From the NCBI GenBank assembly GCA_017466725.1, contig JAFTTP010000002.1, positions 67,492 through 131,491 on the forward strand: a DNA stretch of 64,000 bases, written 5' to 3'. The DNA is from Clostridia bacterium. Its GTDB lineage: Bacteria > Bacillota > Clostridia > Christensenellales > UBA1242. Shown here one piece after another: positions 1 to 64,000 of the stretch; positions within the stretch are counted from its first letter, which is position 1, and the number at the start of each line of letters is the position of its first letter. The translations under genes and the position numbers were made by a program. Under the pieces are notes generated by a model that was given only the letters and a program-made list of their open reading frames with translations, had not been told where the DNA came from and ran no database searches.

Positions 1-1109
1 TAGAGAAAAAAATTAAAAAGGAAGACTTGATTAAAACTATTGAAAACGCACTTACTGCAGCATACAAAAAGATGTATGGCGAGGCAAAATCTTCAAGAGT
101 TAAATTAAACCCAGAAAAAGCAACAATCAAAACATATTCTTATAAAACTGTTGTAAGCGAAGTGCTTGACCCAGATAAAGAAATTTCTCTTGCAGATGCA
201 AAACTCATCAAAAAATCTTATAAACTTGGCGACGAGGTAATGAGCGAAGAATCTACAAAAGATTTTGGAAGAATTGCAGCACAAACAGCAAAACAAGTTG
301 TAATTCAAAAACTTAAAGAGATGGAAAGAGAGATGGCATTGTCAGAGCTTTCTGAGAAGGAAGACGAACTTATGACAACCATTGTAAAAAGAATTGATAA
401 TGGCACTGTTTACGTTCAACTTTCAAACACTAATACTGAAGGTGTTATGCTGCCATCAGACCAAATCCCAGGCGAAAAGTTTAACGTGGGCGACCGCATA
501 AAAGTTTATGTAAAAAGAATTAAAGATTCTTTCAAAGGCACTCAAATTCAAGTTACAAGAAGCAACATCGGATTTGTAAGAAAACTTTTCGAACTTGAAA
601 TTCCAGAAATCGCAAACGGCGAAGTAACAATTAAAAACATCTCTCGTGACGCTGGAAACAGAACAAAAGTTGCCCTTGCAACAGACAAACAAAATATTGA
701 TGTAATTGGTACATGCGTAGGTTTCCATGGCCAAAGAATTGACACAATCACATCAGAACTTAATGGCGAAAAGATTGACTTGATTGAATATAGTGAAGAC
801 CCACTTGAATACATTGCAAAATCCCTTAGTCCTGCAAAAGTAATCAGTGTTGAAATCAACGAAAGTTTACATTCTTCAAGAGTAATTGTCCCAGACGACA
901 AACTTTCGCTTGCAATTGGTAAGAGTGGTCAAAATGTTCGTCTTGCTGCTAGACTTACTGGTTGGAAAATCGAGGTTAAACCTGAAAGCTCTGTGTCAGC
1001 ACCAGAAGTTAAAGAACCTGAATATGAACTTACAGACCTTAACTATGATGACGCTTTCAGTGGTCTTACTGTACTTGAAGAAATTACACCTATTGATGAC
1101 GAAGAATAA
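1..1109 (+). CDS. nusA: Transcription termination/antitermination factor NusA, 5'-truncated by window edge
   Basis: The frame of ORF 27..1109 stays open back to base 3 (EKKIKKEDLIKTIENALTAAYKK aligns about 25 aa into NusA). S1 then two KH domains (SLAIGKSGQNVRLAARLTGWKI). Followed by ylxR, an L7Ae-like gene and infB. Confidence 0.93.
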   Translation, partial: EKKIKKEDLIKTIENALTAAYKKMYGEAKSSRVKLNPEKATIKTYSYKTVVSEVLDPDKEISLADAKLIKKSYKLGDEVMSEESTKDFGRIAAQTAKQVVIQKLKEMEREMALSELSEKEDELMTTIVKRIDNGTVYVQLSNTNTEGVMLPSDQIPGEKFNVGDRIKVYVKRIKDSFKGTQIQVTRSNIGFVRKLFELEIPEIANGEVTIKNISRDAGNRTKVALATDKQNIDVIGTCVGFHGQRIDTITSELNGEKIDLIEYSEDPLEYIAKSLSPAKVISVEINESLHSSRVIVPDDKLSLAIGKSGQNVRLAARLTGWKIEVKPESSVSAPEVKEPEYELTDLNYDDAFSGLTVLEEITPIDDEE

Positions 1110-1123
1110 AATCGAGGCGTATT

Positions 1124-1387
1124 ATGGAAAAACTCCGTATGTGCATTGCTTGCAGAGAAATGCAAGATAAAAGAACTCTACTTAGAGTAGTCAAAGATAA
1201 AGAAAACAATATATCAATTGATGATACAGGCAAGAAAAATGGCCGTGGAGCATATATATGCAAAAATGAGGTATGTTTGAAAAAATGTATCAAACAAAAA
1301 TCATTTAATAAGGCCTTTAAAACAAACGTAAGCGATGACGTTTATAAATCAATTGAGGAGGCTATTGTTGGACAAAGAAAAAATTAA
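1124..1387 (+). CDS. ylxR: YlxR/DUF448 family RNA-binding protein
   Basis: 87 aa with the MCIACRE...LLRVV...GRGAYIC signature. Canonical position between nusA and infB. Confidence 0.85.
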   Translation: MEKLRMCIACREMQDKRTLLRVVKDKENNISIDDTGKKNGRGAYICKNEVCLKKCIKQKSFNKAFKTNVSDDVYKSIEEAIVGQRKN

Positions 1388-1655
1388 AGGATATTTAAAT
1401 ATATCTCGAAAAGCTGGATATCTTATAGTGGGCGGCGAAACGCTTGATGACTATAAAAAAAAATTGTTTCTTGTTTTATATGATGAAACGGCAGGAAACA
1501 ACACTATGAAAATTGCAACAAAGCTTAAAGACAGAGGGCTGAAAACAATTGCAGTAAGCAATCTTGGAGAGTTATGTTTAATTTCTACTTGCAAAATTGT
1601 TGGAATTAAAAACAAAAATATCAGTGAAATTATTGAATCGTTAATCAACGAATAA
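1365..1655 (+). CDS. L7Ae/YlxQ-family ribosomal-protein-like RNA-binding protein
   Basis: ORF 1335..1655. GAGGAG at 1355-1360 favours a TTG start at 1365/1368. Sequence KAGYLIVGGETLDD, and conserved position upstream of infB. Confidence 0.7.
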   Translation: MLDKEKIKGYLNISRKAGYLIVGGETLDDYKKKLFLVLYDETAGNNTMKIATKLKDRGLKTIAVSNLGELCLISTCKIVGIKNKNISEIIESLINE

Positions 1656-1666
1656 AGGAGTCTATA

Positions 1667-4198
1667 TTGGCAAATCAATCATTACAAAATTTAAAAAGAA
1701 TTCACGAACTTCAACGAGAAGGGGAGATTTCTAGACTTTTGCAAAACCTTAAAAACTCTAAGGTGAGCGTTGAGGATCTTGGCAAAAACATTTCAAAGAG
1801 ATTGAAAGAAATTGACTTTGAGATTGCTCAAAAGGAGGCTGCTAAGAAATTGCAAGAGGAGCAAGCAGCACAAGAGGCTGCCAAAAACGAAATAGTGGAA
1901 GAGAAAAAACCTACCACTAATTTTGTTGCATCACAAAACAACAATACGTTTAGAAAGTTTAATAACGAGCAAAGACCTATGCGTAATGATGGCCAAAACA
2001 GAGGACCAAGATTTGACGGTAACCGCAATTTTGATAATCGTAACGGCGACCGAAATAATAGACCAAATAATAATTTCAACAGAGATAGATTACCAAACAA
2101 TAATAGACCAAACTTTAACACTCGTCCAAACGATCCACGAGCACCACACAAGTTTGGAAACAACAATTTTGTACAATCAAAAGCAAACAAATTTAAATCG
2201 TTTGCAAGCAACGATGTAATTGAAATTGATGTTAAAAATGACAGAAATTATGAGACAAAGGCTCGTAATACTCAAAAGCATAATACATCATATGACGAAA
2301 AGAAGTCTCAGAACAAACGTAGAGACGATCAAAGACGCAACAATGTGTTTATTGAGGATGAAAACGGGTTTGAAGAAATTTCTTTTGGTTCTAAAAAGAG
2401 CGTAAAGAAAAAGAAAGAACTTTCAGAAAAGCAAATTACAAGCATAACACATGCAGTTATCACAGCAAAAGAAATTACGGTAAAAGATTTCAGCGAAAAG
2501 ATTGGCAAACCTGTTACTGAAATTGTTAAAAAGTTGATGCTTTTAGGTATCATGGCAACAATCAACTCAAACATTGACTATGATACTGCAGAACTTGTTG
2601 CAAGCGATTTTGGTATTACTTTAGAATTAAAACAAGATAAGTCTTATGAAGAAAAAATGATTGAATCTGCTGAACAAGTGGATGATGAAAGTGCTTTGGT
2701 TAAGAGGGCGCCAATCGTTGCTGTTATGGGACACGTTGACCATGGCAAGACATCACTTCTTGATGCATTTAGAAAAACAAATGTTGTTTTGGGTGAAGCC
2801 GGCGGTATTACTCAAAGCATTGGTGCATATCAAATTGAATTCAATGGCGAGAAAATTACTTTCATTGATACACCTGGACACGCAGCATTTACTCAAATGC
2901 GTGCTAGAGGCGCAAAGGCAACAGATATTGCAATTTTAGTTGTTGCTGCAGACGATGGTGTTATGCCTCAAACAATTGAAGCAATCAACCATATTAAAGC
3001 TGCTCAGGTGCCTATTATTGTGGCAATTAATAAAATGGATAAGCCAGAGGCAAATCCAGATAGAATTAAGCAGCAACTTGCTGAACACAACATTCTCCCT
3101 GAAGAGTGGGGTGGTGACGCTATTTGCGTTCCAATTTCAGCAAAGACAGGCATGGGACTTGACGACCTCAAACAAACCATTTTACTTGTCAGTGAAATGA
3201 GCGAGCTTAAAGCAAATCCAAATAAAATGGCAACAGCAGTTGTTATTGAGGCAGAACTTGACAAAAATAGAGGTCCCGTTGCATCAGTTATTGTTCAAAA
3301 TGGTACTCTTCATGTTGGCGATTCCATCATGTCAGGTATTACCTATGGTAAGGTTAGGGCAATGTTCAATGATCAAGGCAAGCCTATCAAATCTGCACCT
3401 CCTTCAACGCCAGTTGAAATTTTAGGATTCAACGAAGTTCCAGTTTCTGGTGATGAGGTTTATGCTGTTGAAGAAACGCTTTCTAAGCAGGTAATTCAAG
3501 AAAGAATTGATCGCATAAAGAAAGAACGTGCAGCACAATCTTCTGGAGTAACCTTAGACAACTTTATGAACAGAGTACAAGAAGGCACACTTAAAAACCT
3601 TAATGTAATTGTTAAGACAGATACAATGGGCTCTGTAGAGGCGCTTAAATCAACACTGCTTGCAATTAGAAATGAGGAGGCAAAAGTAAATATTGTTCAC
3701 TCGGGCGCTGGCGCTGTTACTGAGAGTGATGTAATCCTTGCACAAACTACTGGCTCAGTAATTATTTGCTTTAATCAAAAACCAGTTGCCAAGGCAAAGA
3801 CATTGGCAGAAAACCTTAAAATTGAAATCAAAGAATATAAAATCATCTATGAAATCGTTGACGATATTACGGCAGTTATCAATGGCATGCTCAGTATTAA
3901 ATATGAAGAAGTATATATTGGAAGTGCTGAAATTAGAGTTGTATTTAAACTTTCAACTGCAGGAAAAATTGCAGGAAGTTATGTAAAAGACGGTAAAGTT
4001 ACAAGAAATGCTATTGCCGTAGTAAAACGTGGCAACGAGGAGATTGGCAGAACAACAGTTGAATCTCTTAAAATCGTTAAGGATGAAAAAGCCGAAGTTG
4101 CAAAAGGTTATGAATGCGGCGTAAAACTTAAAGATAATATAGACTTTAAAGAAGAGGATATTATCGAATTCTATTCAAAGGTTGCAATTAAACGATAA
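1667..4198 (+). CDS. infB: Translation initiation factor IF-2
   Basis: 843 aa with a TTG start after GGAG. G-domain motifs VMGHVDHGKTSLLD, DTPGH, NKMD. N-terminal low-complexity region. Confidence 0.97.
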   Translation: MANQSLQNLKRIHELQREGEISRLLQNLKNSKVSVEDLGKNISKRLKEIDFEIAQKEAAKKLQEEQAAQEAAKNEIVEEKKPTTNFVASQNNNTFRKFNNEQRPMRNDGQNRGPRFDGNRNFDNRNGDRNNRPNNNFNRDRLPNNNRPNFNTRPNDPRAPHKFGNNNFVQSKANKFKSFASNDVIEIDVKNDRNYETKARNTQKHNTSYDEKKSQNKRRDDQRRNNVFIEDENGFEEISFGSKKSVKKKKELSEKQITSITHAVITAKEITVKDFSEKIGKPVTEIVKKLMLLGIMATINSNIDYDTAELVASDFGITLELKQDKSYEEKMIESAEQVDDESALVKRAPIVAVMGHVDHGKTSLLDAFRKTNVVLGEAGGITQSIGAYQIEFNGEKITFIDTPGHAAFTQMRARGAKATDIAILVVAADDGVMPQTIEAINHIKAAQVPIIVAINKMDKPEANPDRIKQQLAEHNILPEEWGGDAICVPISAKTGMGLDDLKQTILLVSEMSELKANPNKMATAVVIEAELDKNRGPVASVIVQNGTLHVGDSIMSGITYGKVRAMFNDQGKPIKSAPPSTPVEILGFNEVPVSGDEVYAVEETLSKQVIQERIDRIKKERAAQSSGVTLDNFMNRVQEGTLKNLNVIVKTDTMGSVEALKSTLLAIRNEEAKVNIVHSGAGAVTESDVILAQTTGSVIICFNQKPVAKAKTLAENLKIEIKEYKIIYEIVDDITAVINGMLSIKYEEVYIGSAEIRVVFKLSTAGKIAGSYVKDGKVTRNAIAVVKRGNEEIGRTTVESLKIVKDEKAEVAKGYECGVKLKDNIDFKEEDIIEFYSKVAIKR

Positions 4199-4215
4199 AA
4201 ACAATTAAATATATT

Positions 4216-4243
4216 TTGAAAAATTGATTTAATCGGTTATAAT
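4216..4243 (+). promoter_or_regulatory. Candidate sigma-A promoter upstream of rbfA
   Basis: TTGAAA (4216-4221), 16-nt spacer, TATAAT (4238-4243). Confidence 0.45.
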
Positions 4244-4288
4244 ATAATTGGACTTAAGCAGTCTAATAAAATTATAGGAGAAACGATT

Positions 4289-4660
4289 ATGTCAGTTAGA
4301 TTCGAGAGGGCAAACAGCGAGATACAAAGATGTATTTCAGACATCATTCTAAACAAAATGAATGATCCGCGTATAAGCCCTCTTTTATATATCAGCGAAG
4401 TTAATGTAACACCAGATTTTCGCTATTGCAAAGTCAAGGTAGCACTTGATAATGAGGATGAAACTCAACTTGAAACAATCATTAAAGTACTTGAAAAGTC
4501 AGAGGGTTTTATAAAAAGAGAACTGGCAAATATGGTAAGAATGCCATACATGCCAAAGTTGCAGTTTGTTGTTGATAAAGGTACAATGGCAACTGTACGC
4601 ATCAACGAAATTCTTAAAAATTTAAATATTCCAAAAGAAGACGGTGAGGATGATGAATAG
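4289..4660 (+). CDS. rbfA: Ribosome-binding factor A
   Basis: 123 aa starting MSVRFERANSEIQRCISDII..DPRI. Follows infB. Confidence 0.9.
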   Translation: MSVRFERANSEIQRCISDIILNKMNDPRISPLLYISEVNVTPDFRYCKVKVALDNEDETQLETIIKVLEKSEGFIKRELANMVRMPYMPKLQFVVDKGTMATVRINEILKNLNIPKEDGEDDE

Positions 4661-5606
4661 TTTAAAAGATCTTTCAAAAGTACTAAAGAAATCTAAAAAG
4701 GTTGCTTTATTTACACATATAAATCCAGATTCAGACGCGCTTGGATCTGTTTTTGCCTTATATTATGCGCTGAAAACAATGGGCAAAGATGCTGAAATTT
4801 TTGTTAAGGGTGACATATCTGACGTGCAAAAGCGCTTAATAGATGCCAAAGTCATCAATAGCGGTGAATGTAATATAAACTTGTTTGATACATACATGTG
4901 TTGTGACGTGTCTGACCTTAAAAGATTGGGTGACTATGCAGATGTGTTCAATTTAAAAAATAATACAATTGTGCTTGATCACCACATTGCAACACAACTA
5001 ATTGGAAAATACAATCATATAGACGCAAGCATAAGTTCTTGCACGGAACTTGTATATGACCTATTAAAATTGATGAAAACACATTTTAATAGTAAAATTT
5101 TAACGTGTATTTATATGGGCTTAACTTCTGATACAAACTCGTTTATAAACTCAAACACAAACGAGCATTCGTTTAAGGTTGCATATGAAATTGCCAAATT
5201 TGGCCTCGATTTGACCGCTATTAATGAAATTATGTATAAATCAGTAAGCAAGAAGGAAGTAGCCTTTAAACAATATTTATGGACAAATTATAAGCTTGAT
5301 AAAGACATTGCCTATGTGCTTATGGATTATAAAACATTACAAAGCCTCAGCGGTAATTCAACCGATTGCTCTGGTTTTAGCTCTAAGCTGTTGACACTGG
5401 ATAACGTAAACTATTCGTTTAGCATAATAGAGAAAGAACCTGGTGTACTGTCTATTTCAATGCGCTCTAGGGCGGGTTACAACGTACGTAGCGCGGCTGA
5501 AAAACTTGGCGGTGGTGGACACTCATGCGCTGCCGGTGCAAAGGCACAAGGCACAACGCTTAGCAAACTCAAGAAAGTAGTAATTGATGCTATCCGTAAC
5601 AAATAA
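4644..5606 (+). CDS. nrnA: DHH/DHHA1 phosphoesterase (NrnA-like bifunctional oligoribonuclease/pAp phosphatase)
   Basis: DHH motif (VLDHHIA) and DHHA1 motif GGGGHSCAAG. The start is ambiguous (GTG 4644, ATG 4650 or ATG 4653). Confidence 0.75.
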   Translation: MRMMNSLKDLSKVLKKSKKVALFTHINPDSDALGSVFALYYALKTMGKDAEIFVKGDISDVQKRLIDAKVINSGECNINLFDTYMCCDVSDLKRLGDYADVFNLKNNTIVLDHHIATQLIGKYNHIDASISSCTELVYDLLKLMKTHFNSKILTCIYMGLTSDTNSFINSNTNEHSFKVAYEIAKFGLDLTAINEIMYKSVSKKEVAFKQYLWTNYKLDKDIAYVLMDYKTLQSLSGNSTDCSGFSSKLLTLDNVNYSFSIIEKEPGVLSISMRSRAGYNVRSAAEKLGGGGHSCAAGAKAQGTTLSKLKKVVIDAIRNK

Positions 5607-5615
5607 GGAGCGTTT

Positions 5616-6485
5616 ATGGCGTTAAATGGGGTAATTCTTGTAAATAAAGAGAGAAATATTTCTTCAAATAAACTAGTAAATAAAGTAAAGTATATTTTAC
5701 ACGCAGATAAAGCAGGCCATTTAGGCACATTAGACGTTTTAGGCGAGGGGTTATTGCCAATTACGCTTGGAAAAGGTACACGTTTATTTGATTACTACTT
5801 AAACAAAGATAAAGTTTATAAAACAGTTTTTAAATTTGGCGAAACAACGGATACACTTGATCTTGAAGGCGAAATTACAAAACAAAATGATGTTATCGTC
5901 ACAATGCAACAGCTTGTTAAAGTTGCTGAAAAAATGCAAGGGAAACAGTCACAAATGCCACCGTTATACTCAGCAAAGAAGGTGAATGGACAAAAAGCTT
6001 ACGATCTAGCAAGGGCAGGACAAACAATTGAACTTAAGCCTAAAGAGATTGAGATATATTCAATTAAGGTATTGCAAGAAATTGCTGAAAACACTTTTGA
6101 ACTTGAAGTACACTGTTCAAGCGGCACATATATACGCTCGCTATGTAGAGACTTGGCTGAAAATATGTCAACATATGGTGTTATGCTAAGCATACAACGC
6201 ACTAAATGTGGCGATTTTTATTTAAAAGACGCATATTCATTAGAAGATGTAACAAATGGTAAATACAGCATTATAAAGTTAGAGACTTTATTTGATTATG
6301 CTTGCATAAAATTAGACGAAAAACAAGAGGCAAAACTTCTAAATGGAGTAGAATTACCTGTGCAATCGCTAAGTTTGCCTAGCAACTTAAAAGATGATAA
6401 GGTAAAAGTATTTGGCAAAGACGACTTTTTAGGCGTGGGACACATTGAGAAGGACAGGCTAAAACTGTCATTAAGACTTATATAA
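5616..6485 (+). CDS. truB: tRNA pseudouridine(55) synthase TruB
   Basis: GHLGTLD catalytic-Asp motif. Conserved position after rbfA/nrnA. Confidence 0.92.
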   Translation: MALNGVILVNKERNISSNKLVNKVKYILHADKAGHLGTLDVLGEGLLPITLGKGTRLFDYYLNKDKVYKTVFKFGETTDTLDLEGEITKQNDVIVTMQQLVKVAEKMQGKQSQMPPLYSAKKVNGQKAYDLARAGQTIELKPKEIEIYSIKVLQEIAENTFELEVHCSSGTYIRSLCRDLAENMSTYGVMLSIQRTKCGDFYLKDAYSLEDVTNGKYSIIKLETLFDYACIKLDEKQEAKLLNGVELPVQSLSLPSNLKDDKVKVFGKDDFLGVGHIEKDRLKLSLRLI

Positions 6486-6494
6486 GGAGAAAAC

Positions 6495-7352
6495 ATGGTA
6501 TTATTTGGGCCGTCGGGATGCGGGGACGAATTCATAGAAGAAGGTCATAAAGGGATTTTGGAAGTACCACAATGGATAAAATCTAAAGGACTTGATGCTT
6601 ACGAGTACTCATTTGGGCATGGATATCAAATGAGCAGCGAAAAAGCGCAAGAGGCTGGCATTAAATTTAAAGAATTTGATGTAAAGTTATCGCTGCATGC
6701 ACCTTTTTATATTAATTTTGCAAACCCTGATGATGAAATGTATCAAAAAACACAAGGATACATCTACACGGGCATTAAGTTTTTACGTGCTTTCAACGCA
6801 GATAGACTTGTTTTCCATCCAGCCTCTTGCGGTAAATTAACAAGGGAAGAGGCTTTAGCCCTGACAGCAAACAGATTTAGTGAAACTTTTGATAAAATGG
6901 AAGAGGAAGGATTGCTTGATGGGTTGCTGCTTTGCCCAGAAACTATGGGAAAAACCATGCAAATTGGCACATATCAAGAGGTTGTTGACCTTTGCAAATT
7001 AAACAAACATCTTGTGCCAACTTTTGACTTCGGGCATATTAATTCTTTAGAAGGTGGCACGCTTAAATCTAAAGATGATTATAAACGCATATTAGATTAT
7101 TCGCTTGAAAACATTGGTTTTGAAAAAACAAACAACTGCCATATACATTTTTCAAAAATTCAGTATGGTGCAAAAGGCGAAATTAAGCACCTTAATTATG
7201 ATGATACAATGTATGGTCCAGAATTTGAGGGTTTGGCTGAAGCGCTAATAGAATATAAGCTTTCACCTAGGGTTATATGCGAATCTATGTCTATGATGCC
7301 ACATGACGCACAGATTATGAAAAAAATTTATATGAAAATACTAGACAAATAA
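6495..7352 (+). CDS. Xylose-isomerase-like TIM-barrel protein (AP endonuclease family 2 / Nfo-like)
   Basis: 285 aa. The LSLHAPFYINFANPD segment resembles the HAPY(L/I)IN motif of endonuclease IV-type proteins. Confidence 0.55.
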   Translation: MVLFGPSGCGDEFIEEGHKGILEVPQWIKSKGLDAYEYSFGHGYQMSSEKAQEAGIKFKEFDVKLSLHAPFYINFANPDDEMYQKTQGYIYTGIKFLRAFNADRLVFHPASCGKLTREEALALTANRFSETFDKMEEEGLLDGLLLCPETMGKTMQIGTYQEVVDLCKLNKHLVPTFDFGHINSLEGGTLKSKDDYKRILDYSLENIGFEKTNNCHIHFSKIQYGAKGEIKHLNYDDTMYGPEFEGLAEALIEYKLSPRVICESMSMMPHDAQIMKKIYMKILDK

Positions 7353-7407
7353 AACAAATTATGTTATTATAGTAGGGCAAATAATATAGATAAAAAAGGA
7401 GATTATT

Positions 7408-7968
7408 ATGATTTTTGCAGGAGATTTTAGAAAAGGCACAACTTTTGAATGGGATGGCGTAGTTTACTCTGTAGTAGATTTCCTCCACGTAAAACCAGGA
7501 AAAGGTTCACCATTTGTTAGAGCAAAACTTAAAAATGTTATGACAGGTCAAGTAAAAGAAACAACTTTCAACCCATCAGATAAATTCCAAGTTGCTGTAA
7601 TTGAAAAGAAAGAAATGACTTATCTTTACAACGACGGTGAAATTTATTACTTTATGGATGCAGAAACTTACGACCAAATCCCTCTTAACAAAGAAAGCGT
7701 TGAAGATTGCTTAAACTTTGTTAAAGAAAACGAAAACTGCACAATGTATTTCTATAAAGGAAATCCTTTCTCAGTTTATGCACCAAACTTTGTAGAACTT
7801 GAAGTTGTAGATTGTGAACCTGGAATTCAAGGTGACACATCAAAATCTACCAACAAGCCAGCAAAGGTTGAAACTGGATATGTACTTCCTGTACCACTTT
7901 TTATCAATATCGGTGACAAAATCAGAATTGATACTCGTGACGGAAGTTATATGGAAAGAATTAAATAA
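7408..7968 (+). CDS. efp: Elongation factor P
   Basis: 186 aa with the [16 protein letters not shown] loop. Strong AAGGAG SD. Confidence 0.96.
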
Positions 7969-7984
7969 GTTATATTTAAAAATC

Positions 7985-8008
7985 AGCACCCTTTTGGGTG
8001 CTTTTTTT
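7985..8008 (+). terminator. Intrinsic terminator after efp
   Basis: AGCACCC-TTTT-GGGTGCT stem-loop followed by a T7 run. Confidence 0.85.
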
Positions 8009-8031
8009 ACGCATTTTATTATCTTTTGACT

Positions 8032-8062
8032 ATATTTGTCGCTTTATCATTTTGCATTACAT
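8032..8062 (+). promoter_or_regulatory. Possible sigma-E-type promoter for spoIIIA operon
   Basis: ATATTT (8032-8037), 17 nt, CATTACAT (8055-8062). Loosely resembles -35 ATATT / -10 CATACA-T. Confidence 0.25.
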
Positions 8063-8091
8063 CGCATCATAGGCTAAGACAGGAGATGGAA

Positions 8092-9000
8092 ATGTTAAAA
8101 AAAATTCTGCCCAGCAATTTATACAACATAATTCAAAATAAGGTCAACTTTAATTATATAAATGAAATCCGTTTGCGAGAGGACAAGCCTATTGTTGTAT
8201 CAATTGGCGGGCAACGTATATTTCTTGGCGAAAACGGTGTAACAGGAAAACTTAAAGATGCAATTATTGCCTCCAAAATCACTATTGAAGATATCATATT
8301 TCGTGCAAGCGAGTGCTCGCTTTATTCAGTAAACGAACAAATTAAAAAAGGATTTATAATCACCAGTGGCGGCATTCGTATTGGGATTGGAGGCGATATA
8401 GTTGAAGAAAAAGGCGTCATAAAAACCATGACAAATTTTAGCAGTATAAATATAAGGCTGCCCCATGAAATTAAAAATTGCAGCTTACCGGCATTTAAAT
8501 TTTTAATAAACGAACAAATGATATATAACACTCTTGTCATTAGTCCGCCCGGGGCGGGTAAAACAACATTTTTGCGTGATTTTATTTGGCAACTATCTGA
8601 ACGCAATTATGCTTATAATGTTCTGGTGCTTGATGAGCGAGGTGAACTTGATTTAGGCACGAAAGGAGTGCTTGGCAATTTTGCCGATAAAATTTCGTTT
8701 GCCAGCAAAAAAGTGGGGTTTGAAAATGGTATTCGCTCACTTTCACCAAACCTTATTGTTACTGACGAACTTGGCACAAAAGAAGACGTAGACGCAATTA
8801 TGTATGCTGTAAATTCTGGCGTCTCGTTGCTTGCATCAGTGCATAGCGACAGCATAGAAAACTTTTGCATGAAACCTCAATTTGAACGTGTTGTAGAAAA
8901 TAGGGTGTTTCAACGATTTGTACTTCTGTCTATGAGAAACGGTCCTGGTACAATTGAAGGGGTTTACAATGAAAATTTTTCACGGTTAAGGGGGATGTAA
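8092..9000 (+). CDS. spoIIIAA: Stage III sporulation protein AA (ATPase)
   Basis: Walker A SPPGAGKTT. First gene of an eight-gene spoIIIA-ordered cluster. The ATG at 8086/8092 after AGGAG is preferred over the ORF-track start at 8026. Confidence 0.88.
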   Translation: MLKKILPSNLYNIIQNKVNFNYINEIRLREDKPIVVSIGGQRIFLGENGVTGKLKDAIIASKITIEDIIFRASECSLYSVNEQIKKGFIITSGGIRIGIGGDIVEEKGVIKTMTNFSSINIRLPHEIKNCSLPAFKFLINEQMIYNTLVISPPGAGKTTFLRDFIWQLSERNYAYNVLVLDERGELDLGTKGVLGNFADKISFASKKVGFENGIRSLSPNLIVTDELGTKEDVDAIMYAVNSGVSLLASVHSDSIENFCMKPQFERVVENRVFQRFVLLSMRNGPGTIEGVYNENFSRLRGM

Positions 9001-9001
9001 A

Positions 9002-9496
9002 ATGAAAATTTTTCTTATTGCAATTTTGTGCGGAATTTCAATTTTTATAGGCTTTCGCTTTTCAAAAAAATATCGACAAAGGCAGCAATTTTTTCAAGCC
9101 ATTGTCATGTTGTGCCAAAAATTTGATGTTGAAATGAATTATTCCAAAGAGCGCATTAAAAACATCATCACCAATCTCGATGAAAAACACAAAGGCAGAC
9201 TTTTTGGACTTGATAGCAACTTCATTTCCTTTTTAAATCAAGAGGAAGAATTAAGCAAAGAACTTTTATTTAAAAACATACAATTTTTGAAGGCCGAAGA
9301 AAAAGACCTCTTATTTATGTTTTTTAAATCTCTCGGCCGTAGCGATTTGGACAGCCAGTCTAAAGAAATTAAAAACTTTCTTTCTCGATTTGATGACATT
9401 TTACACACATGTGAAGGTGAGAACAAAAAGTATGGCTCGTTGTCTGTTAAACTCGGCTTTATTGCAAGTCTATTTGTTATAATACTGTTCTTGTAG
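9002..9496 (+). CDS. spoIIIAB: Stage III sporulation protein AB
   Basis: 164 aa with an N-terminal TM. Size and position are typical of spoIIIAB. Confidence 0.8.
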   Translation: MKIFLIAILCGISIFIGFRFSKKYRQRQQFFQAIVMLCQKFDVEMNYSKERIKNIITNLDEKHKGRLFGLDSNFISFLNQEEELSKELLFKNIQFLKAEEKDLLFMFFKSLGRSDLDSQSKEIKNFLSRFDDILHTCEGENKKYGSLSVKLGFIASLFVIILFL

Positions 9497-9500
9497 GTGG

Positions 9501-9698
9501 ATGATGGGCATTGAAATTATATTTAAAATAACCGCAATTGGACTTTTGACTGCAATTTTAGGGCAAATTTTAAAGCAGATGGGCAAAGATGAAATATCTA
9601 CTATTACAACAGTTGCAGGCTTTGTTGTGGTAATCATTATGGTGTTAAATTTAATAAGTGACCTGTATAGCACCTTTCAAACAATTTTTAATTTATAG
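9501..9698 (+). CDS. spoIIIAC: Stage III sporulation protein AC
   Basis: 65-aa two-TM protein in the third position of the operon. Confidence 0.8.
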   Translation: MMGIEIIFKITAIGLLTAILGQILKQMGKDEISTITTVAGFVVVIIMVLNLISDLYSTFQTIFNL

Positions 9699-9704
9699 AG
9701 GGTT

Positions 9705-10097
9705 ATGGAAATAATTTTAAAAATAGTAGCTATTGGCATCATAACGTGCGTTGCAACAATTTTAATAAAGCCAATTAGAAATGATTTTTCAATTTTTATT
9801 GCAATTGCCGGCGGCCTGATTATCATTTTTATGATAATCAACTATTTAACCGGAATTTTTGCCACTTTCAGTACCCTTGTTAACGCCACTGGATTAAACG
9901 GCGGAATTTATACATTTCTAATAAAGATTATTGGAATAGGGTATTTAATTGAATTCACCGCAGGAATATGCTCAGATACTGGTAATGCATCACTTGGCGA
10001 CAAGGTTTTATTAGGCGGCAAAATTGTTGTTATGGTTATGTCTCTGCCAATTGTTATTAACATTTTAAAAATTATTATGGACATTTTACCAACATGA
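9705..10097 (+). CDS. spoIIIAD: Stage III sporulation protein AD
   Basis: 130-aa polytopic membrane protein in the fourth position. Overlaps the next gene by ATGA. Confidence 0.8.
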   Translation: MEIILKIVAIGIITCVATILIKPIRNDFSIFIAIAGGLIIIFMIINYLTGIFATFSTLVNATGLNGGIYTFLIKIIGIGYLIEFTAGICSDTGNASLGDKVLLGGKIVVMVMSLPIVINILKIIMDILPT

Positions 10098-11284
10098 AAA
10101 GAACCTTAAGCATACTACTGCTGCCAATATTGTTCATCGCCATACTCTCAACCGCAAATCAAACAAACTTTTTTGCCTATGCTGCAGAAGATGTTGTTGA
10201 AGATGAACTTGAAGATGAAGTATTTTCTCAGCTTGACGACTTAGATTTTTCTGACTTAGATAAAATTTTAGAAGATTTTACGTGTAATCAGTCATCTATA
10301 TTCGGGGGAAGTAGTTTTCTTGACAAGTTGAAACAACTTCTTCACGGCGAATTTGAGGGTGGACAAGGCGTAATAGAGAGTATAATCAAAATAGTTTTTG
10401 ATAGTTTTCTAAATCTTTTACCGACGCTTTCAATCATAATCGCAATTTCATTGGTGGGAAACTTAATTCAAGGTATAAAACCAACGAGCAACGGCAAATC
10501 TCTGTCAAATATCATCCATTTTGTTATATATGGCGTTGTCGTGGTGCTTGTACTATCAATTATAGTCAAAATGATAGCACTTGCTACAGCCACTTTAACA
10601 TCTCTTCAGGGACAAATGAACGCCATCTTCCCAGTTTTACTTACATTGCTTACTGCAGTAGGTGGAACAAGTTCGGTAAGCGTATATCAACCCGCAATGG
10701 CTCTGCTTTCAAATGGTATACTCAACCTTTTCACATATGTTCTGCTTCCAGTTTTCATATTCTCTGTAGTATTTTCTGTCATTTCAAACCTATCAAACAC
10801 TGTAAAGTTGGATAAATTTTCAAGTTTTTGCAATAGCACTTTTAAATGGGTTATAGGCTTTGTATTTACAGTGTTTACTGCATTTCTATCGCTGCAAGGC
10901 ATAACTGCAGGCTCGTTTGATGGAATTTCAATTCGCACAGCAAAATATGCAATCCGTTCTTACGTGCCAATGCTAGGCGGATATTTAAGTGATGGCATGG
11001 GGCTGATTTTAGCCTCATCAAATTTGATAAAAAACGCTGTTGGTGCGGCAGGATTATTCATGATGCTCGCCTCAATTTTATCACCACTTATTGAAATGAT
11101 ACTCTTTATGTTGGCGCTTAAAATGATTGCAGGCATCATAGAGCCTTTAGGTAACAAACAAATTGCCAATTTTATTTCATCTTTATCAAAATGTATGGTG
11201 CTTTTAATTGTAATTTTAATTGGTGTCGCCTTTGTTTATTTCATTTTAATGGGGCTTGTTATATGCAGCGCAAATGTTGTTTAA
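10094..11284 (+). CDS. spoIIIAE: Stage III sporulation protein AE
   Basis: 396-aa protein with a signal peptide, an acidic region and multiple TMs. Size and position match spoIIIAE. Confidence 0.82.
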   Translation: MKRTLSILLLPILFIAILSTANQTNFFAYAAEDVVEDELEDEVFSQLDDLDFSDLDKILEDFTCNQSSIFGGSSFLDKLKQLLHGEFEGGQGVIESIIKIVFDSFLNLLPTLSIIIAISLVGNLIQGIKPTSNGKSLSNIIHFVIYGVVVVLVLSIIVKMIALATATLTSLQGQMNAIFPVLLTLLTAVGGTSSVSVYQPAMALLSNGILNLFTYVLLPVFIFSVVFSVISNLSNTVKLDKFSSFCNSTFKWVIGFVFTVFTAFLSLQGITAGSFDGISIRTAKYAIRSYVPMLGGYLSDGMGLILASSNLIKNAVGAAGLFMMLASILSPLIEMILFMLALKMIAGIIEPLGNKQIANFISSLSKCMVLLIVILIGVAFVYFILMGLVICSANVV

Positions 11285-11294
11285 AGGAGGGGGC

Positions 11295-11795
11295 GTGTCG
11301 GCTGTTTCATCATGGATACTATCAATTGCTGGTGTAGTGTGCCTATCTGTACTGATTGAACTTGTTTTACCAGATGGTCAAATGAATAGGTATATAAAAG
11401 GGACTTTTTCCTTTGTAATCGTATTAGTCATCATCTCGCCAATACCAAAACTTTTAAACAGTAATTATGATGTTTCAAAACTATTCAACTACGACGAAAC
11501 CTATATGCTTGATGAAAATTATTTATATCAATTAAACCTTAATAAACTAAATAAATTGCAAGAAGACGTTACCGCTGAGGCATATTCAAACGGATATAAA
11601 AATGTAAAAGTATACATTGATGCAGACATCTTTGACAGCCACTTAAACATTTCGTCTGTTTATGTCGATTTATCTGAATTAGTCATAAGCCAAAATGCTG
11701 AGCATAGAGATATAACGAAGATAAAACAACATATTACAAATTTGGTACAACAATTTATCGAAATTGATGAGGAGAAGATTTCATATGGCAATTAA
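11295..11795 (+). CDS. spoIIIAF: Stage III sporulation protein AF
   Basis: ORF 11256..11795. A GTG at 11295 after AAGGAGGGGG is the likely start. Two N-terminal TMs. Confidence 0.75.
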   Translation: MSAVSSWILSIAGVVCLSVLIELVLPDGQMNRYIKGTFSFVIVLVIISPIPKLLNSNYDVSKLFNYDETYMLDENYLYQLNLNKLNKLQEDVTAEAYSNGYKNVKVYIDADIFDSHLNISSVYVDLSELVISQNAEHRDITKIKQHITNLVQQFIEIDEEKISYGN

Positions 11796-12318
11796 TTTCA
11801 AAGAAAAATTTAAAATTTTATATGAAAAAATTAAAAAGATAAAGTATTTCTATCTGTATTTGGCAATAGGGATTGGCATAATTTTAGTCGGAATTTATTT
11901 GACTTGCATCCCAAAAGCAAAGGGCGATGGTTTAAACAAAAACATCGACAAAAATCTCACAGAAATTTCTTCTTCAGCGGAATACGTAGAATATTTAGAG
12001 AATAAACTTGAAAGTGTAATAGGTGCTTTAAACGGTGTAAACAGCGTTGAAGTTGCCATCACTCTGGAAAAAGGGTTTGAATATGTCTATCAAACTGAAA
12101 CCGAAACGCGTACATCTTCTGGTGGGACAAGCATAACAACCACAACAGTTGTATATGTTGATGGACAACCAGTAATTGTTGAAGAAATCTTTCCTACAGT
12201 TAAAGGCGTTGCGGTTGTAGCGCAAGGGCTAAACGATGTCTCTGTGCGGCTCAACATCATCAGCCTTATTCAAACTATGGTAGATGTAGATACTTCGCAG
12301 ATAAAAGTTATGGAATAA
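11785..12318 (+). CDS. spoIIIAG: Stage III sporulation protein AG
   Basis: ORF 11764..12318, with an ATG at 11785 after GAGGAG. One TM plus a soluble ring-building-motif-like domain. Confidence 0.75.
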   Translation: MAINFKEKFKILYEKIKKIKYFYLYLAIGIGIILVGIYLTCIPKAKGDGLNKNIDKNLTEISSSAEYVEYLENKLESVIGALNGVNSVEVAITLEKGFEYVYQTETETRTSSGGTSITTTTVVYVDGQPVIVEEIFPTVKGVAVVAQGLNDVSVRLNIISLIQTMVDVDTSQIKVME

Positions 12319-12334
12319 ATAAAAGGGGTGTAAA

Positions 12335-12808
12335 ATGAAAAAAAGAACAAAAATGATTATTATCACAGCTATGGTGTTGCTGTTGGGGGTTACTGGCTAT
12401 CTTAACATCATGCTTAACAACTCTGTATCAGATGGCAACATCAATGCAACCACAACAACTGCCAGCTATTTCTCTACGTATCGCTCAACTAGAGAATCTA
12501 CTCGCGACCAAGAGCTGCTTTACTATGATGCAATCATCTCAAACGAGGCTTCAACCGCTGACGCCATTGCCAACGCAGAAAGTTTAAAATTGTCACTTAT
12601 TGCGCAAATGGAACACGAACTAGTTATTGAAGGGCTTATTAAAGCAAAGGGTTTTGAAGACTGTATTGTTTCAATTCTTGATGAAAATGTAAACGCAGTT
12701 GTTAAGGCAAAAGAGCTTACTTCAAGTGAAGTTGCACAAATTTTGTCAGTAATTCAATCACAATTAAACACAAGTTTAGAAAATGTTACAATTATTCCGG
12801 TAGAATAA
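12335..12808 (+). CDS. spoIIIAH: Stage III sporulation protein AH
   Basis: 157 aa with an N-terminal TM. Last gene of the cluster. Confidence 0.75.
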   Translation: MKKRTKMIIITAMVLLLGVTGYLNIMLNNSVSDGNINATTTTASYFSTYRSTRESTRDQELLYYDAIISNEASTADAIANAESLKLSLIAQMEHELVIEGLIKAKGFEDCIVSILDENVNAVVKAKELTSSEVAQILSVIQSQLNTSLENVTIIPVE

Positions 12809-12838
12809 TTGCAAAATTAAAATGTTTTATGCTATAAT
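12809..12838 (+). promoter_or_regulatory. Candidate sigma-A promoter (extended -10) for asp23-nusB-xseAB
   Basis: TTGCAA (12809-12814), 18 nt, TGcTATAAT (-10 at 12833-12838). Confidence 0.55.
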
Positions 12839-12859
12839 ACTAAAGAATAGGAGAAAAAG

Positions 12860-13219
12860 ATGACAAAAACAACCTTACAGAAAAAAGGAAAAGTTGAAAT
12901 TGACAGAGATATTCTCTTGTCAATCATCAATCTTGCAGCAAAAGAAATTAACGGGGTGGAATCACTTACGAATGAAGAACTTCCTTTGCTTAGAAGAATG
13001 TCTAAGAAAAAGAGTGAAGGAGTGGTAATTAAATTTGATGTAAACGGCACACTTAATGTAGATGTTTACATCAGGGTTTACATTGGTTACAGCGTACCTG
13101 ATATTGCTTACAGAGTTCAAGAGAATATTAAAAATTCACTCAACTCTATGGTGGGCATTAAACCTGGAAAAATAAACGTTCACGTCTGTGGAGTTGCGGT
13201 TGACGAGGAAATCAAATGA
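12860..13219 (+). CDS. Asp23/Gls24 family envelope stress protein
   Basis: 119 aa with DILLSIINLAAKEINGVESL, typical of Asp23 family. Lies upstream of nusB, as in many Firmicutes. Confidence 0.8.
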   Translation: MTKTTLQKKGKVEIDRDILLSIINLAAKEINGVESLTNEELPLLRRMSKKKSEGVVIKFDVNGTLNVDVYIRVYIGYSVPDIAYRVQENIKNSLNSMVGIKPGKINVHVCGVAVDEEIK

Positions 13220-13599
13220 GAACTGCTGCACGTGAACTTGCTTTTAAACTGATTTTTGAAAGACTTTTCGTTAAAGAAAACTATACCTTTGACGAAGAGT
13301 TTTTTGCAGTTTTAGAAAAAGAAGAAGACAAAACCTTTGCCAAAGACCTTGTAGTAAATTTTGAACAAAACAGGGCAAGCATAGAAGAAACTGTCAAGGA
13401 AAAACTTATTGGCTATTCACTTGATCGAGTATATAAGGTTGACCTTGCACTTATTTATTTGGCAGTAACTGAAATCAAACACCTTAACACTCCACATCAA
13501 ATTGTCATCAATGAAGTGGTAGAGCTTTCAAAACAATTCTCAACCGAAAAAAGCAGTCGTTTTGTAAACGGCGTGTTATCTGCCATTGTAAAAGGTTAA
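13216..13599 (+). CDS. nusB: Transcription antitermination factor NusB
   Basis: 127 aa starting RTAARELAFKLIFE and ending FVNGVLSAI. Confidence 0.9.
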   Translation: MRTAARELAFKLIFERLFVKENYTFDEEFFAVLEKEEDKTFAKDLVVNFEQNRASIEETVKEKLIGYSLDRVYKVDLALIYLAVTEIKHLNTPHQIVINEVVELSKQFSTEKSSRFVNGVLSAIVKG

Positions 13600-13600
13600 A

Positions 13601-14776
13601 ATGACTGAAGCGATTACAGTTTCAAAACTAAATACATACATTAAACAAATATTTGACGCTGAAGAGCTCCTGCACAATATACCCGTTGTAGGAGAGGTTT
13701 TTGGTGTAAGCTTTTCTAGAAATGTAATATATTTTTCTTTAAAAGATGAAGACGCTACATTGCCTTGCGTCTGTTTTTATCCTGCGCTGGCAGCCGAAAT
13801 AAAAGAAGGCGACAAAATTGTTGTTGTGGGCAGCCCAAACTTTTATGTTAAGGGCGGAAAACTAAACTTCAACGTTGTAAGAGTAGAAAAAGTGGGGCAA
13901 GGCAGACTATATGAAGAATTTATTAAACTTAAGCAAAAACTTGAAAGTGAAGGGCTTTTTGATGCTGCACATAAAAAGACTATACCAAACAATATTAAAC
14001 GGATTGGTGTAATAACTTCAAGAGAGGGGGCTGTTATACAAGATATTAAAAACGTTGCTTGGCGTAGAAATCCTACAGTTGACATCGTTTTATTTAATAC
14101 TAAGGTGCAAGGCAATTTAGCTGAAAATGAAATCGCGCACGCAATTGAAGTAATGGGCTCTTATGATGGTATTGATGTAATAGTTGTTGCAAGAGGGGGA
14201 GGCTCGCTAGAAGATTTGTGGGCGTACAACACTGAAATAGTCGCACGTGCAACATATAACTGTCCAAAACCAATTGTGTCGGCAGTAGGTCACGAAACAG
14301 ACTTTACCATCATTGACTTTGTCAGTGACATGCGCGCACCAACTCCATCTGCAGCAGCAGAATTATTAACTTTCAACTCTGAAGATAAACGTTCAGACTT
14401 GCGCACACAAATTAATAGACTTTTAACCGCAGGCGGAAGTTATCTTGCAGATAAATACAACAAAATTGACAACTGCTCAATTGTTTTAAACGGCCTTATT
14501 GACAAAGCTGTTTCAACACAGTCGCATATCGTTAACAATCATAAAAATGCATTAATCAATGCGTTTGAAGGCTTTATCAATCAAAAATCGTATGAAATTG
14601 GTTTGTTTGAAAATACACTTTTAAAAACAAATCCTTTAAATATACTAGATAAAGGCTATGCGAAGATTGAACAGGCTGGCAAATCAATAGGTTTTAAGAA
14701 AGACTTAAATCACTCGCAACCAATTAATATAATCTTCAAAGATGGGCAAGTTAAAGCCGAACTAAAAGGAGAATAA
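13601..14776 (+). CDS. xseA: Exodeoxyribonuclease VII large subunit
   Basis: 391 aa with an N-terminal OB fold and the VARGGGSLEDLW motif. Confidence 0.93.
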   Translation: MTEAITVSKLNTYIKQIFDAEELLHNIPVVGEVFGVSFSRNVIYFSLKDEDATLPCVCFYPALAAEIKEGDKIVVVGSPNFYVKGGKLNFNVVRVEKVGQGRLYEEFIKLKQKLESEGLFDAAHKKTIPNNIKRIGVITSREGAVIQDIKNVAWRRNPTVDIVLFNTKVQGNLAENEIAHAIEVMGSYDGIDVIVVARGGGSLEDLWAYNTEIVARATYNCPKPIVSAVGHETDFTIIDFVSDMRAPTPSAAAELLTFNSEDKRSDLRTQINRLLTAGGSYLADKYNKIDNCSIVLNGLIDKAVSTQSHIVNNHKNALINAFEGFINQKSYEIGLFENTLLKTNPLNILDKGYAKIEQAGKSIGFKKDLNHSQPINIIFKDGQVKAELKGE

Positions 14777-14986
14777 ATGGAAAATAGATTATCATATGAA
14801 GATGCAAGCAAACAATTACAAGAAATTATAACAAAAATCGAAAACGCATCACTGCCTCTGGACGAGGCTATTAAATTGTTCGAACGCGGGCAAGAACTTA
14901 TCAAAACGTGTTACTCTCATTTGGATGGGGCAAAAGGCAAGCTTACTGAGATAAAAGCTGGTTTAGATAAAATCGAAGAAGTTTAA
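14777..14986 (+). CDS. xseB: Exodeoxyribonuclease VII small subunit
   Basis: 69 aa. Directly follows xseA and carries LPLDEAIKLFERG. Confidence 0.9.
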   Translation: MENRLSYEDASKQLQEIITKIENASLPLDEAIKLFERGQELIKTCYSHLDGAKGKLTEIKAGLDKIEEV

Positions 14987-15022
14987 TCATAATAGTCAAA
15001 AACAATAACATATATTATATAT

Positions 15023-15619
15023 GTGAAACGATATAGCAAAACGACTATAGCAAATTATAAGGGCGGAAAGAAATATAAATGGGCATTTAATATGCTCTTT
15101 ATTTCAATAACATTGTCGCTCTGTTTTGGCTTTATCAGCCAAGCAATTCTCTCAAAGATGGGAATTATTATAGCGACTATTTTAATTTGTTTGTTCATTT
15201 TTCTGTCTGTCTTGTTTGATATGCTTGGCGTTGCCGCTGTATCAGCTGAAATCGAATACTTTGAGAAAATGACTGCATTACATTTAAAAGGCGCAACTGT
15301 GGGGCATCAACTATGCTTACACTGTGAAAAGGTCTGCTCCTTTTGTGGTGATGTTGTAGGGGATATATGCAGCACTCTTTGTGGCGCAAGTGGAGCATGT
15401 ATTGTTGTAGCTATTTCAAAACAACTGGCATCAAGCGGAGCAGTTTTACTTATTTCAATCACAGTTTCTGCCATCATTGCTGGCTTAACAATTTTTTTTA
15501 AAGCATTAATGAAAGAATACGCATTAAAAAACTCTAACAAAATCATATTGCGACTTGGGTTACTGCTTGAAAAAACAATATTTCGAGAAAAAAGTAAAAA
15601 AAATAGTAAAAATAGTTGA
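15023..15619 (+). CDS. Cys-rich polytopic membrane protein (possibly DUF21/CNNM-TM-like)
   Basis: 198 aa with a GTG start and about 4 TMs. Eight Cys lie within CLHCEKVCSFCGDVVGDICSTLCGASGAC. Resemblance to the DUF21 N-terminal region is weak. Confidence 0.4.
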   Translation: MKRYSKTTIANYKGGKKYKWAFNMLFISITLSLCFGFISQAILSKMGIIIATILICLFIFLSVLFDMLGVAAVSAEIEYFEKMTALHLKGATVGHQLCLHCEKVCSFCGDVVGDICSTLCGASGACIVVAISKQLASSGAVLLISITVSAIIAGLTIFFKALMKEYALKNSNKIILRLGLLLEKTIFREKSKKNSKNS

Positions 15620-15644
15620 CAAACTAATTAGATTGTGATATTAT
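15616..15644 (+). promoter_or_regulatory. Candidate sigma-A promoter for infC operon
   Basis: TTGACA (15616-15621), 17 nt, TGaTATTAT (-10 at 15639-15644). Confidence 0.6.
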
Positions 15645-15650
15645 ATCAAC

Positions 15651-15775
15651 GTATGAAAGCAGAAGTTCCACTTCTCACCAGTCAACAAATGGGTTAGACT
15701 TGGTTTAAAAACTTAATTATTTTATTGATAATGGTTTTTTTGGTGGAGTTTTATGCTTCCACCAAATTTTTATTT
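15651..15775 (+). promoter_or_regulatory. L20-leader-like transcription attenuator upstream of infC-rpmI-rplT
   Basis: About 125-nt leader. It ends in a TTGGTGGA-N10-TCCACCAA hairpin (15740-15765) followed by ATTTTTATTT. Position matches the Firmicute L20 autoregulatory leader. Confidence 0.5.
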
Positions 15776-15789
15776 AAAAGGGGATTATA

Positions 15790-16308
15790 ATTATTTTTAA
15801 GGAACTTTTAATAAACGAAGAAATTACTGCATCGCAGGTTCGTTTAATCGGTGAAAATGGGGAACAACTTGGAATTGTTTCTAGAAATGAAGCGCTTGCA
15901 AAGGCTGAAGAAGCAGGGTTAGACCTTGTTTTAATGTCAGGTGGGGCTGTGCCTCCAGTTTGCAAAATTTTGGACTATGGCAAATTCAAATATGACGCAC
16001 TTAAGAAAGATAAGGAAATCAAAAAGTCTCAAAAGGTGATTGAAACTAAAGAAATTCAACTTTCAATGACAATTGAAGAGTACGACATTGCTTATCGTGT
16101 TGCCAACGCATCAAAATTCCTTCAAGAAGGAAACAAAGTCAAAGTTACTTTAAAAATGAGAGGTCGTGAACAAGCTTATGTTAAAAAGGCAATTGAAATT
16201 GTCAATGATTTCTGTGCCAGACTTAGCGAGGTTGGAATGACCGAAAAACAACCAGAACACATGGGAAGAAACATTTTTGTAATTATAAGCCCAAAGAAAA
16301 CAAAATAA
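15790..16308 (+). CDS. infC: Translation initiation factor IF-3 (non-AUG ATT/ATA start)
   Basis: The IF-3 sequence (LINEEITASQVRLIGENGEQLGIVS...) starts upstream of the track ORF 15934..16308. The frame opens after TAA at 15775-15777. AAAGGGG SD, then ATT/ATA codons at 15784-15795. Confidence 0.9.
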   Translation: MIFKELLINEEITASQVRLIGENGEQLGIVSRNEALAKAEEAGLDLVLMSGGAVPPVCKILDYGKFKYDALKKDKEIKKSQKVIETKEIQLSMTIEEYDIAYRVANASKFLQEGNKVKVTLKMRGREQAYVKKAIEIVNDFCARLSEVGMTEKQPEHMGRNIFVIISPKKTK

Positions 16309-16320
16309 AGGAGAAACATT

Positions 16321-16515
16321 ATGCCAAAACAAAAAACACACAGCGGATGCAAAAAACGTTTCCGCATTACAGGAAGTGGTCAAGTTAAGTTTGCAAGACC
16401 AGGAAAAGGACACTTCCTTACAAAGAAATCAAAAGCAAACAAAAGAAAACTTAGAAAGGGTTCATACATTGCAGGAAAGAATGCACAAAATATTAAGACC
16501 CTTTTGGCTAAATAG
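16321..16515 (+). CDS. rpmI: 50S ribosomal protein L35
   Basis: Starts [20 protein letters not shown]; 64 aa. Confidence 0.97.
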
Positions 16516-16526
16516 GAGGACAACTT

Positions 16527-16868
16527 ATGAGAATTAAGAGAGCAGTTAATGCAGTTAAAAAGCGTCGTTCAATCCTTAAGAGTGCGAAGGGTTACAGAGG
16601 TGCTAAATCTAAGCTTTACAGAACAGCTAGAGAACAAGTAATGAAAAGTGGACAATATGCTTATATTGGACGTAAACAAAAGAAGAGAGACTTCAGAGCT
16701 CTTTGGATTACAAGAATCAATGCTGCTTGCAGACAAAACGGAATTTCTTACTCTAAATTCATCGCTGGACTTAAAGCTAAGGGAATTGACCTTAACAGAA
16801 AAGTACTTGCAGATATGGCTGTAAGAGAACCAGAAGCATTTGCTTCACTTGTTGGACAAGTTAAATAA
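16527..16868 (+). CDS. rplT: 50S ribosomal protein L20
   Basis: [14 protein letters not shown]...[22 protein letters not shown]. Confidence 0.97.
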
Positions 16869-17599
16869 TGCTACGCGCAGACAACAATCTTATTAAAACC
16901 TTAAAAAAGCAAAAACGTGAAAACGATTCTTTGCTTTTTTTAGATAATTTTAAGATTATAAAAGACGCACTAAACGCAGGGTTAAAAGCAAAGTATATCT
17001 TCCTCACAAGAGAAGAAGATAATATTTTTGGTGAAATAGATTGCCTAATTTATAAGGTAGACCATTCTATAATCGAGCAGCTATCTGAAAGTAAAACACC
17101 ACAGGGGGTAGTTTGTATTGCAGAATACACACCACATATTGTAGAAAAGCCAAACACAAACTTTCTAGTTCTTGATCGACTGCAAGACCCAGGCAATGTC
17201 GGCACGCTTATTCGTACGGCTTGCGCATGTGGGTTTAAATATGTTTTCTTACTTGACAGTGTTAAGCCTACAAATGCTAAACTTGTTAGAAGCACAGTCG
17301 GCACAATTTTTCAGCAAAAAGTTATACCTATTTCAAGCAAAAACTTTATTCAAAAGGCTAAAGAGTGGGATTTAAACCTCTTAGTCGCTGATATGGACGG
17401 GGAAAACATCTTCAACTTTGAAACAAACCAGCAAATAGGGCTGATTGTTGGCAATGAGGGACAAGGTGTAAGTGATGAACTTGTGTCAATTTGCACTAAA
17501 AAAGTGCGTATTCCTATGCAAGAAGGCGTAGAAAGCTTAAACGCTGGGGTTTCAGGCGCAATCATAATGTACCAAATTTCAAAAAACAAGCTTTTATAA
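16868..17599 (+). CDS. TrmH/SpoU family RNA 2'-O-methyltransferase
   Basis: SpoU motifs NEGQGVS and SLNAGVSGAIIMY. The start overlaps the rplT stop (TAATG). Confidence 0.85.
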   Translation: MLRADNNLIKTLKKQKRENDSLLFLDNFKIIKDALNAGLKAKYIFLTREEDNIFGEIDCLIYKVDHSIIEQLSESKTPQGVVCIAEYTPHIVEKPNTNFLVLDRLQDPGNVGTLIRTACACGFKYVFLLDSVKPTNAKLVRSTVGTIFQQKVIPISSKNFIQKAKEWDLNLLVADMDGENIFNFETNQQIGLIVGNEGQGVSDELVSICTKKVRIPMQEGVESLNAGVSGAIIMYQISKNKLL

Positions 17600-17608
17600 C
17601 GCAATTGT

Positions 17609-17638
17609 TTGACAGCGCGTAAACTACAATGATATAAT
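17609..17638 (+). promoter_or_regulatory. Candidate sigma-A promoter for yebC
   Basis: TTGACA (17609-17614), 18 nt, TGaTATAAT (-10 at 17633-17638). Confidence 0.6.
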
Positions 17639-17671
17639 ACAAATAGAAATCAAAAAAAAGGGGAAAAAGAG

Positions 17672-18406
17672 ATGTCAGGACATTCAAAATGGCATAATAT
17701 TCAAGCCAGAAAAGGCAAAAGTGATGCCGCAAGAGGAAAAATCTTCACTAAAATTGGAAGAGAAATTGCTGTTATTGTAAAACAAGGCGGTTCTGATCCA
17801 AATTCAAACCCAAAACTTAAAGATGTTATTGCAAAAGCAAAACAAAACAACATGCCAAACGACACCATTGAAAGAAGTATTAAAAAAGCCGCTGGTGAAA
17901 TGGGTGGCGTAAATTACGAAAGTTGCACTTATGAAGGCTATGGTATGGGCGGAAGCGCTGTTATTGTTGAATGCTTAACAGACAATAAAAACAGAACAGC
18001 AGGTGACGTAAGACATGCATTTGATAAGTTTGGAGGCGCACTTGGTGCAAACGGCTGCGTAAGTTACCTTTTCAATCTTAAAGGTATTGTAGAAGTAGAA
18101 AAAGGCGGAAACTTTGACAGTGACGAACTTATGATGACAGCACTTGACCTTGGCGCAGTTGATATTGTTGAATATGACGACTACTGCGAAGTAATCACTG
18201 AGGCCAATGGCCATACACCAGTTGCAGAAGGGTTAGAAAAAGCAGGTTATACAGTGCTTAACAGTGAAACAACAATGGTTCCAGATAACTACGTTGAACT
18301 AGACGCAGAAAAGGTTGTTAAATTTAACAGAATGATTGAAACACTTGAAGACCTTGATGACGTTCAACAAGTTTATCACAACGTAGAACTTCCAGATGAA
18401 GAATAG
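17672..18406 (+). CDS. yebC: YebC/PmpR family DNA-binding regulator
   Basis: Starts [15 protein letters not shown]; 244 aa. Lies upstream of ruvCAB, as is common. Confidence 0.93.
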
Positions 18407-18458
18407 AAATAAAAAATATAGTTTTCATGCTATATTTTTTTAATTATATAGCTTTTGT

Positions 18459-18487
18459 TTGACTAAAATGTTATTATGTTGTAAAAT
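18459..18487 (+). promoter_or_regulatory. Candidate sigma-A promoter placing TSS at ruvC ATG
   Basis: TTGACT (18459-18464), 17 nt, TAAAAT (18482-18487). Only 6 nt (ATACAC) lie before the ATG at 18494, and there is no SD. Confidence 0.5.
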
Positions 18488-18493
18488 ATACAC

Positions 18494-18982
18494 ATGGTAA
18501 TTTTAGGAATAGACCCTGGTTATGGGATTGTAGGATTTGGAATAATTGATACAAGCAAAAGAGATATTTTAGTTGATTATGGCGTGATTACAACGCCAAA
18601 AGAGGACAGCATGCCTGTCCGCCTTGAAACAATTGACGGCAGTTTGAAATATTTGTTTGAAAAGTATAAGCCAGATGTTGTTGCTGTTGAAGAGCTGTTC
18701 TATTTTAAAAATCAAAAAACTGTCATTCAAGTGGCTCAAGCAAGAGGCGTAATCATCCTCGCATGTCAAAAATACTGCGGCAATATATACGAATATACGC
18801 CACTTCAAATAAAGCAAGCATTAACGGGCAATGGTAGGGCAGAAAAGGCGCAAGTTCAATACATGGTCAAAGCAATTTTAGGGCTTAGTTCAATACCAAA
18901 GCCAGACGATGCAGCAGACGCATTAGCGGTTGCAATCTGCCACAGCCAAACCAGCCCAATGTTAAATATAAATAAAGCATAA
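18494..18982 (+). CDS. ruvC: Holliday junction resolvase RuvC
   Basis: Starts ILGIDPGYG; 162 aa. Followed by ruvA and ruvB. Confidence 0.93.
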   Translation: MVILGIDPGYGIVGFGIIDTSKRDILVDYGVITTPKEDSMPVRLETIDGSLKYLFEKYKPDVVAVEELFYFKNQKTVIQVAQARGVIILACQKYCGNIYEYTPLQIKQALTGNGRAEKAQVQYMVKAILGLSSIPKPDDAADALAVAICHSQTSPMLNINKA

Positions 18983-18991
18983 GGAGACAAC

Positions 18992-19585
18992 ATGATTTCA
19001 TTTTTAGTAGGTATTGTAGATGAAAAAAGAGACAACATACTATATCTTGACGTAAATGGTGTAGGCTTTCAATTAAACGTATCAAACAACACACTTGCAT
19101 CTTTACCACTTCAAGGCAGTACATGCAAGGTGCTTACATATATGGCTGTAAGAGAAGACGACATAAGTTTGTACGGCTTTTCAAGCGAAGAAGAACGCAA
19201 TTTATTCTATCAACTTATCAACGTAAGTGGAATTGGGCCTAAAATGGCAATACAAATACTTTCAGGGCTTAATTTATCCGATTTAATTGTTGCTATAATC
19301 AATGCTGATTATAAACTTCTTTCCAAAGTTAAAGGATTAGGCAAAAAGACAGCAGAAAGACTGTGTTTAGAGCTGAAAGACAAGTTATCACCAATTCCAG
19401 GCAGCATGATGCAGACAAGTTTTGACAACAATTTTGATGAAGATGCCGTTCAAATGGCGACAGATACACTTATCAGTCTTGGTATCAATAAAAACGAAGC
19501 TTATATGCTTGCAAGGTCAAACGCAGTAAACGACGCATCTGCAGAAGAAATTATATCTAAAGCATTAAGGGGGTATAAGGGATGA
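18992..19585 (+). CDS. ruvA: Holliday junction branch migration complex subunit RuvA
   Basis: 197 aa with HhH motifs ([21 protein letters not shown]). Confidence 0.94.
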
Positions 19586-20595
19586 TTGAAGAACACGAAA
19601 GATTTATAACCAGCACTAAAAATCTTACAGACGCAGAAATAGAAAACTCACTTCGTCCAACCTCTATGGACAGCTATATTGGACAAACTAGGGTTAAAGA
19701 TGCATTATCTGTCTATATTCAAGCTGCAAAGGCCAGAAAAGAAAGTCTTGACCACGTGCTTTTGTATGGCCCACCAGGACTGGGAAAAACCACGCTTTCT
19801 CATATTATTGCTAACGAGATGGGCAGTCAAATTAAAATCACATCAGGTCCAGCAATTGAGCACGCCGCTGATTTAGCTGCAATTTTAACTAACCTCAACC
19901 AAAATGATGTACTTTTCATTGACGAAATCCACAGACTTAACAAAACAGTCGAAGAAATCTTATATCCAGCAATGGAAGATTTTGCGCTTGACTTTATTGT
20001 GGGGAAAGGCCCATCCGCCCGCAATATGCGTCTTAAAATCAAGCCTTTTACACTTATTGGGGCAACTACTCGGGCAGGTATGCTTACCAATCCACTGCGT
20101 GACAGATTTGGAGTAATTTGCCGCCTTGAGCTTTATTCTCCAGAAGAATTGCAGGTTATCATAAACCGTTCGGCTGATATATTAGGCGTAAAAATTGATG
20201 ATGAGGCCAGTATTGAGATTGCCAAGCGCTCTCGTGGAACTCCACGTCTGGCAAACAGACTTCTTAAACGCGTGCGTGACTATGCTCAAGTAATAGGACA
20301 GGGGCATGTTACAAAAGAAATTGCCGAAAAAACCTTACAAATTATGGAAATTGACAACCTTGGTCTTGACACAATAGATAGAAAAATCATGTTGTCAATT
20401 ATACAAAAATTCGCTGGCGGCCCTGTAGGGCTTGACACGCTTGCCGCCACAATCAGTGAAGATGCAACAACAATTGAAGACGTATACGAACCTTATCTTC
20501 TTCAGCTTGGTTTCATTTCAAGGACGCCACGCGGAAGAGTTGCATTAGAGCCAGCATATAAGCATTTTGGAATTGAAATGCCAAATCAAAATTAG
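19582..20595 (+). CDS. ruvB: Holliday junction branch migration DNA helicase RuvB
   Basis: Walker [10 protein letters not shown], Walker [18 protein letters not shown]. Confidence 0.97.
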
Positions 20596-20604
20596 AAGAG
20601 AATT

Positions 20605-21654
20605 ATGGAAAATAATAAGAATAACAAAAATTTACTGCTTAGAAGTAGTTATTACTACGATTTACCAGAAAGTATGATTGCACAGACACCAATAGAACCT
20701 AGGGACCACTCTAGGCTTTTGGTGTTTAACAAAAATACTGCTACAATCCAGCATAAACACTTTTATGATATAGCCGATTACCTACAAAAAGGGGATGTTT
20801 TAGTTGTAAACAACACTCGTGTTTTACCCGCAAGGCTATTTGGCTATAAAGATACCGGTGCTAAAATTGAGATTTTACTTCAAAAACGCTTAAATTTAAC
20901 CGATTGGGAAGTTATTGCAAAACCGTTTAAACGTTTAAAAGAGGGCACTATAGTCACATTTAGCGAAAACTTATCTTGTACCATACTTGAAAAGGGTGAA
21001 TATGGCGGATGTAAAATCAAATTCTCGTTTAATGGCGTTTTCGAACATCGACTTAGCGAAATAGGGCAAGTACCGTTGCCACCATATATTCACGAAAAAT
21101 TAAAGAATAAAGAAAGATATCAAACCGTTTATTCAAAAGTTGAAGGCTCTTCGGCAGCACCAACTGCAGGACTGCATTTCACTAAGGAACTTTTAGAAAA
21201 GCTACAAAATAAAGGCGTTGAACTAATAGAAGTCCTACTACATGTTGGACTTGGCACGTTTAGACCAGTAAAAGAAGATAACATTTTAAATCATGAAATG
21301 CATAGCGAATATGTTGAAATGAGCAGCGAAAATGCTGCAAAACTTAACAAGGCGAAAGCAGAAGGAAGACGAGTTATTGCGGTAGGCACAACCTCAGTAC
21401 GCGTGCTTGAAAGCTGTGTAGATGCAAACGGATTGATTGTACCTCAAAAGAAAGAAACACAAATTTTCATATATCCGCCTTATAAGTTTAAGGTTGTTGA
21501 TGCACTTATTACAAACTTTCACTTGCCAGAAAGTACGCTTATTATGTTGGTTTCTGCATTTGCAGGATATGATAATACAATGGGAATTTATAATACTGCA
21601 GTGCAAGAAAACTATCGTTTCTTCTCTTTTGGCGATTCAATGTTTTTATACTAA
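20605..21654 (+). CDS. queA: S-adenosylmethionine:tRNA ribosyltransferase-isomerase
   Basis: 349 aa with YYYDLPESMIAQTPIEPRDHSRLL and GTTSVRVLES. Confidence 0.95.
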   Translation: MENNKNNKNLLLRSSYYYDLPESMIAQTPIEPRDHSRLLVFNKNTATIQHKHFYDIADYLQKGDVLVVNNTRVLPARLFGYKDTGAKIEILLQKRLNLTDWEVIAKPFKRLKEGTIVTFSENLSCTILEKGEYGGCKIKFSFNGVFEHRLSEIGQVPLPPYIHEKLKNKERYQTVYSKVEGSSAAPTAGLHFTKELLEKLQNKGVELIEVLLHVGLGTFRPVKEDNILNHEMHSEYVEMSSENAAKLNKAKAEGRRVIAVGTTSVRVLESCVDANGLIVPQKKETQIFIYPPYKFKVVDALITNFHLPESTLIMLVSAFAGYDNTMGIYNTAVQENYRFFSFGDSMFLY

Positions 21655-21694
21655 ATATAGTAGGATTTTTAACAAAATACCGACTAAATATTGA

Positions 21695-22839
<1,145 letters not shown>

Positions 22840-22840
<1 letters not shown>

Positions 22841-22863
22841 GACACACTGGTGTGTCTTTTTTA
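22840..22863 (+). terminator. Intrinsic terminator after tgt
   Basis: AGACACA-CTGG-TGTGTCT followed by a T run. Confidence 0.85.
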
Positions 22864-22882
22864 TTTTATATCGCCAATTTAT

Positions 22883-22911
22883 TTGACTTTCTATAAGAAA
22901 TATTGTATACT
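22883..22911 (+). promoter_or_regulatory. Candidate sigma-A promoter for rny
   Basis: TTGACT (22883-22888), 17 nt, TATACT (22906-22911). Confidence 0.55.
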
Positions 22912-22950
22912 TTTTGTGATAGGGTAAACCTATCATTAAAAGGGGAATTT

Positions 22951-24540
22951 ATGAGCAGTATTAATTTACTATGCAATGCTGCTGTAAACGCCGGAGTTAT
23001 AAGTGGAGTTATCGCCCTCATCGTTGGAGTTGTTGCGGGCGCATTCGTTTATAAAATACTCTTAAGTAAAAAAATTGGAAACAGCAAATCAAATGCAGTT
23101 AAAATTATTGAAGAGGCGTATGCAGAGGCAAAAAGCATAAAGAAAGAATCAGTTCTTGAAGCCAAAGAAGAAGCCCAAAAGATTAAAGAAGAGGCAAATG
23201 CAGAGGCAAAAGAACGTAGAGGCGAGCTTCAAAAACAAGAAGAACGCTTAGATCAAAGAGAAGAATATCTCACAAAAAAAGAAACTTTGTTGGACACGAA
23301 GAGCACTCAACTCGACAATGAAAAAGCTCAACTTGAAAATGACAAAGTAAAACTTACCGAACAAATTGCAGAGCAAAACACTATTAAAGAGCAAATGCTT
23401 GAAAAACTTGAAAAAATGTCTGGGCTTTCAAAACAAGAGGCAAAAGACATTTTAATTGAAAGCGTAACCGAAGAAGCTAAGAAGGATGCAGGCATCTTAG
23501 TAAAGCAAATTGAAGATGACGCTAAAGAGCGCGCAGACAAAATCGCAACAAATATTGTTGTTGGCGCAATACAAAAATGTGCAACTGACCTTTCGTCTGA
23601 AATGACAATCTCAACAGTAGCACTTCCAAATGATGAAATGAAAGGAAGAATTATTGGAAGAGAAGGAAGAAACATCCGCTCAATTGAGGCTGCAACTGGT
23701 GTAGAGCTTATTGTTGACGATACACCAGAAACAATTACTATTTCAAGTTTCGACCCAATACGTAGAGAAATTGCTAGATTAAGTTTAGAAAAACTTATTG
23801 TTGACGGAAGAATTCATCCTACAAGAATTGAAGAAATCGTTGAAAAAGCGACTCACGACGTAGATAAGTTTATTAAAGAAGCTGGCGAAAACGCTTGCAA
23901 CGAAGTTGGAATTTACAACCTCAACCCAGAACTTGTAAAAATTATGGGAAGACTTAAATATCGTACAAGTTATGGACAAAACTGCTTAAGACACAGCATT
24001 GAGACATCAATCATTGCAGGACTTCTTGCAACTGAACTTGGTGCAAATGTACAAGTGGCTAAACGCGGTGGTTTCTTACACGATTTAGGAAAAGCACTTG
24101 ACCATGAGGTAGAGGGAACACACGTAGCAATTGGCGTTGAGCTTGCAAAAAAATACAAAGAATCTGATGCAGTTGTTCACTGTATTCATGCACACCATGG
24201 TGAAGTACCATTTGGATCGGTTGAGGCAATCATCGTTCAGGTGGCAGACGCAATTTCAAGCTCTAGACCAGGTGCGAGACGAGAAAACCTTGAAAACTAT
24301 ATCAAACGTTTACAACAACTTGAAACAATCTGTAACGACTTCAAAGGCGTAGAAAAGTCTTATGCAATTCAAGCGGGCCGAGAGGTAAGAATCATTGTAA
24401 AACCAAATCAAATTACAGATGGTGATGCTGTATTCCTTGTAAAAGACATCGCAAAGAAAATTGAACAAGAAATGCAATATCCTGGTCAAATCAAGGTTGT
24501 TGTAATCCGTGAAAATCGTTTTACAGAAACAGCAAAATAA
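22951..24540 (+). CDS. rny: Ribonuclease Y
   Basis: N-terminal TM, coiled coil, KH domain (GRIIGREGRNIR) and HD domain (RHSIE...GFLHDLGK). The ATG at 22951 after AAAGGGGA is preferred over 22903. Confidence 0.95.
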   Translation: MSSINLLCNAAVNAGVISGVIALIVGVVAGAFVYKILLSKKIGNSKSNAVKIIEEAYAEAKSIKKESVLEAKEEAQKIKEEANAEAKERRGELQKQEERLDQREEYLTKKETLLDTKSTQLDNEKAQLENDKVKLTEQIAEQNTIKEQMLEKLEKMSGLSKQEAKDILIESVTEEAKKDAGILVKQIEDDAKERADKIATNIVVGAIQKCATDLSSEMTISTVALPNDEMKGRIIGREGRNIRSIEAATGVELIVDDTPETITISSFDPIRREIARLSLEKLIVDGRIHPTRIEEIVEKATHDVDKFIKEAGENACNEVGIYNLNPELVKIMGRLKYRTSYGQNCLRHSIETSIIAGLLATELGANVQVAKRGGFLHDLGKALDHEVEGTHVAIGVELAKKYKESDAVVHCIHAHHGEVPFGSVEAIIVQVADAISSSRPGARRENLENYIKRLQQLETICNDFKGVEKSYAIQAGREVRIIVKPNQITDGDAVFLVKDIAKKIEQEMQYPGQIKVVVIRENRFTETAK

Positions 24541-24546
24541 CAAAAA

Positions 24547-24577
24547 AAACTTTATCATCTAGATAAAGTTTTTTTAT
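24547..24577. terminator. Bidirectional terminator between rny and XRE gene
   Basis: AAACTTTAT-N7-ATAAAGTTT, flanked by an A8 run on the left and a T6 run on the right. Confidence 0.75.
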
Positions 24578-25185
24578 TTAATTACCTTCTTATGCCAAGC
24601 ACGTTTATGACAATGCGGGCATTTCATATATCTTGTTCGATTAACATGTAGCGCCCATAAAACTTGATGATATGTTGGCACATACTTATGATTGCATTTG
24701 CTGCAAATATAATATCCGGCTACTTGTTCAATTTTTAAAGCAAATAATATACCAACCATTGAAATGGTAAGCCCAAACACAATAATCATAATTCGCAGCC
24801 AATCCGGCATCATTAAAAAGCTTGCCAAAGCGGTGAGTGATAATAAAAATATAACGGATAAAAAGCCAATCACTATTTCCATTGCAAGCAATCTTTTATC
24901 AGAATTTTGCTTTACTTCTTCTAGTTCAAGCAGCTTGCCTTCAGCTTTATCAATATATTCTTCTTTAGAAAATCTTTCACCATTTAAAAGTTCGTTGATA
25001 GTGATCCCAAATATTTCACATAATTTTGGTAATGTATTCGTATCTGGCACACCTCGGCCTGTTTCCCATTTAGAAATGGTTTTTTCGCTTACATAAAGAT
25101 GTTTAGCCAAATCAACTTGCGTCATCTTTTTAGCCTTTCTTTCATTTATAATGAAATTGCCAATTTTGTTATAATCCAACCTCAT
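24574..25185 (-). CDS. XRE-family HTH regulator fused to two TM helices and a C-terminal CxxC...CxxC zinc ribbon
   Basis: HTH_3 (MTQVDLAKHLYVSEKTISKWETG), two hydrophobic helices, then CSKCNHKY...CPHCHKRAWH. Confidence 0.75.
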   Translation of the reverse strand: MRLDYNKIGNFIINERKAKKMTQVDLAKHLYVSEKTISKWETGRGVPDTNTLPKLCEIFGITINELLNGERFSKEEYIDKAEGKLLELEEVKQNSDKRLLAMEIVIGFLSVIFLLSLTALASFLMMPDWLRIMIIVFGLTISMVGILFALKIEQVAGYYICSKCNHKYVPTYHQVLWALHVNRTRYMKCPHCHKRAWHKKVIK

Positions 25186-25334
25186 TTCAACTCCTTAATT
25201 AAATTATAGCACATTCCTTTAATATATTGCTATAAAATGCAACAAGTAAACTCTACAAATCTTCCTATGCATATTTTTTGGCAAACTTTTTTCTTTTAAT
25301 CATAAAATTACCATCTAATCTATATATTTACTAT

Positions 25335-25934
25335 ATGAATGGAATAACTGAATTTTTGTCAAACAACTTTTCGTCTTGCGTATGGCTGGTTGTAATTATA
25401 GTTGCCATGATTCCAACACTCGAAAGCAAAATTGCCATTCCTCTTGGTATGAATACCGCAATATGGGGCGGACACGCACTGTCTCCATTTTCTGCGTTTG
25501 TTTTTGCATTTATCGGTAACATAATCCCTTGTTATATAGTAATGCTGCTTGTAAGAAAAATAAAGCAACATACAACAATGGTGCTGCATTCAAAATTTTT
25601 TCAAAAATATGCAATTAAAGGTGCTCAGATTGAAAGAAAAAACAACTTTAGCAAATATTTAGCCCTTGCAGGTTTCGTATCTGTTCCAATTCCATTGACA
25701 GGGGTTTGGACGGGCAGTTTAATAGGAGGAATTAGCAACCTTAACATACATTATTCTTTTGCATCAATTGTTGCCGGTGCATTTGTTTCGGCAGGAATAA
25801 TAACAATTTTATGTGCTTTATTTAGCAATTCTATATCATACATTTTCATATTTTCTCTAACAATCATCATCGTATTTATGTTCATTGATTTGATTGTAGG
25901 AATAATTAAAACAAGAAAAAAATCAGGAAATTAA
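25335..25934 (+). CDS. Small polytopic membrane protein (small multidrug export protein-like, COG2426)
   Basis: About 200 aa with 5-6 TMs. N-terminal LESKIAIPLGM resembles the Sm_multidrug_ex family. The start is uncertain (TTG 25278 or ATG 25335). Confidence 0.45.
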   Translation: MNGITEFLSNNFSSCVWLVVIIVAMIPTLESKIAIPLGMNTAIWGGHALSPFSAFVFAFIGNIIPCYIVMLLVRKIKQHTTMVLHSKFFQKYAIKGAQIERKNNFSKYLALAGFVSVPIPLTGVWTGSLIGGISNLNIHYSFASIVAGAFVSAGIITILCALFSNSISYIFIFSLTIIIVFMFIDLIVGIIKTRKKSGN

Positions 25935-25946
25935 TCCTGATTTTTA
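25922..25946. terminator. Bidirectional terminator between convergent genes
   Basis: ATCAGGA-AATTAA-TCCTGAT with flanking A and T runs. The stop codon of the plus-strand gene lies in the loop. Confidence 0.7.
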
Positions 25947-27638
25947 TTATCTCCAGTATTTAACTATAGCAATTCTTTTTATGTAATATCTCATAGGTAT
26001 TGCAACAACTCCCATTACAAATGGCAATACAAGTGTGGTTGTTTGAAGTTTGAAATCAATAAAGATTGCTCCAGCTATAAAGTTTAACGCAACTACTACG
26101 CCACAGAATAGAATGAAAAGCAACCAAATGGCCCATTGTGGCAACATTTGTTTTGGCAGCCATCCTCTAGATTTTTTCAACTTGTATATCCTGTACACTA
26201 CGTCAAATATAAATAGGGCAGGTAAAACGTAATATAAAAATTCTGTGCCTGCATCTAAAAGCCCATTAGCATTTATCACCACATAAGTTACAGCAGACAG
26301 CGCCACCGCAAGCAATAGGGCAATAATGCTTACCACCATATACAACTTATTAGTATTATGTCTTAATTTTCTGGTTGGCTTTTGATAAACATTAAATGGT
26401 AAATCCTGACTGTTGTAATAGTCTTTTAAGTCACTATAATCATATATAGCGTCCTCTCTAAACTCTGCTGAAGATTGATCTCTCGTTTTCGAATAAAGTT
26501 GAATTAACCTTTCTTTGTGAGATGGATCAATTGTCACGTCTCTCTTTGGGGCAGGCAGCCTTGTTTCTTTTACATTTTCAGAAATAATTTGTAGACGTGG
26601 CGGCTCAATCTTTTTTGCCTTTTCAACTTCTCTCTCGTCTATTCTGTTTGTAATATAAACAGCATCATTTTTAAGTTCTTCTTTTTGAGCAGTTTCAGCA
26701 AAAGCTTTATGTTCTGTTCTGTATCCGCCAATTTGACGCATAAAATCATCTTGACTTAATCTCTGCTGATCTTGATATTTAGTTTTGTTTTGCATCAAAG
26801 CATTCTTAAATTCTTCAATATTAGACTGTTTCTTATCTTGACTGGAAGCCAATGGATCTGTAGCAGCCATTGAAATTTGGTCTTCTGCAAAACTGCGTCT
26901 TTTTCTGTATTTGTTTATGTCTTTAGAAATATCATACAGCTTTTTGTTATATTCATCCGCTGTTTGCTGGCTTAAAAACACGCCATCATCAGCTTTTTGA
27001 CCAATCTGGTTATCAGCCGGCTCAACTTCTTCTTGTTGTTGAGTTAACGCATGCTTAATGGAAAATGCATATGCTGGTTGAGTAGGGGCAGGGTGCGCTT
27101 GCTGCACAGGTGTAATTTGTTGTATAATTGCTCGCTCTTCAATTGATTTTTCTTCCTCTACTTGAGCTTGTTCTTCATGACTTTCTTCGTTGCTAAATGA
27201 AAAGTCAAAGAAATCATCTTCGCTTTCATCCTCATTAATTGTGTCCGCTGCTTTAGTATCTTCTAAAGAAATTGCAACTTCCTCTTGTAAGAAATTTTCA
27301 TTTGATGCAACAGGGGATTGTCCATCATCAAAAGCTTTAAATACATCGATATTATTTCGATCAAAATATTCCTTAAGCTCTTGATAAAATTCTCGACCTT
27401 TTTCAGTCAAGGAATAATATTTACGGTTAGGCCCTAAATCGCTGCTTTTTAAGTAAGATGAAATGTAGCCTTGTTTCTCCATGCGGGTAAGATTTGAATA
27501 TACACTAGGTTTCTTCAAATTTATTCTGCCATTACTTTTTTCTGAAATTTCGCTTATAATGTCAAGCCCGTAGAAATCTCGCTCTTGCATACAAGTCAAA
27601 ATAAGAAATGATAGTTGTCCTTTAGCATAAAGTTCCAT
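25947..27638 (-). CDS. PadR-family winged-helix regulator fused to long acidic/Gln-rich linker and C-terminal 4-TM domain
   Basis: The N-terminal ~95 aa are PadR-like (FYGLDIISEI...PSVYSNLTRMEKQGYISS...RKYYSLTEKGREFY). The C-terminal ~135 aa contain about 4 hydrophobic helices. Confidence 0.75.
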   Translation of the reverse strand: MELYAKGQLSFLILTCMQERDFYGLDIISEISEKSNGRINLKKPSVYSNLTRMEKQGYISSYLKSSDLGPNRKYYSLTEKGREFYQELKEYFDRNNIDVFKAFDDGQSPVASNENFLQEEVAISLEDTKAADTINEDESEDDFFDFSFSNEESHEEQAQVEEEKSIEERAIIQQITPVQQAHPAPTQPAYAFSIKHALTQQQEEVEPADNQIGQKADDGVFLSQQTADEYNKKLYDISKDINKYRKRRSFAEDQISMAATDPLASSQDKKQSNIEEFKNALMQNKTKYQDQQRLSQDDFMRQIGGYRTEHKAFAETAQKEELKNDAVYITNRIDEREVEKAKKIEPPRLQIISENVKETRLPAPKRDVTIDPSHKERLIQLYSKTRDQSSAEFREDAIYDYSDLKDYYNSQDLPFNVYQKPTRKLRHNTNKLYMVVSIIALLLAVALSAVTYVVINANGLLDAGTEFLYYVLPALFIFDVVYRIYKLKKSRGWLPKQMLPQWAIWLLFILFCGVVVALNFIAGAIFIDFKLQTTTLVLPFVMGVVAIPMRYYIKRIAIVKYWR

Positions 27639-27660
27639 AACAAATACCTCTTATATTTAG

Positions 27661-27690
27661 ATTATAAATCATATAAAAAGACAATGTCAA
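27661..27690 (-). promoter_or_regulatory. Candidate sigma-A promoter for PadR-fusion gene
   Basis: On the minus strand: TTGACA (27690-27685), 18 nt, TATAAT (27666-27661). The AAGAGG SD lies further downstream. Confidence 0.6.
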
Positions 27691-27916
27691 ACAAAATAGG
27701 GGAAAATTTAACAAAAAACAGCTATTCTGCATTGCATACTACCATTAAAATAGGGGATTAGCAATCTCTTTTTATTATTTTCATGACAAAAAAGGGTATT
27801 TTAAACTCATCAAACAGCCAACAATACTAATTTTTAAGTAATTTACGCCATTTTTAAGCAATAACATCTATTATTTTACCTAAAAACACACCATTTTGAA
27901 TAAGAGAGGAATAAAA

Positions 27917-27993
27917 AAAACTAGCATGGTTAAAACACCTACATCTCTGCGTAAAACACAAGTTTTACGCAGAGATGACTACATACTAGCTTT
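27917..27993 (-). terminator. Nested (hairpin-within-hairpin) terminator of serS operon
   Basis: Perfect inner 16-bp stem, 27942-27957 with 27962-27977 and loop ACAA. Outer 12-bp arms at 27917-27928 and 27982-27993. All outer positions pair only in the minus-strand RNA (two G-U pairs). A U run follows. Confidence 0.6.
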
Positions 27994-28031
27994 ATTTTTA
28001 AACTATTTTGTTATATTTTTATAATATCAAT

Positions 28032-28050
28032 ATCGTACAAAATCGTACAA
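28032..28050. repeat. Tandem direct repeat ATCGTACAA x2 (10-bp period)
   Basis: ATCGTACAA occurs at 28032-28040 and again at 28042-28050. Confidence 0.8.
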
Positions 28051-28093
28051 TTTATAATAATTTTATAATTTTTTATTGCATACTAGTTACATA

Positions 28094-29077
28094 CTAGACA
28101 TCTTGTTCTTCTTGAGTGCTAATCGTTGACAAAATCTTGTGCAAGCCAAAGCCGCTATCGCCACAACGCTTATCTTCAAATATGGTCAATTCTTCATTTA
28201 AAATTGAAGGCGTATTCCTTAAACTTCTTACAGATAAATAGTTGACAACTTTTATAAATACTTTATAGAAATCATCACCTACAAAAATATCATCTGGGCA
28301 ATTGCACATTACGCTTTCTAAGAACAGCTGATTTGGCATATGACCATTCACGTTGAAATACAATGCATTAAAGACCTTCATAACTTTTATAAAGTTTTTG
28401 CCAGCAGACTTCTTCTTAGCCTTAAGCTTTAGATATCTTTGATTTAATGCTAGATTTATAAAAGGATTTTTTCTCTTACCTGCGTAATATTTTAATTCCT
28501 TATTTACCAAACTTACTACGTATATTATAATCCTTACATTTGGGCCAAAGTCTTCTTTACCCAAAATTTCTAATTTATTATTCCCCTGATAAACTATAGA
28601 AGTTGGCGAAAGATATTGCGCTATAGATCGTTGCAAATCTTCAGTTAAACTATAAACAGTATATTTACTAGGATCAAACTGAATATTTAATGGTTCAACC
28701 TCTTCTTTCTGCTTTTTTCTTCTCTTGCGCTTTCTTTTTCTAAAATACTTTCTACTTTGCCATGCTATTTTAGCACGCGTTTTTATAATTTCCCAAATTT
28801 TAGACTTTTTAATTGTGTTCAAGTCCAGTTGAGCACTTTCAACCCCAAGAACATATACAAATTCAGAATTATCTACCATGGAATCGCTAAAAAGTTCATT
28901 TACAGGTTGTAAAACAGTGTTTTCCAAAGAAATATACGATACTTGCGTTGCCAAATTTGAAACAGACGCAGTCAACAGTGCGTTGACCTTGTCGTTGATA
29001 CCTTTGACATATGTTTTGCTGTTTTTGTTTGCGATTGACAAAATCAGATCTTTTGAGATTGAAATTTTGGCCATCAA
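28094..29077 (-). CDS. Hypothetical protein with polybasic insert; C-terminal half faintly nucleotidyltransferase-fold-like
   Basis: 327 aa. The AAAGGGGAG SD sits immediately after the serS stop. Polybasic tract RKYFRKRKRKRRKKQK, and FIKVMKVFNALYF...NQLFLESVMCNCP. I recognise no family with confidence. Confidence 0.6.
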   Translation of the reverse strand: MMAKISISKDLILSIANKNSKTYVKGINDKVNALLTASVSNLATQVSYISLENTVLQPVNELFSDSMVDNSEFVYVLGVESAQLDLNTIKKSKIWEIIKTRAKIAWQSRKYFRKRKRKRRKKQKEEVEPLNIQFDPSKYTVYSLTEDLQRSIAQYLSPTSIVYQGNNKLEILGKEDFGPNVRIIIYVVSLVNKELKYYAGKRKNPFINLALNQRYLKLKAKKKSAGKNFIKVMKVFNALYFNVNGHMPNQLFLESVMCNCPDDIFVGDDFYKVFIKVVNYLSVRSLRNTPSILNEELTIFEDKRCGDSGFGLHKILSTISTQEEQDV

Positions 29078-29086
29078 AACTCCCCT

Positions 29087-30373
29087 TTATTTATTAGGAT
29101 AAATTTTTTCTATTCCGCCCATATATGGTCTCAACGCAACTGGTACGTTTATGCTGCCATCTTCGTTGACATTGTTTTCAAGCAAAGCAATCAATGCTCT
29201 TGGGCTGGCGAGAACAGTGTTGTTTAATGTATGAAGGTAATATGTGCCCTTCTCGCCCTTCGCACGAATACCAAGACGTCTCGCTTGCGCATCTCCAAGT
29301 GTTGAGCAAGAGCCTACTTCAAAATATTTCTTTTGTCTTGGGCTCCACGCTTCTACATCACAACTTTTTACCTTTAAGTCTGCAAGGTCACCGCTGCAGC
29401 ACTCAAGTGTACGTACTGGAATATCAAGATTTTTAAAAACTTCTACAGTATATTGCCACATTTTATTGTACCAATCCATGCTTTCCTCTGGCTTACAAAG
29501 TACAATCATTTCTTGTTTTTCAAATTGATGAACTCTGTACAATCCTCTCTCTTCAAGACCGTGAGCACCGCCCTCTTTTCTAAAGCATGGGCTGTATGAT
29601 GTCATTTTAATAGGCAACGTTTTTTCATCAATAATTTGCCCTTTAAATTTGCCAATCATAGAGTGTTCGCTTGTACCAATCAAAAACAAATCTTGGCCTT
29701 CAATTTTGTACATCATTGCATCCATTTCAGCAAAACTCATCACCCCATTAACGACATCACTTCTGATCATAAATGGTGGGATTGCATAGATAAATCCTTG
29801 TGAAATCATATAGTCTCTGCCATAAGCAATCATCGCTTCGTGAAGGCGTGCCGCATTGCCAAGAAGATAGTAGAACCCTTCTCCGCTTGTTCTGCCCGCG
29901 CTTTCCTTATCTAAACCAGAAATGCTATCTAAAATATCAGCGTGATAAGGGATTTCAAATGAAGGTACTTTAGGCTCGCCATATTTTTGAATTTCAACAT
30001 TTTGACTATCGTCTTTACCAATTGGAACAGATTTATCTATAATATTTGGAATTGCCATCATAATTTGTTTGATTTCGGCACCAAGTTCTTCTTCTCTCAC
30101 TTCAATTGCAGCCATTTTTTCGTTGTTTGCAACAACTTGAGCCTTAATTGCATTTGCCTCTTCAACTTTCTTCTCTCTCATCAATTTGCCAATTTCTTGA
30201 CTTAATGAATTTCGAGCTGCCCTCAGAGCATCACCTTCTTGTTTAAGTTTTCGATGTTCGCTGTCAAGCATAATTACCTTATCAACCAATTCAAGTTTAG
30301 CATCTTGAAACTTTTTCTTAATATTTTCTTTTACCAACTCTGGATTTGTTCTAATTAAATTAATGTCTATCAT
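29087..30373 (-). CDS. serS: Seryl-tRNA synthetase
   Basis: 428 aa with an N-terminal coiled-coil arm and class II motifs (FRKEGGAHG, GSCSTLGDAQARR). Confidence 0.96.
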   Translation of the reverse strand: MIDINLIRTNPELVKENIKKKFQDAKLELVDKVIMLDSEHRKLKQEGDALRAARNSLSQEIGKLMREKKVEEANAIKAQVVANNEKMAAIEVREEELGAEIKQIMMAIPNIIDKSVPIGKDDSQNVEIQKYGEPKVPSFEIPYHADILDSISGLDKESAGRTSGEGFYYLLGNAARLHEAMIAYGRDYMISQGFIYAIPPFMIRSDVVNGVMSFAEMDAMMYKIEGQDLFLIGTSEHSMIGKFKGQIIDEKTLPIKMTSYSPCFRKEGGAHGLEERGLYRVHQFEKQEMIVLCKPEESMDWYNKMWQYTVEVFKNLDIPVRTLECCSGDLADLKVKSCDVEAWSPRQKKYFEVGSCSTLGDAQARRLGIRAKGEKGTYYLHTLNNTVLASPRALIALLENNVNEDGSINVPVALRPYMGGIEKIYPNK

Positions 30374-30493
30374 ATTTTCTCCTTAATGTTTTAATTATAG
30401 CCCTATCGTTGAAATTAGTCAAATATTTTCATATATTTAAGCATCAAAATATAATATAAATTTAGTATTTTACGAAGAGATGTGTTTTTTTGC

Positions 30494-30522
30494 TTGGATT
30501 TTTTTTTAAATCATCCTATAAT
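30494..30522 (+). promoter_or_regulatory. Candidate sigma-A promoter placing TSS at recombinase ATG
   Basis: TTGGAT (30494-30499), 17 nt, TATAAT (30517-30522). Then 6 nt (AAAACT) and the ATG at 30529; no SD. Confidence 0.5.
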
Positions 30523-30528
30523 AAAACT

Positions 30529-31578
30529 ATGGCAAGTCAATCAATTAATTTTTATCAAAAAAGAGACATACAAAACAGGCTAAAAATGGCAAAATATACC
30601 GACAAGTTGCCAGATTTTTGTTTTGACTACTTTATAGGGATTGAAAACAACACCTCCTCCCTCACACGATATAACTACTCAATGGATATTTATATTTTCT
30701 TCAACTACCTCGCCCAATACATTTTCAAGAAAAAAGAAAACACAATTACATTAGACGACTTAAACAAATTAAAGGCAAAAGACTTAGAACAATACCTCTC
30801 TTACCTTTCATATTACGAGATTGATGGCAAACTTTATAAAAACGATGAGAAAGGTAAAGCGAGAAAATTATCTGCAGTTCGCTCACTTTTTAAATATCTT
30901 TTTAATCACGATCTACTTATTTCAAACGTGGCAAGCAAAGTAGCCACCCCAAAACTACACAACAAAGAAATTGTACGATTAGAGGAAGATGAGGTATCTC
31001 GCTTAATTAACGCCGTAGAATGCCCTACTCAGTTTACCAGTCGCCAACAAGCATACAATAAAAATACATTTGAGCGCGATAATGCCATCATCACACTATT
31101 TCTTGGCACCGGCATACGTATTTCTGAACTTGTAGGCCTAAACTTAGAAAGTTTTGACTTTTCTCAAAATGCATTTGTAGTTACAAGAAAAGGCGGAAAT
31201 CAGACAATGCTGTACTTTTCTGGTGAAGTTGCATCAGCGCTCAAAACATGGCTTGAAAAGAGGGCTACACTAAATTTACCTGAAGAAGAAAAAGCTATGT
31301 TTATTTCTCTTCAAAATCAACGCATTTCTATTAGAGCGGTTGAAAATTTAGTAAAAAAGTTTGCCCAAATTGCTTCCCCCTTAAAAAACATATCGCCACA
31401 TAAACTAAGAAGCACCTATGGCACCAACTTATACAAAGAGACTAAAGACATTTACATTGTTGCAGATGTGCTTGGGCATAAGGATGTAAATACCACCAAA
31501 CGCCACTACGCAGCGATAAGTGAAGATATGCGAAAAAGTGTTGCTGGCAAAGTAAAAATCCATAAAGACGTTGAATAA
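30529..31578 (+). CDS. Tyrosine site-specific recombinase (XerC/XerD family)
   Basis: Catalytic residues recognisable (GTGIRISEL, HKLRSTYGT, LGHKDVNTTKRHYAA). The ORF track starts at TTG 30490; ATG 30529 is preferred. Confidence 0.8.
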   Translation: MASQSINFYQKRDIQNRLKMAKYTDKLPDFCFDYFIGIENNTSSLTRYNYSMDIYIFFNYLAQYIFKKKENTITLDDLNKLKAKDLEQYLSYLSYYEIDGKLYKNDEKGKARKLSAVRSLFKYLFNHDLLISNVASKVATPKLHNKEIVRLEEDEVSRLINAVECPTQFTSRQQAYNKNTFERDNAIITLFLGTGIRISELVGLNLESFDFSQNAFVVTRKGGNQTMLYFSGEVASALKTWLEKRATLNLPEEEKAMFISLQNQRISIRAVENLVKKFAQIASPLKNISPHKLRSTYGTNLYKETKDIYIVADVLGHKDVNTTKRHYAAISEDMRKSVAGKVKIHKDVE

Positions 31579-31636
31579 ACTTACAAAAACTACACAATAT
31601 AATAGTGTGAAGGAGATATGCTTCACATTATAGAAG

Positions 31637-31669
31637 AGAGATTTTTATATTAATAGAAATCTCTTTTTA
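31637..31669 (+). terminator. Intrinsic terminator after recombinase gene
   Basis: AGAGATTT-N12-AAATCTCT followed by TTTTTATTT. Confidence 0.7.
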
Positions 31670-31725
31670 TTTATATATTCATAACATAATACCTTATAGT
31701 ATTAACTATTATGCAATACATACTA

Positions 31726-31756
31726 CTAAAAAAGAAGGCTTTTAATGCCCTCTTTT
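31726..31756 (-). terminator. Intrinsic terminator after spoIVB
   Basis: In the minus-strand RNA: AGAGGGC-AUUAAAA-GCCUUCU (one G-U pair), followed by U6. Confidence 0.7.
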
Positions 31757-32968
31757 TTATTGCAAGTTTTCAAGCATCCAATCCGTATAAACTCCATATC
31801 CTTTGGTTGCATCAGATATAAATACATGTGTCACTGCACCAACAATTTTATCATCCTGCATAATAGGCGAGCCGCTCATGCCCTGTACAATTCCCCCAGT
31901 AAGACGCAATAACCTCTCATCTTTTACTCTAAACACAAAACTTTTGTCACTACTTGCTTTTTGGCTATGCACTTTTATTATTTCAATATCATACTCCTCT
32001 TGAATTCCACTTACACAAGAAATAAGTTTTGCCAGACCTGGCTTGACACTCAGTCTTCCGCCTAATTTTGCGCTTTTGTTTATGTCAATAATACTGCCGC
32101 CATCTTCCAATTTACCAAAAATACCAACATTTGTGTTTTTTTCAATACTGCCTTTGCTGTTCTTTTCAATAAATACACACTGTAATTCACCTGGCTTATT
32201 TCTTTTCCCCTTCTCTATATTCACTAGATTGCACTCATAAATTTTGCCATTAGTAATCGGAATAATGTTTTTATCATCACCATTTGCGATGGCGTGGCCA
32301 AGCGCGCCATATTTTCCGCTATCAGCAAGTACAAATGTCAAAGTGCCTACACCAGACACATCATCTCTTACCCATATCCCCAATTTATAATTACCATCAT
32401 CTTTAATTAAAGGCAACTCTACATAATGTACTTTGCCATTACGAAAAATTGTAAGTGATGCATATTCACCTTCTGCTTGCTTCAACGCTTGAGTTAGGTC
32501 TGCTACGCTTGTAATTTCAACATCATTTAAACGTTGAATTACATCCCCATTCTCAATAAATTCATTTTTTACTATGTCACCACTTAAGGCGTTTACTGAC
32601 GAATTGCTTACCACCATTGCGCCATTTGTGTCAATACTCAAGCCTATTACATTTCCGCCCACATAAACATCCTCTTCTGGCAGCAGTTTAACTGAAACTT
32701 TTTTAATAGGAATAACACCAAATAGCTTAAAAATAATCTCTCCGCAACTTTCTTTGCTATCATCGGTATTTACATCCCTATGCGTAAATTCAAGATTAAC
32801 CAGCCGTCCAAATCGCCTTCCAACATTGGCCTGTTCTACCTCTTGATAATTTACATACATATCATTAGGCATGCCCGCAATATCACCAAAAGAAACATTA
32901 GTCAATATACATGCACATACAAGCACTATTAATAATATAGGCAACAATCTTTTGTTTTTCTTCATCAA
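31757..32968 (-). CDS. spoIVB: SpoIVB peptidase (S55 family, sporulation signalling protease)
   Basis: 403 aa with an N-terminal TM, a PDZ domain, GALGH and GMSGSPI catalytic motifs. Lies after recN. Confidence 0.92.
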   Translation of the reverse strand: MMKKNKRLLPILLIVLVCACILTNVSFGDIAGMPNDMYVNYQEVEQANVGRRFGRLVNLEFTHRDVNTDDSKESCGEIIFKLFGVIPIKKVSVKLLPEEDVYVGGNVIGLSIDTNGAMVVSNSSVNALSGDIVKNEFIENGDVIQRLNDVEITSVADLTQALKQAEGEYASLTIFRNGKVHYVELPLIKDDGNYKLGIWVRDDVSGVGTLTFVLADSGKYGALGHAIANGDDKNIIPITNGKIYECNLVNIEKGKRNKPGELQCVFIEKNSKGSIEKNTNVGIFGKLEDGGSIIDINKSAKLGGRLSVKPGLAKLISCVSGIQEEYDIEIIKVHSQKASSDKSFVFRVKDERLLRLTGGIVQGMSGSPIMQDDKIVGAVTHVFISDATKGYGVYTDWMLENLQ

Positions 32969-32980
32969 CTTTGCCTCCTA

Positions 32981-33011
32981 CAAAAAAAGACCAACCTTTA
33001 TAGGTTAGTCT
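32981..33011 (-). terminator. Intrinsic terminator after recN
   Basis: In the minus-strand RNA: AGACUAACC-N6-GGUUGGUCU, followed by U7. The GGAGG SD of spoIVB follows directly. Confidence 0.7.
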
Positions 33012-33028
33012 TTGCAATTTTATTGCTA

Positions 33029-34693
33029 TTATGCCATTTTGCCAGCTTTAATTCTCATCTCAATCGCTTGCTGTTTTGATGCCTGTGTCAACTTGTCACC
33101 AACTGTCATTTTTGCCAAATAATCGCTGATTTTATCTTCAGCAATAAGTTCAATCTTAGTATGTGTTGTTGTTTCGTTTTCTTCTTTAGTTACAACATAC
33201 ATATTGTCAGCAAATGCTGCAACTTGTGGTAAATGCGTAATACATAAAATTTGAACATGTTTTGACAACCCATCAATCTTTTGACCTACAATGTTGCCAG
33301 TCTCGCCACTTATACCACTGTCAATTTCATCAAAAATTAAAGTCTGAGCATCGCCAATTTCTGTGAAAATATTTTTAACAGCAAGCATAAATCTGCTAAG
33401 TTCACCGCCAGACGCTGTTTTTGCTAACGCTTTTACCTCCTGCCCTTTGTTTGCAGAAAATTCAAACTCAACAACATCTTGTCCGTTGTTAGTTGGTTCT
33501 GTTTTACTAAACTTGACTGTAAACTTGCTGGATTTCATGCCCAATTGTTTAAGCTCATCTAAAATTTTATTTTCAATCTCTTTTGCGCTGCTTTGACGTA
33601 AAGCTGTCAACACATCACATTGATGAATAAGTTTGTCATATACTATAGCTTTTTCGTTTTCAAGTTTTGAAAGCAAAAATTCGCTGTCGCTTAAATCGTT
33701 TAGTTTCACTTTTGCGTCTTCTACAAACGCAAGCACTTTTTCAACGCTGCCGCCATATTTTTTGGTTAAAGATTTAATTAAATCATTTCGACGATCAAGT
33801 CTATCAAACTCTTTCTCATCAAATTCGCTCATCGATTTAATATTTCCAAGCGTTTCAACAACATCTTCTACTTCATATCGCACGCTTTCAAGCCTCTGAC
33901 GACACTCTTCAATTTCGTCAAATGCGCTTAAGTGCCCCAAAGCGCCAACAGATTCTTGCAAAGTGCGGACAGCAGATGATGCGCCTTCACTTAACAACTC
34001 TTCGCAACTCGTCACCGCTTGATAAATTTTTTCAGCATTATTTAAAAGTTTCAGTCTATCTGCAACTTCTTGTTCTTCGCCTAGTTGCAACTTCGCATTT
34101 TCAATTTCATCCACTTGATATTGAAGTAAGCTTCGCATGCGCTCTCGCTCAAACTCATCTCCGCCTAAAGATTCAATTTGCTTAATAATGCTATTATATT
34201 TTGATTTTAACTCTCTAACTACATCTTTTTGAATGGAAACTTTTTCACCTGCAAATTTATCCAGCATTGCAAGATGATTTTTAGTTTTCAACAACTCAAC
34301 ACTTTCATGCTGAGAATAACTGTCCACCAACGCAGCACCTACTTCCTTTAAAATTGAAGCCGTTGCGGGCGTAGCATTGATTCGCACATTGCTTTTACCG
34401 TCAACCGTTAACATGCGAGAAAGACAAATCTCATCGTCTTCATATCCCAACTCGCTTAATTTTTGTCTGCAACCATCTGACAAATCGGTAAAAACGGCAT
34501 CAACTCTCATTTCCTTTTCGCCATAGCGAATTAATGTTTTGTCAGCCTTTGCACCAAGTACAAAATTGAGCGCGTCAAAAATAATACTTTTACCAGCACC
34601 TGTTTCACCTAACAGCACATTAAACCCAGCAGAGAAATCAACTGAAAGGTTTGTAATAAGGGCTACATTTTTTATAGATAAAGTTTGAAGCAT
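33029..34693 (-). CDS. recN: DNA repair protein RecN
   Basis: 554 aa with Walker A GETGAGKS, coiled coils and the ASGGELSR signature. Confidence 0.96.
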   Translation of the reverse strand: MLQTLSIKNVALITNLSVDFSAGFNVLLGETGAGKSIIFDALNFVLGAKADKTLIRYGEKEMRVDAVFTDLSDGCRQKLSELGYEDDEICLSRMLTVDGKSNVRINATPATASILKEVGAALVDSYSQHESVELLKTKNHLAMLDKFAGEKVSIQKDVVRELKSKYNSIIKQIESLGGDEFERERMRSLLQYQVDEIENAKLQLGEEQEVADRLKLLNNAEKIYQAVTSCEELLSEGASSAVRTLQESVGALGHLSAFDEIEECRQRLESVRYEVEDVVETLGNIKSMSEFDEKEFDRLDRRNDLIKSLTKKYGGSVEKVLAFVEDAKVKLNDLSDSEFLLSKLENEKAIVYDKLIHQCDVLTALRQSSAKEIENKILDELKQLGMKSSKFTVKFSKTEPTNNGQDVVEFEFSANKGQEVKALAKTASGGELSRFMLAVKNIFTEIGDAQTLIFDEIDSGISGETGNIVGQKIDGLSKHVQILCITHLPQVAAFADNMYVVTKEENETTTHTKIELIAEDKISDYLAKMTVGDKLTQASKQQAIEMRIKAGKMA

Positions 34694-34703
34694 GTCACAC
34701 CTC

Positions 34704-35162
34704 TCAATTCAACATATTATTCAGCGTAACAACCGCCTCGTTGGCATATGTAACTGTTGGAAAAATAAGCATAACAGTATCTTCACCATTTGTTGCGCCC
34801 AAAAGTTCGCTTATATTCAACTTATCAACAAAACTTGCAATTGCCTGAGCCATGCCCTTCATGGTGCGCACAACAACAAGATTCATTGCCGGTTTAACGG
34901 ATATTACCGATTCTTTAAAAATGGTTATGTATTTGTTAGAAATAACTTGCTCGCCAGAAGTAACAATACAATATTTATACTTCCCTGTACTTGAGAGTAT
35001 TTTAGTTAATCCAAGTTCTTTAATATCCCTTGAAATAGTGGCTTGAGTAATATCAAAGTTTGCATTTCTAAGTTCTCTTGCAAGTTCATCCTGCGTTTCA
35101 ATCTCTTTAGTAGAGATAAGTTCTAAGATTTTTGATTGCCTTGCGCTTCTTGCCATAGTCAA
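34704..35162 (-). CDS. argR: Arginine repressor ArgR/AhrC
   Basis: 152 aa starting RQSKILELI..., with QATISRDIKELGL and a C-terminal oligomerisation domain. Lies upstream of recN, as in Bacillus. Confidence 0.93.
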   Translation of the reverse strand: MTMARSARQSKILELISTKEIETQDELARELRNANFDITQATISRDIKELGLTKILSSTGKYKYCIVTSGEQVISNKYITIFKESVISVKPAMNLVVVRTMKGMAQAIASFVDKLNISELLGATNGEDTVMLIFPTVTYANEAVVTLNNMLN

Positions 35163-35204
35163 CTCCTTAATACGCTTAATCCCTTTTATTTAAAAGGGTG
35201 TAGC

Positions 35205-35305
35205 GATTTATGCATAAATATAAATCTATAGATATTCATGCATTTTTGATTATTATACAACACAATAAATATTTATGCAAGCGATTTATGCATGTTTATT
35301 CATTC
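35205..35305 (-). promoter_or_regulatory. argR promoter flanked by ARG-box-like TGCAT/TGAAT repeats
   Basis: On the minus strand: TTGCAT (35280-35275), 17 nt, TATAAT (35257-35252). TGAATAAACATGCA lies at 35302-35289. ATGCAT cores lie at 35210-35215, 35238-35243 and 35288-35293. Confidence 0.5.
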
Positions 35306-35380
35306 ATTTTTAATATTTATTTCATCGCGTGAAAAAACATGCGCGCCATTTTCATAAACATACAATAGCATTCAGCGCAA

Positions 35381-35411
35381 ATAAAAAGCATGGCTTTTAA
35401 AACCATGCTTC
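35381..35411 (-). terminator. Intrinsic terminator after thiI
   Basis: AGCATGG-N9-CCATGCT, followed by TTTTTATTT on the minus strand. Confidence 0.75.
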
Positions 35412-35415
35412 TAAA

Positions 35416-36585
35416 TTATTCGACAACTATTGTCTCCTCCCCTGCCAAGCACTCTTCAACAAGGGCTTCAATGTTTAGTTTGCCCTCCTCTCTTTCACAC
35501 CTATCAATCGTTGGTTTTATTACAGGATTTTTTGGGAGAAAAACAGTACAGCAATCTTCATACGGAAGAATTGAAGTTTCGTAAGTCCCAATCGCTTGAG
35601 CAACCGCCATAATCTCTTCCTTATCCATGGTAATACAAGGCCTAAAAATAGGTTTAATTTTTACAACCCCACCAGTCACTGTCATGCTTTGCATAGTTTG
35701 ACTTGCAACCTGCCCCAAGCTTTCACCCGTCACAATCGCACCAAGATTATTATTCTCACACACCCTTTCAGCAATCCTCATCATGATGCGTCGCATAATA
35801 GTAATCATATATTCTGGCGAACAATTCATATGAATCATCTCTTGCACCTTAGTAAAAGAAATCATATGCAATTTGATTTTGCCTACATATGGCACAAGCT
35901 CTTTTGCAAGAGTTAAAACCTTATCACGAGCAAGTTCTGACGTATATGGGTAACTATGAAAATGCAGCGCTTCAATTTCAAGTCCGCGCTTACCAACCAA
36001 GTAGCCAGCCACAGGACTATCAATTCCTCCAGATAAAAGCAACAGCCCCCTGCCCGCGCAACCGAGTGGCAAGCCTCCCTGACATTTGATTGTATCATAA
36101 AACATATACGCCTTGCCGTTTAAACGAATATCAATATGAATTTCAACTTGAGGATTGTACAATTCAACTTCAGCTTGATGATTTTTGGAAAGAACAACTC
36201 CTCCTAATTGTTTTGCGAAATCCATTGATGAAAGCGGGAATTTTTTATCAGCACGTTTCACAAACACTTTGAATGTTTTATTGCCCAGCTGTAATTTTTC
36301 AACTTCAGCTGTTATCGCTTCAATCGTTGCAGGCAATTCAACGGCACATGAAAGGCTATACAAGCCAAATACCTGTTTAAGTTTTTCAACAATTGCCTTT
36401 TCACGTCCATCATCATAACCAGAAATTACATAGCGCCCAAAAGTCTTTTCAAACTTAAATTGCTCTCCCTGCAATTTGCTTTTTATATTTCTAATCAGCA
36501 TGCTTTCAAAAAGGTGACGATTATCACCTTTTAAATACAACTCACCAAATCGTAGTAATATTACCTTCACTTTACTTTCTCCCAA
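35416..36585 (-). CDS. thiI: tRNA 4-thiouridine(8) synthase ThiI
   Basis: 389 aa with a THUMP region and the PP-loop SGGIDSPVA. Confidence 0.93.
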   Translation of the reverse strand: MGESKVKVILLRFGELYLKGDNRHLFESMLIRNIKSKLQGEQFKFEKTFGRYVISGYDDGREKAIVEKLKQVFGLYSLSCAVELPATIEAITAEVEKLQLGNKTFKVFVKRADKKFPLSSMDFAKQLGGVVLSKNHQAEVELYNPQVEIHIDIRLNGKAYMFYDTIKCQGGLPLGCAGRGLLLLSGGIDSPVAGYLVGKRGLEIEALHFHSYPYTSELARDKVLTLAKELVPYVGKIKLHMISFTKVQEMIHMNCSPEYMITIMRRIMMRIAERVCENNNLGAIVTGESLGQVASQTMQSMTVTGGVVKIKPIFRPCITMDKEEIMAVAQAIGTYETSILPYEDCCTVFLPKNPVIKPTIDRCEREEGKLNIEALVEECLAGEETIVVE

Positions 36586-37685
36586 ATTTCACGATATACT
36601 TTTATTATTTGGTTTGCCGCCTCACAAACCTCTTGTTCGGTTAAAAATTCGTTAAACGACAAACGTATTCTTGTTTTTACTGCATCTTTTGAATATCCCA
36701 TGCTTTCCAAAATTCGGTTGCCAGATTTTTTTGCAGAGCATGCACTACCCATACCAACTATTATGCCATAGTCTTGCAGTGCGCGCATTAATGTCTCGCC
36801 ATTTACACCTTTAAATCCTACACTTATAATATAAGGGCTTCCAACATCTAAAACGTCAACATTCTCATCCTCTGCAAGAATCTCCGCAGCCAAGCGCTTT
36901 AATTGCATCACCTTATTATAATTTTCATCAACATTAATATTTTCGACTACATAATCCAAAGCCATAATCCCAGCAACATTTTCTGTCCCAGAACGCAAAC
37001 CGCCTTCTTGACCACCTCCAAACACAATATTCTTTAACGCTTTAGGATTTTTCACATACAACGCACCAACCCCCTTAGGACCATGAAACTTATGGGCAGA
37101 AATAGTATAAAAGTCTACGCCTAGCGCGTCCAAGTCAACAGGAATCTTACAAAACGCCTGCACGCCATCTACGTGAACCATCGCATTTTGTGTCTTGTCT
37201 TTTATAATACCCACAATACGTTGTATGTCATTGATTGCACCAGTCTCGTTGCTTACATGCATAACAGAAACCAGTCTGGTCCTATCATTAACTACACTTT
37301 CAAGCATTTCATAATCAACTTCACCCGTTGGCGAAAGCCCTACAAAGTGCACTTTAAAGCCTTGCAGCTCAAGTTCTTTGGCAACATTATATACACTAGG
37401 ATGCTCTCCAACAGAAAATACATATTCCCATTTACCATTGCGTTTGCTGCCCATAATTGCCAAGTTGTTACTTTCGGTTGCGCCGCTTGTAAATACAACA
37501 TCCCCAACGCTTGCGCCCAACTTTTGCTTTAACCTCAGTTTTACATCTTGAAGTCCTTTAGCAATTTCTATTGCTTCGCGATAATTTGCAGATGGGTTAT
37601 AAAAAGACTGGCAGGCATATTTTTGATATACGCCCACCGCCCCCTCAAGCATAGCTGTTGTCGCTGCATTGTCTAAATAAATCAT
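36567..37685 (-). CDS. Cysteine desulfurase (NifS/IscS class V aminotransferase)
   Basis: 372 aa with the PLP-Lys motif SAHKFHGPKG and an active-site Cys loop (GSACSA). Overlaps both pheT and thiI. Confidence 0.9.
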   Translation of the reverse strand: MIYLDNAATTAMLEGAVGVYQKYACQSFYNPSANYREAIEIAKGLQDVKLRLKQKLGASVGDVVFTSGATESNNLAIMGSKRNGKWEYVFSVGEHPSVYNVAKELELQGFKVHFVGLSPTGEVDYEMLESVVNDRTRLVSVMHVSNETGAINDIQRIVGIIKDKTQNAMVHVDGVQAFCKIPVDLDALGVDFYTISAHKFHGPKGVGALYVKNPKALKNIVFGGGQEGGLRSGTENVAGIMALDYVVENINVDENYNKVMQLKRLAAEILAEDENVDVLDVGSPYIISVGFKGVNGETLMRALQDYGIIVGMGSACSAKKSGNRILESMGYSKDAVKTRIRLSFNEFLTEQEVCEAANQIIKVYREIWEKVK

Positions 37686-40081
37686 CTTAAAGATGCTCCA
37701 AATTTATATTCTAACGCTTTAAGCACTTTTTTCATTACAACAGCAACATCTTCATCAGTAAGTGTCTTTTCAAGGTCTGACAACTTAATATTAAACGCCA
37801 TACTCTTTTTATTTTGCCCAAGACTTTCACTTCTATATACATCAAACAAAGATGCATCATAATACAACTTTCCACAAGATGATTTAATTGACTCAAGCAG
37901 CTCACCACAGGTTACACACTCATCAACAACCACCGCCAAGTCTCTGTCTACTATTGGGAACTTAGAAATAGCGTTTACACTATATTTTTTAACAGGAAGT
38001 TCTGCTAAAAATTCCGTATTGATTTCAGCATAGAAAATATTTTCAGGCAAATCGTAATTTTTGCACACAACTGGATGCACTTTACCAAAGCTTGCAACTA
38101 CTTCTTCGCCACATTTATAATCTGCAGAAATTCCTGGATGCAAGAAAGGCTTATTAGACCTTTCAATCTTTGCCTCACAAGATGTCATATTAAGTACATT
38201 TTCCACTGCGGCTTTCAAATTAAAGAAATTATAACCATTTTCGTATACAACAATGCCAAGCATGTTTTTCTCAATAGGAAGTTCTTCCAAAGGCAATGAT
38301 TTCGCTTTATATGTTCTTCCGCACTCGAAGAAACGCAGGTCTTTATTTCCTAAACTCAAGTTGTATGCAATATTTTGCAAAAGCGAGTGAGCCAAAGACG
38401 TTCTCATACAAGAGATTTCTTCACCAATTGGATTTGCAATTCTTACAAGTTTATTTTCTTCCTCATTAAGAAGAAGTTTTTGATTGATGTCACCAGACAC
38501 TAGCGTATATGATACATTTTCAAAATACCCATCTTGAACCAACGCATTTCTAAACTTACGTTCAAGCCATAATCTTGGATGGTGTTGACCTTCTGTAATA
38601 GTTGCGTGTTCAAATAAATTGTACCCCAACCTATCATACACGTCATAACCATACATTCTTATAACTTCTTCTGCAAGGTCATAATCGTTTTCAATATCTT
38701 CTCTGTAAGGCGGAACATCACACTCAAGTTTGTTACCATAGCATTTTGTAACAATTCCAAGGCTATTTAAAATGCGAACCATATCTTGGGATGCAATTGT
38801 AACACCCAAAATATCATTAATCGTTGAAACGTTGCCTGTAATATGGCGCGTCTTATTTTCTTTTGACGCAATATCAATTCTGCCGCGAACAACCTTTCCG
38901 CATTTAAGCTTAGAAACAAGGTGCAACGCTCTTGACATACCAAGTTCGGCATTCGCTACGTTTACGCCTTTTGCATATCTTGCAGATGAGTCTGTTCTCA
39001 CACCATACTTTCTGCTTGTAAGTCTTATTGATTTCAAATCAAACACAGCACTTTCGAAAACACAAGTTTTTGTTTGGTCTGTAATGCAAGAATCGGTGCC
39101 GCCAATAACACCAGCAATAACCATTGGTCTTTCAGCGTCCGCAATAACCATAACGCTTTCATCAAGATTGTAAGTATTGTGATTTAACACATCAATCGAC
39201 TCACCTTCTTTTCCTTGACGTACAATAATTTTTTGGCCGCCAATATTTGCTTGGTCAAATGCGTGCATTGGTTGACCGCACTCAATCAATACATAATTTG
39301 TAATATCAACCATAGTGTTGATAGGTTTTACACCAACAGCGTTAAGCCTTGCCCTCATCCAAAGAGGAGAGCGTTCAATCTTAACGTTTGTAACAGCAGA
39401 CGCCATATAACGATAACAATTTGGAGTTTTTACATCAACATTAACATAATCCCAAATTGTGTCTTTCGCATAAACGTCTATATCATAACTAAGATTAAGT
39501 TTCTTTAATTCTCTACCTAGCAGCGCGCAAACTTCCCTAGCAATTCCAATTACACTCATACAGTCAGCCCTGTTTGGTGTAATTCCAATGTCAAATACAA
39601 CATCGTCAAGCATAAGCGCTTTATCAATAGGTGTGCCCGGCTTTAATTCGTTTGGAAGAATCAAAATACCATGCACTCCTGCCCCTTCCATGTAGTTCTC
39701 GTCAATGCCGAGTTCTTCACCAGAGCAGAACATACCACAAGAATCAACGCCTCTCATTTTTGTTTTAGAAATTTTGATACCATTGCATAAATCTGCGCCC
39801 TCTAAACTTACAGGCACAAGAGTTCCTTCAAATACATTTGTAGCGGCAGTAATAATTTGAACAACCTCACTTCCAATATCAACTTGACAAACAACCAAAC
39901 GGTCAGCTTGAGGATGTTTTTCAATCTTCAAAATTTTGCCCACTACAACGTGATGAAGATGTTCGTTTTGATAAATAATTTCTTCCACTTCCATACCAGC
40001 AGAAGTCAACTTTTTTGCAAGTTCTTCTGGCGACACATTAATGTCAACCATCTCTTTTAACCAATTATATGTTACTTTCAT
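37682..40081 (-). CDS. pheT: Phenylalanyl-tRNA synthetase beta subunit
   Basis: 799 aa starting MKVTYNWLKE. Contains tRNA-binding OB, B3/4, B5 and FDX-ACB regions. Confidence 0.96.
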   Translation of the reverse strand: MKVTYNWLKEMVDINVSPEELAKKLTSAGMEVEEIIYQNEHLHHVVVGKILKIEKHPQADRLVVCQVDIGSEVVQIITAATNVFEGTLVPVSLEGADLCNGIKISKTKMRGVDSCGMFCSGEELGIDENYMEGAGVHGILILPNELKPGTPIDKALMLDDVVFDIGITPNRADCMSVIGIAREVCALLGRELKKLNLSYDIDVYAKDTIWDYVNVDVKTPNCYRYMASAVTNVKIERSPLWMRARLNAVGVKPINTMVDITNYVLIECGQPMHAFDQANIGGQKIIVRQGKEGESIDVLNHNTYNLDESVMVIADAERPMVIAGVIGGTDSCITDQTKTCVFESAVFDLKSIRLTSRKYGVRTDSSARYAKGVNVANAELGMSRALHLVSKLKCGKVVRGRIDIASKENKTRHITGNVSTINDILGVTIASQDMVRILNSLGIVTKCYGNKLECDVPPYREDIENDYDLAEEVIRMYGYDVYDRLGYNLFEHATITEGQHHPRLWLERKFRNALVQDGYFENVSYTLVSGDINQKLLLNEEENKLVRIANPIGEEISCMRTSLAHSLLQNIAYNLSLGNKDLRFFECGRTYKAKSLPLEELPIEKNMLGIVVYENGYNFFNLKAAVENVLNMTSCEAKIERSNKPFLHPGISADYKCGEEVVASFGKVHPVVCKNYDLPENIFYAEINTEFLAELPVKKYSVNAISKFPIVDRDLAVVVDECVTCGELLESIKSSCGKLYYDASLFDVYRSESLGQNKKSMAFNIKLSDLEKTLTDEDVAVVMKKVLKALEYKFGASLR

Positions 40082-40099
40082 TTCGAATTTTCTCCTATC

Positions 40100-41122
40100 C
40101 TACTTCATTTGTTCCAAAAATCTCTTGTCGTTTTTATAAAGATATTTGATATTTCCAATGCTATTTAAAATCATAGCAGTTCTGTCAAGACCAAATCCAA
40201 AAGCAAACCCTCTATACTTCTTGCTGTCAATACCAGACATCTCTAAAACCTTAGGGTTTACAATGCCAGCGCCTAAAAGTTCAAGCATGCCTGTTCCCTT
40301 GCACAAAGAGCAGCCTTTGCCATGACAAGTTGGACAAGAAACATCAACCTCAATACTTGGTTCTGTGAATGGGAAGAACGATGGTCTAAATCTGATTACA
40401 GTATCATCACCATACAGACGTTTCATAATAATTGTAAGCATTGATTTCAGGTCTGCCATAGAAACATTTTCATCAATAACAAGTCCTTCAAGCTGGTGGA
40501 ACACTGGACTGTGAGTTGAGTCGCTGTCATTTCTATATGTTTTACCCGGACAAATAATCTTAAATGGTGGCTTTTTTACCTCCATCTCTCTTGCTTGTAC
40601 TGCTGAAGTTTGAGAACGCAGCAAAATGTTGTCATTGATAAAGAAAGTGTCTTGCATATCTCTTGATGGGTGATTTTTAGGAATATTCATCGCCTCAAAG
40701 TTGTAATAATCGCTTTCTACCTCAGGTCCCTCAACAACCGAGAAACCAAGTTCAACACAAATATCACAAAGCCTGTCAATCACACTAGGAATTGGGTGTA
40801 ATGCCCCCTTACACTTCCCTTGCGCTGGCTCTGTTATATCAATTTGTTCACTTTCAAGTTTCAAGTTGAGCTCTGCTTGTTCCAGTTGAGTTTGCTTATC
40901 TTCCAATGCAGCCTCAAGCGCAGTTCTCACCTCATTTATAAGCGCACCAACTTTTGGCCTCTCTTCTGGCGCCACATCCCTCATTCCACGAGATAAAGAT
41001 GTCAAAATCCCACTTTTGCCAAAAACTTTGCCCCTAATTTCATTTATTTCTTTCATTGATTGCGCCGCAACAATGTCCTGTTCGGCTTGTGCTTGCGCTG
41101 ATTTTAATTCGTCTAAAAGCAT
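40100..41122 (-). CDS. pheS: Phenylalanyl-tRNA synthetase alpha subunit
   Basis: Class II motifs (FRPSFFPFTEPS, GFAFGFGLDR). The ATG at 41122 after GGAGGA is preferred; the ORF-track start at 41209 would run into the T-box leader. Confidence 0.95.
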   Translation of the reverse strand: MLLDELKSAQAQAEQDIVAAQSMKEINEIRGKVFGKSGILTSLSRGMRDVAPEERPKVGALINEVRTALEAALEDKQTQLEQAELNLKLESEQIDITEPAQGKCKGALHPIPSVIDRLCDICVELGFSVVEGPEVESDYYNFEAMNIPKNHPSRDMQDTFFINDNILLRSQTSAVQAREMEVKKPPFKIICPGKTYRNDSDSTHSPVFHQLEGLVIDENVSMADLKSMLTIIMKRLYGDDTVIRFRPSFFPFTEPSIEVDVSCPTCHGKGCSLCKGTGMLELLGAGIVNPKVLEMSGIDSKKYRGFAFGFGLDRTAMILNSIGNIKYLYKNDKRFLEQMK

Positions 41123-41426
41123 TTCATCCTCCAAATACAATAAAAAAGCCCCTTTCGTAATAGGACGAAAGAGACACTTCGTGGTACCACCTATTTTCAG
41201 CACTGCCATACACCAGCAATTCTCTTAAAGAAATCGCCAAGCGCTTGGGCTTGCCCTTAAATTATCCTTTACGCAGATTCACGGCTAAAACTACTGACTT
41301 AAAAAGTGTTCATAATGCTGCTAAAAAGTGAATTCATTTTGATACTACGCTTGTGCGTCTTCCAGCCAAGGACGCATTCTCTGTAAGCTTTTCCCAAAAC
41401 TACTAGTCTTTCATCATCGCATTTAT
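41123..41426 (-). promoter_or_regulatory. T-box riboswitch leader (Phe specifier candidate UUC)
   Basis: The minus strand carries AAUAGGUGGUACCACGAAG (T-box motif, 41175-41200). Terminator CUCUUUCG-N8-CGAAAGGGG plus U6 at 41142-41173. AGAGA box near the 5' end. GAAUUCA with UUC at 41332-41330. Confidence 0.8.
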
Positions 41427-41432
41427 GGGTAT

Positions 41433-41462
41433 ATTATAATGCAGCGTCTACTTTTTTGTCAA
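41433..41462 (-). promoter_or_regulatory. Sigma-A promoter of pheS T-box leader
   Basis: On the minus strand: TTGACA (41462-41457), 18 nt, TATAAT (41438-41433). Confidence 0.65.
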
Positions 41463-41515
41463 GTAATTACGCATTTTTGTTTGTAAATAAAGGCATTTTT
41501 TGATAAAATGCCAAT

Positions 41516-42376
41516 ATGAAATATCAAACATATACTATTAACAAGCCCTATGACAGCATATATTTTTTTCTTAAACAAAACGGCTTTTCAGAAAATTACA
41601 TCAAAAATCTAAGAAAAACCTTAGGCAACTTTGTCGTAAATGACGAAGTTTGCACAATTCGCAAACAGTTAAATATAGGCGACACGCTAAAAATTAACAG
41701 TTCTCCAAACAATAAAACCAACATACAATCATGCATACTACCACTAGATGTAGTATTTGAAGATGAATATTACTTACTAATCAACAAACCAAGTGGCATT
41801 TCTTGCATGCCAAACCGCTCACATTACACAAACAACCTTGCTGGCGCAATCATGGCATATATGCAAGATAAAGACCTAAACTTTGTTGTACGAATTATCA
41901 ACCGATTAGATAAAGATACCGCTGGCATAATCATTGTGGCAAAAGACAGCATATCACAAAAAGAGATTAAAAACATAGCCAAAACATATTATGCAATATG
42001 TGACGGCGTGATTGATAAACCTCTAACCATAGACAAACCAATCAAAACCGTCACCAACAATGGAATAAATGACCGAAAGCGTATAATTGCACCAGATGGA
42101 CAAAGCGCAACCACGTTTGCAAAGCCTATTCAAAACAATGGCAAAAACACGCTTGTTTCCTTAAAACTTATCAATGGTCGCACTCATCAAATACGCCTGC
42201 ACATGTCATCAATTGGTCACCCATTACTCGGTGACGAACTTTATGGCGAGAAAAGCGACAGACTCTCTCACACCGCCCTAGTATGCAAAGAAATTTCATT
42301 CTATCATCCATATTTACAACAAGAGTTAAAATTCGAGATAGATTTACCAGATGATTTTAAAAAGATATTGCCATAA
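41516..42376 (+). CDS. RluA-family pseudouridine synthase
   Basis: 286 aa with the catalytic motif INRLDKDTAGIIIVAK, and GRTHQIRLH. Confidence 0.88.
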   Translation: MKYQTYTINKPYDSIYFFLKQNGFSENYIKNLRKTLGNFVVNDEVCTIRKQLNIGDTLKINSSPNNKTNIQSCILPLDVVFEDEYYLLINKPSGISCMPNRSHYTNNLAGAIMAYMQDKDLNFVVRIINRLDKDTAGIIIVAKDSISQKEIKNIAKTYYAICDGVIDKPLTIDKPIKTVTNNGINDRKRIIAPDGQSATTFAKPIQNNGKNTLVSLKLINGRTHQIRLHMSSIGHPLLGDELYGEKSDRLSHTALVCKEISFYHPYLQQELKFEIDLPDDFKKILP

Positions 42377-42385
42377 AACTATAAG

Positions 42386-42414
42386 AAAAAAGACTTGGTT
42401 AACAAGTCTTTTTG
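42386..42414. terminator. Bidirectional terminator
   Basis: AAGACTTG-GTTAA-CAAGTCTT, flanked by an A6 run and a T5 run. Confidence 0.8.
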
Positions 42415-42416
42415 TT

Positions 42417-42728
42417 TTAATTAATCCCGTTTTCTGATTCTTCTTCTTGAATTTCTTTCTTTTGTACTATCAACCTAGTAAGCCATTGATTTTTATAAAC
42501 ATCTTGAATCGTTTTTGCCGTCCTGCATGGAATACTAAACTTCGCAATTATAGCATTTGCCACCGCAACAATATCCTCATCTAGCGGCTTTATATTTTCA
42601 GCATACCAAACTCTTTCTTGCGGATGTTGACAAAGAGTTTCCCACGATTCCCCTTTGCAGTGCAATTCCAATTTTTTATCTCTTTCATTGATTAATGTTA
42701 CAAACTTCTTCACTCTATTTGCAGCCAT
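42417..42728 (-). CDS. Hypothetical 103-aa protein co-oriented with asnS
   Basis: Strong GAGGAGG SD 16 nt after the asnS stop. I recognise no family. Confidence 0.55.
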   Translation of the reverse strand: MAANRVKKFVTLINERDKKLELHCKGESWETLCQHPQERVWYAENIKPLDEDIVAVANAIIAKFSIPCRTAKTIQDVYKNQWLTRLIVQKKEIQEEESENGIN

Positions 42729-42744
42729 TAACTACCTCCTCATT

Positions 42745-44136
42745 TTAAAATTCACAATTGTTTGGTGTTCTTGGGAATGGAATTGCATCTCTAATATTTT
42801 CAATTCCTGTAAGATACATCACAAGCCTTTCAAAGCCCATACCAAAACCAGAATGAACACAAGAGCCGAATTTTCTTAAATTAAGATACCAGTCAATTGT
42901 TTCCTTATCAACTCCCATTTCGTCGCATCGAGCAATAATCTTTTGATAATCTTCTTCTCTTTGACTTCCGCCCATAAGTTCACCTGCACCAGGCACTTCA
43001 AGGTCAACCGCAGCAACAGTTTTGCCATCTGGGTTTAATTTCATATAGTATGCTTTGATATCTTTTGGCCAGTTTTTAACAAACACAGGTCCATTAAAAT
43101 ATTCCGTAAGATATTTTTCATGTTCTTTAGCAATATCTCCACCTTCTTCTGGTTGAAATTCCCACTCGACATCAGCTTGTTGCAATAATTTGATTACATC
43201 AGCATGGTCTATGCGAGTGAATCTGCTTGTTACAAGTTTATTAAGTTTGTCAAGAAGTCCGTTGGAAACAAATTTATCTAAAAATTCAAGTTCGTCAGGG
43301 CATTTATCTAAAACATACTTTACAACATGTTTAAGCATCTCTTCTTCAACATTCATCAGTTCTTCTAAATCACAAAATGCCATTTCTGGCTCAATCATCC
43401 AAAATTCATTAGCATGAGTTTTTGTGTTTGAATTTTCTGTTCTAAAAGTAGGTCCAAATGTATAAATTTTATTAAACGCAAGTGCAAACGCCTCACCATG
43501 CAATTGACCACTACCAGTAATATATGCTTGCTTACCAAAAAGGTCTTCCCCCATATCAACCTTGCCATCTTTATCTAAAGGCAAATTGTTAAAATTAAGT
43601 TTAGTTATTTTAAACATTTGGTCAGAGCCTTCGCAATCAGTAGTTGTAATTAAAGGCGTATTTACATACAGATAACCATTTGATTGAAAATAATCATGTA
43701 TAGCCATAGCAGCAACACTTCTCACTCTGAAAACAGCTTGAAATAAGTTTGTTCTTGGTCTTAAATATGCAATCTCTCTTAAGAATTCTACATTATGTCT
43801 TTTCTTTTGAAGTGGGTATTCGCTGTCTGTTGCATTGATGATTATCACTTCATCTGCTTGCATTTCAAATGGTTGTTTGTTTTCAGGTGTAAGCACAATT
43901 TTACCCTTACACATAATAGATGAGCCCGTGTTCACCTTTTCAACTACATCATAGTTTGCAAGCTTATCTTTGCTAAATACAATTTGAAGAGTTTTAAAAC
44001 AAGTTCCATCAGTTAAATCAATAAAGCCAAAGTTGCCGTTTCCGCGACAACTTTTCACCCAACCTGCAACTACAATTACATCTTGTGAAAGGCTTTCTTT
44101 GTTTTCGTATAAATATTTAATATCAACTTTTTTCAT
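42745..44136 (-). CDS. asnS: Asparaginyl-tRNA synthetase
   Basis: 463 aa with an OB anticodon-binding domain and class IIb motifs (FRTENSNTKTHANEF, GFGMGFERL). Confidence 0.95.
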   Translation of the reverse strand: MKKVDIKYLYENKESLSQDVIVVAGWVKSCRGNGNFGFIDLTDGTCFKTLQIVFSKDKLANYDVVEKVNTGSSIMCKGKIVLTPENKQPFEMQADEVIIINATDSEYPLQKKRHNVEFLREIAYLRPRTNLFQAVFRVRSVAAMAIHDYFQSNGYLYVNTPLITTTDCEGSDQMFKITKLNFNNLPLDKDGKVDMGEDLFGKQAYITGSGQLHGEAFALAFNKIYTFGPTFRTENSNTKTHANEFWMIEPEMAFCDLEELMNVEEEMLKHVVKYVLDKCPDELEFLDKFVSNGLLDKLNKLVTSRFTRIDHADVIKLLQQADVEWEFQPEEGGDIAKEHEKYLTEYFNGPVFVKNWPKDIKAYYMKLNPDGKTVAAVDLEVPGAGELMGGSQREEDYQKIIARCDEMGVDKETIDWYLNLRKFGSCVHSGFGMGFERLVMYLTGIENIRDAIPFPRTPNNCEF

Positions 44137-44144
44137 GTTTACCT

Positions 44145-45881
44145 CTATTTATCTTCAAGTTTGATTCCAAGCTCTTTTAATGTTGCCTCGTCTATCTTGC
44201 TTGGCGCGTTCATTAAAAGGTCGCGACCATTTTTGTTAAGTGGGAACGCTGCAATTTCACGAATCACATCATATCCTAAAATTTGCATCAACATTCTGTC
44301 AAAGCCAAACGCTCCGCCAGCGTGTGGTGGCGCACCATATGAGAATGCATTGAAAAGTGCTGCAAATTTTTGCTCTACAACGCTTTGGTCATATCCAACA
44401 AGGTCAAATGCCTTCACCATTGTTTCTTGGTCGTGGTTGCGTACTGCTCCGCTAAGCATTTCATAACCGTTACATACAAGGTCATATTGATAAGCAACAA
44501 TATCGAGTGGATCTTTATTATTAAGTGCATCAAGGCCACCTTGTGGCATTGAAAATGGATTGTGCGAGAAGTCAAGTTTGCCTGTTTCTTCATTGATTTC
44601 ATAGAATGGGAAGTCAACAACCCAGCAGAACGCAACTTTGTTTTGGTCAATGAGGCCAAGTTGATCACCAAGTGCATTACGAAGGACATTCGTAAGCATA
44701 ATTGCCATAGGTTTTGTATCCGCAATGAAGAATAAACTGTCTCCTGCTTTAACATTCCCTTTTTCAATAAGCGCTTTCTTTTGCTCTTCCGTTACAAACT
44801 TAGCAATCGAGCCAGTTATTTCTTGCCCATCATATTTAAGCCAAGCAAGCCCCTTGCCTTCATAACTTACAATAAGTTTGCCAAGGTCATCGTAAAATCT
44901 TCTTGGTTTATCTTCGCAAGGTGCTACAATCATTTTGATTGTCTTGTCTTTAAATGCATTAAACTCTGTGTTTTTAAATATTTCAGTAACATCGTTTACA
45001 GTCAAAGGATTTCTAAGGTCTGGCTTATCAGAGCAATACTTTTCAATTGCTTCCTTATATGGTATTCTAACAAATGGAGCTTTACACACATCTAAATTTG
45101 TAAACTTGTTGTAAAGTCCAGTAATAAAGTTTTCACAAACAGCAAACACATCTTCTTGTGTGGCAAAAGACATTTCAAAGTCAATTTGATAGAATTCACC
45201 AGTCATTCTGTCTGCTCTTCCCGCTTCATTTCTAAAACATGGTGCAATTTGAAAATATTTATCATAACCAGAAACCATCAAAAGTTGTTTGAATTGTTGT
45301 GGCGCTTGTGGCAAAGCATAGAATTCCCCCTTTGAGAATACTGTTGGCACAATATAGTCTCTTGCACCCTCTGGTGAACTTGACGTAAGGATTGGTGTTT
45401 GCACTTCCAAAAAGCCCATTTCATCAAACTTATCTCTTATGTATTTAAGCACCTTGCCACGCATAACAAGGTTTTTGTGATTTTGAGGATTTCTAAGGTC
45501 AAGATAACGATATTTATATCTTAAGTCGTCCTTCGTATTTGGCGCATCTGCAATTTCAAAAGGAAGTACGCTTTGGCATTTACCAAGCACTTCAATTGCT
45601 GCGACCTTAACCTCAATATCTCCAGTTTCCATATTAGGATTTTTTGAACTTCTCTCTAACACTTCTCCTTCAACCCTAACAACCGTTTCCTTGCAAATGC
45701 CCTCTAACATTGCCTCATCTTCAATTAAAAGTTGAGTTACGCCAAAATGGTCGCGAAGTGTTGCAAAAACAATACCCCCCAACTTTCTTATTGTTGCAAG
45801 CCAACCAGACATCGTCACTTTTTGACCTACGTTTTCAATTCTTAATTCTCCACAATTGTTTGTTCTATAATAATTTGACAT
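44145..45881 (-). CDS. aspS: Aspartyl-tRNA synthetase
   Basis: Bacterial-type AspRS with a GAD insertion, FRNEAGRADR and GGAFGFDRL. The ATG at 45881 after GGAG is preferred over 45902. Confidence 0.95.
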   Translation of the reverse strand: MSNYYRTNNCGELRIENVGQKVTMSGWLATIRKLGGIVFATLRDHFGVTQLLIEDEAMLEGICKETVVRVEGEVLERSSKNPNMETGDIEVKVAAIEVLGKCQSVLPFEIADAPNTKDDLRYKYRYLDLRNPQNHKNLVMRGKVLKYIRDKFDEMGFLEVQTPILTSSSPEGARDYIVPTVFSKGEFYALPQAPQQFKQLLMVSGYDKYFQIAPCFRNEAGRADRMTGEFYQIDFEMSFATQEDVFAVCENFITGLYNKFTNLDVCKAPFVRIPYKEAIEKYCSDKPDLRNPLTVNDVTEIFKNTEFNAFKDKTIKMIVAPCEDKPRRFYDDLGKLIVSYEGKGLAWLKYDGQEITGSIAKFVTEEQKKALIEKGNVKAGDSLFFIADTKPMAIMLTNVLRNALGDQLGLIDQNKVAFCWVVDFPFYEINEETGKLDFSHNPFSMPQGGLDALNNKDPLDIVAYQYDLVCNGYEMLSGAVRNHDQETMVKAFDLVGYDQSVVEQKFAALFNAFSYGAPPHAGGAFGFDRMLMQILGYDVIREIAAFPLNKNGRDLLMNAPSKIDEATLKELGIKLEDK

Positions 45882-45903
45882 ATGTTCATCTCCAATATGC
45901 AAT

Positions 45904-45931
45904 ATTATAGCACAAAAATCGATACAATCAA
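45904..45931 (-). promoter_or_regulatory. Candidate sigma-A promoter for aspS-asnS
   Basis: On the minus strand: TTGATT (45931-45926), 16 nt, TGcTATAAT (-10 at 45909-45904). Confidence 0.55.
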
Positions 45932-45932
45932 A

Positions 45933-46985
45933 CTATTTTTCTGATTTTTTTCTTTTTAAACTAGAAACAAACGCAAAAGTCAACAAACCCGCCAGCAATA
46001 TCATCACAATAATCAAACTTGTTCCGCCTCGACTTCTTGATTCAGTTTTTTCTGTTGTAATTTGATTTTCAATAAATTCCTCTTCTGTAACCACCTCTTT
46101 TTCAGGATCATAATAATCTGCATACATAGTTGTTTCAATGGAATCTACCAAATAAGGTACACTATTGTAAACAAAATCCTTCTCAATAAGGTAAGTCCCC
46201 ATTTCAAAAAGCAAATTTGTATTCATAAGAGATTGATTATAATGCCCCTTACCACAATAAATGTCTAAAAACAGCCATGGATACAACTGATTGCCAACAG
46301 CAAAAAGTTCTTGTGCAAATTTATAGTTTTCTTCAAAATTAGGGTTAGATTTTCCGACAACAATCCTTATTTTGCTAAAATCTTGCCCATTGTGACTGGT
46401 ATGATAATACTTTTTGGCAACGCCATCCCTATGAATATCAAACAGTGCGTCCGGCTTTTCCTCTTGATAAAGCGCTTTAGCTGTAACGGCAGAACGAGAA
46501 TACGCACTCGAATCATGCGGAATATGCAGCGATTCATCTAAAACAACCTTTATTCCACGCTTTTCAAGCTCGCTTTTCAGCCTCTTTGCAACATCATGAA
46601 TGCCCCCAGCACCATAAATGCTGTCATAACCATCTGTAGGCGTATAACTTTCATCATTGTGCGTCATATATAAACACAGCTTTTTCGCTAGCCCCGCCGA
46701 CCGCTGTCCTCTAAACTTGTCTGGTTTTGGCCAATTAAGAGTGCGAAAGTATCGAGCATAGCATTTATGCCCATCAATCTCGTAAATTTGATATTCATGA
46801 AAATCCTTTGTTAAAATGGTGTCACCAACCTCCGCCTCGCTGGTAAATGTAAGCAACTCGCCACTTTCGTCATAAATTTCATATTCAATAATCTCACCAT
46901 CAATAGCATAAGCAACCATTTCATTGGGCATAAAAACGCAAACAAGCGCCATCAAAACAATAAAAAAACACATCAACTTTTTCAT
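45933..46985 (-). CDS. spoIIP: Stage II sporulation protein P
   Basis: 350 aa with a signal/TM region. LYMTHNDESY...GGIHDVAKRLKSELEKRGIKV...HD..AY..S...DIHRDG, characteristic of SpoIIP. Confidence 0.85.
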   Translation of the reverse strand: MKKLMCFFIVLMALVCVFMPNEMVAYAIDGEIIEYEIYDESGELLTFTSEAEVGDTILTKDFHEYQIYEIDGHKCYARYFRTLNWPKPDKFRGQRSAGLAKKLCLYMTHNDESYTPTDGYDSIYGAGGIHDVAKRLKSELEKRGIKVVLDESLHIPHDSSAYSRSAVTAKALYQEEKPDALFDIHRDGVAKKYYHTSHNGQDFSKIRIVVGKSNPNFEENYKFAQELFAVGNQLYPWLFLDIYCGKGHYNQSLMNTNLLFEMGTYLIEKDFVYNSVPYLVDSIETTMYADYYDPEKEVVTEEEFIENQITTEKTESRSRGGTSLIIVMILLAGLLTFAFVSSLKRKKSEK

Positions 46986-47042
46986 ATATTAAGGGTGTGA
47001 AGAATTTAATTTTTCATGCATACTACTAAACATTATCAAGAA

Positions 47043-47082
47043 TAAAAAAGCTATTATGTTATCATTTTATAACATAATAGCC
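47043..47082 (-). terminator. Intrinsic terminator downstream of tRNA-Leu/hypothetical unit
   Basis: Perfect 13-bp stem, 47050-47062 with 47069-47081, followed by U6 on the minus strand. Confidence 0.8.
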
Positions 47083-47274
47083 CATATCTTATTCTTGTAT
47101 GTTTGTTTCAATCTTTGACATACACTTTATTTCTTATTTAATTCAGCCATATAAATTTATACTAGAGAATTAAATCTTCATCAATTTTTTGCGATTTTTC
47201 TTCTTCTAAATATTTGCGTGCTCTTTCTTTCATTTCAAGTGCTTTTTTATAATCCTTTTTAGAAAAAGGAAAAA

Positions 47275-47793
47275 TTAACTATTTTCTAATTCATCTTGAT
47301 TGCCTTCACTCTCAATCAACTCACATTCATATGCTAAAAAGTTAAACAATCGCATAAATAAAGATTCCACTCTTGGCACTCTGCTGCCACTATTACAAAA
47401 ACATATGTTACTTCCGCGATGAAAAGACGTCCAAGCTTTTTCATTAGTGTTAGCAATAAATTTTATGGTAAACAAGTCATCTTCTTTTATAATCCGCAAG
47501 GTATTCGCTTCTTCTTCCGGCCAATCTTCACTGATAAAAGTTATTATATTACCATCTAATACTGGCAAATATTTATCATCAACCTTTTTAATAGCGTCAA
47601 ATAATTGACTAAACACGCTAAATGCTATTTTATCAGTATTATCCAATTCAAAAATTGTATTTTCTTTATAATCTTCGGGTATCCAGTATAGGTCAAAATT
47701 ACCACCAACCGTCATAATAAATGACTTTCCACGCCTATCAACTAACTTTACATCATAATATCCCTGTTTGCCTCTTGGTTGTTTTGTAATCAT
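47275..47793 (-). CDS. Hypothetical 172-aa protein
   Basis: ATG at 47793 after AGGGAGAA. The ORF-track N-terminal extension to 47919 is read-through of the tRNA gene. I recognise no family. Confidence 0.6.
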   Translation of the reverse strand: MITKQPRGKQGYYDVKLVDRRGKSFIMTVGGNFDLYWIPEDYKENTIFELDNTDKIAFSVFSQLFDAIKKVDDKYLPVLDGNIITFISEDWPEEEANTLRIIKEDDLFTIKFIANTNEKAWTSFHRGSNICFCNSGSRVPRVESLFMRLFNFLAYECELIESEGNQDELENS

Positions 47794-47835
47794 CCCATTC
47801 TCCCTATAAATAAAAAAACAGGATAACTCCTGCTT

Positions 47836-47917
47836 TGGTGCGGGCGGTGGGAGTCGAACCCACACGGTTTCCCACTTGCCCCTTAAACAAGCGCGTCTGC
47901 CATTCCGCCACGCCCGC
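47836..47917 (-). tRNA. tRNA-Leu, class II, apparent anticodon AAG, encoded CCA
   Basis: 82 nt. Acceptor GCGGGCG/CGCCCGC. D arm GCG-GAAUGGCAGA-CGC. Anticodon stem CUUGU/GCAAG with loop UUAAGGG. 11-nt variable region. T arm GUGGG-UUCGACU-CCCAC, then ACCA. Confidence 0.85.
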
Positions 47918-47939
47918 ACATTTTTTATGATACTCTCTT

Positions 47940-47969
47940 ATTATATTTATATATCACATCATTGTCAAG
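47940..47969 (-). promoter_or_regulatory. Candidate sigma-A promoter for tRNA-Leu
   Basis: On the minus strand: TTGACA (47969-47964), 18 nt, TATAAT (47945-47940). Lies about 20 nt upstream of the tRNA 5' end. Confidence 0.6.
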
Positions 47970-48015
47970 CATTTTTGACATATTTTTCAAGAAAAATAAA
48001 AAACATTAGAAAATT

Positions 48016-48312
48016 CTAACGCCCTTTATCTTCTTTGTTAAATTCAGTTAATCCTTTTTCAAACATATCTTTGCTTTCAGGGTCAAGCATAAATATTAGG
48101 CCCATCAATTGACCCACATGCACTTTTTCTTCTTTTGCAATATCTTTTATCGCGTTCTTAGCCGATTCATCATTTGTTTGCATTAAATGATTTTCATATT
48201 GAATGATTGCTTCAAGTTCGCCAACAACATCCATTCGCGCATTTTGCAAAGTTGTAAAATTGTTGCTACTTTTGTTGGCAGAATTGTCTAATATGTTAAA
48301 AAATCCTTTCAT
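48016..48312 (-). CDS. Small ferritin-like (EncFtn/rubrerythrin-like) protein
   Basis: 98 aa from the ATG at 48312 after AGAGGGGGA. GELEAIIQYENH ... KEEKVHVGQL resembles the E-x-x-Y / EEKxH diiron ligands of encapsulated-ferritin-type proteins. Confidence 0.6.
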   Translation of the reverse strand: MKGFFNILDNSANKSSNNFTTLQNARMDVVGELEAIIQYENHLMQTNDESAKNAIKDIAKEEKVHVGQLMGLIFMLDPESKDMFEKGLTEFNKEDKGR

Positions 48313-48369
48313 ATATCCCCCTCTTTTGTTATATGCCAACTTTTACATATGTGACAAGAAAAAAAGAGA

Positions 48370-49632
48370 TTAACAAACCTCTTTCTTTTCTTGTTTTTTA
48401 TATATCACTTCTGGTTGCACGTCGTCTTGTTCAATAAATTCCTTTGTTACAATAATCTTCTGCACATCCATCCAACTTGGTGCCTCATACATAAGTTTAG
48501 TCATTTTGGACTCAATAATTGTTCTAAGCCCCCTTGCACCCGTTTTAAGTTCCATGGCTTTCTTGGCGATTGCCTTAACTGCATCTTCAGTGAAGTCAAT
48601 TTCCATTTCATCAATTTTAAACATAAGTTTATATTGTTTTACAATTGAATTCTTTGGCTTTGTCAAAATTTGTACCAAAGCATCTTCGTCAAGTTCGTCC
48701 AAGCCAACCACAACTGGAAGTCTACCAATAAACTCTGGGATAAGGCCAAACTTAATTAAATCGTTAGGCTGTATTTCTTTAGCATAGTTTTTCTTCACCT
48801 CTTCTTCGCTTGCACGAATATGAGCATTAAAACCAAGTGAAGTATCGTTTTTGCGAGTTTCAATAATTTTATCAAGCCCAACAAATGCACCACCGCAAAT
48901 AAAGAGAATGTTTGTTGTATCAATTTGAATCATCTCTTGTTGAGGATGCTTTCTGCCGCCTTGTGGTGGAACAGATGCAACAGTACTTTCTAAAATTTTC
49001 AACAATGCCTGTTGAACACCTTCCCCCGCAACATCACGCGTGATTGAAACATTTTGTGTTTTCTTTGCAATTTTGTCAATTTCGTCGATGTAAATTATTC
49101 CACGCTGAGCCTTTTCGATGTCATAGTCGGCATTTTGAATAAGTTTAAGCAAAATGTTTTCTACGTCATCACCAACATATCCCGCCTCAGTAAGTGTAGT
49201 TGCATCACATGACGCAAATGGCACTTTAAGCGCTTTAGCAAGTGTTTTTGCAAGCAACGTTTTGCCCGAACCTGTTGCACCAACCATAAGAATATTACTT
49301 TTTTCAAGTTCAACCTCATCGGTATTATGCTCTACTGTTTTAAGTAAGTTATAGTTTAAGCGTTTATAGTGATTATAAACGGCAACGGCAAGCACCCTTT
49401 TTGCTTCATCTTGACCTATAATATACTCATCAAGTTTTTCTTTTATTTCTTTTGGCGAAGGCAAATCAATCTTCTCGAAAGTCGACCTTTTTATATTCTC
49501 TGCCATGATGTCTTTGCAAATTGCTACGCATTCATCGCAAATATACGCCTCTCCTCCCGGACTTGCAATAAGTTTTTTTGCTTCTTTTTCACTTTTACCG
49601 CAAAAACTACACTTGCATACAAAATCGCTCAT
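48370..49632 (-). CDS. clpX: ATP-dependent Clp protease ATP-binding subunit ClpX
   Basis: Zn-binding CSFCGK...CDEC, Walker [17 protein letters not shown]. Confidence 0.97.
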
Positions 49633-49647
49633 AAAATCTCCTTTACA

Positions 49648-50238
49648 TTATGCTTTTACATTTCTTGAAACAAAAATTTCGTCAATAATTCCATACTCTT
49701 TGGCTTCTGCGGCAGTCATATAATTGTCTCTATCAGTGTCTTTTTCAACAATTTCAAGAGGCTTGCCTGTGTTTTCGCTAAGCATCTTATTCATTCTGTC
49801 CTTAATGTGTTGAATATGGTTTGCTTGAATTTGAATATCACTAACTTGACCTTGAGCGCCACCAAGAGGTTGATGAATCATAATTTCACTGTTTGGCAAT
49901 GCAAAACGTTTGCCCTTTGTACCTCCAGCAAGCAAAAATGCCCCCATTGATGCGGCACGGCCAACACAAATGGTAGAAACATCACACTTTATATATTTCA
50001 TCGTGTCATAAATTGCAAGTCCAGCGCTTACGCTTCCACCAGGACTATTGATGTAAATTGAAATGTCCTTATTTGGATTTTTACCTTCAAGGTATATAAG
50101 TTGAGCAACCACTATATTTGCCATTGAATCTTCAATTTCGCCATTTAAGAAAATAATGCGGTCTTCAAGAAGTCTTGAATAAATATCATAAGATCTTTCA
50201 CTATTACCAGTTTGGTCTACAACCATTGGGATTAACAT
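49648..50238 (-). CDS. clpP: ATP-dependent Clp protease proteolytic subunit
   Basis: 196 aa with the catalytic Ser ([11 protein letters not shown]) and His (IMIHQPLGG). Confidence 0.97.
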
Positions 50239-50345
50239 AATAAACCTCCTAAAAATGTATAATAAGCATCAAGCCCCTTCACTATATAAATGAAAGGGCT
50301 TTGTCTTTTGTAAAACTTGCGTACATAATAATTATACGCCAGATT

Positions 50346-51626
50346 TTATTGTTTATTTGCTTTAGATTTGATTAAATCTAAAACTTTTGTCATAATAACG
50401 TTGTTTTGGAAGAAAGCGTAGTCATTTGGTGACATAGCCTTTTTGAAATCTTCTCCGTTCATGTTATATCTTGCAGCATAGTTTGCAATTTCTTGATCCA
50501 TTTCTTTTTCAGTTACTGAAACTTTGTTTTCAGAGATAATTCTTTGCAGAACAAGTCTTGTCTTAATATTCTTTTCAGCATCAGATTTTCTTTCAGCCTT
50601 AAATTCTTCAAGAGTTTTGCCAATATATTGCAAGTATCCTTCAATAGTCATGCCTTGGTGAGAAAGTCTATGTTCAAAATCTTCAATCATATGATGAAGT
50701 TCATGTTCAATCATGCTTTCGCCAAGAGTAATGTTTGCTTTTTCTGCAATTTCATCAAGAAGAGCCACTTCATAGTCTCTTTCAACCTTCTCTTCTGCCA
50801 TCTTAGCAAGGTTTTCTTTAATTGCTGCTTTAAATTCTTCAACAGTTTCATATTCAGTAGTGTCTGAAACAAATTTATCATCAATTTCAGGAAGTACTTT
50901 TTTCTCAACCTTTTTAAGTGTAATATGGAATACAGCTGGTTTTCCTGCCAAATTTTCTGCTGGATAGTTTGCTGGGAAGGTAACATTAATGTCACGTTCT
51001 TCACCTTTATTCATGCCGCAAACTTGTTCTTCAAAACCTTCAATAAAAGAGTGAGAACCAAGTTCAAGTCTATAATCTGCAGCCTTTCCTCCGTCAAATT
51101 CTACTCCATCAACACTTCCTACAAAATCAATTGTTGCAAAGTCACCATTTTCAGCAGTTTTTTCTTCTTCAACGTATCTTGCATGAGATGCTCTTGATGC
51201 TTCAAGTTCAGCTGCTACTTGTTCATCAGAAACAACTGCTTGGCCTTTCTTTGCTGTTAAAGATGCAAGCTCTGGAAGTTCAAATTCAGGCATAAGGTCA
51301 AATTTAAGTTCAGCCTCAAGTCCAGCCTCAACTGTGAATGATTTGATGTCTGCATGTGGATGTGACGCAGGCACAATTTTCTTGTTTTCAGTCAAGAATT
51401 TAGAATATTCCTCGTTTACAACCGCGTCAAAAGCATCTTCAAAGAAGACATGCTCGCCATAATGTTGTTCGATTACTCTTCTTGGCGCTTTGCCAGCTCT
51501 AAATCCTTCAACTTTAAATTTAGATTTGTTTTGTTGGTAAACAGCTTCAACGGCCTTTTCCCATTCTTCTTTTGAAACTTTAACTGTTAAAATTCCTTGT
51601 TGGTCTTTTTTCTTAAATGTATACAT
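50346..51626 (-). CDS. tig: Trigger factor
   Basis: GFRAGKAPRRVIE ribosome-binding motif and a PPIase domain. The ATG at 51626 after GGAGAA is preferred over 51659. Confidence 0.95.
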   Translation of the reverse strand: MYTFKKKDQQGILTVKVSKEEWEKAVEAVYQQNKSKFKVEGFRAGKAPRRVIEQHYGEHVFFEDAFDAVVNEEYSKFLTENKKIVPASHPHADIKSFTVEAGLEAELKFDLMPEFELPELASLTAKKGQAVVSDEQVAAELEASRASHARYVEEEKTAENGDFATIDFVGSVDGVEFDGGKAADYRLELGSHSFIEGFEEQVCGMNKGEERDINVTFPANYPAENLAGKPAVFHITLKKVEKKVLPEIDDKFVSDTTEYETVEEFKAAIKENLAKMAEEKVERDYEVALLDEIAEKANITLGESMIEHELHHMIEDFEHRLSHQGMTIEGYLQYIGKTLEEFKAERKSDAEKNIKTRLVLQRIISENKVSVTEKEMDQEIANYAARYNMNGEDFKKAMSPNDYAFFQNNVIMTKVLDLIKSKANKQ

Positions 51627-51702
51627 ATTTTTCTCCTTTTCCATGAGAGTATAGCACAATGCTTATAATTTTGCAAGTAAAAATTAAGTTTATATAAGAT
51701 TT

Positions 51703-52089
51703 TTATGCCACAACACCGCTGCACATTGCCCCGATGCAAGTTATGGCAAGCGAAAGGCAAAAAATTATTTTAAAGATATCAATCATTTTGTCCCTTACAA
51801 GAGATTTTTTATACTTCTGTACATAAACATCCCTTGCCATATCAAAATCTTTTTCGGTTAAAGATGTTGAATTGATTGTCTGCGCCTTATAATAGGCAAA
51901 ATCTTCATCAAAATGCCACTTATAATCTTCAAGATATTTATAAATGAACACAAACGCCCAATACAAACAAAGCGCAGTCAAAAAAGAAAGGGAGAAAAAG
52001 AGAAACCCTCCCCACACTTCTTTCAACGCACCTGTAAGCACAATTAATGCTATCAAGCCTACAGTTATCCAAATTTTATTTTTTATCAT
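51703..52089 (-). CDS. Hypothetical membrane protein (3 TM)
   Basis: 128-aa hydrophobic ORF. No family recognised. Confidence 0.5.
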   Translation of the reverse strand: MIKNKIWITVGLIALIVLTGALKEVWGGFLFFSLSFLTALCLYWAFVFIYKYLEDYKWHFDEDFAYYKAQTINSTSLTEKDFDMARDVYVQKYKKSLVRDKMIDIFKIIFCLSLAITCIGAMCSGVVA

Positions 52090-52101
52090 ATTTTCTTTTG
52101 T

Positions 52102-52401
52102 TTAAACTCCAACTGCATCTAAAATAAACAGCACAACTATTGTCACCACAAAAATTACGTAGCAAACAATCCATGCAACATGCTTATGAGTTCTCACCCA
52201 GTTAAAAGCTACTATTATTGAAATTATATAGGCAATGCATTCGCCAATTCGTCTAAATGCTTGCGACAGCGAGGAATTGTTTGCCAACACCAGCGTCAAC
52301 AGCAGCGATACTGCAATGCAACCTATTCCAATATACGCCATTAGCGATAGCCACTTGTCTTTTGAGAACCTAATCACCCTACTGTTTTTATTTTCTGCCA
52401 T
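52102..52401 (-). CDS. Hypothetical membrane protein (3 TM)
   Basis: 99-aa hydrophobic ORF starting 2 nt after the gap stop. Confidence 0.5.
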   Translation of the reverse strand: MAENKNSRVIRFSKDKWLSLMAYIGIGCIAVSLLLTLVLANNSSLSQAFRRIGECIAYIISIIVAFNWVRTHKHVAWIVCYVIFVVTIVVLFILDAVGV

Positions 52402-52403
52402 AT

Positions 52404-54211
<1,808 letters not shown>

Positions 54212-54221
54212 TTATTCACCC

Positions 54222-54656
54222 CTAAAATTTTTTAATCCTTTTCGCGTGACGTCCGCCCTCAAAATCTGTAGTTAAAAAAACTTTTACAATTTTAATTGCT
54301 TGGCGAGGCGATGTGCTTCTTCCTGCAAGGCAAAGCACATTTGCATCGTTATGACGACGAGATAATGACGCCGAGGCCTCATCTCTGCAAAGCGCTGCTC
54401 TAATTTTTGGATTTCGGTTTGCCACCATGCTCATACCAATGCCGCTGCCACAAACATAAATTCCAACGTTTCTTGGGTCTTCTAAAACCTTTTCATTGCC
54501 AGCCTTTGCAAAATCAGGATAATCATCAACATTTTCTCTTGAGTGACATCCCACGTCAATGGCAATGATGTTTTCTTTATTGAAAAACTTTTTGATTTCT
54601 TCCTTCAATTGAAATCCTGCATGATCACTTGCTAAAATTATCATTTTTCTCTCCAC
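54222..54656 (-). CDS. rpiB: Ribose-5-phosphate isomerase B
   Basis: 144 aa with ILASDHAGF and CGSGIGMSMVANR. Confidence 0.93.
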   Translation of the reverse strand: MERKMIILASDHAGFQLKEEIKKFFNKENIIAIDVGCHSRENVDDYPDFAKAGNEKVLEDPRNVGIYVCGSGIGMSMVANRNPKIRAALCRDEASASLSRRHNDANVLCLAGRSTSPRQAIKIVKVFLTTDFEGGRHAKRIKKF

Positions 54657-55069
54657 AAAGTTATATTTTGAATAAGTTTATCAATCCCTTTCATTATTTC
54701 TTTTGCAGTCAATAAATATACCTCTTCTGACTGCCCGTAAGGGTCAATAATCTCTTTTCCAATAAGATTTTTCATTGATATGACTTTTTTCGACGGTATT
54801 TTGTCTCGCATACTTTCTGTCATAACAACGTAAAGCATATCTTTGTCAACCTTATTTAGTTTGATTGATTTTCTGTTGCTTGCGTTTGCTTTTAAGGTTT
54901 TTAAAGCTTTTTTTGCGTTTGCTGCAATATTCTCGCCATTTGCAAACAGCCCCCTCGAAGACACTTTTACATCTTCAATCCCACGCTCTTTCACCTCTTT
55001 TTTCATCAGCCTTTCCGCCATAATCGAACGGCAAGTGCCTCCGGTGCAAACAAAACAAATTTTAATCAT
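54641..55069 (-). CDS. Low-molecular-weight protein tyrosine/arginine phosphatase
   Basis: CX5R P-loop (VCTGGTCRS) and a DPYG Asp loop; 142 aa. Confidence 0.88.
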   Translation of the reverse strand: MIKICFVCTGGTCRSIMAERLMKKEVKERGIEDVKVSSRGLFANGENIAANAKKALKTLKANASNRKSIKLNKVDKDMLYVVMTESMRDKIPSKKVISMKNLIGKEIIDPYGQSEEVYLLTAKEIMKGIDKLIQNITLWREK

Positions 55070-55101
55070 ATCCCTCTCGACACAATAATCTTACCATATA
55101 A

Positions 55102-55142
55102 AACAAAAAAAACAAAACAAATAAGTTAAATTTGTCTTGTTT
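55102..55142 (-). terminator. Intrinsic terminator after rsfS
   Basis: 13-bp stem, 55110-55122 with 55130-55142 (one G-U pair in the minus-strand RNA), followed by a U run. Confidence 0.7.
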
Positions 55143-55159
55143 TATTTATAAATCATATC

Positions 55160-55477
55160 TTAAAGTGCAACTTTTTTAGATTTCCACAACTTATCCAAGT
55201 TATATTTTTCTCTTGCCACGCCAACAAACAAATGCACCACACATTGCCCCAAATCAAATATAATCCATTCGCCTTTATGATAGCCTTCTGGATATTTTTC
55301 CATATCAAAGTTTTTCATAACATCAAGTGCCAAAGCTTTGTTGTGTGCAACATCTTTGGCAGTTGCCACATAAATGAAGTCACAATTCTGTTCTTCTTTA
55401 GACAAATCATAAACACAAACGTCGTCACATTGATTTTCAACAAGATAATCATACATATCTTTCAAATGATTCTTCAC
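55160..55477 (-). CDS. rsfS: Ribosome silencing factor RsfS
   Basis: 105 aa with DFIYVATAKDVAHNKALA and GEWIIFDLGQCVVHLF. Confidence 0.88.
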   Translation of the reverse strand: MKNHLKDMYDYLVENQCDDVCVYDLSKEEQNCDFIYVATAKDVAHNKALALDVMKNFDMEKYPEGYHKGEWIIFDLGQCVVHLFVGVAREKYNLDKLWKSKKVAL

Positions 55478-55541
55478 TTTGCACCATCCTCACGTTATAT
55501 TTGCTTTCATTATAACCCATTTCACTTGCCTTGTCAAATAA

Positions 55542-55571
55542 TTGTCTAAAATTTTATTTTTTGTCTATAAA
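55542..55571 (+). promoter_or_regulatory. Candidate promoter placing TSS at ATG 55578
   Basis: TTGTCT (55542-55547), 18 nt, TATAAA (55566-55571). Then 6 nt (TAGTGT) and the ATG; no SD. Confidence 0.4.
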
Positions 55572-55577
55572 TAGTGT

Positions 55578-56366
55578 ATGAAAACTATAATCACCATATT
55601 TCAAGAACTTTTAAAGTTTGCGTTATTCTTTGTAATATCATATATTTGGCTTAATTATTCTTTTGATAGTAAAGGGTTTGCACTTGCACTTTCAATTGCA
55701 ATCAGCATACTTTTAGAGGTTTTGAGTTTTATCTTTTCACGCAACAAAAAAGCGAAAAAACATTTAAAGTCATCTCAACAATCAGACGCGGAAAATATGT
55801 TTCTTTCTTTAGTGTTAGATAAATCTGCTATGCAATTTTTTTACAATCTTTTCAATACCCGCCATAAAAATGTAAAAATAGCAAGCGACCACCTTGTAAT
55901 AGAACAACAAAACGGTCAAGCAATTATTTTCTACCCCTTCTTAAAAATTACACAACTAGAGGTAGACGATGTAATTTCAATCACAAAATTGCACCCTAAC
56001 GCAGAGAAAATTATTATATCTTGCAATATTGTTTCACCACAGTGCAACAAATATAGCGGCCACTTCAAACAAAATGTAGTTATTATGAATAAATATGACA
56101 CATATTTAAACCTTTATCAAGAATATGACTACTATCCCAAGATAACAAAAGAAAAGCCATTAAAAAAATCTTTTAACGCATTTACTAAAGGTGTTTTCAA
56201 TAAAACTAAAACTAAAAACTACATTTTGGCGGGATTAGTTTTGCTTTTATCTTCGCTGTATGCACCATATTCGCTTTATTATAAAATCACCGCAAGTGTA
56301 CTACTTCTTTTGGGGCTGATTTGCCTTATTTTACCAAATAGACAAATAAAAAAAGAACTAGTATGA
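55578..56366 (+). CDS. Hypothetical membrane protein (2 N-terminal + 2 C-terminal TMs around a soluble core)
   Basis: 262-aa ORF. No family recognised with confidence. Confidence 0.55.
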   Translation: MKTIITIFQELLKFALFFVISYIWLNYSFDSKGFALALSIAISILLEVLSFIFSRNKKAKKHLKSSQQSDAENMFLSLVLDKSAMQFFYNLFNTRHKNVKIASDHLVIEQQNGQAIIFYPFLKITQLEVDDVISITKLHPNAEKIIISCNIVSPQCNKYSGHFKQNVVIMNKYDTYLNLYQEYDYYPKITKEKPLKKSFNAFTKGVFNKTKTKNYILAGLVLLLSSLYAPYSLYYKITASVLLLLGLICLILPNRQIKKELV

Positions 56367-56400
56367 ATTTATTATTAAATCATAACATACTAGTTCTTTT
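56351..56400. terminator. Bidirectional palindromic terminator, ACTAGTATG-core repeat family, copy 1
   Basis: 15-bp arms: AAAAGAACTAGTATG (56351-56365) and CATACTAGTTCTTTT (56386-56400), with a 20-nt AT loop. Lies between convergent genes. Confidence 0.8.
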
Positions 56401-56401
56401 A

Positions 56402-56698
56402 TCAATTCAATTCAATATGTTTAAAATCTTTTTTAGATGACTTTCGATAGATGATGACAATCCTACCAATCACCTGCACAGGCTCTGCATGCGTTGCATC
56501 GCAAACTTGCACCATCATTTCTTTTGGCGAGAAATCGCTGTTGTTTAACACTTTAATTTTAACAAGTTCTCTTGCCTCAAGAAGTGCATTTATTGCTTCA
56601 ATGGAATTTTCAGACAATCCTTCCTTCCCTATTTGCATAACAGGCTCAAGCGCATTGCCAAGTCCTCTTAAAAAGGCTCTTTGTTTTGTTGTAATCAT
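56402..56698 (-). CDS. yhbY: YhbY/CRM-domain ribosome assembly RNA-binding protein
   Basis: 98 aa with TTKQRAFLRGLGNALEPVMQIGKEGLS. Confidence 0.88.
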   Translation of the reverse strand: MITTKQRAFLRGLGNALEPVMQIGKEGLSENSIEAINALLEARELVKIKVLNNSDFSPKEMMVQVCDATHAEPVQVIGRIVIIYRKSSKKDFKHIELN

Positions 56699-56707
56699 AT
56701 GTTCTCC

Positions 56708-57976
56708 TTATTCAGTATACTCAAAAGTAATATCTTTAATTTTAACAATACTTCCGTTTACAAGTCCGCGTTCTTTCATCATGTCAATAATGCCCATTTC
56801 ATTTAAAGTCTTTTGGAAATACGCAAATGAGCGAGTGTCTGAAAGTACAACACCTCTAATAAAGTTGTCAATTTTACCGCCGCTGAGCACAAACGCCCCT
56901 TCATCATCACGTGTGATTGATAAACTGTCGCGGTCGCGCACGTCAAAATCAAACTTTTCAACTTCAACTGGTGGTTTAGGTGGAAGTTTGCTCAGTTTTT
57001 CAAGCGTTAAAAGCTTCAATGCGTCTATATTATGATATGTTGCACCAGAAATTGTAATATATACCCCGCCTATCTCCTTTTCAAAGCGTGCTATTCTTTC
57101 GTTAAGTGTATCTTCATCTAATAAGTCCACCTTTGAAAGCACCGCAATTTGTGGCGTTTTGGCAAGTTCACTGCTATACTTAGCCAGTTCTTGATTGATA
57201 ATCTTGTAATCTTCAACAAAGTCACGGCAATCAGACTGAGAAATATCAATAATGTGAAGTATCAGCCTTACTCTTTCCACATGGCGTAAGAAATAGTGAC
57301 CTAGTCCCTGTCCTTCACTTGCCCCTTCAATAAGCCCCGGGATATCAGCAACTACAAATGTTTGACCCTTAACCTCACACATACCAAGGTTTGGATATAA
57401 AGTTGTAAATGGGTAGTTTGCAATTTTAGGATTTGCATTTGAAATGCAAGACAGCAATGTCGATTTGCCGGCATTTGGAAAACCAACAAGCCCTACATCT
57501 GCAATTGTCTTAAGTTCTAAAATAACTTCATGCTGCTTTGTTGTCTCGCCAGTTTGCGAAAAGTGTGGCGCTTGTTTGATTGATGATTTATAATAATGGT
57601 TGCCATGACCACCTTTGCCGCCTTTCAAAGCAACAAATTCCATACCATCTTCATAAAGGTCTGCAATAATTTTGTTGCTTTCACTGTCAATAACAACAGT
57701 GCCACATGGCACATTAATTACAACATCCTTACCATTTGCGCCGGTTTTAAGCCTTTGTCCTCCATTTCCACCATTTTCGGCAAAGAATTTTTTATGAAAA
57801 CGAAAATCATAAAGCGTATTAAGGTTGCGTGTGGCTTTAAAAATCACACTGCCGCCATTTCCTCCTTCCCCGCCGTCTGGCCCGCCATTAGCAGTTTGAG
57901 CAGTACGCAAAAAAGAGGCAGAACCATTTCCACCATTACCAGCTTTAATTTGAATTTTAACTCGATCTAAAAACAT
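56708..57976 (-). CDS. obg: GTPase Obg/CgtA
   Basis: Starts MFLDRVKI, with a Gly-rich Obg fold. G1 GFPNAGKST, DIPGLIEGA, and a C-terminal TGS-like/OCT domain. Confidence 0.96.
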   Translation of the reverse strand: MFLDRVKIQIKAGNGGNGSASFLRTAQTANGGPDGGEGGNGGSVIFKATRNLNTLYDFRFHKKFFAENGGNGGQRLKTGANGKDVVINVPCGTVVIDSESNKIIADLYEDGMEFVALKGGKGGHGNHYYKSSIKQAPHFSQTGETTKQHEVILELKTIADVGLVGFPNAGKSTLLSCISNANPKIANYPFTTLYPNLGMCEVKGQTFVVADIPGLIEGASEGQGLGHYFLRHVERVRLILHIIDISQSDCRDFVEDYKIINQELAKYSSELAKTPQIAVLSKVDLLDEDTLNERIARFEKEIGGVYITISGATYHNIDALKLLTLEKLSKLPPKPPVEVEKFDFDVRDRDSLSITRDDEGAFVLSGGKIDNFIRGVVLSDTRSFAYFQKTLNEMGIIDMMKERGLVNGSIVKIKDITFEYTE

Positions 57977-58016
57977 ACTACCCCTTTATTTTGTGTGTGT
58001 TTAAGCAAAATACTTA

Positions 58017-58643
58017 CTATATTTTGTGTTGTTTATCTGTTGTACATATTTTCTTAAATGGGCATTTGGCGCATTCTGGTCTTTGAGATTTGCATATATA
58101 TCTTCCAAAATGCACCATCTGCAAATGCAGTTTGCTCCAGTGCTTTCTGTCAAAAGTTTGCATCAATGCCCTTTCGCAAACTTCTGGGTTGTCAGTTGTT
58201 ACAAGCCCAAGCCTATTTGACACTCTTAATACATGTGTATCAACTGCAATCGCGTCACCTTTAAACGCCTCAGCAAGTACAACGTTGGCCGTCTTTCTAC
58301 CTACACCTGCTAAGGTTTGCATTTTTGCTAAATCATTTGGAACTTGTCCATCAAATTTGTCAATCAAGTCTTTCGTCATAGAAAGGATGTTTTTTGCCTT
58401 ATTCCTATAAAAACCGCAAGAATGTATTTTTTCTTCCAACTGACTTTGGGTAAGCGTAAGCATAGCCTCTGGAGTTCCATAGTCCTTAAACAATTCTCTT
58501 GTTACAATATTTACCCTTTTATCTGTGCATTGCGCTGAAAGAATAACTGCTACAAGAAGTTGATAATTGCTCTCATATTCCAATTCACACTTTGGCGAAG
58601 GAAATAATTTTTGTAAATTTTGTATAATATTATTCTGTTTCAT
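58017..58643 (-). CDS. nth: Endonuclease III
   Basis: HhH-GPD (LAGVGRKTANVV) and a C-x6-C-x2-C-x5-C cluster (CKSQRPECAKCPFKKIC). Confidence 0.94.
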   Translation of the reverse strand: MKQNNIIQNLQKLFPSPKCELEYESNYQLLVAVILSAQCTDKRVNIVTRELFKDYGTPEAMLTLTQSQLEEKIHSCGFYRNKAKNILSMTKDLIDKFDGQVPNDLAKMQTLAGVGRKTANVVLAEAFKGDAIAVDTHVLRVSNRLGLVTTDNPEVCERALMQTFDRKHWSKLHLQMVHFGRYICKSQRPECAKCPFKKICTTDKQHKI

Positions 58644-58644
58644 A

Positions 58645-60111
58645 TTATTTCATAAGTGGGAACAGTACAACATCTCTAATTGAAGGCTGATTATAAATAA
58701 GCATCAAGAGTCTGTCAAGACCGCAGCCAAGCCCTGAAATTGGAGGCATACCATGTTCCATAGCAAGCATAAATCCTTCGTCTAAATCCATAGTTTCGTC
58801 ATCGCCTTGTTTCTTCGCTTCCAATTGATCTTCAAAAGCCTTTCTTTGAACAATTGGATCTACAAGCTCTGAATAGGCTTTACAAAGCTCTGTCCCCATA
58901 ACAACAACTTGGAATACATCAATAATTCTCTTGTCGTCGTCATTTCTTCTTGCAAGTGGGATAAGCACTGCTGGATAGTTATATAGAATTGTTGGTTGAA
59001 CAATGTTTTCTCTGATTTTTTTCTTATAAACAAAATCAATAATTTGGCTTAAAGACTTGTAATCTTCAAGGTCAGCCATTTTAAATAGTCCAGCGGCAAC
59101 AATCTTATTTTTAAGTTCTACAGGGTCAGTTTCTGCTAAGAAATCAAATCCCATAAGTTCTCTCATTGTTTCAGTATAGTTAATTCTTTCAATGTTCTCT
59201 TTGCCAAAATCTAAAGTCACACCATCTTTTTCAATAGTTGTTTTGCCAGTAAGCTCTAAAACAAGTTTTTTGATAAATCCTTGGAAAAACTTAATATTAT
59301 CTTCAAAATTCCAATAAGATGCATACCACTCTACTTGCGTAAACTCTTGCAAGTGTTGTGTATCCATCCCCTCATTTCTAAAACACTTTGCAACCTCAAA
59401 CACCCTATCAAAGCCGGCAGCAATACATTGTTTCAAATATGTTTCAGGCGCAATACGCAAATTGCATTCTTTATCGAGTGCATTATGATGAGTATAAAAT
59501 GGTCTTGCACTAGCGCCGCACACTGCGCTTTGAAGAATTGGTGTTTCAACTTCCATAAAGCCATTTTCGCCCAAATACTTTCTAATAAATGCAAGCATTT
59601 TACTTCTGCCAACAAAAACATTTCTTGACTCTTCATTTGAAACAAGGTCAAGATATCTTTGACGGTATTTTGCCTCAGTGTCAGTAAGTCCGTGGAACTT
59701 TTCAGGAAGCGGTCTTAATGTTTTTGAAAGAAGTGTAACCTTTTCTGCCTTTACTGTAACTTCGCCAGTTTGGGTGAGATATACTTCACCTTCAACGCCT
59801 ACAAAGTCTGCAATATCTACATATTTTTTGTAGAAGTTGTAAGCCTCTTCATCAAGCTCGTTTCTTCCAACAGAAATTTGAATTTTTGCGTTAATGTCGC
59901 GAATTTGCATAAACCCGAATTTACCCATTACACGTTTAAATACAATTCTACCTGCAACTTTAACTCTTTCGCCAACTTTTTCTCTTGCCTCTGCAATTGT
60001 ACAAGTGCGGTCAAATTTATCTTTATATGGTATTTCTCCCATTTCAATTAAGTCATTGATTTTTTGTCTTCTAATATCAACTTCATTTGATAACATTTGT
60101 GTTTCTGCCAT
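58645..60111 (-). CDS. lysS: Lysyl-tRNA synthetase (class II)
   Basis: OB domain plus class II core (FRNEGMDTQHLQEFT, GLGCGLDRL). The ATG at 60111 after GGAGAA is preferred over 60162. Confidence 0.95.
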   Translation of the reverse strand: MAETQMLSNEVDIRRQKINDLIEMGEIPYKDKFDRTCTIAEAREKVGERVKVAGRIVFKRVMGKFGFMQIRDINAKIQISVGRNELDEEAYNFYKKYVDIADFVGVEGEVYLTQTGEVTVKAEKVTLLSKTLRPLPEKFHGLTDTEAKYRQRYLDLVSNEESRNVFVGRSKMLAFIRKYLGENGFMEVETPILQSAVCGASARPFYTHHNALDKECNLRIAPETYLKQCIAAGFDRVFEVAKCFRNEGMDTQHLQEFTQVEWYASYWNFEDNIKFFQGFIKKLVLELTGKTTIEKDGVTLDFGKENIERINYTETMRELMGFDFLAETDPVELKNKIVAAGLFKMADLEDYKSLSQIIDFVYKKKIRENIVQPTILYNYPAVLIPLARRNDDDKRIIDVFQVVVMGTELCKAYSELVDPIVQRKAFEDQLEAKKQGDDETMDLDEGFMLAMEHGMPPISGLGCGLDRLLMLIYNQPSIRDVVLFPLMK

Positions 60112-60162
60112 TTTTCTTTCTCCTTCAGTGAAAAAGATAGCATAAATTGACAAATAAGTCAA

Positions 60163-60720
60163 TCATTTGTATTTATTTTTATAATAATTATAATTGTTTA
60201 GCACCTTTGCAAGATAACTTCGAGTCTCTTTAAACGGTATATAATCAAGCGTTTTTCCATCACTTGAGTATTCCTTGTTTTCAAGCCAAGAGGTCACATT
60301 GCCTTGTCCTGCATTATATGCACAAATGGCAACTCGTTCATCTTGAAAATGGTTGACTAAAAAAGAAAGATAATATGCACCAAGTTCAATATTATAAATA
60401 GGCTCATGCAACTTTTCTTCGCTATACTCAACATTAAGTTTTAAAGCAAGCCACTTTGCTGTTGACGGCATTAGTTGCATAATACCAACTGCACCTTTGT
60501 TTGAAACCGCTTGCTCGTTAAAATTACTCTCAACATTTGCTACTGAGGCAACAATTGCACTACTTACGCTATATTTCTTTGAAAATTCCTCTATTTGCTG
60601 ACTATACTTAACTGGATAAAAATAAGCATAATACGCCCCCACACAATAGACGCTAAGCAGCGCCATCACGCTGACAGACAACACAATCAACAAACTTCGC
60701 AAGTTAAACAATTTTTTCAC
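60163..60720 (-). CDS. Lytic transglycosylase (SLT domain) with N-terminal anchor
   Basis: ESNFNEQAVSNKGAVGIMQLMPSTA and AYNAG motifs; 185 aa. Confidence 0.88.
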   Translation of the reverse strand: MKKLFNLRSLLIVLSVSVMALLSVYCVGAYYAYFYPVKYSQQIEEFSKKYSVSSAIVASVANVESNFNEQAVSNKGAVGIMQLMPSTAKWLALKLNVEYSEEKLHEPIYNIELGAYYLSFLVNHFQDERVAICAYNAGQGNVTSWLENKEYSSDGKTLDYIPFKETRSYLAKVLNNYNYYKNKYK

Positions 60721-60761
60721 ATTATTATTTTACTTGTTTCTTTAATAAAAATTCAAGTTTT

Positions 60762-61019
60762 CTAAATTTTAACAACACTCATCCTGCCATTTTGCCTAAC
60801 AATTTTAAAAATTCCATAAAACGACCTAAACGGCTTGCTTGAAATGGTCTGCCTCACCACCTGCAACAATCCTGCGTCAAATTGAACGGATATGCCACAC
60901 GCATGCCCAACCTCTCGAGGAGTATTAATAACTGCAACTCGATAGCCGCTATGTAACAGCATGTTAGCCAAATACAATGTTTCATTTCTCGATTTAAAAA
61001 CAGCGATTATATATTGCAT
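60762..61019 (-). CDS. DUF3343-like putative Se/S carrier protein
   Basis: About 85 aa with IIAVFKSRNETLYLANMLLHSGYRVAVINTPREVGHACGISVQF. The ATG at 61019 is preferred. Confidence 0.6.
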   Translation of the reverse strand: MQYIIAVFKSRNETLYLANMLLHSGYRVAVINTPREVGHACGISVQFDAGLLQVVRQTISSKPFRSFYGIFKIVRQNGRMSVVKI

Positions 61020-61089
61020 GTTTCCTCCAAAACCCTGCACAATTTTCCCTTCAATACACTATATTGTAATTATAAAGGAAAGTTTACAA

Positions 61090-62232
61090 ATGATTTATTT
61101 AGATAACAGCGCAAGCACCTATGTAAAGCCAAAAGAAGTTGTAAAAGCAGTCAACGATGCATTGCTTTATTTCAGTGCAAATCCCGGCCGAAGTGGGCAT
61201 CAAGCCAGCGTCAAAACCGCCTTCAAAATAGAAGAGGCAAGAGAAAGGGTTGCTTGTCATTTTAATGTAGAAAGCGGACAAAATATTATTTGGACACAAA
61301 ACTGTTCTCACGCTTTAAATCTTGCCATTTTAGGCTCTGCTAAACGAGGTGGCCACGTAATCGCCACAGAAAATGAGCACAACTCTGTACTTCGCCCGCT
61401 TGAACACCTTAAAAAACAAGGCATTATCGACTATGACATTGCAACTCAGCATGATACCAAAGGGATAACGCTTGATGACATCAAAAAACATGTAAAATCA
61501 AATACGTATATGATTATTTGCAATCATATTTCAAACGTCAACGGCGCAAAAGCCGAAATTAAAGAAATAGGTCAATTTTGCAAACAAAACGGATATATAT
61601 TTCTAGTTGATGGCGCTCAAAGTTGCGGCCATTTAAAAATTGATATGCAAGAAAACAACATTGACTACCTTTCCGTTGCTGGACACAAGGGGTTTTATGC
61701 TCCTCAAAGTATAGGATGCCTTGTAATGAACAACTCTTACCGACCAGAGCCAATCGTATTCGGAGGCACAGGCACAAATTCGCTTGAATTATTTCAGCCT
61801 GACGTGTACCCCGAACGACTTGAAAGTGGCACAATTTCTACTCCACTTATTTTAGGTTTAAGTGCAGGAATTGACTTTGTAGAAAAACATTTTCAAGAAA
61901 TCAATGGGAAAATTGATGATTTATCAACCTACTTAATCTACGAACTAAACAAACTTGATGTATCTCTTTACACTCATCCTGACAACCCGTACGGAGTTGT
62001 TGCATTTAATATTAACGGTATGGACTCTAGCGAGGTTTCAAACATTTTAAACACAAAATACGGCATTTGTGTGCGCGGCGGATATCACTGCGCGCCTCTA
62101 AAACACAAAGCACTTGGCACTCTTTCTCAAGGCGCAGTACGAGTTTCACTTTCTTACTTTAACAGTTTTTCTGAAATACAAAAACTGCTTTTCGCAATCA
62201 AACATATTGCAAAACAAAAGACTAGTATGTAA
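61090..62232 (+). CDS. Cysteine desulfurase-family class V aminotransferase
   Basis: Starts IYLDNSASTYVKP, with PLP-Lys SVAGHKGFYAP and a C-terminal GGYHCAP Cys loop. The ATG at 61090 is preferred; the track's N-terminal extension overlaps the DUF3343 gene. Confidence 0.85.
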   Translation: MIYLDNSASTYVKPKEVVKAVNDALLYFSANPGRSGHQASVKTAFKIEEARERVACHFNVESGQNIIWTQNCSHALNLAILGSAKRGGHVIATENEHNSVLRPLEHLKKQGIIDYDIATQHDTKGITLDDIKKHVKSNTYMIICNHISNVNGAKAEIKEIGQFCKQNGYIFLVDGAQSCGHLKIDMQENNIDYLSVAGHKGFYAPQSIGCLVMNNSYRPEPIVFGGTGTNSLELFQPDVYPERLESGTISTPLILGLSAGIDFVEKHFQEINGKIDDLSTYLIYELNKLDVSLYTHPDNPYGVVAFNINGMDSSEVSNILNTKYGICVRGGYHCAPLKHKALGTLSQGAVRVSLSYFNSFSEIQKLLFAIKHIAKQKTSM

Positions 62233-62262
62233 TTGTTATATTTCAATAACATACTAGTCTTT
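62217..62262. terminator. Bidirectional palindromic terminator, ACTAGTATG-core repeat family, copy 2
   Basis: 14-bp arms: AAAGACTAGTATGT (62217-62230) and ACATACTAGTCTTT (62249-62262), with an 18-nt AT loop. Lies between convergent genes. Confidence 0.8.
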
Positions 62263-62279
62263 GTATAATTATTTTCTGC

Positions 62280-64000
62280 TTATTCTTTGTCCGCTTTTTC
62301 TTCTTTTGGAAGAATTCTCTTAAGGTCAATTCTGCCCTTTTCGTCAATCTTGATAACTTCAACTTCAACTTCGTCACCAATCTTAACTACATCTTCAACT
62401 TTCTCTACTCTCTTGTTTGAAAGCTTAGAAATGTGAATCATGCCTTCTTTATTTCCAGCAAATTCTACAAAGGCGCCAAAGTTCATAATTCTTACAACTT
62501 TTGCATCATATACATCGCCTACTTCTGGAACTTCAACAATTCCTGTAATAATTGCTTTTGCTTTTTCAAGCATAGCCATATCTTGACCGGCAATGAATAC
62601 TTGTCCATCATCTTCAATGTCAATCTTAACGCCCGTTTCATCAATAATCTTATTGATTGTCTTTCCGCCAGAGCCAATAACATCTTTGATAAAGTCTGGG
62701 TTGATTTTCATTGTGATAATCTTAGGTGCATATTTAGAAAGTTCTTTTCTTGGCTGTTGAATTTCTTCGAGAATCTTGCCCATAATGTGCATTCTTCCTT
62801 CCCTTGCTTGTTTTAAAGCAGTTGTAAGGATTTCTCTATCAATTCCTTTGATTTTGATGTCCATTTGAATTGCAGTAACACCCTTAGATGTGCCAGTAAC
62901 TTTAAAGTCCATATCGCCAAGGAAGTCTTCAAGACCTTGAATGTCTGAAAGAACAGCAACACGTCTTGAATTTTCGTCTTTAATAAGCCCCATTGCAATA
63001 CCTGCAACTGGTGCAGAAATTGGAACGCCTGCATCCATAAGTGCAAGTGTTGAGCCGCAAACTGACGCCATTGAAGATGAACCATTTGAAGAAAGTACTT
63101 CAGAAACAAGACGAAGTGCATATGGGAATTCTTCTTCGCTTGGAATAACAGGCTCTAACGCTCTTTCAGCAAGTGCGCCGTGACCGATTTCACGTCTGCC
63201 TGGGCTCTTAATTCCTCTTGCTTCGCCTGTTGCATATGCAGGCATGTTGTAATGGTGAACATAACGATTTACTTCTTCCTCGTCAAGCCCCTCAAGTTTT
63301 TGCATATCAGATACAGTGCCAAGAGTGAGTGCTGTAAGCACTTGAGTTTGTCCACGAGTAAACACCGCACTTCCATGAACTCTTGGAAGAATACCAGTAT
63401 CACACCAAATTGGTCTGATTTCAGTAAGTGCACGGCCATCTGGTCTAATTCCTTTATCAAGTATTTTTGCTCTTACCTTTTCTTTTGTCATTTTATAAAG
63501 TACATTTGCAATTTGTTTTTCACATTCTGGGAAGATTTCAGCAAAGTGGGCTTTAACGTCGGCGTCAACAGCATCTTGTCTTGCCTGTCTTTCTTGTCTG
63601 TCAAATGTGTCAAGTGCATGGTCAAGAAGTTGGTCAGCATATTCTCTTACTGCAACATTGATTTCTTCTGGAACAATGTCGTAAATAAGATTTTCTGCAA
63701 CTGGTTTGCCTATTTCTTCTTTAACTCCTTTAAAGAATGCCACAATCTTCTTGATTTCTTCGTGAGCAGTCATAATTCCTTCAAGAAGAGTTTCTTCTGG
63801 AACTTCTTGTGCACCACCTTCAATCATAAGGACAGCTTCATCTGTACCAGAAACAGTCATGTTCATAGTAGAACGTTCTCTTTCTTCACTATTTGGGTTG
63901 ATAACATATTTGCCATCAACAAGTCCAACTTTAACTGAGCCTGTTGGTCCCATAAATGGGATATCAGAAATTGAAAGTGCAAATGATGATCCGAGCATTG
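62280..64000 (-). CDS. pnp: Polyribonucleotide nucleotidyltransferase (PNPase), 5'-truncated by window edge
   Basis: Second RNase PH domain, KH ([10 protein letters not shown]) and S1 domains. The ORF runs off the right edge of the window. Confidence 0.95.

What the first reader, a model, noticed from the sequence alone, without database searches (positions are those of the whole stretch)
28094..29077. Orphan 327-aa protein with an 18-residue polybasic tract, translationally adjacent to serS
The ORF has a good SD placed immediately after the serS stop, so it is very likely co-transcribed with an essential aaRS.

It carries a striking polybasic tract, RKYFRKRKRKRRKKQK (about 28703-28756).

Its C-terminal half (…FIKVMKVFNALYF…NQLFLESVMCNCPDDIF…) reminds me of the helical 'K-x-W … LE-hh' segment that follows the catalytic core in cGAS/DncV/SMODS-type nucleotidyltransferases.

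The N-terminal half has only a degenerate G-x-x-S…LDLN where a G[GS]…DxD motif would be expected.

If the fold call is right, this would be a catalytically degenerate NTase-like protein with a nucleic-acid-binding insert. I recognise no characterised family for it.
Basis: inference. Interest (0 to 1): 0.55.

Follow-up and report, generated by a model that had tools for sequence, protein, structure and literature searches.

The report
Catalytically dead cGAS-like protein, basic arm
The gene after serS encodes a conserved relative of bacterial cGAS-like immune enzymes that has lost every catalytic residue, gained a lysine/arginine-rich arm, and become an ordinary chromosomal gene in a group of uncultured gut Clostridia.

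Summary
The ORF is real: 326 aa, ATG at 29074, stop at 28094-28096, minus strand. It starts 12 nt after the serS stop, behind an AGGGGAG Shine-Dalgarno. The polybasic tract is real, and the densest K/R window falls in the same insert in all 135 relatives examined.

It is not an orphan. Single-copy homologues (22-76% identity) occur in at least 80 species of uncultured gut and rumen Clostridia, under purifying selection (dN/dS about 0.04-0.14).

An AlphaFold model matches only CD-NTases, best clade E (CdnE). Family profiles hit CdnE structures by sequence (E = 1.5e-12).

The catalytic signature is gone. GS has become N59-E60, DxD has become E71-x-V73, and the third Asp has become I183 (Asn in most relatives).

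No CBASS effector or Cap gene is nearby, and there are no phage or plasmid copies. Linkage to serS is lineage-specific: other clades place the gene after gapA, or alone beside an XerS-like recombinase.

Best reading: a domesticated CD-NTase pseudoenzyme that is constitutively expressed. It probably binds nucleic acid, or another polyanion, through its basic arm. That function is inferred, not shown.

The parts
28094..29074 (-). CDS of the CdnE-like pseudo-nucleotidyltransferase (326 aa; the stop TAG at 28094-28096 is included).
   Evidence: define the ORF. One search shows conserved N-termini that fix the ATG. Searches find homologues. One search gives dN/dS of 0.04-0.14.
29080..29086 (-). Shine-Dalgarno AGGGGAG. 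It directly abuts the serS stop (TAA, 29087-29089) and lies 5 nt before the ATG.
28895..28900 (-). N59-E60, in the position of the CD-NTase G-S nucleotide-binding motif. Across the family this is N in 113/135 and E or D in 131/135.
   Evidence: The and 73 alignments place it against LQGSY of EmCdnE and LpCdnE. One search shows strand 53-57 followed by a turn. One search gives the counts.
28856..28864 (-). E71-F72-V73, in the position of the catalytic [DE]-h-[DE] on strand beta-2. Position 71 is variable. Position 73 is D or E in 66/135 relatives and V here.
   Evidence: (S-D-V-D-I-V aligned with S-e-l-d-i-f).
28526..28528 (-). I183, in the position of the third catalytic Asp (the 'aDVhP' strand of CdnE). 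It is Asn in 69/135 relatives, and Asp is not among the eight commonest residues there.
   Evidence: (ininiYPv aligned with TADVIPC and DADVVPA).
28670..28837 (-). Family-specific insert, residues 80-135, between strand beta-2 and the conserved Y138 helix. It holds the conserved Q-h-E-h-N motif, an amphipathic helix with W94 and W105, the polybasic tract, and a variable acidic linker.
   Evidence: helices 81-89 and 93-119, disorder at 120-130, and low pLDDT from residue 91 to about 130; the segment aligned to query residues 88-138 is 41-59 residues long with net charge +7 to +21 in all 135 members. CdnE structures have only about 15-20 residues here.
28706..28753 (-). Polybasic tract R108-K123 (RKYFRKRKRKRRKKQK).
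   Evidence: An 18-residue window holds 13 K/R, matched by 0 of 20,000 shuffles. K/R is the majority residue at every aligned position 109-118.
28097..28453 (-). C-terminal helical domain, residues 208-326. This is the region that aligns by sequence with the C-terminal half of solved CdnE proteins. It includes R213, K220, K233, N236, N248-Q249, E253-S254, P260 and N278-Y279.
   Evidence: Searches align it with RmCdnE, EmCdnE, LpCdnE, ClCdnE and EfCdnE; distant family members carry Pfam PF26305 CD_NTase_C.
29087..30373 (-). serS (seryl-tRNA synthetase), the upstream cistron of the two-gene operon.
   Evidence: TIGR00414, 408 bits against a cut-off of 301.65. One search finds no terminator between the genes.
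30394..30422 (-). Sigma-70-like promoter (TTGACT-17-TATAAT, 11/12) upstream of serS. It is the probable promoter of the serS-X operon.
   Evidence: This is a consensus match only.
27942..27977 (-). Intrinsic-terminator-like hairpin (perfect 16-bp stem, 4-nt loop) ending the operon.

Best explanation
The gene encodes a domesticated, catalytically dead descendant of a clade-E (CdnE-like) cGAS/DncV-like nucleotidyltransferase.

Shown:
- It keeps the two-lobed CD-NTase fold and most structural residues of CdnE.
- The G-S motif and all three metal-binding carboxylates are replaced.
- A roughly 55-residue insert with a polybasic arm has been added after strand beta-2.
- It is a single-copy chromosomal gene under purifying selection in a large clade of uncultured gut and rumen Clostridia.
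- It is not in a CBASS operon.
- It is placed so that it rides on housekeeping or sigma-A-type promoters. Here it is the second cistron of a serS operon.

Inferred:
- It makes no cyclic oligonucleotide.
- It acts as a non-enzymatic binding protein. The CD-NTase scaffold, possibly with a retained nucleotide or ligand pocket lined by R213, K220, K/R233 and N236, presents a flexible +13 to +15 arm.
- The arm clamps a polyanion. RNA or DNA is most likely, by analogy with the nucleic-acid-binding surfaces of OAS, cGAS and Ssc-CdnE03.
For: Real and conserved.
- 24 close homologues and 94 cluster representatives were found.
- 80 loci come from 80 different genome assemblies, one per assembly.
- dN/dS is 0.04-0.14 in unsaturated pairs, against 0.006-0.08 for serS.

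Fold and homology.
- The AF2 model has pLDDT 82.5 and pTM 0.78.
- The top 50 Foldseek hits are CdnE, CdnC, CdnB, CdnD, cGAS, DncV, MiD51 and ILF2/3.
- Family profiles hit RmCdnE at 1.5e-12, EmCdnE at 7e-9 and LpCdnE at 1.7e-6, and also ClCdnE and EfCdnE.
- 32 of 63 members hit the PADLOC cyclase model PDLC00788.
- The most distant branch carries Pfam CD_NTase_C.

Loss of catalysis.
- GS has become N59-E60, DxD has become E71/V73, and the third Asp has become I183 or Asn. Asp is not among the eight commonest residues at the third position in the 135 sequences.

Not defence, not mobile.
- Neighbours are xerS-like, serS, a long PadR protein, rny, spoIVB and recN. None hits a PADLOC effector.
- There are no matches in phage, plasmid or viral-contig collections.

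Basic arm.
- In 135 of 135 members the densest K/R window lies in the same insert, with 7-14 K/R per 18 residues and insert charge +7 to +21, while the actual sequence varies.
- Median pI is 8.9.

Expression.
- The spacer after serS is 12 nt here. X also sits directly after gapA in clade C (about 10 nt in L049). In clade B it has its own TTGACT…TATAAT promoter and an apparently leaderless ATG.

Precedent.
- An active clade-E cyclase binds structured RNA on a basic surface that includes spine-helix lysines K9 and K13 (PMC10686824).
- K/R at position 8 of this family is conserved in 115 of 135 members.
Against:
- The arm has low model confidence (pLDDT 41-59).
- A pure K/R run could equally bind anionic lipids or an acidic protein.
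- The N-terminal alignments that map the GS and DxD positions are individually insignificant (-2.7 to 3.3 bits). They are trusted only because they agree across three structures, with the predicted strands and with the canonical 12-residue spacing.
- Near-invariant acids E60, E84 and D146 leave room for an unconventional active site.
- No conserved functional partner gene was found that would point to a pathway.
Confidence: 0.55

Rival explanations
1. It is a non-enzymatic adaptor whose polybasic arm binds anionic membrane lipids or an acidic protein partner rather than nucleic acid. It would be a bacterial analogue of MiD51, an inactive cGAS-fold adaptor. One candidate partner is the strongly acidic linker of the membrane-anchored long PadR protein encoded just downstream.
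For: - MiD51 is among the structural matches, at E about 3e-5.
- The long PadR gene follows X in clades A, B and D. Its product has an acidic linker and a hydrophobic C-terminal region read as membrane-spanning (sequence; not tested with a TM predictor).
- The tract is flanked by aromatic residues (W105, Y110, F111), as in some lipid-binding polybasic motifs.
Against: - Clade C lacks the PadR neighbour entirely.
- The arm has no hydrophobic face, since it is a pure K/R run.
- The PadR gene is separated from X by a strong terminator and has its own perfect promoter.
- The protein has no TM segment or lipid anchor.
Confidence: 0.2
2. It is still an enzyme: a nucleotidyltransferase or related transferase with a rebuilt active site that uses the near-invariant E60, E84, D146 and E174/D175 in place of the canonical triad.
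For: - E60, E84, D146 and D/E175 are conserved in 121-131 of 135 members, and E/D174 in 119 of 135.
- Basic residues that align with conserved CdnE positions are retained: R213, K220 and K/R233.
- The most distant branch keeps G-E and E-x-[ED] at the old GS and DxD positions.
Against: - The glycine of the GS motif is lost in about 89% of members, and Glu occupies the Ser position. By established knowledge of Pol-beta-type NTases, this should repel the triphosphate.
- The third carboxylate is not seen in the family.
- D146 and E253 are also conserved in active CdnE as non-catalytic residues, so their conservation is structural.
- Positions 71, 73 and 183 drift freely in the window's clade.
Confidence: 0.1
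3. It is a decaying remnant of a CBASS system, or a spurious or fast-evolving ORF with no function of its own.
For: - The catalytic residues are lost.
- No curated family matches the window protein.
- It evolves faster than serS, xer and rny. For example it is 47% identical where serS is 81%.
Against: - It stays full-length and single-copy in at least 80 species at 22-76% identity.
- dN/dS is 0.04-0.14.
- About 20 near-invariant positions persist, and the basic arm is positionally conserved.
- The model is confidently folded.
- Tight translational coupling has been kept or re-created in three different genomic contexts.
Confidence: 0.03

Closest known systems
Clade-E CD-NTases (CdnE): RmCdnE 6E0K/6E0L, EmCdnE 6E0M-O, LpCdnE 7X4F/Q/T, ClCdnE 7X4A, EfCdnE 7X4C
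   Same: - It has the same two-lobed fold, with Foldseek E = 1.4e-8 and TM 0.57-0.68.
- It is a significant profile-to-sequence homologue, at 1.5e-12.
- It shares the Y138, D146, N…K220, R/K233 and fLE(S/C)LlYNxP motifs.
- It has a similar length of about 300 aa.
   Different: - The GS motif and all three catalytic acids are replaced.
- A roughly 55-residue insert with a polybasic arm follows beta-2, where CdnE has about 15-20 residues.
- There is no effector or Cap gene nearby.
- It is a syntenic, single-copy core gene rather than a mobile defence-island gene.
Ssc-CdnE03 / Sha-CdnE01, the RNA-activated staphylococcal CBASS cyclases (PMC10686824)
   Same: They are clade-E scaffolds that use a positively charged surface, including lysines on the N-terminal spine helix, to bind structured RNA. 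This family has conserved K/R at position 8 and a far larger basic element.
   Different: Those enzymes are catalytically active and sit in CBASS operons. Their basic surface belongs to the core fold and is not an inserted arm. RNA binding is untested here.
MiD51/MiD49, MAB21-like proteins and the ILF2/ILF3 DZF domains (eukaryotic catalytically inactive cGAS-fold proteins)
   Same: They have the same fold (MiD51 at E about 3e-5, ILF2/3 at E about 1e-3). They follow the same evolutionary logic: an NTase scaffold kept as a non-catalytic adaptor or nucleic-acid-binding module.
   Different: They are eukaryotic. Sequence searches detected only bacterial CdnE, so inactivation was independent. MiD51 has a TM anchor and DZF proteins heterodimerise, and neither feature is seen here.
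OAS1 / cGAS
   Same: They have the same superfamily fold. Nucleic acid binds a basic platform distinct from the active site.
   Different: They are active enzymes with GS and [DE]x[DE]…D intact. The Foldseek similarity is weaker (E about 2e-4).

Membership tests
CD-NTase (cGAS/DncV-like nucleotidyltransferase; CBASS oligonucleotide cyclase) | Pol-beta-type NTase core plus a C-terminal helical lobe (cGAS/DncV-like fold). | tested here: met
   The AF2 model has pLDDT 82.5. Every Foldseek PDB hit with E <= 1e-3 is a CD-NTase or a cGAS-like fold.
CD-NTase (cGAS/DncV-like nucleotidyltransferase; CBASS oligonucleotide cyclase) | Detectable sequence homology to established CD-NTases. | tested here: met
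   Family profiles hit RmCdnE at 1.5e-12 and 7.5e-11, and also EmCdnE, LpCdnE, ClCdnE and EfCdnE. 32 of 63 members hit PADLOC Cyclase PDLC00788. The window protein alone gives no hit.
CD-NTase (cGAS/DncV-like nucleotidyltransferase; CBASS oligonucleotide cyclase) | h-G-[GS] nucleotide-binding motif after strand beta-1. | tested here: not met
   The window protein has N59-E60. In the family, position 59 is N in 113, G in 15 and other residues in 7 of 135. Position 60 is E in 118, D in 13, S in 2 and A in 2.
CD-NTase (cGAS/DncV-like nucleotidyltransferase; CBASS oligonucleotide cyclase) | Catalytic triad: [DE]-h-[DE] on beta-2 plus a third Asp on the neighbouring strand. | tested here: not met
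   The window protein has E71-F-V73 and I183. In the family the first acid is variable, the second is D or E in 66 of 135, and the third position is Asn in 69 of 135, with Asp not among the eight commonest residues.
CD-NTase (cGAS/DncV-like nucleotidyltransferase; CBASS oligonucleotide cyclase) | An operon with a nucleotide-activated effector (phospholipase, TM, endonuclease, TIR/SAVED, etc.) and often Cap2/Cap3 or HORMA/TRIP13. | tested here: not met
   The neighbours are xerS-like, serS, long PadR, ygjP-like, rny, spoIVB, recN, gapA and spoIIIA. None gives a PADLOC effector hit.
CD-NTase (cGAS/DncV-like nucleotidyltransferase; CBASS oligonucleotide cyclase) | Synthesis of cyclic di- or trinucleotides. 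| not testable with these tools
   This needs a biochemical assay. Loss of the motifs predicts no activity.
Pfam PF26305 CD_NTase_C | A match to the Pfam model. | tested here: inconclusive
   The precomputed annotation shows PF26305 on the distant members P0118, P0129 and P0130, but '-' on the window protein and its close relatives. The local Pfam scan returned no PF26305 hit, even for P0118, P0129 and P0130.
Inactive cGAS-fold adaptors (MiD51 / MAB21 / DZF) | A cGAS-like fold with a degenerate active site, used non-catalytically. | tested here: met
   Fold match and degenerate site. This is a functional analogy only, because sequence searches found only bacterial CdnE.
Inactive cGAS-fold adaptors (MiD51 / MAB21 / DZF) | Common descent with the eukaryotic families, TM anchor (MiD51), or obligate heterodimer (DZF). 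| tested here: not met
   No sequence hit to these families was found. The sequence shows no obvious hydrophobic TM-like segment (by inspection; no TM predictor was run). No paralogous partner gene is nearby.

The most novel reading that the evidence does not exclude
A whole order-level clade of gut Clostridia has converted a CBASS cyclase into a housekeeping, non-catalytic nucleic-acid-binding protein. Candidate roles are an RNA chaperone or sensor, or a nucleoid-associated factor. This would be an independent bacterial parallel to eukaryotic MAB21, MiD51 and ILF2, and the first example of an immune CD-NTase exapted into core cell physiology in bacteria. The polybasic arm would be the ligand clamp, and the old nucleotide pocket may be retained as a regulatory site.
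Probability: 0.35. Interest if true: 0.7.

Novelty: new variant of a known kind. Interest (0 to 1): 0.5.

Why it matters
CD-NTases are treated as diagnostic of CBASS anti-phage defence. This family shows that the scaffold can be inactivated and retained for at least 80 species' worth of evolution as a core gene with a new basic appendage.

- **Annotation.** Half of the diverse family members sampled score against a PADLOC 'Cyclase' model, and Pfam CD_NTase_C hits the most distant branch. Pipelines may therefore report orphan or false CBASS systems in these gut Clostridia.
- **Evolution.** It is a bacterial case of the enzyme-to-adaptor transition known for eukaryotic cGAS relatives. The erosion is graded: clade D keeps G-E and E-x-E, clades B and C keep one Asp, and the window's clade keeps none.
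- **Biology.** It flags an abundant, probably constitutively expressed protein of unknown role in a poorly studied, uncultured gut lineage.

Tried and rejected
- **Direct family searches.** Scans of the window protein against Pfam, NCBIfam, PADLOC, PHROGs and PDB sequences gave nothing significant. The best was Pfam YkuI_C at 19 bits, below the cut-off of 26, and I judged it spurious.
- **Mobile elements.** There is no tblastn match in the phage or plasmid collections and no relative in IMG/VR contigs.
- **serS as a functional partner.** I rejected this as a general rule. Clade B has xer and X without serS, and clade C has gapA then X. The serS-X pair does recur in the most distant branch, so it may be the ancestral arrangement.
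- **A dif site or Xer accessory role.** A classical dif pattern gave 0 hits. A k-mer shared upstream of xer (TCTTGAAATTT) turned out to be serS coding sequence. No evidence was found, so I dropped this line.
- **SOS control.** No Firmicute LexA box (CGAACN4GTTCG, up to 1 mismatch) occurs in the window.
- **T-box or other RNA elements around serS and X.** There were no credible Rfam hits.
I rejected this. The spacing is too short, residues 81-89 are helical in the model, and the alignments place GS and DxD at residues 59-60 and 71-73.
- **Literature.** Searches for inactive or pseudoenzyme CD-NTases in bacteria found nothing relevant.
- **First GTDB scan.** The scan with the very diverse alignment A2 failed for lack of a conserved stretch. 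It succeeded with A3.
Full report
**1. The observation**

The ORF lies on the minus strand at 28094..29077. Homologues all begin MAKI…/MAK[VL]…. The true start is therefore the ATG at 29074, giving 326 aa, with the stop TAG at 28096-28094.

On the coding strand the junction reads AAATAA-AGGGGAG-TTTTG-ATG. The serS stop (29089-29087) abuts a strong Shine-Dalgarno 5 nt before the ATG. serS is a confident equivalog match (TIGR00414, 408 bits).

The scan finds no terminator-like site between the two genes. A perfect 16-bp hairpin with a T-rich tail follows the ORF at 27977-27942. An 11/12 sigma-70-like promoter precedes serS at 30422-30394. The anatomy is that of a bicistronic serS-X operon, inferred from sequence signals.

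The polybasic tract RKYFRKRKRKRRKKQK is residues 108-123 (28706-28753). An 18-residue window holds 13 K/R, and none of 20,000 shuffles of the protein reaches that.

**2. It is a real, conserved gene, not an orphan**

A word-indexed search found 24 homologues at 41-100% identity, all unnamed and all from uncultured Clostridia MAGs or gut and rumen metagenomes. An exhaustive HMMER scan of 1.84 billion cluster representatives found 94 clusters with E <= 1e-3, down to 23% identity and mostly about 315 aa.

A scan of GTDB species representatives returned 80 loci, which is the cap, from 80 different assemblies, one per assembly. They are labelled Clostridia, Clostridiales, Christensenella sp. or Candidatus Caccovivens (taxonomy).

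Nei-Gojobori dN/dS for unsaturated pairs is 0.04-0.14. Examples are L028/L033 at 0.044, L039/L083 at 0.038 and L016/L017 at 0.135. serS in the same pairs gives 0.006-0.08.

There are no relatives in the phage, plasmid or IMG/VR collections, and no viral structural match.

**3. What it is**

The window protein alone hits no family in Pfam, NCBIfam, PADLOC, PHROGs or PDB sequences.

An AlphaFold2 model built on the 24-sequence alignment is confident (mean pLDDT 82.5, pTM 0.78). The exceptions are residues 1-3 and the stretch from residue 91 to about 130 (block means 41-59; below 50 at 120-130).

Foldseek against the PDB returns only CD-NTases and cGAS-like folds:
- LpCdnE 7X4T, E = 1.4e-8, TM 0.60/0.66
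- RmCdnE 6E0K, E = 1.9e-8
- EmCdnE, ClCdnE and EfCdnE
- then CdnC, CdnB, CdnD, cGAS and DncV
- then the inactive MiD51 and ILF2/ILF3

Sequence homology follows once the family is profiled. A 63-member profile hits RmCdnE at 1.5e-12, EmCdnE at 7e-9 and LpCdnE at 1.7e-6. A second profile of the more divergent branches also reaches ClCdnE and EfCdnE.

Thirty-two of 63 members individually match the PADLOC CBASS 'Cyclase' model PDLC00788, with a best E of 2e-11. The most distant branch (P0118, P0129, P0130) carries Pfam PF26305 CD_NTase_C in precomputed annotation.

The FLESVMCNCPDDIF segment aligns with FLECLLYNVPDSKF of RmCdnE.

**4. The catalytic site is gone**

The profile alignments to EmCdnE and LpCdnE put family '…v-N-[ED]-f…' against 'L-Q-G-S-Y'. 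They put '…n-S-e-l-D-i-f' against 'N-S-D-V-D-I-V'. These N-terminal segments score only -2.7 to 3.3 bits on their own. They are trusted for three reasons:
- They agree between structures.
- They agree with the model's strands (beta-1 at 53-57, beta-2 at 72-78).
- They reproduce the canonical 12-residue spacing.

The third-Asp strand 'a-D-V-h-P' aligns with family 'i-N-i-Y-P'.

In the window protein the equivalents are N59-E60, E71-F-V73 and I183. Counts across 135 family sequences:

| Position | Counts |
|---|---|
| 59 | N in 113, G in 15 |
| 60 | E in 118, D in 13, S in 2 |
| 71 | variable |
| 73 | D in 57, E in 9 |
| 183 | N in 69; Asp not among the eight commonest residues |

The decay is graded. 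The most distant branch keeps G-E and E-I-[ED]. Clades B and C keep one Asp. The window's clade keeps none.

By established knowledge of Pol-beta-type NTases, two-metal catalysis needs all three carboxylates, and the G-S turn holds the triphosphate. The family as a whole should therefore be inactive as a canonical cyclase.

Q82-h-E84-h-N86 is a near-invariant, family-specific motif (Q in 103, E in 118, N in 116 of 135) at the start of the insert, in a predicted helix.

Many other conserved residues are shared with active CdnE and are probably structural or ligand-lining. These are Y138, D146, K220, K/R233, E253, P260 and N278.

**5. The insert**

Between beta-2 and the Y138 helix, CdnE structures have roughly 15-20 residues. 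This family has about 55, at positions 80-135. The insert has four parts:
- the QhEhN motif
- an amphipathic helix with W94 and W105
- the K/R run
- a variable acidic linker

In all 135 members the densest K/R window of the whole protein falls inside the segment aligned to query residues 88-138. It holds 7-14 K/R per 18 residues. That aligned segment is 41-59 residues long with net charge +7 to +21. K/R is the majority residue at each aligned position 109-118, although the exact sequence drifts. This is conservation of charge and position rather than sequence, as expected for electrostatic binding to a polyanion. Median pI is 8.9.

**6. Genomic context**

tblastn of the window's proteins against all loci and called-gene tables define four arrangements.

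| Clade | Identity to the window protein | Arrangement |
|---|---|---|
| A (includes the window) | 32-76% | spoIVB, xerS-like (divergent), serS then X, long PadR, …, rny |
| D (most distant) | 22-25% | lexA, xer (divergent), serS then X, ygjP-like, long PadR |
| B | about 28% | xer divergent from X with no serS, then ygjP-like and long PadR |
| C (includes Ca. Caccovivens) | about 30% | rpiB-…-gapA then X, followed by the spoIIIA operon; about 10 nt separates gapA and X in L049 |

One locus has xer, serS, X and then ruvCAB (L060).

In clade B the sequence upstream of X shows TTGACT-type -35 boxes and TATAAT or TGnTATAAT -10 boxes. These end 4-7 nt before the ATG, and there is no Shine-Dalgarno. 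That suggests a sigma-A promoter and a leaderless mRNA (consensus-based inference).

So the serS linkage is old but dispensable. The constant theme is placement behind a strong housekeeping promoter.

No neighbour resembles a CBASS effector or Cap protein. The PADLOC scan of five neighbours gave only generic HTH hits.

**7. Mechanism**

Shown:
- The protein has a CdnE-derived fold.
- The catalytic motifs are lost.
- It carries a conserved basic insert.
- It has core, single-copy status under purifying selection.
- It has no CBASS partners.

Inferred:
- The protein is a pseudoenzyme that uses the CD-NTase scaffold as a binding module and its flexible +13 to +15 arm to hold a polyanion.
- Nucleic acid is the most likely ligand, for three reasons.
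  - The superfamily repeatedly binds RNA or DNA on basic surfaces, as in OAS1 and cGAS. The clade-E cyclase Ssc-CdnE03 binds structured phage RNA through spine-helix lysines K9 and K13 (PMC10686824).
  - This family keeps K/R at position 8 in 115 of 135 members.
  - The arm lacks a hydrophobic face.
- A retained nucleotide pocket (R213, K220, K/R233, N236) is possible, as in ADP-binding MiD51. The MiD51 comparison rests on my own knowledge.

Rivals:
- a lipid or acidic-protein adaptor, about 0.2
- a rebuilt active site using E60, E84 and D146, about 0.1
- a non-functional remnant, about 0.03, which is effectively refuted

**8. Comparison and novelty**

The protein is homologous to clade-E CD-NTases. 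It fails the family's defining catalytic and operonic features, so it should not be filed as a CBASS cyclase. Functionally it resembles the eukaryotic inactive cGAS-fold proteins, but it arose independently from a bacterial CdnE-like ancestor.

Literature searches found no description of bacterial catalytically dead CD-NTases. I rate it a new variant of a known kind.

Interest is moderate, at 0.5. The evolutionary point is clear and there is an annotation pitfall. However, the function is unproven and the hosts are uncultured.

Noticed in passing
window ~24000-25200 (GC-skew switch) and 30490-31578 (+): GC skew and gene orientation both flip at about 24.5 kb: plus-strand genes with positive skew before, minus-strand genes with negative skew after. 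This is the pattern of a replication terminus. An XerS-like single tyrosine recombinase (NF003462, 178 bits, below the cut-off of 267) sits about 6 kb away. No classical dif site was found.
   Followed up: partly
window 30374-30489: serS has only 116 bp of upstream sequence, holding a sigma-70-like promoter. The Rfam scan found no T-box leader, although T-box control of serS is common in Firmicutes.
   Followed up: partly
window 27639-28093: The 455-bp AT-rich spacer after the gene contains three elements. There is a perfect 16-bp terminator hairpin (27942-27977). A CATACTA/TAGTATG motif recurs at 27734-41, 27980-89, 28078-85 and 28088-97. A perfect TTGACA-18-TATAAT promoter (27690-27661) precedes the long PadR gene. 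The repeats might be operator sites.
   Followed up: no
window 25947-27638 (-): The 563-aa 'long PadR' protein has an N-terminal PadR winged helix, a long acidic and Q-rich low-complexity linker, and a hydrophobic C-terminal region that reads as multi-pass TM (by inspection; not tested with a TM predictor). This would make it a membrane-tethered transcription factor. It is conserved downstream of X in three of the four clades, and its linker length varies widely (558-650 aa proteins).
   Followed up: partly
L063-L082 (clade B loci), about 170 nt upstream of the X start: X homologues that are not behind serS have sigma-A-like promoters whose -10 box ends 4-7 nt before the ATG, with no Shine-Dalgarno. 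This implies leaderless translation.
   Followed up: partly
family members P0043-P0109 (alignment A2): Half of the diverse family members score against PADLOC CBASS 'Cyclase' HMMs (best E 2e-11), although the family lacks the third catalytic Asp and almost all members lack the G-S motif. These could be called as orphan CBASS cyclases by defence-finder pipelines.
   Followed up: yes
window 47275-47919 (-) and 47836-47917 (-): A 214-aa mechanical ORF overlaps the only tRNA gene in the window (tRNA-Leu, anticodon AAG). The ORF is almost certainly spurious.
   Followed up: no
L087 8296-8967 (-), L088 4608-5273 (-), L065 6906-7556 (-): A YgjP-like (PF01863, M48/WLM-type) metallohydrolase gene lies between X and the long PadR gene in clades B and D. 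It is absent from the window.
   Followed up: no
L033 (CAVCJG010000004.1): A contig labelled 'Eggerthellaceae bacterium' carries the full Clostridia-type spoIVB-xer-serS-X-PadR-rny block. It closely resembles L028: the X genes are about 98% identical at the protein level. The bin is probably mislabelled or contaminated.
   Followed up: no

Follow-up and report, generated by a model that had tools for sequence, protein, structure and literature searches.

A conserved tRNA-Leu gene with the anticodon AAG downstream of clpX in a Clostridia lineage

The spread of wobble inosine from a single tRNA, tRNA-Arg, to several tRNAs is a hallmark of eukaryotes. To our knowledge, no first step of such an expansion other than tRNA-Leu(AAG) has been documented in bacteria. 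This tRNA has been studied so far in one order, the Lactobacillales, with a broader specificity of TadA, additional mRNA editing and genome-wide shifts in leucine codon usage. This tRNA is the best-known exception to the rule that bacteria have A34 only in tRNA-Arg(ACG). It was reported in Leuconostoc and Oenococcus as well as in "some Firmicutes", and all Streptococcaceae and Lactobacillaceae are said to have it; nearly all bacterial genes encoding it belong to the class Bacilli (Katanski et al., 2026). Inosine at position 34 (I34) was found in this tRNA in O. oeni, in S. mutans and oral streptococci, and in S. pyogenes, in which its formation requires TadA. TadA edits the tRNA-Leu(AAG) of S. 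pyogenes completely, both in vivo and in vitro, the TadA of S. pneumoniae edits tRNA-Leu(AAG) in vitro, and the modification in S. mutans was seen by tRNA-seq. E. coli TadA does not edit this tRNA, whereas S. pyogenes TadA does so with the consensus YUAMGRA (positions 32-38). With respect to decoding, tRNA-Leu(IAG) is equally fast on CUU and CUC, whereas tRNA-Leu(GAG) is about 10-fold faster on CUC. The papers on Leu-AAG covered here, whose surveys are based on cultured, complete genomes, do not mention Clostridia. An earlier note on the DNA analyzed here had called A34 outside tRNA-Arg(ACG) rare in bacteria, in agreement with this literature, which confines Leu-AAG to a minority of lineages.

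ARAGORN detected one tRNA in the whole 64-kb window (the window being the entire stretch of DNA that was analyzed): a tRNA-Leu with the anticodon aag at position 34. The gene is located at 47836..47917 on the minus strand, is 82 nt long and encodes the CCA end. The anticodon A34-A35-G36 was read from the sequence at 47882..47884 (minus strand), with A34 corresponding to window base 47884. The earlier note had proposed a tRNA-Leu with an AAG anticodon at identical coordinates, and Rfam RF00005 detects the same interval with 50.7 bits (E = 6.5e-08, gathering threshold 29). In the Rfam alignment the 7-nt anticodon loop is UUAAGGG (U32-U33-A34-A35-G36-G37-G38), so no other register is supported; a register giving the anticodon UAA or UAG was excluded by the covariance-model alignment. 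Thus, neither an alternative register nor a score at pseudogene level was seen. The first half of the RNA reads GCGGGCG-UG-GCGG-AAUGGCAGA-CGC-G-CUUGU-UUAAGGG-GCAAG and is directly followed by the second half, -UGGGAAACCGU-GUGGG-UUCGACU-CCCAC-CGCCCGC-A-CCA (linear and standard numbering are the same as far as position 43). All stems, the loop, the T arm, G37 and the CCA end listed previously were found in the sequence: the acceptor stem GCGGGCG/CGCCCGC, the anticodon stem CUUGU/GCAAG, which includes a U31-G39 wobble pair, and the T arm GUGGG-UUCGACU-CCCAC; G18-G19 and the discriminator A73 are present as well.

The variable region comprises 11 nt (U GG GAAA CC GU) and forms two pairs, 45-52 and 46-51. 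This is short for a class II tRNA, but the same length is found in related tRNA-Leu(GAG) genes. An extra arm with a stem, a 3-bp D stem, G18-G19, A73 and an anticodon of the NAG/NAA type are all present, as expected for a class II tRNA-Leu. A73, the class II architecture and the homology to tRNA-Leu(GAG) suggest that the tRNA is charged with leucine by LeuRS. A serine identity was ruled out by the A73 discriminator, and a tyrosine identity by the AAG anticodon together with the homology to tRNA-Leu(GAG). The gene almost certainly encodes a true and functional tRNA-Leu whose A34 is genomic, and it should be kept in the annotation as tRNA-Leu(AAG), without a pseudogene flag.

The closest described system is the tRNA-Leu(AAG) of the Lactobacillales. 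There too the tRNA belongs to class II, A34 and G37 are encoded in the genome and the core of the loop is Y32-U33-A34-A35-G36-G37; the gene is likewise fixed throughout the clade, in low-GC hosts with heavy use of CUU. The acceptor stem and T arm of the O. oeni gene are near-identical to those of the window tRNA. The O. oeni sequence used for comparison was taken from the attL site of Oenococcus phage phiS13 (KF183315.1; positions 1-84 of locus L229), where the tRNA-Leu(AAG) of O. oeni is the prophage attachment site. However, the two systems differ in several respects. The window tRNA, at 82 nt, is shorter than that of S. pyogenes (89 nt) and that of O. oeni (84 nt without CCA), and its variable region has 11 nt instead of the 15 nt in O. 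oeni. G38 and the U31-G39 pair are replaced by A38 and A31-U39 in O. oeni, which also differs in D-loop length and anticodon stem and does not encode the CCA end. The Lactobacillales are Bacilli, in contrast to the Clostridia host, a likely spore-former, with the tig-clpP-clpX gene order found here. Moreover, I34 and an adapted TadA were demonstrated in Lactobacillales, whereas both are predicted for the window lineage, and the absence of tRNA-Leu(GAG) was also shown in the Lactobacillales.

To identify relatives, one genome per GTDB species was scanned with the ClpX encoded next to the tRNA, resulting in 15 loci with ClpX proteins 78-89% identical to that of the window. In 13 of these 15 closest species-level genomes the same 82-nt tRNA-Leu(aag), identical or near-identical in sequence, is encoded roughly 0.4-1.2 kb downstream of clpX. 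The two non-carriers are loci at which the contig ends: in L010 it stops 341 nt past clpX, and in L008 fragments of the tRNA are found at the contig end. The order tig-clpP-clpX-p98-tRNA, where p98 denotes a 98-aa open reading frame, is kept in L001-L019 and in the metagenome loci L107 and L160, and part of this context is present in the metagenome loci L143 and L154. In the more distant L107 (ClpX 75% identical) the synteny GAPDH-tig-clpP-clpX-tRNA is retained, and the tRNA also has A34. The earlier note had regarded routine occurrence of Leu-AAG in close relatives as an argument against its reading. In one sense such occurrence was observed, since the gene is present at every intact locus among the closest species-level genomes; this argues for function and makes the gene a trait of the clade instead of a special feature of one genome.

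Within the close-relative loci, no change was seen from position 5 to position 44, a stretch that comprises A34 and the complete D and anticodon arms. A34 is constant in the aligned A34 sequences (14 in alignment A1), while the stems vary. The variable-arm pairs 45-52 and 46-51 alternate between GG/CC, CC/GG, UC/GA and GA/UC, and G-C is replaced by A-U at the acceptor pairs 3-70 and 4-69. After addition of metagenome relatives (18 sequences), 99.7% of the cells of the cloverleaf were paired and 11 of 22 pairs had changed on both sides, with covariation in four of the five helices. None of 500 shuffles matched the observed covariation, and no slid register came close. At the sequence level, these data show that the gene is fixed across the clade and under purifying selection.

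Upstream of the gene a sigma-70-type promoter, TTGACA-17 nt-TATAAT, was found at 47940..47968 (minus strand), matching the consensus at 12 of 12 positions; the end of the -10 hexamer is located 22 nt from the mature 5' end of the tRNA. Nearly all related loci have cTTGACA and TATAAT at an equal distance, although the surrounding sequence has diverged. Directly after the CCA end, the terminator scan detected a hairpin resembling an intrinsic terminator, CAGGA-GUUA-UCCUG, with a T run behind it (47805..47836, minus strand). In most relatives the tRNA is also followed by a hairpin and a T run, with differing sequences. The match to the consensus and its conservation indicate that the tRNA gene is probably transcribed independently, and strongly so. 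Taken together, the conserved gene, the compensatory changes and the flanking signals point to a stand-alone, selected tRNA that is probably strongly transcribed. That the gene is a pseudogene, or its A34 an assembly or sequencing artefact, is a reading to which we assign next to no probability: nothing but the rarity of the anticodon favours it, the same base is present in assemblies that were made independently in different studies and from different hosts, and the Rfam score well over the threshold, the compensatory substitutions and the conserved promoter and terminator argue against a pseudogene. The earlier note's view that this is not a pseudogene is in line with the clade-wide conservation, the compensatory changes and the conserved transcription signals.

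An exact-protein look-up located the window on a gut-metagenome scaffold of 157.6 kb (ENA ERZ28653984, scaffold_149, positions 67369-131368). The synteny is anchored upstream of the tRNA by clpX (48370-49632, minus strand) and p98 (48016-48312, minus strand), neither of which has a functional link to the tRNA. In the close relatives checked, p98 is present between clpX and the tRNA; its only matches are sub-threshold ones to EncFtn-like and COQ7 (ferritin-like) families. On the other flank lies a 172-aa open reading frame (47275-47793, minus strand) without a Pfam match, in which none of the 13 leucine codons is CTT. The left flank beyond the window (frr, uppS, cdsA, rseP, rimP, nusA) contains nothing relevant to the tRNA, and exact look-ups of two proteins at the right edge returned no record. 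Two sporulation markers are encoded in the window, a SpoIIP gene (45933-46985, minus strand) and a complete spoIIIAA-AH operon (8026-12808, plus strand). The closest ClpX loci are all labelled Clostridia or Clostridiales, except for L019, labelled "uncultured Firmicutes bacterium". The next-closest ClpX proteins (at most 68% identity) include those of Candidatus Onthoplasma (Christensenellales), Ca. Caccovivens, Ca. Scatosoma and Ca. Gallimonas; the lineages of Onthoplasma, Caccovivens and Scatosoma were looked up and all belong to the class Clostridia, and the nearest named genera are placed in Christensenellales or Clostridia incertae sedis. The ClpX neighbours, the sporulation genes (spoIIIA operon and SpoIIP) and the tig-clpP-clpX order speak for a Clostridia host and not for a member of the Lactobacillales or other Bacilli. 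The host, with a low GC content of about 36%, is thus an uncultured lineage of gut Clostridia that is likely to form spores.

To compare the gene with similar tRNAs, metagenomes were scanned with a pattern that fixed the D arm and the U31/G39 frame and allowed either purine (R) at position 34. The matches listed (at least 81) included 70 genes with G34 and 11 with A34, all with the same D arm and loop; these are counts and not frequencies. The G34 genes, tRNA-Leu(GAG) from gut and environmental sources (among them L111, L185, L164, L117/L186 and L095, the last from IMG/VR), resemble the window tRNA in length, D arm, the loop U32-U33-N34-A35-G36-G37-G38, the U31-G39 pair, the 11-nt variable region and the encoded CCA, and are identical to A34 genes at 64-73 of 82 positions. 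In contrast to the latter they have G34 and represent the standard bacterial way of reading CUU, via G-U wobble. Among the matches listed, A34 is present on at least four backbones, represented by L160, L143 and L154 (the window type), L112/L174, L107/L124/L180 and L172/L113/L157. The contigs of the A34 genes listed have a GC content of 29-38%, their named sources are human-gut metagenomes, and each gene is alone on its contig.

These similarities suggest how the gene could have originated. Among the matches listed, L172 (A34) is identical to L111 and L185 (both G34) at 73 of 82 positions, and L107 (A34) has the anticodon stem CACGU/GCGUG and the T loop UUCAAGU of G34 genes. This is the pattern expected of a local transition from G34 to A, and the gene may have arisen by such a transition in the 82-nt tRNA-Leu(GAG) common in gut Clostridia. 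The window tRNA itself matches the O. oeni tRNA-Leu(AAG) in 69 of 84 aligned columns and the nearest G34 gene among the matches listed at 68 of 82 positions. Since the similarity to O. oeni is no lower than that to the nearest G34 gene, a local G34-to-A origin within Clostridia is favoured, but not proven. We lean slightly towards a broader form of this proposal, in which A34 tRNAs for leucine originated in uncultured gut Clostridia, separately from those of the Lactobacillales, by G34-to-A changes in short tRNA-Leu(GAG) genes, spanning several backbones and lineages.

Horizontal acquisition, for instance from Lactobacillales or via a phage or integrative element, would account for the almost identical acceptor stem and T arm of the O. 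oeni tRNA-Leu(AAG). In addition, tRNA-Leu genes can act as phage attachment sites, as shown by attL of Oenococcus phage phiS13, tRNA arrays of phages in IMG/VR include tRNA-Leu(aag), and fragments of the tRNA 3' end are part of a tandem repeat in L008. Several observations nevertheless make such a transfer very unlikely. The position of the tRNA after clpX is stable in at least 14 species-level genomes and in L107, and the annotation of open reading frames and Pfam domains around the tRNA showed no integrase-like gene among its neighbours. The window tRNA and the G34 genes from gut metagenomes have in common the D-loop length, an 11-nt variable region, U31-G39 and G38, whereas the AAG tRNAs of O. 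oeni and phages have a longer variable arm and A38. Finally, L107, which is the deepest of the A34 genes in this synteny, shares its anticodon stem and T loop with the G34 family.

The locus L008 (CAMLSW010000009.1; ClpX 80% identical) contains no intact tRNA-Leu after clpX and the 98-aa open reading frame. Instead, a 131-nt unit is repeated in tandem at 8123-8376 (1.9 copies, 95% identical) up to the end of the contig, and each unit contains the reverse complement of the last 18 nt of the tRNA (TGGTGCGGGCGGTGGGAG) and a T-arm-like piece, GTGGGTTCGAC. The repeat could be an attachment-site duplication caused by an integrative element, or it could reflect an assembly break; a low-threshold Rfam scan of L008 gave a sub-threshold match to rli61 and nothing else. 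As for the viral contigs of IMG/VR with large tRNA arrays, tRNA-Leu(aag) with the loop CUAAGGA is encoded at 13319-13404 of L089 and 226-309 of L096. Genes for tRNA-Pro(agg) are present in IMG/VR contigs at 6690-6767 of L085, 3607-3684 of L087 and 12869-12944 of L089. In a preprint (10.64898/2026.05.15.725136), ANN tRNAs of four-codon boxes are said to be absent from bacteriophages.

In the window, CTT makes up 41% of the 1,662 leucine codons. The share of CTT rises to 69-83% in tig, clpP, efp and gap, compared to 0-29% in spoIIP and the 172-aa open reading frame next to the tRNA, showing that CUU is the preferred, expression-linked leucine codon in housekeeping genes. CUC makes up about 4% of the leucine codons and 8% of CUY, corresponding to a CUU:CUC ratio of 11 to 1. 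The earlier note had reported frequent CTT in highly expressed genes and linked it to an A34 or I34 decoder. The frequency is borne out by these shares; as a specific sign of A34 it does not hold, since CTT/(CTT+CTC) is 0.92 compared to 0.90 for GTY, TCY and CCY, and G34 contigs of similar GC content show a similar bias (0.81). Many low-GC relatives are equally CUU-rich. In two A34 lineages on metagenome contigs, L113 and L172 (backbone GCUGGUG...), CUC accounts for 35-38% of CUY, compared to 8% in the window clade; codon usage thus varies widely among A34 carriers. Codon usage was consequently dropped as evidence for either A34 or I34, the CUY bias being equal to that of other four-codon boxes and of G34 contigs. 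With regard to arginine, CGA represents 19% of CGN in the window and CGG is rare, which fits decoding by tRNA-Arg(ICG), though indirectly.

The canonical substrate of TadA is tRNA-Arg(ACG), converted to ICG, which serves as the model of how bacteria put an A34 tRNA to use. Like the window tRNA it has a genomic A34 flanked by U33 and G36, but its loop is YUACGAA, whereas the window tRNA has A35, G37 and G38. Compared to the consensus of S. pyogenes TadA, YUAMGRA, the loop UUAAGGG fits at six of seven positions, position 38 being G instead of A, although this consensus may not transfer to other lineages. In the proposed mechanism, the resident TadA would deaminate A34 to inosine after transcription, as in Oenococcus and Streptococcus, and TrmD would methylate G37 to m1G, as in other readers of CUN codons. 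With IAG as its mature anticodon, the tRNA would decode CUU and CUC and could decode CUA as well, making it the predicted major CUU reader; the likely benefit would be faster reading of the dominant CUU codon. The cytidine/adenosine-deaminase motif [HC]AE...PCxxC, used to look for tadA, has no match in an open frame within the 64-kb window, and in 230 loci (1.9 Mb) it gave two matches; the frames concerned have a mere 69 aa each and do not resemble deaminases.

A functional tRNA could also retain an unmodified A34, which would form a Watson-Crick pair in decoding CUU and might weakly serve other CUN codons, with tRNAs carrying UAG, CAG and perhaps GAG covering the rest. For other amino acids this state was shown experimentally, in Mycoplasma tRNA-Thr(AGU) and in the O. 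oeni tRNA-Thr(AGU) and tRNA-Ser(AGA), which like the window tRNA serve four-codon boxes in low-GC Bacillota; these and the Thr-tRNA(AGU) of Mollicutes are precedents. We know of no reported example of an unmodified A34 in a tRNA-Leu. E. coli TadA does not accept tRNA-Leu(AAG) and the streptococcal enzyme is broadened, so editing cannot be assumed for an unrelated lineage. Furthermore, G38 deviates from the YUAMGRA motif, a CUU:CUC ratio of 11 to 1 suits an A34 reader, and the rarity of CUC in the clade implies little demand that would require inosine. Against this, all bacterial tRNA-Leu(AAG) tested to date have I34, and the core UAAG motif and a pyrimidine at position 32 are present. The related A34 lineages L113 and L172 use CUC heavily and would need a competent CUC reader, which counts for I34. 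The preference for CUU over CUC is no stronger than that for U over C in the Val, Ser and Pro boxes and therefore says little about the state of A34. Weighing these points, we consider an unmodified A34 unlikely and conversion to I34 in the window tRNA probable. For the locus as a whole, the best explanation is a main CUU-reading tRNA-Leu that originated by a G34-to-A change and carries inosine made by TadA, which we regard with moderate confidence as correct.

As a phenomenon, tRNA-Leu(AAG) is already known and mechanistically studied. New here are the Clostridia as the host class, the short backbone with G38, and the presence of A34 on several backbones beside near-identical G34 genes. If a separate origin in Clostridia is true, it would imply either a convergent broadening of TadA, towards a loop with A35, G37 and G38, or a main CUU reader in which unmodified A34 is tolerated. 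It would then provide a natural replicate of how inosine decoding expands in bacteria, showing whether TadA specificity, CUU/CUC usage and the loss of tRNA-Leu(GAG) shift together again and whether TadA tolerates G38. Such a replicate would also show whether A34 tRNAs of uncultured lineages are undercounted in surveys of cultured genomes (GtRNAdb).

Two minor observations concern the surroundings of the gene in relatives. In L006 (CAMLUY010000104.1) a tRNA identical to that of the window is encoded at 3355-3436, on the opposite strand relative to clpX, which suggests a local inversion in this species. In L107, at about 10362-10431, the 5' end of the tRNA recurs in degenerate form (GCGAGCGTGGTGAAAT compared to GCGAGCGTGGCGGAAT) approximately 30 nt upstream of the tRNA-Leu(AAG), which may be the remnant of a duplication.
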